DNA of 64,000 bases from Clostridia bacterium (GTDB taxonomy: Bacteria > Bacillota > Clostridia > TANB77 > CAG-508): NCBI GenBank assembly GCA_017626365.1, contig JAGAIV010000013.1:6826-70825 (forward strand), written 5' to 3'. The translations under genes were made by a program, and so were the position numbers. Under the pieces are notes generated by a model. That model was not told the origin of the DNA. It made no database searches and saw nothing but the letters and a program-made list of their open reading frames with translations. This document shows positions 1 through 64,000 of this stretch, piece after piece. The number at the start of each line of letters is the position of its first letter. Within the stretch, counting starts at the first letter, position 1.

Positions 1-1
1 T

Positions 2-436
2 TTAAATACCCTAAAAAAAGGTGAAAAAGTAGAAATAGCTAATTTCGAAACCAAAGATGCTGAAACAAGTCCACCAACAAGATATAACTCCGGTTCTATC
101 ATCTTAGCAATGGAGAACGCAGGAAAGCTAATCGAAGATGAAGAACTAAGAGAGCAAATAAAAGGAGCAGGAATTGGGACTAGTGCAACAAGAGCAGAAA
201 TTATGAAAAAACTGGAAAAAATAAAATACATTGAAATAAATTCCAAAACGCAAATAATTACACCAACCAATTTTGGAGAAATTATTTATGATGTAGTTGC
301 ATCTTCTATGCCAGACATGCTAAATCCAAAGTTAACAGCAAGTTGGGAAAAAGGGCTTGATATGGTAGCTAAAAAAGAAATTAAGCCAAATGAATTTATG
401 CGGAAAATTAGAAAATTATATCAAATCAAAATTTAA
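2..436 (+). CDS. topB: DNA topoisomerase III, C-terminal fragment (5' end outside the window)
   Basis: The frame is open from the window edge. It contains GIGTSATRAEI, matching the topo III motif GIGTPATRA. It ends in an in-frame CGG at 401-403, 11 codons before the stop. Confidence 0.65.
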   Translation, partial: LNTLKKGEKVEIANFETKDAETSPPTRYNSGSIILAMENAGKLIEDEELREQIKGAGIGTSATRAEIMKKLEKIKYIEINSKTQIITPTNFGEIIYDVVASSMPDMLNPKLTASWEKGLDMVAKKEIKPNEFMRKIRKLYQIKI

Positions 437-460
437 TAAACTGGTTGTAAATATGTAAAA

Positions 461-488
461 GAATGAGAAAAAACCTCATTCTTTTTTA
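461..488 (+). terminator. rho-independent terminator after topB
   Basis: Stem gaatgag/ctcattc followed by a T-run. Confidence 0.6.
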
Positions 489-540
489 ATAATCGCATAA
501 ATTTAAAAAAAATAGCCAATCTAAGTATTGGTGATAGAAA

Positions 541-789
541 ATGAAAATTTCTTGGATAAAAGCTAAAAATGATGATAGAAGTTTTAAACTGTTTCAAAAT
601 ATGGGGTTTGATGTAAATGAATTAGAAGATTTAGAAAAGACGGATGATGTGATTCGTAGTCTAGTACGGAAAACATTATAATACTATTATCTTAACAAAT
701 GAAGTAGCATCTTTCTCGGAGGATATTATTAAAAAATATAATAAAAATGAAAATGTTAATATTATTATTGCACCAAATAAAAAGGAATA
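541..789 (+). CDS. small V-type ATPase subunit F-like protein (ATP-synt_F family), reconstructed across a +1 C at 667
   Basis: MKISWIKAKNDDRSFKLFQNMGFDVN...YNTIILTNEVASFSEDIIKKYNKNENVNIIIAPNKKE resembles NtpG/AtpF (KIGVVGDKDSV..FRLFGFDV...ILIPS). The frame breaks at GTA CGG AAA. Removing c667 gives a continuous 82-aa ORF. Confidence 0.4.
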
Positions 790-844
790 GGACAAAATGG
801 TATCGCATAAAGATAGATAAGAAAATATAAAGGTGGGAAAGAAA

Positions 845-1372
845 ATGCTTTCACAAAATGAGAAATACAATAAATTTATGAACGAATTTAGTAGTTCATT
901 ATACCAATTAAAGACAGATATTCCATTTTCAGATTATATATTTTTATGTGTTGGTAGTGACAAAATTATCGGAGATAGTTATGGTCCATTAGTAGGACAA
1001 AAGTTAAAAGAAGCTTTTAAGAATAGATATAACAATATCAGTGTATACGGAACTTTGGAAGAGCCTATTTCTGCTGTTAACTTAGAAAAAACCGTAAGCG
1101 ATATTTATAAACGATATCAGCATCCTTGCATGATAGTAATTGACTCTGCACTAGGTTCACAAGATAAGATAGGGAGCATACTCGTATCGAATACTAAAAT
1201 GCAATGCGGAAAGGGAGCAGGAAAGAAAATGATATTAGTAGGAGATATTAGTATTAAAGGAGTGGTTGCAAAAGATTATAAAATACCAAGATACAATTTT
1301 TCTACCCTTCAAAATACGTCACTTGGAGGTATAATAAAACTAGCAGATATGACAGCAAGCCGGAATTTATAA
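845..1372 (+). CDS. yyaC: sporulation protein YyaC (GPR/hydrogenase-maturation-protease-like)
   Basis: LCVGSDKIIGDSYGPLVG...IVIDSALG motif. The track's GTG at 833 overlaps the RBS, so the ATG at 845 is the likely start. There is an in-frame CGG at 1361-1363, 3 codons before the stop. Confidence 0.55.
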   Translation: MLSQNEKYNKFMNEFSSSLYQLKTDIPFSDYIFLCVGSDKIIGDSYGPLVGQKLKEAFKNRYNNISVYGTLEEPISAVNLEKTVSDIYKRYQHPCMIVIDSALGSQDKIGSILVSNTKMQCGKGAGKKMILVGDISIKGVVAKDYKIPRYNFSTLQNTSLGGIIKLADMTASRNL

Positions 1373-1459
1373 TACCATTAAATATCGTTAACAAAAATGT
1401 ATATTCTAAAAAAATTTGGAAAAAATTTATATAGATTTCCAAATTTTTAGGAGGTACAT

Positions 1460-1804
1460 ATGAATATCGATAGCATGAAAAATATAGTAGTATTAAAAGA
1501 TTTACCATCAAATATGGTAGAAGAGGCAATTGTAATACTAAAGCCTAATATCAAGATAGAAAATATTCAAAAAGAAGAGAAGAAAAAAGAAAATGTAAAA
1601 GTAGGAGCAAAAGTAGGAAGCTCTAAAGAGTATATTATAAAAGAAGCAGAAGAAATAGTGAGTCAGTATATTTCAAATTTGGAAAAACCGAAACAATTAG
1701 AAATAACTAACAAAAAATTAATTGCGAAATATCATCGCATAAGAACATTAACTATTTTATTTGGAATGGTGGGAGCTTTTGGGATTATTGTAAATTTCAT
1801 ATAA
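1460..1804 (+). CDS. hypothetical protein, C-terminal TM segment
   Basis: ORF with RBS aggaggtacatATG. No recognisable family. Confidence 0.35.
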   Translation: MNIDSMKNIVVLKDLPSNMVEEAIVILKPNIKIENIQKEEKKKENVKVGAKVGSSKEYIIKEAEEIVSQYISNLEKPKQLEITNKKLIAKYHRIRTLTILFGMVGAFGIIVNFI

Positions 1805-1887
1805 AATCATCTTAAAATTCTTAGAATAAAACACTTTTGTCTAACATATATATTACAAAATAAATTATGTTAGATAGGGGTGTTTTT

Positions 1888-2821
1888 TTGTTGGAAAGAG
1901 TATTAACACGGGGAAGAAAAGATAAGACGCGCAGAAGAAATTTATGAAAGAAGAAAGAATGGATATGCTTATGGAAGAGATAATAGAGTAGCAACAGTAA
2001 GAGTAAAAGAAGAAAAAAACTTTTCTTTATTTAAAAAGATGTTTTTACAAATTGCTATTTGTTTAGTTATTTACTTTATCTTTTATTTAATTCAGAACAG
2101 CAATTATATCTTTTCTGAAGAGGTTCTAGAAAAAACAAGACAAATCCTTTCATACGATATTGATATAGCAGGTATGTATGAACAAACCATGCAATTTATT
2201 TCTAAACAAATGGAGGAGCTTACCATAAACGAATCCCGAGAGGAAAATACCATACAAAGCCAAACAGATACTAACACAGTAACACAAAATGAGGAAGCAA
2301 ATGAAAATCTTCTACAAGAAAGTAATGGAGTGGGAGGAGCAGAATTAGAAAATGTAGTGATGGAAGAACCGATAGCTTTAAACGATACAGCACAAGAACA
2401 AATTCCTGAGACAGATGAACAATATTTGAAAAACAATTTTTCTTTTATCAAGCCAATAGAGGGTGTGGTTTCTTCGGAATTTGGACAAAGAGAATCAAGC
2501 AATCCAATTGTTAGTACAAACCATACGGGGATTGATATTGCAGCAAATACTGGAACGGTAGTAAAAGCTGCGATGGAGGGAACTGTGACAATATCTAGTA
2601 CAGTAGGAGATTATGGCTATCATATCAAAATTACAAATAATGACGTCAGTACACTATATGCTCATTGTAGTAAGTTATATGTAAAAGAGGGAGATACGAT
2701 ATCTCAAGGACAAGAAATAGCTGAAGTAGGTTCTACCGGAAAATCAACAGGACCACATTTACATTTTGAAATCATGAGAGGCAGCACGTATATTAACCCA
2801 AGAAGCATTTTAGAATTTTAA
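1888..2821 (+). CDS. M23/LytM peptidase, SpoIVFA-like, N-terminus reconstructed across a +1 C at 1909
   Basis: HTGIDI...HLHFEI catalytic motifs are present. The upstream frame LLERVLT[CGG]GEEKIRRAEEIYERRKNGYAYGRDNRVATVRVKEEKNFSLFKKMFLQ is continuous with the track ORF 2039..2821 if c1909 is removed. It sits directly 5' of a SpoIVFB-like gene. Confidence 0.55.
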
Positions 2822-2870
2822 TCCGTATGGGACGACGCTCTCGTTGGACCGCAAATAAAGGAGGCAACAA

Positions 2871-3524
2871 ATGACGATAAAAATCAATTTAAAAATATTT
2901 CTGTTTGCTATTATTTTTTACTTAACCAAACAAATCCATCTTTATGGCATGTTAATGTTTTTTGCATTCTGTCACGAAATGGGACATTTATTTTGCGGGT
3001 TGCTGTTGGGATTAAAACCCAAAGCATTAAAGATTATGCCAATGGGATTAAGCGTTGAATTTAAAGTTTTACCAGAGGAATATAACAAAAAAATAGCAAA
3101 AGCAAATAGATTGCAAATAAAGAAAATGTGGATTGCTTTTGCTGGACCTATTACTAACATGATAATAATATTGTTGTCTGTTCTTTTAAAAGAAAATATC
3201 GAAACAGGACTTTATCAAGAGATCGTTTATTCGAATATACTAATTGCTATCTTTAATTTATTGCCAATTTATCCATTGGATGGAGCAAGAATGATAAAAG
3301 CATTGACATATATGATAAAAGGAAGAAAAAGAGCAATGGAGTTAACAAATCATATATCCAACGTTAGTATTATTTTACTAACAATGATTTCGAGTATAGC
3401 AATTTATTATTATAAAAATATTGCAATTTTATTGATTATAGGATATTTATGGAGTATGGTCATTATAGAAAATAGAAGATATAATCTAAAAAAGAGAATC
3501 GATAAAATCATAGAAAATAGTTGA
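2871..3524 (+). CDS. site-2 zinc metalloprotease (M50), SpoIVFB-like
   Basis: HEMGH motif in TM helix 1, several TM segments, LPIYPLDG motif. RBS aaaggaggc. Confidence 0.65.
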   Translation: MTIKINLKIFLFAIIFYLTKQIHLYGMLMFFAFCHEMGHLFCGLLLGLKPKALKIMPMGLSVEFKVLPEEYNKKIAKANRLQIKKMWIAFAGPITNMIIILLSVLLKENIETGLYQEIVYSNILIAIFNLLPIYPLDGARMIKALTYMIKGRKRAMELTNHISNVSIILLTMISSIAIYYYKNIAILLIIGYLWSMVIIENRRYNLKKRIDKIIENS

Positions 3525-3577
3525 AATAAAATAAATTTCATAGTAAGATATACATAGGAAAAATGGAGGAAATGCAA

Positions 3578-5128
3578 ATGATAAAATTAACGAAAAAGAA
3601 TCAAAAAGGAATTACTTTAGTAACACTTTCTATTGCTATTATTATTATGCTAATTATAACAGCAACGTTAGTATACAATATTACAACAGGTGCTAAAGTA
3701 AGAGCCTTGAATAATATGTATCAAGATGTTACGAAAATAAAAGATAAAGTGGATTTGTATTATGCAAGTCATCGTACTATTCCAATATTAGAAACTAAAT
3801 ATGAGAATGTTACGCACTTGCAATCAATTAATCCAAACGATAGTAGTACATATTATGTAGTGGATTTGGAGGCTTTAGAAAATTTAAATTTAATATATGG
3901 TAAAGATTATAATACTTATAAGACAGCTCCATCGAATCAATTAACAGACATTTATGTGATAAATGAGAAAAGTCATAGTATTTACTATGTAAAAGGGATT
4001 TCGCTTGATAATAATATGTATTATACCATGCCAGAAGAAAGCACAAAAGTTACAGTAAATTCAATTACAAGTATACAAAATGTAAAAATGGACCAAAATA
4101 TTGCAGTTGTAAGCATTAATGCTGCCAATAAAGAGAACGGAATTACACAAATAAAATTAATTGTAAATGATCAAGAATACAAAACATATGATTATACTTC
4201 GAACTGGAAAGAAGCAAAAACAGAGACATTAAATATGACATTAGCTTTTGGAAAAGACTATGTTTGCTATCTTCAAATGACAGATGAAGAAGGAAATACA
4301 ACCACATCTGATAGTGTTACCTTACAAAATTTAACAACAATTGCAACCGTAGAAGATTTACAAAACCTAGCAACACTAGTAAATGATGGAACGAACACAT
4401 TTAGTGGACAAACCATTAACTTAATTAATGACCTTGACTTAAATGGAAGTGAAGATAATCAGTGGGTACCAATTGGAAATATCAATTATGCTTTTAGTGG
4501 AATATTTGAAGGAAATGAAAATAAAATTTCAGGAATATACTGCACAACAGAATTAGAATATACAGGTCTTTTTGGAGCTGTAATTGATGGAAAAATAAGG
4601 AATCTAGGAATAGAAAATATAATTATTAAAAATAATGGTGGTTGTTCGGGAGGAATTACAGGACTTTTGTGGAATAGTGAAATAATTAATTGTTATGCAA
4701 AAGGTAATATTAGTGCGAGTCTTGCTGGAGGAATTAATGGATTTTCTCAAAAAGGAGCAAAAATAACAAACAGTTATCATATTGGAAATGTAATAGGCAA
4801 TGCAGAAAGCTATCCTATAGCAGGAGGAATTGTAGGACGAAATTATGAAATGGTAGAAAATTGTTATCATGTTGGAAATATAGATATAAATACGGGTGAA
4901 AGAAAAGGCGGAATTATTGGATTTAATGTAGATGGAGATGCTAAAAATTGTTATTATTTACAGTCATCAACAGTGACTGGAGGAATACAGCTAAGCGATA
5001 TAGAAGGAAAGGCAGAAGGAAAAACACAGGAACAATTGAAATTGTTAGCAGGAACATTAGGGAGTGCTTTTAAAACAGATACAAATAATATTAACGATGG
5101 TTATCCAATCTTAACATGGCAAGAATAA
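3578..5128 (+). CDS. prepilin-like N-terminus (MIKLTKKNQKG|ITLVTL...) fused to a GLUG-motif repeat domain; surface or pseudopilin-like protein
   Basis: Short basic leader, Gly, then a hydrophobic helix (class III signal-peptide-like, Thr at +5). The C-terminal half has repeats of type AGGIVGRNYEMVENCYHVGNI (GLUG-like). The track start at 3563 overlaps the RBS. Confidence 0.5.
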   Translation: MIKLTKKNQKGITLVTLSIAIIIMLIITATLVYNITTGAKVRALNNMYQDVTKIKDKVDLYYASHRTIPILETKYENVTHLQSINPNDSSTYYVVDLEALENLNLIYGKDYNTYKTAPSNQLTDIYVINEKSHSIYYVKGISLDNNMYYTMPEESTKVTVNSITSIQNVKMDQNIAVVSINAANKENGITQIKLIVNDQEYKTYDYTSNWKEAKTETLNMTLAFGKDYVCYLQMTDEEGNTTTSDSVTLQNLTTIATVEDLQNLATLVNDGTNTFSGQTINLINDLDLNGSEDNQWVPIGNINYAFSGIFEGNENKISGIYCTTELEYTGLFGAVIDGKIRNLGIENIIIKNNGGCSGGITGLLWNSEIINCYAKGNISASLAGGINGFSQKGAKITNSYHIGNVIGNAESYPIAGGIVGRNYEMVENCYHVGNIDINTGERKGGIIGFNVDGDAKNCYYLQSSTVTGGIQLSDIEGKAEGKTQEQLKLLAGTLGSAFKTDTNNINDGYPILTWQE

Positions 5129-5141
5129 AACTAAAAATTTG

Positions 5142-5206
5142 TTTGACAAATACATATAAATATGATAGAATAAGCAATGTTTGAAAAAAAGCATTGCTTT
5201 TTTCCT
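5142..5206 (+). promoter_or_regulatory. sigma-A promoter (TTGACA-17-TAGAAT) followed by a leader hairpin upstream of rpsF
   Basis: TTGACA at 5142. Hairpin aagcaatg/cattgctt plus T6 in the 5' UTR. rpsF leaders that bind S6:S18 are known in Firmicutes. Confidence 0.45.
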
Positions 5207-5254
5207 TACTCATACAAAGGGAGTATGGGTTATAAGCCATAAGGAGGTGAAATA

Positions 5255-5539
5255 ATGAACAAATACGAGAGTGTTATCATTATTAATCCAAGTTTAGAAG
5301 AAGAAGGGTTAAAAAAACTTGTAAAAAAATTCTCAGACTTGATTAATAGTGACGGAAAAGTAGAATCCGTAGAAGAAATGGGAAAAAGAAAATTAGCTTA
5401 TGATGTTAAAAAGAACAAAGAAGGATACTATGTTTTATTTAATTTCGAAGCAAAACCAGAACTAATTGCGGAATTAGAAAGAAATTACAGAATTACAGAC
5501 GAAGTAATTAAATTTATCGTTGTAAAAAAAGAAAATTAA
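5255..5539 (+). CDS. rpsF: 30S ribosomal protein S6
   Basis: Typical S6 sequence and strong RBS. Confidence 0.9.
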   Translation: MNKYESVIIINPSLEEEGLKKLVKKFSDLINSDGKVESVEEMGKRKLAYDVKKNKEGYYVLFNFEAKPELIAELERNYRITDEVIKFIVVKKEN

Positions 5540-5613
5540 TTTTAAATGTACAAACAAAATTAAGACATTGTTTGATAGGAACCTTTAAGTAAAAGAAAGG
5601 TAAGGTAAAAAAT

Positions 5614-6033
5614 ATGAACAAAGTAATTTTAATGGGAAGATTAACAAGAGATCCAGAAGTAAGATATACACAAACAAACAATACATTAGTAGCAAGTTTC
5701 TCACTTGCAGTTAATAGAAGATTTGTAAGACAAGGGGAAGAAAGACAAGCAGATTTTATTAACGTAGTTGCATGGAGTAAAACAGGAGAGTTTTGTAGTA
5801 AATACTTCAAAAAAGGACAACAAGTAGGAATTATCGGAAGAATTCAAACAAGAACATGGGATGATGACCAAGGTCAAAAACACTATATAACAGAAGTTGT
5901 TGCAGAAGAAGCATATTTTGCAGATAGCAAACGTGAGGGAGATGCAGCAGGAAGCTTCGAAAATACATTTGGAAGTGTAGCAAGTGGAAGCCCAGAATTT
6001 GAAATTTCTTCAAACGATGACCTACCATTCTAA
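5614..6033 (+). CDS. ssb: single-stranded DNA-binding protein
   Basis: OB-fold N-terminus MNKVILMGRLTRDPE, acidic tail ending DDLPF. Confidence 0.9.
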   Translation: MNKVILMGRLTRDPEVRYTQTNNTLVASFSLAVNRRFVRQGEERQADFINVVAWSKTGEFCSKYFKKGQQVGIIGRIQTRTWDDDQGQKHYITEVVAEEAYFADSKREGDAAGSFENTFGSVASGSPEFEISSNDDLPF

Positions 6034-6058
6034 ATATTAAAAGAAGGAGGAATTCAAA

Positions 6059-6343
6059 ATGGCAGATAAGAAAAATAATAGAAGAAATAATAGAATGAAT
6101 AATGGTGATGAAGATTATAATCCAAAGTTTAGAAAAATGAGAAAAAAAGTATGCCCACTATGTGCTGACAAAAACTTTGTATTAGATTATAAAAATCCAG
6201 ACCAATTAAAAAAATTCATTAATGAAAAAGGTAAAATATTACCAAGAAGAGCAACAGGAGCATGTGCAAAACATCAAAGAGATATTACAATTGCTGTAAA
6301 AAGATGTAGACACATTGCAATGTTACCATATACAGAAATCTAA
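6059..6343 (+). CDS. rpsR: 30S ribosomal protein S18
   Basis: Conserved S18 core. Part of the rpsF-ssb-rpsR operon. Confidence 0.9.
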
Positions 6344-6355
6344 TAAAAATCATAA

Positions 6356-6385
6356 AAAAGAGGAACCAATAAAGGTTCCTCTTTA
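6356..6385. terminator. bidirectional hairpin terminator
   Basis: aaaaagaggaacc...ggttcctcttt. Confidence 0.6.
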
Positions 6386-6388
6386 ACA

Positions 6389-6556
6389 TTAATTTAATCT
6401 AGGATATCTTTTGTAGAAATTAAACTTCTTACTTGGAAACTCAAGCTCTATTTCATATTTTCCAGAATAATTGGTTTCTTCTAGTAAATCAAGAAGAACC
6501 TTCCGAAGAGAATTCGAAATTATCACTTTTCTTCCATCAAATTTTAATTCTTTCAT
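6389..6556 (-). CDS. hypothetical small protein (about 55 aa)
   Basis: ORF with RBS ggggtg. Likely start at MKELKF. No family assigned. Confidence 0.3.
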   Translation of the reverse strand: MKELKFDGRKVIISNSLRKVLLDLLEETNYSGKYEIELEFPSKKFNFYKRYPRLN

Positions 6557-6686
6557 AAGAACACCCCAAATCATAAATTATACTTCTATTATAACATGCA
6601 TTCAAGAAAATTTCAAAAATATCAAAAGGATGAGTTTAAACATATTCTAAAAAGGAAATAATTTATTTAATAAAGAGGGTGAAAAT

Positions 6687-7544
6687 ATGAAACTAGGAAT
6701 TGCTTTATCTGGTGGTGGAATTCGTGGAATTGCTCATGCAGGTGTATTAAAAGCATTAGAAGATAACAAAATAAAAATTGATATCATTGGAGGAACAAGT
6801 GCTGGAAGTTTAGTCGCAGCCTTATATGCTATGGGATATTCACCATATTATATATACATACTATTTAAGCGATATGCAAAAGAAATAGCAGGTATTAATG
6901 GTGGTCCTATTATTTCTGGTATTGGCAATTTTATGATGAATAAGAAAAATACATTTCAAGGATTAAAATCAGGAAAGAACATAGAAACTTTATACAACCA
7001 GATTGCTTATAAAAAAGGAATTCGAAACATAAACCAAATTAAAATGCCAATTGTGATTCCAACGGTGGATATTAACAATTCAAAAGAATATGTGATTACC
7101 AACCACGTTCCAAAAGGAATAGTAGATGATTCACAATATATTACTGATATTACAGTAGGAAAAGCAGTACGTGCAAGTAGTAGCTTTCCAGCAGTTTTTA
7201 TGCCATGTGAATTTGAAGAACATGCTTTTATGGATGGTGGGGCACTAGATAATGTTCCTGTTCATGAGGTGAAAAAACAAGGAGCAGATAAGGTAATTGC
7301 AGTAAAATTTGATGCAGACCAGATTGACCAAACAAGTAATATTATGGATATTGTTATGAAAACTATCGACATTATGGGAAGTAAAATATCAGAAGAAAGT
7401 TTAGAAATGAGTGATTTTGTTTTAAGTGTATATACTGATAAAGTTGGCTTATTAGATATTGCAAAATTAGATAGCTGCTATCAATATGGATATAATTGTA
7501 CCGTAGAGAACTTGGATAAAATAAAACAGGTACTAAAAAATTAA
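6687..7544 (+). CDS. patatin-like phospholipase
   Basis: GGGIRG, GTSAG and DGG motifs. Confidence 0.8.
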   Translation: MKLGIALSGGGIRGIAHAGVLKALEDNKIKIDIIGGTSAGSLVAALYAMGYSPYYIYILFKRYAKEIAGINGGPIISGIGNFMMNKKNTFQGLKSGKNIETLYNQIAYKKGIRNINQIKMPIVIPTVDINNSKEYVITNHVPKGIVDDSQYITDITVGKAVRASSSFPAVFMPCEFEEHAFMDGGALDNVPVHEVKKQGADKVIAVKFDADQIDQTSNIMDIVMKTIDIMGSKISEESLEMSDFVLSVYTDKVGLLDIAKLDSCYQYGYNCTVENLDKIKQVLKN

Positions 7545-7628
7545 TATAGTTGGGTTTTGAAAAGTTGCAATAATAAGGAAAGTTTGCTATAATACATAGT
7601 ATTAGAAAAGAGAAAGAGGGAACAAGAT

Positions 7629-9281
7629 ATGGATTATAAAGATTTAGCAAATGTAATATTTCCAGATGTAAAGGACATATCCTATTATGAAGAAAAATAT
7701 CCGAAAAGAGATTTAAAAGAGGGGGCAATTGTAACAAGATTTGCACCAAGTCCAACAGGATTTATGCATATTGGAGGATTATATCAATCTGTTATTGCTA
7801 AAAAAATGGCAAATCAAACAGGAGGAGTATTTTTTCTAAGAATAGAAGATACGGACCAAAAACGTGAAGTAGAAAACGGTGTTTTAAATATTGTAACTTC
7901 ATTAAAAGAATTTGGAATGTCGCCAGATGAAGGAATGATAGATGAGGAAAATGAAGTTGGAAAGTATGGTCCATATAAGCAATCTTTAAGAAAAGAAATT
8001 TACCAAGCATATGCGAAGTATTTAGTAGAAAAAGGATGTGCATATCCATGTTTTTGTAAATCTGAAGAATTAGAGGAAATGAGACAAAAACAAGAAGCAG
8101 CAAAAGAAAGAACAGGATACTATGGAGTATGGAGTAAATGTAGACATATTCCAGTAAATGAGTCTATCGAAAGAATTAAAAATGGAGAAGAATATATTTT
8201 ACGTTTTAAATCACCAGGGAATCCAGAAAAGAAAATAAAACATCATGATGTAATCAAAGGAAATGTTGATTTTCCAGAAAATGACCAAGATATAGTTATT
8301 ATTAAATCCGATGGACTTCCAACTTATCATTTTGCACATGCTGTAGATGACCATTTAATGGGAACAACTCATGTTATTCGTGGAGATGAATGGCTATCTT
8401 CTGTTCCATTACATTTACAATTATTCCAAGTATTAGGATTTAAAGCGCCAAAGTATGCACATATTGCACCAATTATGAAAGAAGATAATGGAGCAAAAAG
8501 AAAGTTAAGTAAAAGAAAGGACCCAGAGGCTGCTGTAAGCTATTATGCTGAAGTTGGAATTCCAGAAGAGGCAGTAGATGAATATTTATTAAATATTGCA
8601 AATTCAAACTTTGAACAATGGAGAAAACAAAATCCAGATGCAGCTATGGAGGAATTTGATTTACAACTAAACAAAATGAGTGTTAGTGGAGCTTTATTTG
8701 ACATGGTAAAACTTTTAGATATTTCTAAAAGAGTCATATCAAAATATACAGCTGCAGAAGTGTATGATAAAGCAATTTCTTGGGCAGAAATTCATAATGA
8801 AGAATTAAAGAAATTACTAGAAAAAGATAAAGAATATACTTTAAAAGTTCTAGGAATAGAAAGAGGAAATATAAAACCAAGAAAAGACATTGCAAAATGG
8901 TCAGACTTAAAGGAAAATATTATCTATATGTATGACGAAGAATTCTTTGCAAGTTCAAGACAATACGAATTCCAAAAAATAAACGATAAAGAAGAAATTA
9001 AAGAAATCATTGAAAGCTATATTTCAAAATACTTTGACATAGCAGATGACAAAGAAACATGGTTTAACAAAATAAAAGACCTAAGTGAAGAATTTGGATA
9101 TGCAAGAGAGACAAAAGAATTTAAACAAAATCCAGATGCATATAAAGGACACGTAGGAGATATTAGCACAGTTATTCGTATTTGTTTAACTGGAAGAGCA
9201 AATACACCAGACATGTATGAAATTATGAAAGTACTAGGAAAAGAATCAGTAATAAAACGTTTAGAATATGCCATTAAATAA
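7629..9281 (+). CDS. gltX: glutamate--tRNA ligase (class I)
   Basis: RFAPSPTGFMHIGG (HIGH) and KLSKRK (KMSKS). Promoter TTGCAA-17-TATAAT at about 7564-7592. Confidence 0.75.
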   Translation: MDYKDLANVIFPDVKDISYYEEKYPKRDLKEGAIVTRFAPSPTGFMHIGGLYQSVIAKKMANQTGGVFFLRIEDTDQKREVENGVLNIVTSLKEFGMSPDEGMIDEENEVGKYGPYKQSLRKEIYQAYAKYLVEKGCAYPCFCKSEELEEMRQKQEAAKERTGYYGVWSKCRHIPVNESIERIKNGEEYILRFKSPGNPEKKIKHHDVIKGNVDFPENDQDIVIIKSDGLPTYHFAHAVDDHLMGTTHVIRGDEWLSSVPLHLQLFQVLGFKAPKYAHIAPIMKEDNGAKRKLSKRKDPEAAVSYYAEVGIPEEAVDEYLLNIANSNFEQWRKQNPDAAMEEFDLQLNKMSVSGALFDMVKLLDISKRVISKYTAAEVYDKAISWAEIHNEELKKLLEKDKEYTLKVLGIERGNIKPRKDIAKWSDLKENIIYMYDEEFFASSRQYEFQKINDKEEIKEIIESYISKYFDIADDKETWFNKIKDLSEEFGYARETKEFKQNPDAYKGHVGDISTVIRICLTGRANTPDMYEIMKVLGKESVIKRLEYAIK

Positions 9282-9294
9282 GTAGGTGATAGTA

Positions 9295-9480
9295 ATGGAA
9301 TATAATGTAGGAGATATTGTAAGAACCAAAAAAGTTCATCCATGTGGTAGTAAGTTATGGGAAATTACAAGAGTTGGGATTGATTTTAAATTGAAATGCC
9401 AAGGATGTGGACATGTTATTACTATAGAAAGACCAAAGGCTTTGAAAATGATTACGAAGAAAATAGAAAAAGAAAAATAA
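9295..9480 (+). CDS. DUF951-family small protein
   Basis: About 60 aa with W and CxxC (GDIVRTKKVHPCGSKLWEI...CQGCGH), typical of DUF951/YyzM. The ATG at 9295 follows the RBS. Confidence 0.5.
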   Translation: MEYNVGDIVRTKKVHPCGSKLWEITRVGIDFKLKCQGCGHVITIERPKALKMITKKIEKEK

Positions 9481-9499
9481 AATTAGAAGAAGTAAATGA

Positions 9500-10673
9500 C
9501 TATTCATTTACTTCTTCTAATTTTTCAGATTTTTCTTTCCTAAAACTCAAATGTAGCAAAATTGGTGTGATGAACGTAACTAAGAATACTGTTATAACAA
9601 TAATTGAGAATACTTCCTCATTAATCATTCCAATTTGTTTTGCTTCATCAATCATAATAAAAGCCATTTCGCCACGGGTGGCCATTCCGATACCAATTTG
9701 TAAGCACTCTTTTCTCTTATAACCACATAATTTAGCACCAAGACCATTTCCGATTACTTTACTAAGAATGGTAATAACAGTAAACAAAATGATAAACTGC
9801 CAAACGTGATCTGTAAGAGATAATGTTGTTAGTTTTAAACCAATGCTTGCGAAGAAAATAGGGGAAAATAGCATATATACTAATACATCAATCTTATTTT
9901 TAATAAATTTTCCTTGCTTGGTATTTCCAACAACAAGTCCTGCAATATAGGCTCCAATAATACCACTAACTCCTAACGCTTCTGCAAGGTAAGAAAGAAG
10001 AAGTGCAAAAGAAAGTGAGAATATAGGTAATTCTTCTTTTCTTGGAAGCTTTGATTCTAACCATTCCATAAATTTAAACATAACAAGACCGAAGAGCGAT
10101 AGCAATGGCAAAAAAGATGATTACTTTTATAACTAATAAACAAATTGAAATAAAGGAAAAGTTTCCGTTATTTAAAATTAAAGTTAAGAAAACAACGCCA
10201 ATAATATCGTCAACAACGCCAGCACCTAAAATAGCTGTACCAACATTGGTTTTTAATTTTTTCATTTCAATTAAAGATTCTACTGTAATACTAACAGAAG
10301 TTGCAGTAATTACAATTCCGAAAAATAGATTTAAAGAATTATCAAGAGTATAAAATTTACTAAATAAAAACCCAAATAATAAGGGAATAATAACTCCAAT
10401 ACTTGCAATAATTACAAATTTTTTAGTACCTGCCATAAATTTTTTTAGACTTGTTTCCATGCCAGCTAAAAACATAATGAAAATAATTCCCAAGTTTGCC
10501 AAAAATTCTAAGATAGGATTAGATTGAATGATATTGAAAATAGCAGGACCTAATACAACACCTGCAATTAATCCACCAAGCATTTTAGGCATATGTATTT
10601 TTCCAGTTATCATACTAAAAAGTTTAACGAAAAGTATAATTAATCCAATATCCAATAAATATTTGTAATCCAC
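9500..10673 (-). CDS. CPA2-family cation/proton antiporter, reading frame interrupted once
   Basis: Multi-TM Na+/H+ exchanger-like sequence split into ORFs 10074..10673 and 9500..10111. The junction resolves by removing one C at CTT CGG TCT (plus 10069-10071). A T6 run at 10090-10095 is an alternative site. Confidence 0.7.
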
Positions 10674-10799
10674 GATTTTCTCCTTTGTATTTTATATTGC
10701 TACCATTATATCACAAAAAAATTATAAAAAAAGACTGTATAAATATTTTTTTTAAGTATATAATCTAGATAGTAAAAAATGAAAAAGGAGAGTGAAAAC

Positions 10800-11876
10800 A
10801 TGGACAGAAAAGTAAAAGTTGTTCAGTATGGAACAGGAAAAATGGCAATATATACAATGCGATATGTTTATGAAAAAGGTGGAGAAGTGGTAGGTGCAAT
10901 TGATATAAACCCAGCAGTCATTGGAAAAGATATTGGTGAAATTATGGGAGAAGAGAAAAAAGGCATTACAGTTACAGCCTTAGAAAATGCTGAAGAAATG
11001 TTAAAACAAGTAAAACCAGATATTTGTGTAGTAGAAACAAGAAGTTTATTTAGTGAAGTGAAAGATGCCTTATTATTATGTGCAAAATTAGGAATTAATG
11101 CAATTACTACTTGTGAAGAAGCTTTTTTTCCAGGGAATTCAAACCCAGTAGCAACTAAGGAAATTGATGATTTAGCAAAACAAAATAATTGCACTATTAC
11201 AGGAAGTGGATACCAAGATATTTATTGGGGACAATTAGTAACTTCTATTGCAGGTTCTACTCAAAGTATTACCAAAATTAAAGGAAGTTCAAGCTATAAT
11301 GTAGAAGATTATGGAATTGCTCTTGCCCAGGCCCATGGAGCGGGATTAACTTTAGAAGAATTTGAAAAACAAGTAGCATCTGCTGATAATATTTCAGAAG
11401 AAGAAAGAAACAAGTTAATTAATAGTGGAGAATTTTTACCATCTTATATGTGGAATGTCAATGGATGGCTTTGTGAAAAATTAGGATTAACCATAGAATC
11501 ACAAACACAAAAATGTATACCACAAACTCATACAGAAGATATATTTTCTTCTACTTTAAATATGACTGTAAAAGCTGGAGATGCTACAGGAATGAGTGCA
11601 GTAGTTACTACAAAAACAAAAGAAGGAATAACTTTAGAAACTGAATGTATTGGAAAAGTATATTCGAAAGATGATTACGACAAAAATGAATGGACTATCG
11701 AAGGAGAGCCAAACACAACGATTACCGTTGCAAAACCGCAAACTGTAGAATTAACATGTGCTACAATTGTAAATCGTATTCCAGATGTTATCAATGCAAA
11801 ACCAGGATATGTTCCAACTGAACAAATAGGAGAGTTAAATTTTAAAGTAAAACCATTAAATGAATATGTAAAATAA
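10800..11876 (+). CDS. DapB-like NAD(P)-dependent oxidoreductase (amine dehydrogenase / 2,4-diaminopentanoate dehydrogenase family?)
   Basis: N-terminal Rossmann motif VVQYGTGKMA..GAIDIN. About 360 aa, like the Ord/AmDH family. The track start at 10779 overlaps the RBS. Confidence 0.45.
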   Translation: MDRKVKVVQYGTGKMAIYTMRYVYEKGGEVVGAIDINPAVIGKDIGEIMGEEKKGITVTALENAEEMLKQVKPDICVVETRSLFSEVKDALLLCAKLGINAITTCEEAFFPGNSNPVATKEIDDLAKQNNCTITGSGYQDIYWGQLVTSIAGSTQSITKIKGSSSYNVEDYGIALAQAHGAGLTLEEFEKQVASADNISEEERNKLINSGEFLPSYMWNVNGWLCEKLGLTIESQTQKCIPQTHTEDIFSSTLNMTVKAGDATGMSAVVTTKTKEGITLETECIGKVYSKDDYDKNEWTIEGEPNTTITVAKPQTVELTCATIVNRIPDVINAKPGYVPTEQIGELNFKVKPLNEYVK

Positions 11877-11886
11877 AAATTGGATG

Positions 11887-11947
11887 AATTTAGGAACGGA
11901 GGAAAAAATCATCTTTCTCTTGAAAATGATTTTTTCCTCCGTCCCTG
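11887..11947 (+). terminator. hairpin terminator
   Basis: gaatttaggaacggaggaaaaaatcat...atgattttttcctccgtccctgaattc. Confidence 0.6.
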
Positions 11948-12019
11948 AATTCATTCTTGCATATTAATAAAATTAGTAGTAAAATATCAAAAGAAATAAA
12001 CAAAAGAAATGGAAGAAAT

Positions 12020-12673
12020 ATGAAACAAAGTTTAAAAAGAAAAATTGTATTAACAATAAAAAAGAATATGAAATGGATAATTTTATTTATATCTATGATA
12101 TTATTCTTTACAATTATAGAAGACGTATTAGATAATGAAATTTGGGCATTTGATAATATTGTATATGAAACAATATCTCATATTATATCAACCCCAGTTA
12201 CAGCTATACTTAAAGTAATAACTAATTTAGGGGGAGCAATAGGTATTATAACAGTAACAATACTTATTTTAATATTTTTAAAAAGCAATATACAAAAATT
12301 TTATGTTGTGTTAAATTTATTAATTATCACTATGTCGAATCAGATTTTAAAATACATTATTCAAAGACCACGTCCAATAGAACACAGAATTATTGATCAA
12401 TCAGGATATAGTTTTCCATCTGGACATTCCATGGTAAGTATGGCATTTTATGGTTTTTTGATTTATCTTATTTATAAAAATGTAGAAAACAAGTATATAA
12501 AATGGGGACTTTGTACATTACTATCGATTCTGATTTTATCTATAGGAATTAGTCGTATTTATTTAGGAGTACATTATGCAAGTGATGTAATAGGAGGATT
12601 TTGTTTATCGATTTCGTATTTAATTGTGTATACAAAAATGATAGGTAAAGATATAAAAAATAAAGGAGTGTAA
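12020..12673 (+). CDS. PAP2-family phosphatase (undecaprenyl-diphosphatase-like)
   Basis: PSGHS...SRIYLGVHYASDV motifs. The upstream ATG at 11957 lies inside the terminator, so 12020 is the likely start. Confidence 0.7.
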   Translation: MKQSLKRKIVLTIKKNMKWIILFISMILFFTIIEDVLDNEIWAFDNIVYETISHIISTPVTAILKVITNLGGAIGIITVTILILIFLKSNIQKFYVVLNLLIITMSNQILKYIIQRPRPIEHRIIDQSGYSFPSGHSMVSMAFYGFLIYLIYKNVENKYIKWGLCTLLSILILSIGISRIYLGVHYASDVIGGFCLSISYLIVYTKMIGKDIKNKGV

Positions 12674-12676
12674 GTT

Positions 12677-13633
12677 ATGGTAGAAAGAAGAAAAATTGTA
12701 CTAGTAGGAACTGGATTTGTAGGAATGAGTATGGCATATTCTTTACTAAACCAAGGAGGAGTTAACGAACTTGTTTTAATTGATGTCGTAAAAGAAAAAG
12801 CAGAAGGAGAAGCAATGGATTTATCACATGGTATGCCTTTTGCGCCAAGCAAAATGGACATTAAAGCAGGGGACTATTCAGAATGTAAAGATGCGAACAT
12901 TGTTGTTATTACAGCAGGATTAAACCAAAAACCAGGTCAAACAAGATTAGAACTTGCAAAAGCAAATGCAAAAATTATGAAAGATATTACAAAACAAGTA
13001 GTAGAAAGTGGCTTTAAGGGGATTTTTGTAGTAGCAAGTAACCCAGTAGATTTAATGACTTATGTTGTATATAAAACTTCAGGATTTCCAAAAGAAAAGG
13101 TAATTGGTTCTGGAACAGTTTTAGATACGGCAAGACTTCGTTTCTTAATTGGAGAATATTTACAAGTAGCAAGTAAAAATGTTCACGCCTATATTATGGG
13201 AGAGCATGGAGATTCTTCTTTTGTTCCATGGGGACATTGTTATGTAGGATGTAAAAAATTAATAGATGTAATGAATGAGAATGGAAAAGACTTAAAAGAT
13301 TTAGACAAGATTTATAATGATGTACAACAAGCAGCTTATGAAATTATTAATAAGAAAAAAGCTACTTATTATGGAATAGGAATTGCTTTAACAAGATTAA
13401 TAAAAGCTATTTTGGGAGATGAAAATGCAATTATGCCAGTATCTGCTTATCAAAATGGAGAATATGGGCATAGTGGAATATTTATAGGGGTTCCAGCTAT
13501 TATTAATAGAAATGGAATAAAAGAAATGGTGGAATTAAAACTAGAACCAGAAGATCAACAAAAATTTGACCATAGTTGTGAAGTGTTAACGAAAATGATT
13601 GAGGAAGAGATTAATCCGATTTTGGAAGAATAA
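12677..13633 (+). CDS. ldh: L-lactate dehydrogenase
   Basis: KIVLVGTGFVGMSMAYSL Rossmann N-terminus and LDH family core. Confidence 0.85.
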   Translation: MVERRKIVLVGTGFVGMSMAYSLLNQGGVNELVLIDVVKEKAEGEAMDLSHGMPFAPSKMDIKAGDYSECKDANIVVITAGLNQKPGQTRLELAKANAKIMKDITKQVVESGFKGIFVVASNPVDLMTYVVYKTSGFPKEKVIGSGTVLDTARLRFLIGEYLQVASKNVHAYIMGEHGDSSFVPWGHCYVGCKKLIDVMNENGKDLKDLDKIYNDVQQAAYEIINKKKATYYGIGIALTRLIKAILGDENAIMPVSAYQNGEYGHSGIFIGVPAIINRNGIKEMVELKLEPEDQQKFDHSCEVLTKMIEEEINPILEE

Positions 13634-13656
13634 TATGATGAAAAGAAACAGAAAAA

Positions 13657-15121
<1,465 letters not shown>

Positions 15122-15240
15122 TTAATTTCTCCGTTTTTTAAAATTATTTATTAGATTATATCACGAACTTCTTAAAAAAGTATAGAAGAAAAACAATTTT
15201 ATGATATAATTTGTAAAAAAATAGAAAAGGAAATAAAAGT

Positions 15241-15957
15241 ATGAATGAAATTCGAGAGAAATTATTTTCTTTGGCAGACGAAGAGTACCAAAAATTTCAT
15301 GGTTCGCTATGTCCAGGTACTAATAACATAATGGGAGTTCGAGTACCAGTACTTCGTAATTTTGCAAAAGAAATAGTAAAAAAAGATTGGAAAACATATT
15401 TAAAAAATGCAGATGATGACTATTATGAGGAAGTAATGTTACAAGGAATGGTAATTGGACTTGCCAAAATGGAATTAAAAGAAAGACTAGAGTATGTAGA
15501 AAAATTCGTACCGAAAATCGATAACTGGGCAGTCTGTGATGTAACATGTGCTGGGTTTAAATTTACAAAGAAATATACGAAAGAAGTATGGAAATTTTTG
15601 AAATCGTACTTAAAATCCAGTAAAGAATTTGAAATTCGTTTTGGAGTTGTGATGTTATTAGATTTTTATATAACAGAAGAATATATAGAAGATTTACTTA
15701 CCATATTAAATGGGATTCATCATGATGGCTACTATGTAAAAATGGCAGTAGCATGGGCGATTTCAATTTGTTATATTAAATTTCCAAAAGAAACATTTAA
15801 ATTATTAGAAAAAAACGATTTAGATAGTTTTACTTATAATAAAGCATTACAAAAAATCATAGAATCTTATCGTGTTAGTAAAGAAGATAAAGAAAAAATG
15901 CGAGTATTGAAACGAGAAAATGAAAAGAATAAAAAAGAAGATAAAGATAATTTTTAA
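15241..15957 (+). CDS. DNA alkylation repair protein (AlkD-like HEAT-repeat glycosylase family)
   Basis: Family-like architecture with motif NWAVCD and about 230 aa. Confidence 0.55.
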   Translation: MNEIREKLFSLADEEYQKFHGSLCPGTNNIMGVRVPVLRNFAKEIVKKDWKTYLKNADDDYYEEVMLQGMVIGLAKMELKERLEYVEKFVPKIDNWAVCDVTCAGFKFTKKYTKEVWKFLKSYLKSSKEFEIRFGVVMLLDFYITEEYIEDLLTILNGIHHDGYYVKMAVAWAISICYIKFPKETFKLLEKNDLDSFTYNKALQKIIESYRVSKEDKEKMRVLKRENEKNKKEDKDNF

Positions 15958-15986
15958 TCTTTATCTCCTTTTATCATATGTAGAAA

Positions 15987-16424
15987 TTATAATAATTGAT
16001 GTATCTTTTTACGTGAATCTGTTTCTAAAGCATAAACAGTATCAATATCGGTTCGTAAGTCTTTAATATCTTTTTGAATACTAGAAAGAGTATTTTGTAC
16101 CTGAGAAATAGTATTGTCAAATTTCTTTTCAAGATTAGAAATAGATTCTCTAATTTCAATATGCTCTTTGTGATTTTCTTCGTAATGTCTATCCACTTTT
16201 TCATTCAAAGAATCAAACTTTTTATCTAGGCAATCATATTTATTATTTAGACAATCATATTTATTATTTAGACAATCATATTTCTTATCTAGGCAATCAT
16301 ATTTTCCATCTAAAGATTTATATTGCTCAAATAGCATAGTTTGGTTCTGAGATAATGTTAAAGTAGTTTGGTTAATTTGTTTAAGCATATCAATGATATA
16401 AGACATGTTTTCTTGGTTTTCCAT
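15987..16424 (-). CDS. coiled-coil protein with four 7-aa (21-bp) tandem repeats (KYDCLNN/KYDCLDK)
   Basis: Perfect RBS aaaggaggtga. 21-bp DNA tandem repeats at 16222..16305. Confidence 0.5.
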   Translation of the reverse strand: MENQENMSYIIDMLKQINQTTLTLSQNQTMLFEQYKSLDGKYDCLDKKYDCLNNKYDCLNNKYDCLDKKFDSLNEKVDRHYEENHKEHIEIRESISNLEKKFDNTISQVQNTLSSIQKDIKDLRTDIDTVYALETDSRKKIHQLL

Positions 16425-16562
16425 TGGGTATCACCTCCTTTTAATTAGAAATTTGTATTTAACCCAATGTTTCAAACTCCTATTTGAAATCCTAACATAG
16501 TGTAATATTTTTGTCAATATATTTTTACAAAAAGACACAAAAATAAATTATGAAAAAATATT

Positions 16563-16693
16563 TGACAAACAAGCATATTTGTGATAAAATACTTATCTGT
16601 AATCCGCTTAATTAAGGTTCATAAAGGTTAATTTAGTTTAACTACCTAAAGTTTGGGATTAGCGAGTATACAAAAAAGGGAGGTGTACATAGA
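16563..16693 (+). promoter_or_regulatory. promoter (TTGACA ... TGnTAAAAT) plus a structured leader upstream of rplU (L21-leader-like)
   Basis: TTGACA at 16563 and extended -10 tgtgataaaat, followed by about a 100-nt leader before rplU. An L21 leader is a known Firmicutes cis-regulator. Confidence 0.4.
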
Positions 16694-17065
16694 ATGTACG
16701 CAATTATTGAAAGCTGTGGAAAACAATACAAAGTAGCTCAAGGTGATGTTGTATTTTTCGAAAAACTTGATGCAGAAGAAGGAAAAAAAGTAACATTTGA
16801 TAATGTTATCTTAGTAGCCGATGGAGAAAAAGTAGAAATCGGAAATCCTTATGTAAAAGGTTTCAAAGTAGAAGGAAAAGTAGTAGCACACGGAAAAGGT
16901 AAAAAAATTATTGTTTTCAAATATAAAGCAAAGAAAAACTATAAGAGAAAACAAGGACACAGACAACCATATACAAAGGTTGAAATTACAGCGATTAAAA
17001 AACCAGCTGCAAAGAAAACTGCTACAAAAGCAGAAGAAGCTAGTGATGCAAAAGTAGAAGCATAA
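16694..17065 (+). CDS. rplU: 50S ribosomal protein L21 (Lys/Ala-rich C-terminal extension)
   Basis: [14 protein letters not shown]... conserved L21. Confidence 0.9.
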
Positions 17066-17117
17066 TTAAAAAGAGAAATATAAAAACAAACATAAGCTAT
17101 GGAAGGAGTGAGAAAGC

Positions 17118-17390
17118 ATGGCTCATAAGAAAGGTCAAGGTAGTGTTAAGAACGGAAGAGACAGTGAGTCAAAACGTCTTGGCGTAAAACGTGCTGATGG
17201 TCAATTTGTATTAGCAGGAAATATATTAATGAGACAAAGAGGAACTCATATACATCCAGGAACAAATGTAGGAAAGGGTAGTGATGATACACTTTATGCA
17301 TTAGTAGATGGAACTGTTAAATTTGAAAGATTAGGAAAAGACAAGAAAAAAGTAAGTGTCTATCCAGTTGATACAGCAGAATCAAAATAA
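17118..17390 (+). CDS. rpmA: 50S ribosomal protein L27
   Basis: MAHKKGQGS... Confidence 0.9.
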
Positions 17391-17398
17391 TGAAAATG

Positions 17399-17432
17399 GA
17401 CAACTCTAAAATATGAGTTGTCTTTTTTGATA
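17399..17432 (+). terminator. terminator after rpmA
   Basis: ggacaactc-taaaatat-gagttgtc plus T-run. Confidence 0.6.
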
Positions 17433-17481
17433 GAATACGGTATAATAATACTATTAGAAAAGAGAAAGGAAGGCATAAATC

Positions 17482-18483
17482 ATGGATAAGAAAAGAATAT
17501 TAACAGGTGATAGACCAACCGGAAAATTACATATAGGACATTATTTTGGCTCTTTACAAAATAGAGTGAAACTTCAAAATGAGCATGAAACTTTTATTGA
17601 AGTTGCAGATGTGCAGGCATTAACTGATAATTTTGCAAATCCGGAAAAAGTAAAAAATAATGTGAAAGAAATTATTATGGATCAATTAGCAGTAGGAATT
17701 GACCCAAATAAATCAACTATTTTTTTGCAATCCATGGTACCAGAAATTGCAGAACTTACTGTGTTTTATTCAAATCTTGTAACAATTGCAAGGCTTGAAA
17801 GAAACCCAACAGTAAAGACAGAAATTGCCCAAAAAAGAGAAATATTTGGGGAAAGTGTAACCTATGGATTCTTAGGCTATCCTGTAAGTCAAGCAGCAGA
17901 TATTACAGCATTTGATGCGACTATTATTCCAGTAGGAGAAGACCAACTACCATTAATAGAACAATGTAGAGAAATTGTAAGAAAATTTAATAGTATTTAT
18001 GGAGAAAACTTAAAAGAGCCTGAGGCTTATTTAGGAGAAAACAAAAGAATAAAAGGACTAGATGGAAATGAAAAAATGGGAAAATCTTTAGGAAATGCTA
18101 TTTATTTAGCTGATTCAGAAGAAGAAATTGCAAAAAAAGTAATGAGTGCTGTAACAGATCCTGCTAGAATAAAAAAGGATGATCCAGGAAATCCTAATGT
18201 TTGTATGGTTGCCTATTATCATAACTTATTTAGTAAAGGAGAAGTAGAAACGGTTTGCGAAGAATGTAAAGCTGGAAAACGTGGTTGTGTTGCTTGTAAA
18301 AAGCAATTAATTAAAAACATTGTAGAGCATTTAGCACCAATACAAGAGAGAAGACGCTATTATGAAGAAAGACCAGAAGAAGTAAAAGAAATCTTGATGG
18401 AAGGAACAAAAAAGGCAAGAAAAGAAGCAGAGGTTACCATGAAAAAAGTAAAACAAGCGATGAAATTAGATTATTTTGAATAG
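17482..18483 (+). CDS. trpS: tryptophan--tRNA ligase with a C-terminal Cys cluster
   Basis: [10 protein letters not shown] (HIGH) and KMGKS motifs, 333 aa. C-terminal C-x17-C-x2-C-x6-C-x2-C. Confidence 0.8.
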
Positions 18484-18494
18484 AGGGGAGAAAC

Positions 18495-19767
<1,273 letters not shown>

Positions 19768-19775
19768 AATGAAAA

Positions 19776-19822
19776 AAGTCAAACAAAATTTTTGAAAAAG
19801 TTCAAACTTTTGTTTGACTTTT
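19776..19822 (+). terminator. terminator after obg (12-bp stem, 19-nt loop)
   Basis: agtcaaacaaaa...ttttgtttgact plus T-run. Confidence 0.55.
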
Positions 19823-19874
19823 TCTTTTTTTTGTGATACCATAGTGACAAATAAGAAAAAGGGAGTGATTTGGT

Positions 19875-20531
19875 TTGAAGAAAAAAGATCCAAATGAATT
19901 AAATAAGAGAGAAAAGGCAATATTAAAATACATCGAAAAGCAAATAGCATTAAATAGTTATCCACCATCTGTAAGAGAAATAGGAAAGGCAGTTGGTTTA
20001 AAATCAACTGCAACGGTTCATGGCTACCTTGCAAAGTTAGAAGAGAAGGGATATATAAAAAAGGAATCTCAAAAAGGAAGAACTTTAAAATTATTAAAGG
20101 GTGGACTAGACCAGAATAAAAATCAAACACAAATGAAAGAATTTTATTCTGGCAAAGAAATGGTTGAAGTACCAGTTATCGGAAAAATTACAGCAGGAGC
20201 TCCAATTTTAGCAGTAGAAAATATAACAGATACGTTCCCAATTCCAATTGATTTCGTTGGAAATAGTGAATCTTTTATGCTTACTGTTCGTGGAGAAAGT
20301 ATGATTGAAGCAGGGATTTTAGATGGAGATTATATTCTAATAAAAAGACAAGAAAATGCTAATAATGGAGAAATTGTTGTTGCATTAATTGAAGATGAAG
20401 CAACAGTAAAAACATTTTATAAAGAAAAAGACCATATTCGTTTACAACCAGAAAACTCTACGATGGACCCAATCATTGTACCAGATTGTAAAATACTTGG
20501 AAAAGTCGCTGGAGTATTTAGAAAAATGTAA
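19875..20531 (+). CDS. lexA: LexA repressor
   Basis: wHTH N-terminus with PSVREIG and an S24 peptidase domain (GESM...K). TTG start after RBS aagggagtg. Confidence 0.85.
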
Positions 20532-20544
20532 AAATAAGAAAAGG

Positions 20545-20575
20545 AGGGAGAACATACTGTTCTTCCTCCTCTTCT
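20545..20575. terminator. bidirectional GC-rich hairpin
   Basis: ggagggagaac-atact-gttcttcctcc. Confidence 0.55.
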
Positions 20576-20581
20576 CGCTAG

Positions 20582-20731
20582 CTAATCTCGATTTTTGCAA
20601 GAATTGTTTTGGGCACATTTTTGACATTGCCCAAGGCAATATGAGCAGAAAACCTTATGGTCACAGTCATTACATTTGCTGCCTTTTAAAGGACACTCAG
20701 ATGAATTAACATTAGTATTACTGTGCTCCAT
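20582..20731 (-). CDS. small Cys-rich peptide (49 aa, 8 Cys)
   Basis: MEHSNTNVNSSECPLKGSKCNDCDHKVFCSYCLGQCQKCAQNNSCKNRD. RBS gtgaggtaatttatATG. Convergent with lexA. Confidence 0.4.
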   Translation of the reverse strand: MEHSNTNVNSSECPLKGSKCNDCDHKVFCSYCLGQCQKCAQNNSCKNRD

Positions 20732-20868
20732 ATAAATTACCTCACTTTCTTGTTTATAGGATATCATTATAACAGAAAAATGATAAAATGACAACTTAAA
20801 TTAAAAATATACACAATATATATTTGTTATGATATAATATATTTGAAAAAAAATATGGGGGAACGGTA

Positions 20869-21963
20869 ATGAATTTTAAAATATTAAAATCAAAAAAAAT
20901 ATTAGCAATAGGAATAAGTGGTATATTTATTGTAATTGCTTTAGGAGTACTAATATATTTTAACTATGCTAGTAAAACAATTGAAACATCAGTACAACCA
21001 GAAGAAAATATTGTAGAAGAAGCAGATGGAGAGTATATTGATATTAATGAACTAGAAGAAGAGCAAGAAAATATGATAGAAGAAAATGTAGAAAATAATT
21101 CAAAAGAGAATAATACTGAAGGACAAAGCAAAAATCAAACTACAAATACTAATAAAAGTGCAAATACAGTTCCTTATTATATAAAAGTAAATTATGGAGC
21201 ACAAGTAGTAACCGTCTATAAAAAAGATGAAAACGGGGATTATACAGTTCCAATAAAAGCAATGGTATGCTCTACAGGAGTTGCTACTCCAAAATCTGGG
21301 GTATATTCTATTCCAGCAAGATGGAGATGGTTAGGACTTCAAGGCGGTGTATGTGGGCAATATTGTACACAAATCAAAGGAAATATTTTATTTCATTCAG
21401 TTCCTTATCTAGAAAAAGGAAATCCCGCAAGTTTAGAATATTGGGAATATGATAAACTAGGAACTTATGCATCAGCAGGTTGTATTCGTTTAACGGTATC
21501 AGATGCTATGTGGATATATAATAATTGTGCAAAAGGAACAAAAGTAGAATTTTATAGTAGTATGAATCCGGGACCATTAGGAAAACCTTCTGCTAAAAAA
21601 ATATCTTCTTATCCTGATAATCTAAGAAACTGGGACCCAACCGACCCAAATCCAAATAATCCTTGGAAAAGTTATCAAGAACCTAAAAAAACGGACACAA
21701 ATAATAATAAAACAAATACAACGGTACAAAATAATACAACAAATACAACATTACCAAATAATACAAACAATAGTAACGTTATAAAAAATGAAGCTAAGGA
21801 AGATAATAATAATGTAGTAAAAAATGAAGTTTCAAATATTACAACAAATGGAAAGAATGAAGTAATAAAGAATGAAACGACAAAACAAGAAAGTGAAAAA
21901 AATGACTTAAATCAAAACAATGTTAATATTAAAACAGAGAATAAAGTAATAAATACAATTTAA
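20869..21963 (+). CDS. L,D-transpeptidase (YkuD domain) with N-terminal TM and Asn/Thr-rich C-terminal tail
   Basis: HSVPY...ASAGCIRL catalytic His/Cys. RBS gggggaacggtaATG. Confidence 0.75.
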   Translation: MNFKILKSKKILAIGISGIFIVIALGVLIYFNYASKTIETSVQPEENIVEEADGEYIDINELEEEQENMIEENVENNSKENNTEGQSKNQTTNTNKSANTVPYYIKVNYGAQVVTVYKKDENGDYTVPIKAMVCSTGVATPKSGVYSIPARWRWLGLQGGVCGQYCTQIKGNILFHSVPYLEKGNPASLEYWEYDKLGTYASAGCIRLTVSDAMWIYNNCAKGTKVEFYSSMNPGPLGKPSAKKISSYPDNLRNWDPTDPNPNNPWKSYQEPKKTDTNNNKTNTTVQNNTTNTTLPNNTNNSNVIKNEAKEDNNNVVKNEVSNITTNGKNEVIKNETTKQESEKNDLNQNNVNIKTENKVINTI

Positions 21964-22004
21964 TAAAGAAGACTCGAAAGTGAAGAACTTTCGAGTCTTT
22001 GCTT

Positions 22005-23279
22005 TTACCATTCTTTCTTAGAATTAATTAACTCTGCAATATAACCAATTAAACAATAAGGTGCTAATATGAATGCATACAATAAAACATAGAAAATAAA
22101 AGCTAAGATACTTCTTTTTTCTAACTTACATTCAATTTCTTTTAGCATATTTTTTCTTCTAATTTCAATAATTAAGCAAAGTATCATTCCAAGGAAAATA
22201 ACAATTAAAGACATCCATCCAATGAGTAATTGATTTCCTAAAGCGAGTAGTATTAATCCTAGTGGTACAAATATTAAAAGTGCAAGATCTATAAAAGGGA
22301 AAAATAGATTTAAGCACATTAAAAATTTCGATTTAAAGTTAAGTTCTTTTGATGTTACTGTTTTTACTTTTTTAAAAGCTTCAATCATTCCTCTTGCCCA
22401 TCGTGTTCTTTGATTACCTAAAGTACTTAATTTTTCAGGAACTTCTGTGAAAGCAATTGCATTTTTTGCAAAATTTGTTTCATATCCTTTACTTAATAAT
22501 TCCCAAGTTAAAACAATATCTTCTCCTACACAGTTTTGCCATCCACCAATTTCTTTTAAAAGCTCTGTTTTATAAGCACTAAATGCACCTTGTGCAACTA
22601 ATGTGGAATTATAATTACTTTGATATAGTTTTACGCCAAATATTCCTAAAGTATAATCCCATTCTTGCAATTTAGTTATAAAGCTTTCTTTTGCATTTTT
22701 CACAAAAAGACATCCAGCAGTAGCTGCAGTTTCCTTATTAGAAGACGTTAATTTACTCATAATATTTCTTACTGCTAATGGGTGAAGAACAGTGTCACTA
22801 TCTACTGTGATAGTATAATCTGTTTTTACATGTTGTAAACCTTTATTTAAAGCAAAGGCTTTTCCCATATGGGCTGATTCGAATAGTGTTATTTCAGAAT
22901 CTTGTTCCATAGATTTTAGCAAGTCTAAAGAGCCATCTGTTGAACCGTCATCTATTATATGAATATAAATATTTCCACAATATTTTTGCTTTTTAATAGA
23001 TCCAATTGTTTCTTTAATACATTTTTTTGCATTGTAAACAGGTATTAAAATAGTAACATCTTCCTCTTTTTTTATGCATGCTTTTTCTTCTTTTTTATCA
23101 CGCAACAAACTAATAAGCATAAATACAAAATTAAATCCAGGAACTAAAGCGATGAATGTTACAAGGTATATTGCTAAGAAATATCCGAATGAACAAGCAA
23201 TATCAATAATCCAAGGAATGTTTACAAAAATAGAGCAGATAAAATAAAAAGATGCAATCATAGTTGATATTAAAAACAT
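22005..23279 (-). CDS. family-2 processive glycosyltransferase (PgaC/IcaA/cellulose-synthase-like)
   Basis: DDGSTDGS, DSD and QRTRWARG motifs flanked by TM helices. RBS-supported start at MFLISTM (23279). Confidence 0.7.
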   Translation of the reverse strand: MFLISTMIASFYFICSIFVNIPWIIDIACSFGYFLAIYLVTFIALVPGFNFVFMLISLLRDKKEEKACIKKEEDVTILIPVYNAKKCIKETIGSIKKQKYCGNIYIHIIDDGSTDGSLDLLKSMEQDSEITLFESAHMGKAFALNKGLQHVKTDYTITVDSDTVLHPLAVRNIMSKLTSSNKETAATAGCLFVKNAKESFITKLQEWDYTLGIFGVKLYQSNYNSTLVAQGAFSAYKTELLKEIGGWQNCVGEDIVLTWELLSKGYETNFAKNAIAFTEVPEKLSTLGNQRTRWARGMIEAFKKVKTVTSKELNFKSKFLMCLNLFFPFIDLALLIFVPLGLILLALGNQLLIGWMSLIVIFLGMILCLIIEIRRKNMLKEIECKLEKRSILAFIFYVLLYAFILAPYCLIGYIAELINSKKEW

Positions 23280-23385
23280 TTTTATCACCCCCATATTGCA
23301 TCATATGAAAATGGAGAAAAAAGGTGATAATAATAAAAATGGCGAAAATTTTTTTTATGAATATGATATATATGGGTGAAGATAA

Positions 23386-24180
23386 ATGAATTTTAAGAAA
23401 ATTTTAATTATAGTAGTGATTGTGGTAATAGCAATGGGACTTTTTTTTACTTTTCATCAATATAAAAATAATAAAAGAGTAGATGCTAAAGTTCCGGTAC
23501 TACTTTACCATGATTTTGTTAAAATCGTTCCATGCGAAGATCCAGATAATTTCAACTATATTAATACACCTGAAAGTTTTGAAGAAAATATTAAAACGAT
23601 TTTAGAAAATGGATATACCATCATATCTATGCAAGAATTAAATGATGCATATAATCTAAAAACAGAATTACCATCAAAGCCGATAATAATAACTTTTGAT
23701 GATGGATATTATAGTAATTATGAATATATATATCCTATCTTAAAGAAATATAATGTGAAAGTTTCTATATTTATAGTTACGGATAAAGTGGGAAAGAAAA
23801 TAGACGGTAAAAAATATCTAGGATGGAATGAGTGTTTAGAAATGCAAAATAGTGGACTTGTAGAAATATTTAGCCATAGTAAAAGACATGTATTCTATGA
23901 TAAACTAGGCGCTAGGGTAATTCGTGATGATGTAAAGGAATCTTATCAGGAAATAGAAAAAAATTTAGGAAAGCAGAATTTAAAAGTATTTGCCTATCCC
24001 TATGGGGCATATACAAAAGAAGCTGTATGGGCACTAAAACAAAATGGGATTGATATGCAAGTATATGATATTGGAATGAATTACTTTAATAAATTGAATA
24101 AAGATTATATAAAAAGAATTAATATTCCATGCGAAATGACTGGAAAAGAAATAGTGGAAGAAATTACTAAAACAAATTAA
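23386..24180 (+). CDS. polysaccharide deacetylase (NodB homology domain) with N-terminal TM anchor
   Basis: IITFDDGY...FSHSKRH motifs. Divergent from the GT2 gene. Confidence 0.75.
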   Translation: MNFKKILIIVVIVVIAMGLFFTFHQYKNNKRVDAKVPVLLYHDFVKIVPCEDPDNFNYINTPESFEENIKTILENGYTIISMQELNDAYNLKTELPSKPIIITFDDGYYSNYEYIYPILKKYNVKVSIFIVTDKVGKKIDGKKYLGWNECLEMQNSGLVEIFSHSKRHVFYDKLGARVIRDDVKESYQEIEKNLGKQNLKVFAYPYGAYTKEAVWALKQNGIDMQVYDIGMNYFNKLNKDYIKRINIPCEMTGKEIVEEITKTN

Positions 24181-24206
24181 ATTGATTGTGATAACATGAA
24201 CAAAAA

Positions 24207-24235
24207 CTCAGAAGTTTTGAAACTTCTGAGTTTTG
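24207..24235 (+). terminator. terminator hairpin
   Basis: actcagaagttt-tgaa-acttctgagt plus T's. Confidence 0.65.
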
Positions 24236-24422
24236 ATATTGTCTAACGTTTGTTAAATTACAAATGCACAAAAATAAGTACTTTTGAATACTTTTGTATA
24301 TTACTTGTATATTATATGTATGAGCATATAATAAAGAATAAATAAAAAAACTATCGACAATGTCAAACAAAACTTCTATAATATATAAAAATAAATACTA
24401 AATTTATTATATATAGTATGAT

Positions 24423-24474
24423 TGTCTACAATATTATTAAAATTGTAGACAAAGAAAAATCAAAGTGATATAAT
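24423..24474 (+). promoter_or_regulatory. 11-bp perfect inverted repeat (ttgtctacaat-N9-attgtagacaa) overlapping the -35 (TAGACA) of a promoter with TATAAT at 24469
   Basis: Seen directly. Positioned upstream of the surface-protein/sortase operon, so a candidate repressor operator. Confidence 0.45.
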
Positions 24475-24515
24475 TTGAATAGTTTTAAAACAAAAATTAA
24501 AGGAGGTTGTTTTTG

Positions 24516-26687
24516 GTGAATAAAACTATTAAATTAACATGTATTGTATTAATTTTAATACTATTAATGGTGCAATTTTCAACAATTGCATATGCAATTG
24601 AAGATACTACACCACCTAACATTATTTCTGTTTCATCAGATAAAAATGTTTTAAAAACAGGAGAAACTATTACTTTTAATGTGGAAGTAGAAGATGATAT
24701 TTCAGGAGCTAAAAGTTTTTTTGTACAATGGAATTTAAAAACAGATAACACTAAAACAATAACTAAACAATATGATTCTATGCAAGATGTTGGTACATAC
24801 CAATATACTATACCTGAAAATACAACTGCAGGAAAATGGGAAGCAACATATATTTCTATAAGTGACAATATGAATAATGCAAAATTTTACAATAAAAATG
24901 GATTAGACGATGGAATACTATCAAAATTTGATTTTACAGTAGAAGATACTAATCAAGATACAGAGGCTCCAATTGTAACTAATGTAAAAAGAATTACGAC
25001 TAATATTACTGCACCAGGAGAAGTTGTAGTACAATATGATATTGTAGATAATAACTCAGGTGTACAACAAAATGCTGGTGGAGTTACATATAGTCCAGCA
25101 AACGATTTATCTAGTACTATGGCTGGAAGTACGGAAAAAATAAGTGGAAATACGTATCAATCTACATTTTATTTAAATTCACAATATGAAAAATATGTAT
25201 TTGCATACATACAAGTATGTGATAATGCAGGAAATTGGAAAAACTACACAAATACAGACTTAGGTCTTACAAATGAATTAGATATAATTCCAAATAACTA
25301 TAAAGAAGACAAAACAGCACCAAAGCTTGTTTCAATAGATTATGATACAACAGAAGTGCAAATTCCAGATTATTTACAAGTTACATTTGATATAGAAGAA
25401 AAGGAATCAGGACTAAATAGTTTTCTAGGAAGAGCGTATTTTAAAAGCGATGATGGTAAATATGATAAGGAATTAATTATATCTAAAGCAATAGATAGTA
25501 ATGGAGCTTATATTGAAAATAAAGGTTCTGCTAGATTAGACTTTGGAGATGCAGAAACATTTAGAGGAGAAATATATTTATATAAAATAACATTAACAGA
25601 TGTGATGAATAATACAAAAACTTATTCATTAGAAAAAGGAGACTTTACAAAGCAAGAAATTAAAATTTCTAAAGTTGAAAAAAATTATACCCTTACAACA
25701 TCTAGTACTAAAAAAGGTTATATAAATGAAATATCAGAATTGCCAGAAGGTAGTACAGTACTATGCAATGTATTAAGAGGAAATCAAACTATAGAAAAAG
25801 AATTATTTGATGCAATAAAGGGAAAGGACATAACAATTACTTTTATGAGCCTTTACAATGCCAATTGGGAAATTAGCAGTACACTTGGTGAATTAAGTTC
25901 AAGTGACACTAATACAGGAATACAATGGATTATAAATGGTAAAGATATTATTAATGAAACAAAAGATGTTGATATGACAATAAAAATTAGTAAAAAAATA
26001 TATAGTAAATATATTCTTCCAGAATATGAAATAAATGAAAATTTAGAAATAGATTTTTGGAATAATGTAGATTTAGATAATATGAGTGAAGAGGAAATTC
26101 AAAGTAAGAGAAAAGAGTTAGTAAAATTGCAAGAAGAAGAAATCAAAAAATATTTTGATAAATTAAAACAAGATGGATATACAAATATAGACGAAGCCTA
26201 TAAAAATGCACTAGAGTTAATAGATGAAGATGTTGGATATGATTGTAAAACAGCAATAATAGATTCTAATGACTATGTTGAATATTTAAGCATAAAATTT
26301 GCAGAAAATGGAACATTACCTTGTAAAACAATTATAAGAATGAAACCAACATATGCAATGAGAGCATTAATAGGTGCAAAAGATTTAAATTTATATTATA
26401 TAGATGGAGAAAGTTATGATTTAGTTGATGATAATGTTAAAGTAGACTCAGAAAAATACTATAATTTTACAATATATCATAATAGTGAATATTGTTTAAC
26501 AAATGGTTTAATTGAAAAATTAGCTAAAGCGGAGAATACAAATAACACTGAAAATGTAGAAAATGAAAAAAAAGGTGAAAAAGATAATACTCCAAAAACT
26601 GGGGAAATAGATATAATAAGTTATGTGATATTAACAACAGTTATAGCGGGTATAGGAATAGTAGCATTAAAGAAAAAATTAAATTAA
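24516..26687 (+). CDS. sortase-anchored surface protein with three Ig-like repeats and a C-terminal TPKTG sorting signal
   Basis: N-terminal signal peptide. C-terminal NTPKTGEID, hydrophobic segment, KKKLN tail. Repeats start (T/E/K)TAP... The GTG start at 24516 follows the RBS aaaggagg. Confidence 0.6.
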   Translation: MNKTIKLTCIVLILILLMVQFSTIAYAIEDTTPPNIISVSSDKNVLKTGETITFNVEVEDDISGAKSFFVQWNLKTDNTKTITKQYDSMQDVGTYQYTIPENTTAGKWEATYISISDNMNNAKFYNKNGLDDGILSKFDFTVEDTNQDTEAPIVTNVKRITTNITAPGEVVVQYDIVDNNSGVQQNAGGVTYSPANDLSSTMAGSTEKISGNTYQSTFYLNSQYEKYVFAYIQVCDNAGNWKNYTNTDLGLTNELDIIPNNYKEDKTAPKLVSIDYDTTEVQIPDYLQVTFDIEEKESGLNSFLGRAYFKSDDGKYDKELIISKAIDSNGAYIENKGSARLDFGDAETFRGEIYLYKITLTDVMNNTKTYSLEKGDFTKQEIKISKVEKNYTLTTSSTKKGYINEISELPEGSTVLCNVLRGNQTIEKELFDAIKGKDITITFMSLYNANWEISSTLGELSSSDTNTGIQWIINGKDIINETKDVDMTIKISKKIYSKYILPEYEINENLEIDFWNNVDLDNMSEEEIQSKRKELVKLQEEEIKKYFDKLKQDGYTNIDEAYKNALELIDEDVGYDCKTAIIDSNDYVEYLSIKFAENGTLPCKTIIRMKPTYAMRALIGAKDLNLYYIDGESYDLVDDNVKVDSEKYYNFTIYHNSEYCLTNGLIEKLAKAENTNNTENVENEKKGEKDNTPKTGEIDIISYVILTTVIAGIGIVALKKKLN

Positions 26688-26756
26688 TTTGTTAATAATA
26701 TAGGAGTAGTGATTTAAGTTACTACTCCACTTTTAATAAGAAAGGTATTTATAAAA

Positions 26757-27530
26757 ATGAAATCAAGACATGGCAAGCGAAGTAATAATTTAAAGAAGAT
26801 AATTCTGATAATTTTAATAATAATTATTATACTTAGCATTAGTTATATGGTGTACTATTTTTACAATAACTATAAAAATAAAATAGATAATACTGATATA
26901 TTAAATAATATTGAAATAGATAAGACACAAATGACAGAACAAAAGACAGAACGTATGCTACAAATTGAAGAACTACAAAAGAAAAATCAAGAAATTATGG
27001 GTTGGTTAGAAATTGAAGGAACCAATATTAATTACCCAGTATTACAAACTAATGATAATGATTTTTATTTAACTCATAATTATAAAAAAGAAAATGCTAG
27101 TACTGGTAGTCTATTTTTAGATAAAGATTTCGATTTAATAAATGGTAGTTCTAATTATTTGATATATGGACATAGAAACAAGCAAGGATTAATGTTTGAA
27201 GATTTAATGAAATATGCAAAAGAAGATTTTTATAAGGAACATACTAAAATAAAATTTACTACCAATAAAGAAGAGAGTACTTATGAAATAATGTCAGTAT
27301 TTTATTCAAGAGTATATTATAAAAGTGAACAAAATGTATTTAGATATTATTATTTTGTAAATGCTAATAATGAACAAGAATATAACGATTTTGTCAATAA
27401 TGCTAAAAAAGCAAGTATTTATGATACTGGTGTTAATGCGAATTATGGAGAGCAACTTTTGACATTATCAACTTGTGAATATTCTCAAGAAGATGGAAGA
27501 TTTGTTGTAGTAGCTAAAAAAATAAATTAA
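26757..27530 (+). CDS. srtB: class B sortase
   Basis: N-terminal TM, YGHR and TLSTC motifs. Adjacent to a (S/N/T)PKTG substrate. Confidence 0.75.
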   Translation: MKSRHGKRSNNLKKIILIILIIIIILSISYMVYYFYNNYKNKIDNTDILNNIEIDKTQMTEQKTERMLQIEELQKKNQEIMGWLEIEGTNINYPVLQTNDNDFYLTHNYKKENASTGSLFLDKDFDLINGSSNYLIYGHRNKQGLMFEDLMKYAKEDFYKEHTKIKFTTNKEESTYEIMSVFYSRVYYKSEQNVFRYYYFVNANNEQEYNDFVNNAKKASIYDTGVNANYGEQLLTLSTCEYSQEDGRFVVVAKKIN

Positions 27531-27640
27531 TTATATGAAAAATTGATATTCTAAAAAATGAGTTATGCATATTACTTATCAATTTTTCATAGATTTAACT
27601 AGTTTTAAATAGATTTAGATAAAATAAAAGAAACCCTGTA

Positions 27641-27676
27641 TTTCCAATGAAAATAGGGTTTCTGTAAGGCTTTTGG
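27641..27676 (-). terminator. terminator for rpsI
   Basis: gaaaccct...agggtttc hairpin with T-run on the minus strand. Confidence 0.55.
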
Positions 27677-27700
27677 TTGGTACCTGAAATTGCCTTGTAA

Positions 27701-28108
27701 TTATCTCTTACTAAATTGTGGAGCCTTACGAGCTTTTTTAAGACCATATTTCTTTCTTTCTTTCATACGAGGATCTCTTGTTAAGAATCCATTTGCTTTT
27801 AAAGCTGGTCTATATTCAGCGTTTGCTTCATTTAGAGCTCTTGCAATACCATGACGGATTGCTCCAGCTTGACCTGTAAATCCACCACCTACTACTTTAC
27901 AAATAACATCATATTTAGATAATGTATCTGTAACTGTTAATGGTTGTCTTACGATAACTTTTAATGTTTCTAAACCAAAGTATTCATCAATACTTTTATC
28001 ATTTACAGTAATAACACCAGTTCCTTCTACTAATCTAACTCTTGCAATTGAACTTTTTCTTCTACCTGTACCATAGAATACTATTTTTTCTTTTTTTGCT
28101 TTAGGCAT
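27701..28108 (-). CDS. rpsI: 30S ribosomal protein S9
   Basis: Ends ...[12 protein letters not shown]. Confidence 0.9.
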
Positions 28109-28131
28109 TTAATTTTCCTCCTTAAATATTT

Positions 28132-28566
28132 CTAGAATTCCCATTTTTCTGGTTTTTGAGCTTCATTTTCATGTTCGCTTCCAGCATATAATCTTAATTT
28201 TTTAACCATTTGTCTACCAAGTGAGTTGTGTGGTAACATTCCTTTTACAGCATGCATCATGGCTTTTTCAGGATTTGTTGCTAATAAATCTCTTGCTACT
28301 ATTTCTTTCATTCCACCAATGTATCCTGAATGATGTCTGTAAACTTTTTGGTCTAATTTATGACCTGTTAAAACTACTTTTGAACAATTAATGATAATAA
28401 CATGATCACCAGCATCCATATTAGGTGTATAAGTAGGCTTGTGTTTTCCTCTTAGTAATTTTGCAGCTTCTGTTGCAACTCTACCTAATGGTTTTCCTTC
28501 TGCATCAATGATATACCATTTTCTTTGAATTTCATCTTTTTTTATACTATATGTTGTATTATTCAT
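28132..28566 (-). CDS. rplM: 50S ribosomal protein L13
   Basis: Conserved L13 sequence. The 5' UTR at 28567..about 28700 may be an L13 leader. Confidence 0.9.
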
Positions 28567-28784
28567 GGTAATAAATACCCTCCATTCATATTATATATAA
28601 TTTTCTTTGTTAGAACTATAAAATAAACTACCGGGGAGAAGCTTATTTTTACTTACTAACACATAATGCTTAATTATTCTAATACAAATTAAAGAAAAAG
28701 TCAAGATTTCCATGCAAATTTGTTTACATTTTACTATAAATAATGATATAATTTAACAAGAAATATTGAAAGGATGAAGTAACG

Positions 28785-29621
28785 ATGAAAATAAATGTAA
28801 GAACCATTATATTTGGAATCATAATTATTATTTGTATAATTGCAGTAGGAATGGCAATATATATACCATTTACTAATAACAAACCAGAGCCAACAAATAC
28901 AGTAGATAATCCATCAAGTATAACACAGGAAAATAAAATATTAGCCCAAAATTTTAATAAGATATTCGAAAATAAATTAGACTATCAAGGATATAATGTA
29001 GATACATTAGGAATTGTGAAAAATAATCGAGATAAAGACATTATATATACTGTAGTAGAAACAAAAAGAGTTGTAGATAATAGATATGATATTGATTTGA
29101 AAATTCCTATTATTAATATTTCAAATAATATGTCAGTAGAGCGTTTTAACGAAAAAATACAATCTTTATTTGTAGACAAGGCAAATGACATTATGAAAAA
29201 TGCTACACAAAACACAATCTACAGTATTGATTATATGGCGTATGTAAATACAAATATCTTATCATTAGTGATTCGTTCTACATTAAAAGAAGGAAACAAT
29301 CCACAAAGAGTTATTATTCAAACATATAACTATAATTTAAGTACAAATGAAGAAATAACACTAGAACAGATATTAGATATTAAAGGATTAAATAAACAAA
29401 CAGTAGAAAGTACTGTTGCAACCCAAGTGCAACTTGCGAATGAGGAAGCAGAAAACTTAAAACGTTTAGGCTATAATGTATATACAAGAGACTTAACAAG
29501 TAGCATTTACAAATTAGAAAATACAGATAATTATATGTTAGGAGCAGATAACAAACTATATATTATTTATCCATATGGAAATGCAAATTTTACAGATGAA
29601 ATGGATGTAATTGTATTTTAA
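28785..29621 (+). CDS. membrane-anchored hypothetical protein (DUF4163/DUF3298-like?)
   Basis: N-terminal TM followed by an extracellular domain. Promoter TTTACA-18-TATAAT upstream. Confidence 0.3.
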   Translation: MKINVRTIIFGIIIIICIIAVGMAIYIPFTNNKPEPTNTVDNPSSITQENKILAQNFNKIFENKLDYQGYNVDTLGIVKNNRDKDIIYTVVETKRVVDNRYDIDLKIPIINISNNMSVERFNEKIQSLFVDKANDIMKNATQNTIYSIDYMAYVNTNILSLVIRSTLKEGNNPQRVIIQTYNYNLSTNEEITLEQILDIKGLNKQTVESTVATQVQLANEEAENLKRLGYNVYTRDLTSSIYKLENTDNYMLGADNKLYIIYPYGNANFTDEMDVIVF

Positions 29622-29628
29622 AAAAATA

Positions 29629-29660
29629 AATCGACTAGTATGTTTTACTAGTCGATTTTT
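29629..29660 (+). terminator. terminator
   Basis: aaatcgactagta-tgtttt-actagtcgattttt. Confidence 0.65.
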
Positions 29661-29885
29661 GAAAATAAAAGGGGATGTTTTAAATATAAGGAAAGTATCC
29701 AAAAATGTGAACGGTGCTTTGCACCGGCTTAAGGTAACTTAACCTTATTTCATAGTAAAAATCTAATAATTATTACTATGAAATAAGAAAATTAGATTCT
29801 TTACTTATACTTTTTATAAAGTTATCTTATAAAAGAATTTTGTCCGTTTTGTGAACTTAGAGTGTAAAGTTTGAAAATTAATTTT

Positions 29886-31116
29886 TTAAGGTTGTTCCAT
29901 AAGGGTTAAAGTAATATCAATTTCTTTACCTTCACGATTTACTTTTAAAGTCATTTGGTCACCAATTTTATGAGAATTTTTAATATCATTTAGTTCTTCC
30001 ATTGTTTTAATTTCTTTTCCATCAGCTGCAACAATTACATCACCGATTTTAACTCCAGCTTTTTCTGCCGCAGAAAAGGTGTCAATATTTTTTACATAGA
30101 TACCAACTACTAATTTATTATATTCAGCAGTTTTTTCATCTAAGTCTAATCCAGTTATACCAATATATGGCCTTTTTACTTTATTATATTGAATTAATTG
30201 CTCATAAATTTCTTTTGTTGAATTAATAGGAATTGCAAATCCCATACCTTCAATTCCAGTGCCAGAAAGTTTTAAAGTATTAATTCCAATTACTTTTCCT
30301 TCTGCATTTACTAGAGCACCACCACTGTTTCCAGAATTAATAGCAGCATCTGTTTGAATTAAGGTATAAGTTTTTCCATCAGAATCTGTTACTTTACGGT
30401 TAACTGCACTTATGATACCAGCTGTAACACTACTTTGCATACCAAGTGGGTTACCAATTGCCATTGAAAATTCACCAACTGTTACACTATCAGAATCACC
30501 AAGTTCAGCAGGTGTTAATCCTGTTTTATCAATTTTAATAACAGCGAGATCAGTTTGTTCATCTGTTCCAACGATTGTTGCTGTATACTCAGTTTTATCA
30601 TTATATAAGTATACACTTACTTTGTTTGCTTTTTCAATTTCATAATAAGAATTATTAGAAGTAGAATTAACAATATGATTATTTGTTAGAATATATCCAT
30701 CTTCTGAAATAATAATTCCAGAACCTTCCGCTGAAGCAGTGGTCGAATTTCTTAAAAAGATAGAATTAGCGGTATATTCTACTTTAATTCCTACAATAGA
30801 AGGTAGAACTTTGTTTGCTACATTCATACCAGTATCTGAATAATTGGTTAAAGAGATGCTAGTTAAAGAACTAGGGGTATGCTGATCTCCGTGATGTAGC
30901 AGATGTTTCGATTAGTTTTGTATTTTGAAAAATAGTATCTCGAATTTGAGGAATACCAAAACAAGTCCCAATTACTAAAGTTGCCCCAATAGCTCCAGAG
31001 ACGAAAGGTAATAATACACTTTTTGAAAATGTATTATTTGTTTTTTTACTTTTTGTTTCATTTTCAGACATATCGATGACTTGATATGTTTTTTTATCAT
31101 TCAAATTTTCATCCAT
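29886..31116 (-). CDS. htrA: HtrA/DegP serine protease (TM anchor, trypsin domain, PDZ), reading frame interrupted once
   Basis: The N-terminal TM ORF (31116..30871) and the protease/PDZ ORF (30827..29886) join as ...SATS[CGG->G]DQHTPSSL...NYSDTGMNVANK when one C is removed at plus 30889-30891 (TCA CGG AGA). Catalytic residues: ...HIV, ...D..., GNSGGAL. Confidence 0.8.
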
Positions 31117-31295
31117 ATTAAAAACCTCCAATTTTAATAATAATATAACCTAAATCAAACCTATCATACAACAGTTTTGTGAAAAAAATGTGAAAAATGA
31201 TAGAAAAAAATAATAAAATTTTATTGAAATAATATTTTCTAATAGATATAATATAAATAGAAAGTTAAAATAAACTTAAAAAGTGAGGAAAATTT

Positions 31296-31766
31296 ATGAA
31301 AAAAATAGGAGAAAAAGGGATAACTCTAACAACATTGGTGATTACGATTATTGTTCTTATAATTATTACATCTGTTGGAATTTATACAGGAACAGAAGTT
31401 ATTAAACAAGCAAATTTACAAAATATTAATACAAATATGATGCTAATACAAGCGAAAACAAAAACGATTTCAGAGCAAGCAAAATTTAATAAAGATACTT
31501 CAAATTATAAAGGAACTAAGCTTACGGATATAACAGGAAATGAGAAAATAGATAAATTAGTAACAGACAATATAATAGATGACAAAGAAAACTACTATTT
31601 ATTACAACAATCCGATTTAAATGAAATGGGATTAGAAAAAATAAGTTTAGAAGATGGATATATTGTAAATTATAGTACAAACGAAATTATATATGTAAGA
31701 GGATTTGAAGCAAATAATAAAACATATTATAAACTTTCCGAAATGAAAGATTTAAAAATAGAATAG
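31296..31766 (+). CDS. prepilin-like small protein (MKKIGEKG|ITLTTL...), paralogous N-terminus to the 3578 protein
   Basis: Short basic leader, Gly, then a hydrophobic helix. Promoter TTGAAA-17-TATAAT upstream. Confidence 0.45.
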   Translation: MKKIGEKGITLTTLVITIIVLIIITSVGIYTGTEVIKQANLQNINTNMMLIQAKTKTISEQAKFNKDTSNYKGTKLTDITGNEKIDKLVTDNIIDDKENYYLLQQSDLNEMGLEKISLEDGYIVNYSTNEIIYVRGFEANNKTYYKLSEMKDLKIE

Positions 31767-31776
31767 GATAAGAAAA

Positions 31777-32409
31777 ATGAAAGAAAAAGAAGAAATACGA
31801 CTAAAAAAATTAAAAGAAATAGAAGAAAAAATTTATCAAGATAATAAAGAAATAAACTATATTTGTGGAATTGATGAAGCAGGAAGAGGACCTCTTGCAG
31901 GACCAGTTGTTGTAGCAAGTGTAATTATGCCAAAAGATTCAATGATAGAAGGAGTAAACGATTCTAAAAAAGTGTCCGAAAAGAAACGAGAAGAACTATA
32001 TGATAAAATTATAGAAGAAGCAATTAGCTATGGAGTTGGCATTATAGACCAAAATGAAATTGATGAAATAAACATATTAGAAGCGACGAAAAAAGGATTA
32101 ACAGCATCAATAAAAGAGCTAACTGTAAAACCAGATGTCATTTTAGTGGATGCATTAAAAGAAATTGATACGTTAGGAATTTCGTACAAGTCTATTATAA
32201 AAGGAGATGCTCTTTGCTATTCGATTTCAGCAGCATCTATTATTGCAAAAGTAACAAGGGATAGAATTATGAGGCAGTGGGATGAGATATATCCACAATA
32301 TGGATTTGAAAAACATAAGGGATATGGAACAGCAGCACACATAGCAGCAATTAAAGAATATGGGATTTGTCCAATTCACAGAAGAAGTTTTACAAAGAAT
32401 TTTATATAA
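31777..32409 (+). CDS. rnhB: ribonuclease HII
   Basis: GIDEAGRGPLAGPVV motif. Confidence 0.85.
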   Translation: MKEKEEIRLKKLKEIEEKIYQDNKEINYICGIDEAGRGPLAGPVVVASVIMPKDSMIEGVNDSKKVSEKKREELYDKIIEEAISYGVGIIDQNEIDEINILEATKKGLTASIKELTVKPDVILVDALKEIDTLGISYKSIIKGDALCYSISAASIIAKVTRDRIMRQWDEIYPQYGFEKHKGYGTAAHIAAIKEYGICPIHRRSFTKNFI

Positions 32410-32427
32410 AGGAAAAAGAAGACAATT

Positions 32428-32916
32428 CTAACGAGAATAGTCTTCTTCTTGTTTTTGTGGATAATAAGTGCAATGATTAGATGTAATTTGATCTATTTTA
32501 TAAACATCATGATCAAGTTCACAGATTTTCTTTCCATTTAGATCGAAATATCTAGTAAGTACAGTACAGGTATCTTTTACAAAGGTTTGCTTTGTATAAA
32601 TTAATTTATTATCTTCTAGTTTGTAAGAAAAAATTTTCTCATTATAAGGTTTATGAAATACAATGCTAAAAGAACGATTCGTTATTGATACACTGATAAT
32701 ATCATCAAGTAGTTGACTTATTTGGAAAAGCGACAAATGATTACATTTTGGGAGAAGTTTCCCTAAAAGTGATACAACTACAGGATGAGTATATAGGCCT
32801 TCGCAAACTCCTCTTTCACTTAATAAGATTTGAAGTTCTTCTAATGTAAAAAAATGAGAGGTTTTTTCAAGATATTCAGTTTTATTTAATTTTGAATAAG
32901 ATTGATTTGAATTCAT
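32428..32916 (-). CDS. hypothetical protein
   Basis: ORF with RBS taggag. No family recognised. Confidence 0.3.
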   Translation of the reverse strand: MNSNQSYSKLNKTEYLEKTSHFFTLEELQILLSERGVCEGLYTHPVVVSLLGKLLPKCNHLSLFQISQLLDDIISVSITNRSFSIVFHKPYNEKIFSYKLEDNKLIYTKQTFVKDTCTVLTRYFDLNGKKICELDHDVYKIDQITSNHCTYYPQKQEEDYSR

Positions 32917-33055
32917 AAGATCTCCTAAATTTTACATAAATTTACAAATATAGTATAGCAAAAATAGAAACAAAAGTCAATATTATGTATACAAAAAGTA
33001 AAGTTGCATAAAACTTTAACAAGTGATAAAATGCTAAAAGAATGGGAGGATATAT

Positions 33056-42144: not shown

Positions 42145-44138
42145 AACAATTAGATTTAGGAAAAGAAAAAATAGGAAAACTACTAATGGCATTCTCAGTA
42201 CCATGTATTATTTCATTAGTAGTAAATGCTTTATATAACATGGTTGATCAAATATTTATTGGTTGGGGAGTAGGGTATTTAGGAAATGGAGCAACAAATG
42301 TTATATTTCCTATTACTGTATTATGTATGGCATTTGCATTAATGTTTGGTGATGGCGCATCAGCATATCTAAGTTTAAAATTAGGAGAAAAAAAGGAAAA
42401 AGAAGCACAAGCAGGAGTGGTAAATGGAATAATAGCATCTATTATTATATCAGTTGTATTAGGTGTATCTATTTTAATATTTCTACCAAACTTAATTACT
42501 ATTTTTGGAGGAACAGATACCTTAAGAACGTATGCATTGGACTATGGATATATTATTGTAATAGGAATACCATTTATGATGATAGCTACAACTTTAAACT
42601 CTATTATAAGAGCAGATGGTTCACCCAAATATGCAATGATATCAATGATTATTGGAGCAATTTTAAATATTATATTAGACCCAATTGCAATATTTGTATT
42701 CGATATGGGAATTAAAGGGGCAGCACTTGCAACTATCATAAGTCAATTTGTTAACTTTTTAATAAATGCAATATACTTAAAGAAATTTAAAACAATAAAA
42801 ATAACAAAAGAAAGCTTCAAACCATCTTTTAAAATAATGAGAAATGTTGGCATGCTAGGAATATCATCCTTTATTACACAAATGGCAATTGTTATAGTAA
42901 TAACAGTAGAAAACACATTGTACAATATATATGCACTAAGCAGTAAATTTGGTGCAGAAATTCCAATTACGGTACATGGCATTGTTATGAAAATAAATAT
43001 GATATTAACTAGTATTATTATAGGAATTGCAGCAGGAAGTCAACCAATTGTTGGGTATAATTATGGGGCCAAAAAATATGAAAGAGTGAAGAAAACATTA
43101 AAATTAGTATTAGGAATTAGTACAATTGTATCAACAATATCTTTTATATTATTCCAAACAATACCAGAAGCATTAATTAGTATATTTGGTTCTGGAGATG
43201 AATTATATAATGAATTTGCCTGTTTAACATTTAGAATTTTCTTAATGTTAACAATATGCAATGGAATTCAAATTGCATCTGGTATATTCTTTCAAGCAAT
43301 AGGAAAACCAACCAAATCTGCATTTATCACATTATCAAGACAAATTTTATTTTATACGCCACTAGCAATTATATTATCTAAATTCTATGGAGTAATGGGA
43401 GTATTATATGCAGGACCAGTAGCAGATTTATTTGCATTTATGATATCAGTAATTTTCCTAATAATGGAAGTTAAAAAATTAAATAAATCAGAAAGAAAAG
43501 ACGATTTACCAAAAGAAGAACAAGCAATAATCGAAGAAAAAGCTAACATTATTATAACTATTAACAGAGAATATGGCTCTGGAGGAAGATATGTAGGAAA
43601 GCTACTTGCTAAAAAACTAGGTATCAGATTATATGATAAAGACTTAATTATGATGGTATCAAATGAAAGTGGTTTATCGGCTTCCTATATAGAAGAAAAT
43701 GAACAAAACGTAACAGGAAAATTACTTGCAAACTTTAATTCACAATATTATAACAACTTATCAAATGATGACAATTTATTTATTGCAGAAAGTAATGCTA
43801 TTAAAGAAATTGCTAAAAAAGGTTCTTGTATTATAATAGGAAGATGTGCAGATTATGTTTTAAAAGATGAAAAAAATGTATTTAAAATTTTCTTATATAG
43901 TGATGATGAAAACAAAGTTGCAAGAGCTGTAAAATATTATGGATTAGAAGAAAAAACAGCTCTAAAACAAATAAATAAAATAAACAAAGCAAGACAAAAA
44001 CATTATAACTATTATACAGGACAAGATTGGAAAGATTTAGATTATTATGATTTTAGTATCAATGTAGATAAATTCGGAGTAGAAAAAACAGTAGAAATGA
44101 TTGAAAAAATGGTAGTAGATTGTAAGGTTAAAATTTAA
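42141..44138 (+). CDS. MATE-family efflux transporter fused to a C-terminal cytidylate-kinase-like (AAA/P-loop) domain
   Basis: 12-TM MATE core of about 450 aa, then a charged linker, then INREYGSGGRYVGKLLAKKLG...DKD P-loop domain of about 200 aa. The ATG at 42141 follows ggagg. Confidence 0.65.
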   Translation: MKQLDLGKEKIGKLLMAFSVPCIISLVVNALYNMVDQIFIGWGVGYLGNGATNVIFPITVLCMAFALMFGDGASAYLSLKLGEKKEKEAQAGVVNGIIASIIISVVLGVSILIFLPNLITIFGGTDTLRTYALDYGYIIVIGIPFMMIATTLNSIIRADGSPKYAMISMIIGAILNIILDPIAIFVFDMGIKGAALATIISQFVNFLINAIYLKKFKTIKITKESFKPSFKIMRNVGMLGISSFITQMAIVIVITVENTLYNIYALSSKFGAEIPITVHGIVMKINMILTSIIIGIAAGSQPIVGYNYGAKKYERVKKTLKLVLGISTIVSTISFILFQTIPEALISIFGSGDELYNEFACLTFRIFLMLTICNGIQIASGIFFQAIGKPTKSAFITLSRQILFYTPLAIILSKFYGVMGVLYAGPVADLFAFMISVIFLIMEVKKLNKSERKDDLPKEEQAIIEEKANIIITINREYGSGGRYVGKLLAKKLGIRLYDKDLIMMVSNESGLSASYIEENEQNVTGKLLANFNSQYYNNLSNDDNLFIAESNAIKEIAKKGSCIIIGRCADYVLKDEKNVFKIFLYSDDENKVARAVKYYGLEEKTALKQINKINKARQKHYNYYTGQDWKDLDYYDFSINVDKFGVEKTVEMIEKMVVDCKVKI

Positions 44139-44571
44139 AATAAAAAGAAAGTAACACACGTAAATGAAGTGAATCCTCTTTTTGCAATCTTTTTTAAAGA
44201 AAATTAAAAAAATTACATTTGACAAATTCAAAACAATATACTATTATTTAATTACAAAATAAATGTGTTTGTAATGTCGTTAGCAAACAAACTGTAGGAG
44301 TACGTGTATCCGCGAATGCACGCACTTTTTTTTATGCAAAAAAATAGAGCAGACCGCGAAATCTACTCTATCGACTTATGTATATCTACATTCAGTCTTT
44401 GCTTGTTTTTTCATCTTCTACTTGCTGAATAGTTTGCTGTTGTTGTAATATAAAGTTTTTTTCTTTTTCAGCTATTACCATATCAAGCAAATGAAAAATC
44501 AAGTCGTTAGAATTCAAAATTTTTAAATTTTACAGTATAAAAAAGTATGGAAAAATTGCACTTCTACCTTT

Positions 44572-46723
44572 TTATATTATCATATGATAAATCAAAGTAG
44601 TACACATACAAATAATAATACCACAAGCTGTTGGAAGTAAGAAAGAAATAATTGCCCATTTCCAACTACCAGTTTCTTTTTTTATAGTAAGTAATGTAGT
44701 ACTACATGGAAAATGAAGTAGTGTAAAAATCATAACATTAATAGCAGTTAAAATCGTCCAACCATTTTGTACTAAAATATTTCCAATCATATAAATATCT
44801 TCCAAATGAACTAAACTTCCTTTTGCCATATAACTCATTAAAATAATAGGAAGCACAATTTCATTTGCAGGAAGCCCCAAAATAAAAGCAGTTAAAATGT
44901 AACCATCTAATCCCATTAACCTAGCAAATGGGTCTAAGAAGAGTGCAATGTGTGTTAGAATACTTGCACCACAAATGTTAATATTCGCAAATAACCAAAT
45001 AACAATGCCAACAGGAGCGGCAACAGCAATAGCTCTTCCTAAAACGTATATGGTTCTATCTAATAAAGAACGCACAATTACTTTACCGATTTGTGGTTTT
45101 CGGTAAGGTGGTAGTTCTAAAATGAAAGAAGAAGGTAGCCCTTTTAGGATAGTTTTCGATAGAATTTTAGAAACGACTAACGTTAGATAAATACCAAGTA
45201 AAATAACCAATAGTACAGCAAGAGTAGATAAGAGTGATGCTTTTAAGCCGGTAGTAATGCTCCCAATAAAAATACTAGCAATTGTAATTAAAAAAGGAAA
45301 TCTGCCGTTACAAGGAACAAAAGCATTGGTGAGAATGGCAATTAATCGCTCCCTTGGGGAATCTATAATTCTACAACCTACAACACCGTGCTGCATTACA
45401 GCCAAATCCCATGCACATGGTAAGTGCTTGTTTTCCCGTTGTGCAAGCTTTTTTAAAGTAGTTATCTAAGTTAAAAGCAATTCTTGGTAGGTATCCTAAA
45501 TCTTCTAAAATCGTAAATAAAGGAAAAAAAATCGCCATAGGTGGTAGCATAACGGAGATTACCCACGAAACGGTTTGAAACATTCCATTTATCAGTATAC
45601 CAGTTAACCAGCTAGGAGCATTAAGGTTATCAAAAAGAATGAGTAATTTTTCTTGGAGGTAACCAAAAAAATTAGATAGTACAGTAGAAGGATAGTTTGC
45701 TCCTGTAATGGTAATCCAAAAGATAATTCCTAAGAAAAGAATCATAATGGGAATACCGAATTTTTTAGAAGTTAGAATTTTATCAATTTTTCGGTCTCGA
45801 TTGGAATGAGCAATCGATTCATAAATAACAACATCATTGCAAATATCTTCTGCACGAAAGACAATACTAGAAACTATTTTATCGCGAAAGTTCGTATCAT
45901 CAATATCATTGGCGTGCAGTAATTCTGTTACTTCTTCTAATTTTTCTTGTAAATTTTCATCTAAAAATGAAATGCAAAAATTCTTTTCAATAGAAGAAAG
46001 AATCGTTTTCTCTCCATCGATAAGTTTTAATGCCGTCCATCTGGATAAATGAGTTTGCTCATTTGGAAGAAGCTTTTGAAGATTTGGTTCTAGCATTAGA
46101 AGGCAATCTTCAATAATAGGGTGATATTTGACAAGGTTTGGTTTGCAAACAATTTCGCCAGAAGCTACTTTTATGATGGTGGATAAAAGCTTGTTTAAGG
46201 TTTTCTTTTTTCTAGCAGTTGTTCCTACAACAGGAACTCCTAAAAGTTTTGAAAGCTTTTCTAAATCGATTTGAATATGTTTCTTTTTTGCTTCATCTAG
46301 TAAATTAACACAGACAACTACTTTATTAGTAATTTCCAATGTTTGAAATACGAGGTTTAAATTCTTCTCTATACAAGTAGCATCTAAAATGATAACAGTG
46401 GTATCTGGATTACCAAAACAAATATAGTCTCTTGCAATTTCTTCTTCTTGAGAATTAGACATAAGTGAGTATGTACCTGGAATGTCAACAAATAATAGAT
46501 TTTTTCCATTATGTATGCAAGTTCCACAAGCATTACTAACTGTTTTTCCTGGCCAATTCCCTGTATGCTGATGCATGCCAGTTAAAGCATTAAAAATAGT
46601 GCTTTTTCCAACATTCGGATTTCCGAGCAAGGGCAATGGTGTAATCACAAGATTTTTGCAAGAGAAGCATATCATCTTCTAATAAGTTTGCTCCGCAAGA
46701 ACTAGCGGTAAGCCCCATAATAT
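44572..46723 (-). CDS. feoB: ferrous iron transporter FeoB, reading frame interrupted twice
   Basis: With one C removed at GCT CGG AAA (plus 46623-25) the N-terminus reads ...DYTIALAGNPNVGKST. With one C removed at GCA CGG TGT (plus 45386-88) it reads GFGCNAAGVVGCRIIDSPRERL, and the GTPase joins the membrane domain. The upstream ATG at 46723 has RBS aaggag. Confidence 0.8.
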
Positions 46724-46732
46724 CACGCTCCT

Positions 46733-46963
46733 TTATATAGTAACTAAAATTAACTTAGCATCTTCTTTTCTTAGTGCTATTAGACTTCCTCGAATAGCAA
46801 AAGCGGTTGGGTCTCCAGAAGGACTTTTTAATACAGGAAGAATCTTAGTTCCTTGTACAATTCCTAAATCGAGTAATCTTCTCCTAATAGCACCTTCACA
46901 ATTTAATGTATCTACTTTACCATATGTTCCTAATGGTAAGTTATCTAAATGTATTTTTTTCAT
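46733..46963 (-). CDS. feoA: FeoA
   Basis: SH3-like FeoA, 76 aa. RBS aaggaggt. Confidence 0.8.
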   Translation of the reverse strand: MKKIHLDNLPLGTYGKVDTLNCEGAIRRRLLDLGIVQGTKILPVLKSPSGDPTAFAIRGSLIALRKEDAKLILVTI

Positions 46964-47080
46964 ATCATAAGTACCTCCTTGAAGACATATAAAATCTGTC
47001 TATTATAGTATATAAATCGAAATAAAAAAATGTGATAACGAAAAAAATAAAAAAGTTGTAGAAATGTGTTGCATTTTATA

Positions 47081-47096
47081 AATAACAATGATAAAC
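47081..47096. promoter_or_regulatory. candidate Fur box upstream of feoAB
   Basis: aataacaatgataaac resembles the TGATAATNATTATCA core, but the match is partial. Confidence 0.25.
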
Positions 47097-47169
47097 TAAA
47101 TATATAGAGTTAAAGAATAGATTAAAAAAAAACCGATTTTTCAGGAATTTTTTTAATCTGTTTTTTTAT

Positions 47170-48903
<1,734 letters not shown>

Positions 48904-49012
48904 ATAGTTCTATTATATAATATAAAAGCATAATATAATGAAAGAATGTACCAGTTTATTATTACTGGTACATTTTGTTTTGTGAAATCTATGTGAATTT
49001 TAGCAAAGGGTA

Positions 49013-49069
49013 TTGACAAGTGCTAATAAAAGGTATAAATTATTAGCAATCGAAGAAATAGAGTGCTAA
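49013..49069 (+). promoter_or_regulatory. groESL promoter (TTGACA 49013-49018) and CIRCE operator (ttagcaatc-N9-gagtgctaa, 49043-49069)
   Basis: CIRCE consensus TTAGCACTC-N9-GAGTGCTAA with one mismatch. Confidence 0.75.
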
Positions 49070-49086
49070 TAATTCGTTAAATATGA

Positions 49087-49437
<351 letters not shown>

Positions 49438-49516
49438 GGTTTGAAATAGTGAAAAAGTGAATAGCAAAAGGTGAAGAGTATAAAAGCTTCGCTTTTGAAG
49501 AAAGGAATTGATTTAA

Positions 49517-51154
<1,638 letters not shown>

Positions 51155-51276
51155 AATAAAATAGGGAGATACTATAAGTATTTCCCTATTTTTATATAAA
51201 AGCTAAATTTGCAGAATTACATAATTTGTGTTATAATGGTAAGGCTTTAAAATAAAATGTGCAGGAGGAGATTAAA

Positions 51277-51876
51277 ATGAAGCAAACTATACAAAATCGG
51301 GAGATTAAAAAGAAGACTGAATCTATAAAAAGAAAAACGGTAAAAGGCCCAATTCACTGGTTTTTAGAGCATATGATAATTGAAGATGATGAAGATTATT
51401 ATTATGACGAAGAAGATAAGGATGAGAAAGATCAAAAAGATAGTTCTAAGAGAAAAAGTTTTGAATTCATTATTACAATTGTGGTTGAAATAGTGGTGAT
51501 AATCATGCTTATAAGAAGCGTTTATATAGTTGGGCTTTCAAAGGGATTATCTGAGAGTGATAAAGCATATCAAGAAGGATATGAGGAAGGAGCTAGATTG
51601 GGGTATGAAGCAGCATATCCCGAAATCTACGATTCTGGATATTGGGCAGGTTTTATAGAGGGAGGCAACAAAGCTAGTAGCGAAGGATATGAAAGAAAGA
51701 TTATTGTTACTAGCGCATATAATGACTTACTCATGTGTGAATATATTCCCCAAAAAGAACTAAGAAATTTTACTCGTAGAATAACGGAACTGATGAAACA
51801 ACCTGTACCAGAGTTAGAAGACGTTGATCAATTTGTAGAAGATGTTGAAGAAATTTTGTCTTATTTTAATCCATAG
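51277..51876 (+). CDS. hypothetical acidic membrane protein
   Basis: RBS aggagg-9-ATG, one TM segment, Asp/Glu/Tyr-rich region. Contains an in-frame CGG (51298-51300) that is apparently read through in the zero frame. Confidence 0.35.
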   Translation: MKQTIQNREIKKKTESIKRKTVKGPIHWFLEHMIIEDDEDYYYDEEDKDEKDQKDSSKRKSFEFIITIVVEIVVIIMLIRSVYIVGLSKGLSESDKAYQEGYEEGARLGYEAAYPEIYDSGYWAGFIEGGNKASSEGYERKIIVTSAYNDLLMCEYIPQKELRNFTRRITELMKQPVPELEDVDQFVEDVEEILSYFNP

Positions 51877-51904
51877 GCAATAGCAATATGTTTTTACCTA
51901 TAAA

Positions 51905-51948
51905 AAAGAGGAGCGTTCTATTAAAATGAACATTGCTCCTCTTTTTTA
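51905..51948. terminator. bidirectional terminator
   Basis: aagaggagc...gctcctctt plus T-run. Confidence 0.6.
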
Positions 51949-51967
51949 CAGCAGAAATGCTACTTAA

Positions 51968-52102
51968 TTAGCAACATCCACCACAGTTTCCGCCGAAGCC
52001 ATTTCCGCAACAGCATAAAAGAACTAATATAATGATAATGATACAAATGCAATTGTCTCCACCGAAACCACATCCGCATCCGCAACCTCTGTTCTCTGGC
52101 AT
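51968..52102 (-). CDS. YjcZ-like tiny Gly/Cys-rich transmembrane (sporulation-type) peptide, 44 aa, absent from the ORF track
   Basis: MPENRGCGCGCGFGGDNCICIIIIILVLLCCCGNGFGGNCGGCC. RBS aggggggaatatcATG. Confidence 0.5.
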   Translation of the reverse strand: MPENRGCGCGCGFGGDNCICIIIIILVLLCCCGNGFGGNCGGCC

Positions 52103-52354
52103 GATATTCCCCCCTTTCAAATGTTTAATATACTTCTTTGTTTAAGGGCAGGAATTTATAACCTCCCTATAAAGAACCTAAGTTTTTTGTTCTTTCGTAT
52201 GGTATATACTATTCTTACATGAAAAAAAGTGTTACAAAATTTCTAAAAGGACTTGCGTAAAAATTTAATAATTTATTACAAAAAACTATACAAAAAATAA
52301 TAATAAATGATATAATCCATATAAAGCAAAGATTAGAAAGAAGAGGATTATTAT

Positions 52355-54655
52355 ATGGGAAATATTGTATTATTAGATGATTTAACAATTAATAAAATTG
52401 CAGCAGGAGAAGTGGTTGAAAGACCAGCATCCGTAGTAAAAGAAATGGTAGAAAACTCAATTGATGCAGGAGCGACTAATATAAATATTGAAATTCGTAA
52501 TGGAGGAATTTCATATATCCGTATTACAGATAACGGAAAAGGAATTGCAAAAGATGATATGGAAATAGCATTTGAAAGACATGCAACGAGTAAAATAAGA
52601 AATGCAAGCGATTTAAACGTTGTTAAATCGATGGGTTTTAGAGGAGAAGCATTAGCAAGTATTGCAGCAATTGCAAATGTAGAAATGGTTTCAAAAACAG
52701 AAAACGAGCAAACTGGAAATAAAATAGTAGTAGAAGCAGGAAAAGTGTTATCTTTTGAAGAAACAGGATGCCCAACAGGAACTACAATTACAGTTCAAAA
52801 CTTATTTTTTAACACACCAGTTCGTTATAAATTTTTAAAAAAGGATTTTACCGAATCAGGTTATATAGAAGATGTAGTTACACGACTTGCATTAGTTAAT
52901 ACCAATATTGCTTTCAAATTAATTAATTCTGGAAAAACAATAATCCAAACATCTGGAAATGGAAATTTACAAGATGTTATTTATGCTATTTATGGTAGCG
53001 ATATTGCAACTAGTGTTTTAGATGTGGACTATACATATGAAGATATACATATAACAGGAGTTGTGGGAAAACCAGAAATAGCAAGATCGAATCGTAGCAA
53101 TCAAATTTTCTTTGTTAATAGAAGATATGTAAAAGATAAAACACTATCCGGAGCAACAGAGAATAGTTTTAAAGGGCTATTACCAATTGGAAAATATGGA
53201 TTTCTTATATTAAATATTGATATGGATCCATCAAAAGTAGATGTAAATGTACATCCAGCAAAATTGGAAGTACGTTTTGAAGAAGAAAATAAAATATTTA
53301 AGGCAGTATATCATGCTATAAAAGATACGCTTCTAAAATCTGAATTGATAGCAAATACCGAAAAAGAAGAAATAAAAAAATATGAAGACAATGTAATTCA
53401 AGCTAATACGAAATCAACGATTACTGATTTGTTTAGAAAAATTAAAAAAGAAGAAAAACAAGATAAAGAGGAAACAAACAATGTAATTGCGGATATTTTT
53501 GAGAAAAAAGAAATGGAACATATACAAGAAGATAAAGCAAATATAGAAGACAAAAAAATGGATGTATTTAAAGAATTAATAGAAATGCAAAAAAGAATAA
53601 AAGAAGAAGCAGAAAATGATCCAAGTTTACATACTAATATTGACCAATTAATAACTAATACACAAAAGATAGAAAATGAATCACCAGAGGAATCGCCAGA
53701 AGAAAAAGTAGAGGAGCAAAAGCAAGAACAAGAGCAAAATATAATGAATCTAGAAGAAACAAACCAAGATTATGAAATAGTTTCTACTGAAACACAAGAA
53801 CAAAATAAAGATAATGAAGAAGTAACCCCTGTGTCTAATCAAGAAACCCAAAAATTTTCAAGTAATGAAATACAAGAAATGATAGAAAAATTAGAAAAAA
53901 TAGAAAATGTGGAACAAAATCCAGAATTCGATAGCATGTATGAAAAAATATTTGGAAAAGTTCCAGCATCTGTAAAAGAAGAACAAGAAGAAGAAAAACG
54001 AAAAATAAGTGCTTATGAATTAATAAAAGAAGATAATAAAATATCTATGTTTGAAAATGTTCCAGAATATCAAAAACCAACCTATAGGTTAGTTGGAATT
54101 GCATTTAACACGTATATTATTATTGAAATTCAAAAAGAACTATACATCATAGATCAGCATGCAGCACATGAAAGAGTAATGTATGAAAAAGTAAAAGAAA
54201 ATTATTATTCAAGTGATAGAAAAGACTCACAAATGCTTTTATTACCAGATGTTATTACTCTAACGCACAAAGAAATGGATATTTTAAAAGATAATGAAGA
54301 AATGTTTGAACGTGCTGGATTTGTTTTTGAAGAGTTTGGAGAAAATACAATTAAATTAACAGGAGTACCTAATATTTGTTTAGAATTAAATACAAAAGAA
54401 TTATTTTTAGAAACGTTAGATGAAATCAATACTGTTGCAAGAACTGCAAAACAAGAAATAGAAGAAAAATTTATTGCGACTGTTGCATGTAAATCAGCAG
54501 TAAAAGCACATATGGATTTAACACCAGAGGAAGTAGATAGTCTAATGAATGATTTACTAAAACTTCCAAATCCATTTACATGTCCTCATGGTAGACCAAC
54601 TGCCATTCGTATGGATCAAAACGATATAGAAAAAAAATTTGCTAGAAGAAAATAG
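52355..54655 (+). CDS. mutL: DNA mismatch repair protein MutL
   Basis: GHKL ATPase N-terminus (AAGEVVERPASVVKEMVENSIDAGAT), Glu/Lys-rich linker, C-terminal dimerisation/endonuclease domain. Confidence 0.85.
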   Translation: MGNIVLLDDLTINKIAAGEVVERPASVVKEMVENSIDAGATNINIEIRNGGISYIRITDNGKGIAKDDMEIAFERHATSKIRNASDLNVVKSMGFRGEALASIAAIANVEMVSKTENEQTGNKIVVEAGKVLSFEETGCPTGTTITVQNLFFNTPVRYKFLKKDFTESGYIEDVVTRLALVNTNIAFKLINSGKTIIQTSGNGNLQDVIYAIYGSDIATSVLDVDYTYEDIHITGVVGKPEIARSNRSNQIFFVNRRYVKDKTLSGATENSFKGLLPIGKYGFLILNIDMDPSKVDVNVHPAKLEVRFEEENKIFKAVYHAIKDTLLKSELIANTEKEEIKKYEDNVIQANTKSTITDLFRKIKKEEKQDKEETNNVIADIFEKKEMEHIQEDKANIEDKKMDVFKELIEMQKRIKEEAENDPSLHTNIDQLITNTQKIENESPEESPEEKVEEQKQEQEQNIMNLEETNQDYEIVSTETQEQNKDNEEVTPVSNQETQKFSSNEIQEMIEKLEKIENVEQNPEFDSMYEKIFGKVPASVKEEQEEEKRKISAYELIKEDNKISMFENVPEYQKPTYRLVGIAFNTYIIIEIQKELYIIDQHAAHERVMYEKVKENYYSSDRKDSQMLLLPDVITLTHKEMDILKDNEEMFERAGFVFEEFGENTIKLTGVPNICLELNTKELFLETLDEINTVARTAKQEIEEKFIATVACKSAVKAHMDLTPEEVDSLMNDLLKLPNPFTCPHGRPTAIRMDQNDIEKKFARRK

Positions 54656-54671
54656 TTTTAAGGAGAAAGCA

Positions 54672-55091
54672 ATGTTCATTATAGGAATAATATCAATTGT
54701 TATTTATATAATAGCAACTTTGATGATTTGGACAAACATATATGAATTTGAAAAAGAAAAAAAGATTAAATTTATCTTAATAGGAATGATAGTAATTTTT
54801 ATTGTTACATGGATTATTGTATCACTTTGCTCAAATGGAATACAGGTAGAAAAAAGCTATTTAAAAGTTGCAAAAACTACGTCTTTACTTATTTTTGCAC
54901 CAATTAATACAATTTTTGTTTTACCGTATTTGGGAAATATTTTTAATAAGTACAAACAAAAAAGACTAAGTGGAGAAAAACTGAAAAAAAGATTAATTAT
55001 ATTAGGAGTAGCATTATTTATTGTTATTATAATAGAAACCAATTATATTAAGACTTTTGAATTGGGACTATTAAGTAATGTAATGAAGTAG
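54672..55091 (+). CDS. hypothetical 4-TM membrane protein
   Basis: RBS aaggag. No family recognised. Confidence 0.35.
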   Translation: MFIIGIISIVIYIIATLMIWTNIYEFEKEKKIKFILIGMIVIFIVTWIIVSLCSNGIQVEKSYLKVAKTTSLLIFAPINTIFVLPYLGNIFNKYKQKRLSGEKLKKRLIILGVALFIVIIIETNYIKTFELGLLSNVMK

Positions 55092-55096
55092 GAGAA

Positions 55097-56063
55097 AAGT
55101 AAAAAGTGAAAAGTGAAGAGTTAAAAGTACAAAGTTCAGAGAATTTCTTACCAAAAGTAATTGTAATATGTGGTCCAACAGCTTCTGGTAAAACTGCTTT
55201 ATCAATTGAACTTGCAAAACAAATTAACCGGAGAAATCGTTTCTGCAGATTCAATGCAAATTTATAAAGAAATGAACATAGGAAGTGCAAAGCCTACAGA
55301 AGAGGAAATGCAAGGAATTAAGCATTATTTATTGGATTTTGTATCTCCAAAAGATAGATATAGTGTAGCAGATTACAAAAAAGAAGCAGATAAGGCAATT
55401 CGCAAAATTATTGAAAAAGGGAAAATACCGATTGTTGTTGGAGGAACAGGACTGTATGTGGACTCTTTAATTTATAATATTGATTATCCGGAAATTGAAT
55501 TTGATGTAGCATATAGAACCAGTTTGGAACACAGAGCAAAAGAAGAAGGATTACAAATATTATACAAAGAAGCAGTTGAAATAGATCCAGAAGCGATGAA
55601 ACGTATTAGTCCAAATGATCAAAAAAGAATTTTAAGAGTTCTAGAATTATATCATCAAACAGGAAAAACAAAGACACAGCAAGAGATAGAATCTAGAAAA
55701 AATAAAGTTCCATATGATTATCATGTTTTTGCATTAACGATGGACCGAGAAAAACTATATGATAGAATTAATAAACGAGTAGATATGATGATTGAACAAG
55801 GATTAATTGAAGAAGTACAAAATATAATACAAAAATATAACGAATATCCAACAGCAATGCAAGCTTTAGGATATAAGGAAATAAAAGAATATTTAGATGG
55901 AACAATTACAAAGGAAGAAGCAATCGAAAAAGTGAAACAAGAAACTAGAAAGTATGCCAAAAGGCAATTAACATGGTTCAGAAAAAATAAGCAAACTATT
56001 TGGTTAGATGCAATGCAAGATAAAAAAGAAAATATAAAAATTATTCTGGAGGGAATGAATTGA
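55097..56063 (+). CDS. miaA: tRNA dimethylallyltransferase, reading frame interrupted once
   Basis: GTG start, then VIVICGPTASGKTALSIELAKQIN, then AAC CGG AGA (55229-55231). Removing one C gives GEIVSADSMQIYKEMNIGSAKPT, continuous with the track ORF 55170..56063. Confidence 0.85.
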
Positions 56064-57360
56064 AGAAAGCAAGGAAAGTTAGCAATAACACCAATGCTAG
56101 TGTACCAAGAAAGAAAAATGTAAAAAAGGTAACAATTGCATATATAATTGGAATTATTGTTTTAATATATTTTGTTTACTGTATAATACAACTAATCAAA
56201 CAGCCTACTGATGTAATTGCAATTGAAAATGGAAATTTATCAGAAGAAGAAAATGCAGTACGGTTATGTCATACGTGAAGAAATGGTAGTACAAGGAGAT
56301 AACTATAAAAATGGAATGGTTCAAATAAAAGCAGAAGGAGAAAGAGTTGCAAAAGATGACCCGATTTTTCGTTATTATAGTAACAATGAAGAAACACTAG
56401 TAAAAAAAATAGAAGAACTTGATATTAAAATACAAGAAGCAATGGCAAATGAAACAAATTTATTTTCCAGTGATATGAAATTGCTAGAAAATCAGATACA
56501 AGAAAAATTAATTGAATTGGAAAAGTTAAATGATATACAAAAAATAACAGAATATAAGAAGGATATTAACACTAAAATTACAAAAAAGGCAAAGATAGCA
56601 GGTGAATTAAGTCCATCTGGTTCATATATACGAAAATTAATTGAAGAAAGAAGTTCGTATGAAAAAACATTAAATTCCGGTTCTGAGTATATTAATGCAC
56701 CAATGAGTGGAATTGTATCTTACCGTGTAGACCGGATTAGAGAGTGTTTTAACACCAGATTCTTTTTCTAGTTTAAATACAAAATTTTTAGAAGATTTGA
56801 AATTGAAAACAGGGGAAATTGTAGCAAGTAGTGGAGAAAGCGGAAAGGTAATTAACAATTTTGAAGGATACATTGTAACGAGTTTGAATTCCGAAAAAGC
56901 AAATAAAACTCAAATTGGGGACACTGTAAAGTTGCGTTTATCTAATAGTGAAGAGATATCAGCAGAAGTGGTATATATTATAGAAGAAGAAAACACTAGA
57001 TTAATTACTTTCAAAATAACAGCTGGATTAGATTTGTTAGCAAATTATCGAAAAATTACATTTGATATTATTTGGTGGAGGTATAGTGGATTAAAAGTAC
57101 CTAACACTGCTCTTGTTTCAGAAACAGCAAAAGAAGGAAGTAGTGAAGAAGGAAATAAATTATATTTCGTTATCAGAAATCGAGCAGGATATACTGATAA
57201 AATACCAGTAAAAGTATTAAAACAAAATTCATCATATTCAATTATAACAAACTATGAATCGACAGAATTAAAAGAAAAATGGGGATATACAGATAGTGAA
57301 ATAAAAGAATTAAAAAGCATTGTACTCTATGATGAAATAATGGTTTATCCTAAAACATAA
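56060..57360 (+). CDS. HlyD-family membrane-fusion/efflux adaptor-like protein, reading frame interrupted twice
   Basis: N-terminal TM, coiled coil and beta-rich C-terminus span three frames. They join by removing one C at GTA CGG TTA (56261-63) and one at GAC CGG ATT (56733-35). Confidence 0.5.
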
Positions 57361-57482
57361 TATTACAATAATATTACAATCAAATTAAAAATAAATTACA
57401 ATTACAAAAGGTATTGACAATATAATAAAAAAGTAAGATACTTATGATAAATACCAAGGAGAAAAATTAGGAGGTTTATAAA

Positions 57483-64000: not shown

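Follow-up and report, generated by a model that had tools for sequence, protein, structure and literature searches.

Two genes in the window, by which we mean the whole 64,000-nucleotide stretch of a Clostridia bacterium contig (JAGAIV010000013.1) that was analysed, encode proteins sharing an N-terminal module that resembles type IV pilins, and one of them combines it with a GLUG-repeat domain. In our reading, to which we assign a probability of roughly one half, both belong to a lineage-specific, type-IV-pilin-derived family found in uncultured gut Clostridia of TANB77/CAG-508 and relatives, whose members are modular surface-display proteins lacking the glutamate at +5 (Glu5). The features concerned are as follows.

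2039..2821, + strand: membrane-anchored M23 peptidoglycan endopeptidase (Pfam and NCBIfam)
2871..3524, + strand: site-2 protease (S2P), Peptidase_M50, with HEMGH ... NLLPIYPLDG (Pfam M50)
3578..5128, + strand: coding sequence of the 516-residue pilin-like GLUG protein, J6A04_01785 (open reading frame and translation; 100% match to P0001)
3578..3610, + strand: class-III-like leader MIKLTKKNQKG, 11 residues, net positive, Gly at -1 (sequence)
3611..3676, + strand: hydrophobic alpha1N ITLVTLSIAIIIMLIITATLVY, with Thr replacing Glu at +5 (sequence)
3578..4036, + strand: pilin-like module, residues 1-153, with a helix (9-65) and a small four-strand beta head (AlphaFold, pLDDT 88; hhalign; profile matches)
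4061..4330, + strand: Ig-like beta-sandwich spacer, residues 162-251 (AlphaFold strands; Foldseek)
4349..5125, + strand: GLUG-repeat right-handed beta-helix passenger, residues 258-516 (Pfam Glug; Foldseek)
31296..31766, + strand: coding sequence of the 156-residue module-only paralogue, J6A04_01940 (open reading frame; P0121 100% identical)
31296-31319, + strand: leader MKKIGEKG of the 156-residue protein (sequence)
31320-31385, + strand: alpha1N ITLTTLVITIIVLIIITSVGIY of the 156-residue protein, Thr at +5 (sequence)

Two genes and their domains

The open reading frames at 3578-5128 and 31296-31766 are real genes with starts supported by ribosome binding sites. GGAGG at 3566-3570 lies 7 nt before the ATG at 3578, and GAGG precedes the ATG of the 156-residue gene, whose stop codon is 10 nt before rnhB. 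At NCBI the product identical to the 516-residue protein is annotated as hypothetical protein J6A04_01785. An earlier note on this DNA had described a leader, a Gly and a hydrophobic helix with Thr at +5 in both proteins, and the translations bear this out: after a short basic leader and Gly each reads I-T-L, with Thr at +5, in a hydrophobic helix of 22 residues that directly follows G-1.

An N-terminus that is basic and then hydrophobic is also expected of an ordinary Sec-secreted protein from which signal peptidase I removes the signal peptide. However, the hydrophobic stretch, 22 residues long, is part of a predicted helix of 57 residues, neither an AXA-type site nor a lipobox comes after it, and the region is homologous to pilin alpha1, such that this explanation is barely credible. 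Sec/signal peptidase I and lipoprotein identities were both rejected, given the missing AXA site and lipobox and a helix that is too long.

AlphaFold divides the 516-residue protein into domains 1-153, 162-251 and 258-516, a layout of a pilin moiety and then a separately folding module that is characteristic of modular pilins. In both proteins the N-terminal part is predicted as a helix of ~57-60 residues with four short strands (pLDDT 88-89.5); in the 156-residue protein (pLDDT 89.5) the helix spans residues 6-65, and a Foldseek search of this model against the PDB gave no match. Foldseek matches of the spacer are to sandwiches of the FN3, CARDB and SoxY types. The GLUG repeats, already noticed in the larger protein from its sequence, are confirmed by Pfam Glug (35.2 bits against a cut-off of 20.5) in two stretches, the best being residues 353-379 (nt 4634-4714), and Foldseek matches residues 258-516 to pectate lyases and to IgA1 protease (7uvl/6xjb). 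The C-terminal part is a bona fide GLUG beta-helix, similar to the domain of IgA1 protease.

The smaller protein had been called a paralogue of the larger, and its relatedness extends past the N-terminus. By pairwise BLASTP the match is weak (30% over 152 residues, E 0.16), and hhalign, comparing the profiles of the two families, scores it at 98.6% probability (E 7.6e-16, 134 columns). The 156-residue protein is a true paralogue of the 516-residue protein, corresponding to the initial ~150 residues of the latter.

Relationship to type IV pilins

The HMM searches that the earlier note had proposed gave a divided outcome. Glug passes, as described above, and N_methyl (PF07963) fails, scoring 13.1 bits in the 516-residue protein against a gathering score of 21.2 and giving no match in the 156-residue protein. 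A weak N_methyl hit is nonetheless the recurrent Pfam match of the family (12/45 and 22/52 members, best E 0.002), although none of 100 members reaches E<=0.001 and the threshold is never attained; the matches stay below it because Glu5 is missing. NCBIfam returns weak matches to prepilin-peptidase-dependent pilins, and some homologues carry JGI or NCBI names such as PilE, FimT and 'type II secretion system protein'.

Searched against solved structures, the module profile matches PilA-N of Geobacter (9egp_A, E 5.4e-6, positions 1-68), GspG (5wda_A, E 7.5e-4) and 7tgg_A (E 0.004), with matches to solved pilins and pseudopilins that span the leader and the entire alpha1 helix, and several pilin N-termini are among the weak matches of the 156-residue-family profile. 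These comparisons establish homology between the module and alpha1 of type IV pilins, and show that the N-termini are pilin-related and not merely hydrophobic. The prepilin or class III-like N-terminus of the earlier note therefore stands as regards alpha1 homology to solved pilins, and does not stand as regards N_methyl, which is below threshold, or Glu5, which is absent. That note had named a missing N_methyl match and a missing prepilin peptidase as evidence against its own reading, and about half of this is seen: N_methyl is sub-threshold, and no prepilin peptidase was found in the DNA read. A Flp/Tad pilin identity was tried and rejected, as the sequence is G|ITLVTL with no G|XXXXEY motif and the mature module of ~140 residues is too large.

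The module of ~150 residues comprises a short basic leader up to Gly, a 22-residue alpha1N, an amphipathic alpha1C carrying the pattern '...D..L..K...YY..(G).P', as in pilins and pseudopilins, and a small head of beta strands. In the arrangement that we propose, the alpha1 helix would be inserted in the membrane N-in/C-out, so that the parts C-terminal to it would lie outside the cell. The 156-residue protein is the bare module, and in the 516-residue protein the module bears the Ig-like spacer and the GLUG beta-helix, which would display a putative adhesive or binding domain at the cell surface; since this beta-helix is the fold of adhesins and IgA1 protease, the protein may be viewed as a 'modular pilin' with a putative adhesive domain. 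We infer that a peptidase of the prepilin type, whose gene would lie elsewhere, removes the leader at KG|I. Both proteins lack Glu5, as do the tip subunits GspK and S. sanguinis PilA, and for this reason would serve as tip or priming subunits, or as non-polymerising pseudopilin-like ones, and not as a canonical major pilin.

Family extent and variation of the motif

The family of modular surface proteins that both genes fall into is a large one and has so far gone undescribed. It comprises ~3,300 clusters at 50% identity, in every one of whose approximately 3,282 representatives the module is N-terminal, either alone or fused to GLUG, FGE-sulfatase, Big_2, RCC1, CBM26 or GH20 domains. The related loci include Ca. 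Scatovivens, a member of CAG-508/TANB77. A search of the literature for N-terminal strings such as GITLIAL and GITLVTL found no paper. The earlier view that a pilin-anchored GLUG adhesin would be an uncommon architecture is not upheld, as P0067 has a canonical GFTLIE pilin N-terminus fused to GLUG, and both fusions of pilin and adhesin modules (the modular pilins PilB and PilC of S. sanguinis) and Glu5-less tip pilins are established (PMC9934059).

The class-III-like motif is matched nowhere else in a six-frame translation of the window. The 80 related loci (1.4 Mb) hold 74 copies of it no more than 45 residues from an open reading frame start and 6 copies elsewhere, which shows positional specificity and not frequency since the loci were chosen for carrying the family; shuffling yields an expectation of ~10 occurrences anywhere, and the occurrence of the motif is far beyond chance. 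Among 67 non-redundant relatives, the leader, G-1, I+1, T+2, L+3, L+6 and T+9 have high information content and +5 is variable. Gly is at -1 in all 67, but the expression by which they were selected demands it, and a few other homologues have Ala. Among paralogues that are just 30-40% identical elsewhere, G-1, I/V+1, T+2 and L+3 are near-invariant. Position +5 does not have the Glu of type IV pilins: over 200+ relatives it is T, S or A, with V and one Asp also seen among homologues, and essentially never Glu, the single homologue with Glu being P0067, the canonical pilin matched through its GLUG domain. We saw no canonical E5 pilin in the 1.4 Mb of related DNA.

In 13 of 25 positional orthologues the G|ITL motif is missing and the rest of the module is kept behind a generic basic-plus-hydrophobic signal-anchor. 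The motif is thus not essential for the module, and a function as a polymerising pilin is unproven. These orthologues bring in an alternative, in which the proteins are derived from pilins and are pilins no longer: an uncleaved type II signal-anchor would tether the GLUG domain or head, KG-ITL would be a relic or serve helix packing, and there would be no filament machine. The absence of Glu5 throughout the family and of any E5 pilin in the related DNA, together with the sub-threshold N_methyl scores, is as this alternative predicts. However, the motif behaves as two states, with G-1, T+2 and L+3 near-invariant where it is present and the whole segment unrelated where it is absent, a pattern indicative of selection for a processing or packing signal and not of drift, and a plain anchor has no need of the boundary Gly. 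We consider the signal-anchor possible but doubtful, and favour the Glu5-less surface-display pilin.

Pilin tools (N_methyl, PilFind-type rules) depend on Glu5 and the family escapes them, so the pilin and surface-display repertoire of this prevalent, uncultured gut order is systematically under-annotated.

Search for pilus machinery

The window had been described as having no pilus-assembly genes, and our searches agree. A motif scan over all of it detects no PilB/CpaF Walker A or GxGDxK, and Pfam finds no T2SSE, T2SSF or Peptidase_A24 on called genes from ~-6.4 to +15 kb and from +21 to +73 kb; the intervening ~15-21 kb was read as open reading frames only, plus the motif scan. In 80+ related loci no pilus ATPase, platform protein or A24 peptidase lies within 10 kb, and scans for PilB/CpaF Walker A, GxGDxK, generic P-loops and the ParA/TadZ KGGxGK are negative in the window and 80 related loci. 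A complete Firmicute Tad locus from L105 (ATPase, TadB, TadC, A24 peptidase and TadE-like), used as phmmer queries against the open reading frames of the related loci (1.4 Mb), gave no match. A metagenome scan for TANB77 TadA with an AT-rich GGTGSGKTT pattern picked up ABC transporters and Tad loci of the usual Flp type (KG|QALVEY), and the fused-TadBC cluster was not among them.

The scattering of family genes among housekeeping genes, with machinery nearby in no context, is again what the signal-anchor alternative would predict. Against it, 122 of 129 TANB77 species (95%) are reported to have a Tad-like cluster, in the description of which no prepilin peptidase is named (PMC11680825); species of CAG-492 are among those without the cluster. 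For the pilin reading this cluster is the candidate assembly machine, and the sole candidate known for the order.

A recurrent site-2 protease neighbourhood

The Peptidase_M50 gene is 54 nt upstream of the GLUG gene, to which it is possibly functionally linked, and the M23 gene is the first of a conserved M23-M50-module-rpsF arrangement (synteny table). Of the 85 family genes in the 80 related loci, 40 are immediately preceded on the same strand by an S2P gene, with gaps of 4-218 nt. These adjacencies fall in two unrelated contexts, whose S2P paralogues are just 27% identical. Type A is M23-M50(A)-module-rpsF, as in the window, and type B is pyrH-frr-uppS-cdsA-RseP(B)-module-aspS, with a PDZ-less RseP (TIGR00054, 225 bits). 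The homologues found for the window protease are close relatives only (63-76% identity), and the JGI name for the type A enzyme is SpoIVFB.

It follows that the proteins might be substrates or partners of the upstream protease, which would cut the N-in helix either as a leader peptidase at KG|I or so as to release the passenger. S2Ps such as RseP and SpoIVFB cut N-in helices near the cytoplasmic face, and the topology signals of the window proteins, each with a single-pass N-in helix, fit such a substrate; the adjacency itself, recurring with such divergent paralogues, also counts in favour, as does the lack of a named A24 peptidase in the TANB77 cluster. However, neither the 156-residue paralogue nor roughly half of the family genes have an S2P as neighbour, type A adjacency is retained where the motif is lost, and most of the adjacency count reflects one inherited synteny block. 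SpoIVFB moreover has its own known substrate class, and we know of no precedent for an S2P that matures pilins. We regard this alternative as unlikely. A bolder scheme would have a TANB77 filament or pseudopilus made of a large repertoire of scattered, exchangeable modular subunits that all lack Glu5, their leaders cut by PDZ-less S2Ps, encoded just upstream at two conserved loci of the family, and not by A24, with the TANB77 Tad-like cluster as motor, and this strikes us as very unlikely. The recurrent S2P neighbourhood is a lead to the missing processing enzyme of the pilin reading.

Comparison with known systems

The closest architectural counterparts are PilB and PilC of S. sanguinis, also a monoderm, which have an N-terminal pilin moiety and a bulky C-terminal adhesive module (PMC9934059). 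Their class III signal peptides are canonical, with Glu5, and their genes belong to the pil operon, beside the machinery. The window proteins, by contrast, lack Glu5 and are encoded by orphan genes, and an Ig-like domain with a GLUG beta-helix forms the passenger. Absence of Glu5 is shared with K subunits of the GspK/PilX type and with S. sanguinis PilA, which do not need it because of their tip location and are often missed by N_methyl and PilFind-type tools. GspK and PilA are, however, single exceptions amid Glu5-bearing pilins; here Glu5 is missing from every family member seen, and the related DNA showed no partner pilin that has it.

Archaeal class III signal peptide proteins, including the sugar-binding proteins of the Sulfolobus bindosome, are likewise large extracellular proteins with K/R-G|hydrophobic N-termini and no Glu5, although their processing relies on PibD/FlaK and their assembly on Bas or archaeal pilus systems. 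The question for type 4 filaments is whether an entire bacterial pilin family does without Glu5, archaea-like, or whether pilins have been recycled into membrane anchors.

That modular tip pilins can be exchanged, and can be encoded at a distance from the machine, is established for Tad pili (PMC12075869). The Kil Tips and TadG of M. xanthus resemble the present family in being several alternative modular minor pilins, some encoded in separate clusters, which lend the filament exchangeable functions, a likeness of organisation; they differ in having TadE/F/G-type sequences and predicted A24 sites, and in their diderm host (PMC12075869). Within what we infer to be the same order, the TANB77 'pilin-like' proteins 932-938 (Kim et al. 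2024, PMC11680825) are comparable by description: they are small, with a short cytoplasmic tail, one transmembrane helix and an outside domain, and go unrecognised by pilin HMMs. Their genes form one conserved cluster (genes 927-938 of HRGM_Genome_2725) with CpaB, TadZ, CpaE, TadA and fused TadBC, unlike the window genes, which lie beside S2P/rpsF and beside rnhB. Through such 'pilin-like' proteins TANB77 has been linked to checkpoint-immunotherapy response (PMC11680825), and the family would add many candidate surface antigens and adhesins in TANB77 organisms.

The passenger has its own parallels in GLUG surface proteins and the N-terminal beta-helix of streptococcal IgA1 protease (PF07581; 6xjb, 7uvl), which have the Glug repeats and the right-handed beta-helix in common with it. 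They rely on Sec signal peptides, or on LPXTG, SLH or T9SS anchors, whereas the 516-residue protein, which has no protease domain, carries the pilin-like module as its anchor.

Two proteins with a prepilin-like N-terminal module

The six-frame translation of the window (29% G+C) contains class-III-like N-termini on only two proteins:

3578-5128 (+), large protein, 516 aa, NCBI locus tag J6A04_01785, GGAGG 7 nt 5' of the ATG
31296-31766 (+), small protein, 156 aa, NCBI locus tag J6A04_01940, GAGG 5' of the start

The large protein begins with MIKLTKKNQKG followed by ITLVTLSIAIIIMLIITATLVY, and the small protein with MKKIGEKG followed by ITLTTLVITIIVLIIITSVGIY, both having Thr at position +5 of the putative cleavage site. 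In Pfam the large protein matches Glug (35.2 bits, threshold 20.5) and falls under the N_methyl threshold (13.1 against 21.2 bits), there is no N_methyl match for the small protein, and NCBIfam matches to prepilin-peptidase-dependent pilins are weak. The small protein aligns over its full length, though weakly, to residues 4-153 of its larger counterpart (BLASTP, 30%, E 0.16), and comparison of the two family profiles, the large-family profile being confined to the first 165 residues, gives a match of 98.6% probability (E 7.6e-16, 134 columns). An earlier note had described prepilin-like N-termini with Thr at +5 on a GLUG protein and a small paralogue, and the open reading frames, the Glug match and the profile comparison bear this out.

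AlphaFold predicts the same shape for the module in both proteins, with a helix (6-65) followed by a short helix and four strands in the small protein (pLDDT 89.5), and a helix (9-65) and small beta head up to about residue 150 in the large one (pLDDT 88), where a beta-sandwich (162-251) and a beta-helix (279-461) are predicted to follow. Foldseek matches the middle domain to FN3, CARDB and SoxY sandwiches, and the C-terminal part to beta-helices of the pectate-lyase type and to the IgA1 proteases of streptococci and Gemella (7uvl, 6xjb). Weak Pfam matches to Cwp6_N (the N-terminal domain of Cwp6, a cell-wall protein of C. difficile) occur in 24 of the 52 members of the small-protein family alignment (best E 2.8e-4), and may be a clue to the binding partner of the small beta head.

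Relation to type IV pilins

In the PDB, a profile built from 14 diverse modules matches Geobacter PilA-N (9egp_A; profile positions 1-68, E 5.4e-6), GspG, the major pseudopilin of the T2SS (5wda_A; positions 12-73, E 7.5e-4), and another geopilin (E 0.004), with alignments extending past the hydrophobic part into the amphipathic alpha1C ('D..l.k.(v)d.YY...(g).P'). Among 67 non-redundant relatives I/V+1, T+2, L+3, L+6, T+9 and I+15 are strongly conserved; G-1 is invariant, as the regular expression that selected them required. Position +5 is T, S, A or V, and Glu5 is essentially absent from the more than 200 homologues examined, the exceptions being one Asp and one Glu, the latter in P0067, a canonical pilin picked up through its GLUG domain. 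N_methyl recurs as a weak Pfam match across the family, and no member was found above the cut-off. The proposed pilin nature of the N-termini is supported as homology to pilin alpha1; the missing Glu5 and sub-threshold N_methyl scores count against full membership among the pilins. It is secure that each of the two proteins has an N-terminal module derived from type IV pilins, which places everything after it outside the membrane, and that the large protein is one of the modular members, whose presented domains are an Ig-like spacer and a GLUG beta-helix.

Our preferred interpretation, to which we assign a probability of roughly 0.5, is that these are pilin-like processed surface-display proteins. 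The leader would be cleaved between KG and I by a prepilin-type peptidase, and the product would be incorporated at a filament tip or as a short pseudopilus, where the missing Glu5 could be tolerated as in GspK or PilA.

In its architecture the large protein conforms to the established principle of 'modular pilins' (PMC9934059), and equally to that of the exchangeable, modular Tad pilus tips (PMC12075869). P0067, from another Firmicute, joins GLUG to a pilin N-terminus of canonical GFTLIE type, so that pilin-GLUG fusion is not confined to the Glu5-less form, and calling a pilin-anchored GLUG protein uncommon was an overstatement. At the P0067 locus of that spore former (L214; 2415-2771, 7345-8718) an N_methyl pilin of 118 aa is encoded downstream of rnhB, a few genes away, echoing the rnhB neighbourhood of the window's small paralogue.

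HMMER, run exhaustively with the profile of the module, recovers 3,282 cluster representatives at a cut-off of E<=1e-3, of which 509 reach E<=1e-30, in proteins of 122-972 aa in which the module is always N-terminal; roughly one in seven of the top matches consists of the module alone. Other members carry Glug, FGE-sulfatase-like, Big_2, RCC1 propeller, CBM26, GH20, Listeria-Bacteroides repeat, MBG and RHS domains, which are typical extracellular binding or enzymatic domains. Members are annotated as hypothetical and no description was found in the searchable literature; this is a very large, lineage-restricted, uniformly Glu5-less, modular pilin-like family not previously described there. In some related genomes two or three family genes adjoin (L046, 1965-12155; L031, 7926-11602; L063, 8115-11040), with the same module and different C-termini, which suggests local duplication and passenger-domain swapping.

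Positional orthologues and site-2 proteases

A scan of GTDB species genomes yielded 80 related loci, all from metagenome-assembled genomes of uncultured gut Clostridia (chicken, rabbit, sheep, mouse, human). Three are from Candidatus Scatovivens, of family CAG-508, order TANB77 (PMC13106387). At 25 loci a family gene occupies exactly the position of the large-protein gene, with an M50 protease gene upstream (usually preceded by M23) and rpsF-ssb-rpsR downstream, whose products are 66-99% identical to the window's; this shared gene order suggests that the window belongs to TANB77 or close to it. The proteins at this position range from 142 to 728 aa, with C-termini unrelated even between closest relatives. 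Thirteen, Ca. Scatovivens included, are module-only (142-152 aa) and keep alpha1C and the head behind an ordinary basic-plus-hydrophobic segment, with neither Gly boundary nor I-T-L (L044 5932-6330, L051, L064, L065, L075-L077, L079, L081, L084, L086, L089 and L090). These generic N-termini favour an uncleaved pilin-derived signal-anchor, a possible but less probable explanation. The motif is either fully conserved or replaced by an unrelated segment, a two-state pattern which argues for selection on the motif where present, and also for a module able to function as a plain anchor. Secretion by the Sec/SPase I route we consider very improbable.

A site-2 protease (S2P) gene lies directly upstream on the same strand (gaps 4-218 nt) of 40 of the 85 family genes at the 80 loci (L012-L091), in two unrelated conserved contexts with S2P paralogues only 27% identical:

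Type A: M23-M50-module-rpsF-ssb-rpsR (window 2039-5539); enzyme of 204-225 aa, named SpoIVFB by JGI
Type B: pyrH-frr-uppS-cdsA-RseP(PDZ-less)-module-aspS (L215, 9179-11677); enzyme at the canonical rseP position (TIGR00054, 225 bits); family gene with motif, then aspS

S2Ps cut N-in helices close to the cytoplasmic face, and a functional link with the module proteins is therefore conceivable. Together with the motif-less orthologues, this adjacency cuts against a simple pilin reading. Processing by these enzymes nevertheless seems unlikely, since the count mostly reflects a single block of inherited synteny, an S2P neighbour is missing from the small paralogue and many other family genes, and type A adjacency is kept where the motif is lost.

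Assembly machinery

T2SSE, T2SSF and Peptidase_A24 were found on none of the called genes in the stretches that precomputed Pfam matches covered (from about -6.4 kb to +15 kb, and from +21 kb to +73 kb); with the 15-21 kb stretch read as open reading frames and the whole window scanned for motifs, the earlier note's statement that the window holds no pilus-assembly genes agrees with our results. Motif scans and phmmer, baited with a complete Firmicute Tad locus, found no machinery in the 80 loci and six further family contexts, where the module genes are orphans amid housekeeping genes, and no canonical Glu5 pilin was seen in 1.4 Mb of related loci. In a metagenome scan for a Tad-like machine, the only Tad loci to emerge were ordinary ones of Flp type. 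Kim et al. (2024) describe, for 122 of 129 TANB77 species, a conserved Tad-like cluster with CpaB, TadZ, CpaE, a 640-aa TadA, fused TadBC and seven 'pilin-like' single-TM proteins missed by pilin models; a prepilin peptidase is not among the listed components (PMC11680825). This cluster is a candidate machine for the module proteins, and surface display could use its motor for assembly.

In the region 24507-27530 a surface protein of 726 aa has the C-terminus TPKTG, then a hydrophobic stretch, then KKKLN, a sorting signal of the (S/P)PXTG type that clostridial sortase B uses. The next gene (26757-27530) encodes a sortase, so that wall anchoring by a conventional route is also available to the cell.

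Other features

Three genes appear to be split into two overlapping or abutting open reading frames each:

9500-10673 (-), Na+/H+ exchanger, 203 + 199 aa
13818-14946 (-), alpha-amylase, 124 + 286 aa
44572-46675 (-), FeoB, 434 + 277 aa

All three splits recur in independent assemblies, which makes an error of a single assembly unlikely; they are likely real frameshifts or pseudogenes, or else naturally two-part genes. A 145-aa open reading frame (15987-16424, -) contains five tandem copies of the heptad KYDCL(D/N)(K/N) (…GKYDCLDKKYDCLNNKYDCLNNKYDCLDKKFDSLNEKVD…) with coiled-coil-like flanks, and carries no family assignment. Outside the window, some 6 kb upstream of where it starts, the toxin-antitoxin pair HicA/HicB (L001, 3484-4087) adjoins topoisomerase and HD-domain genes.
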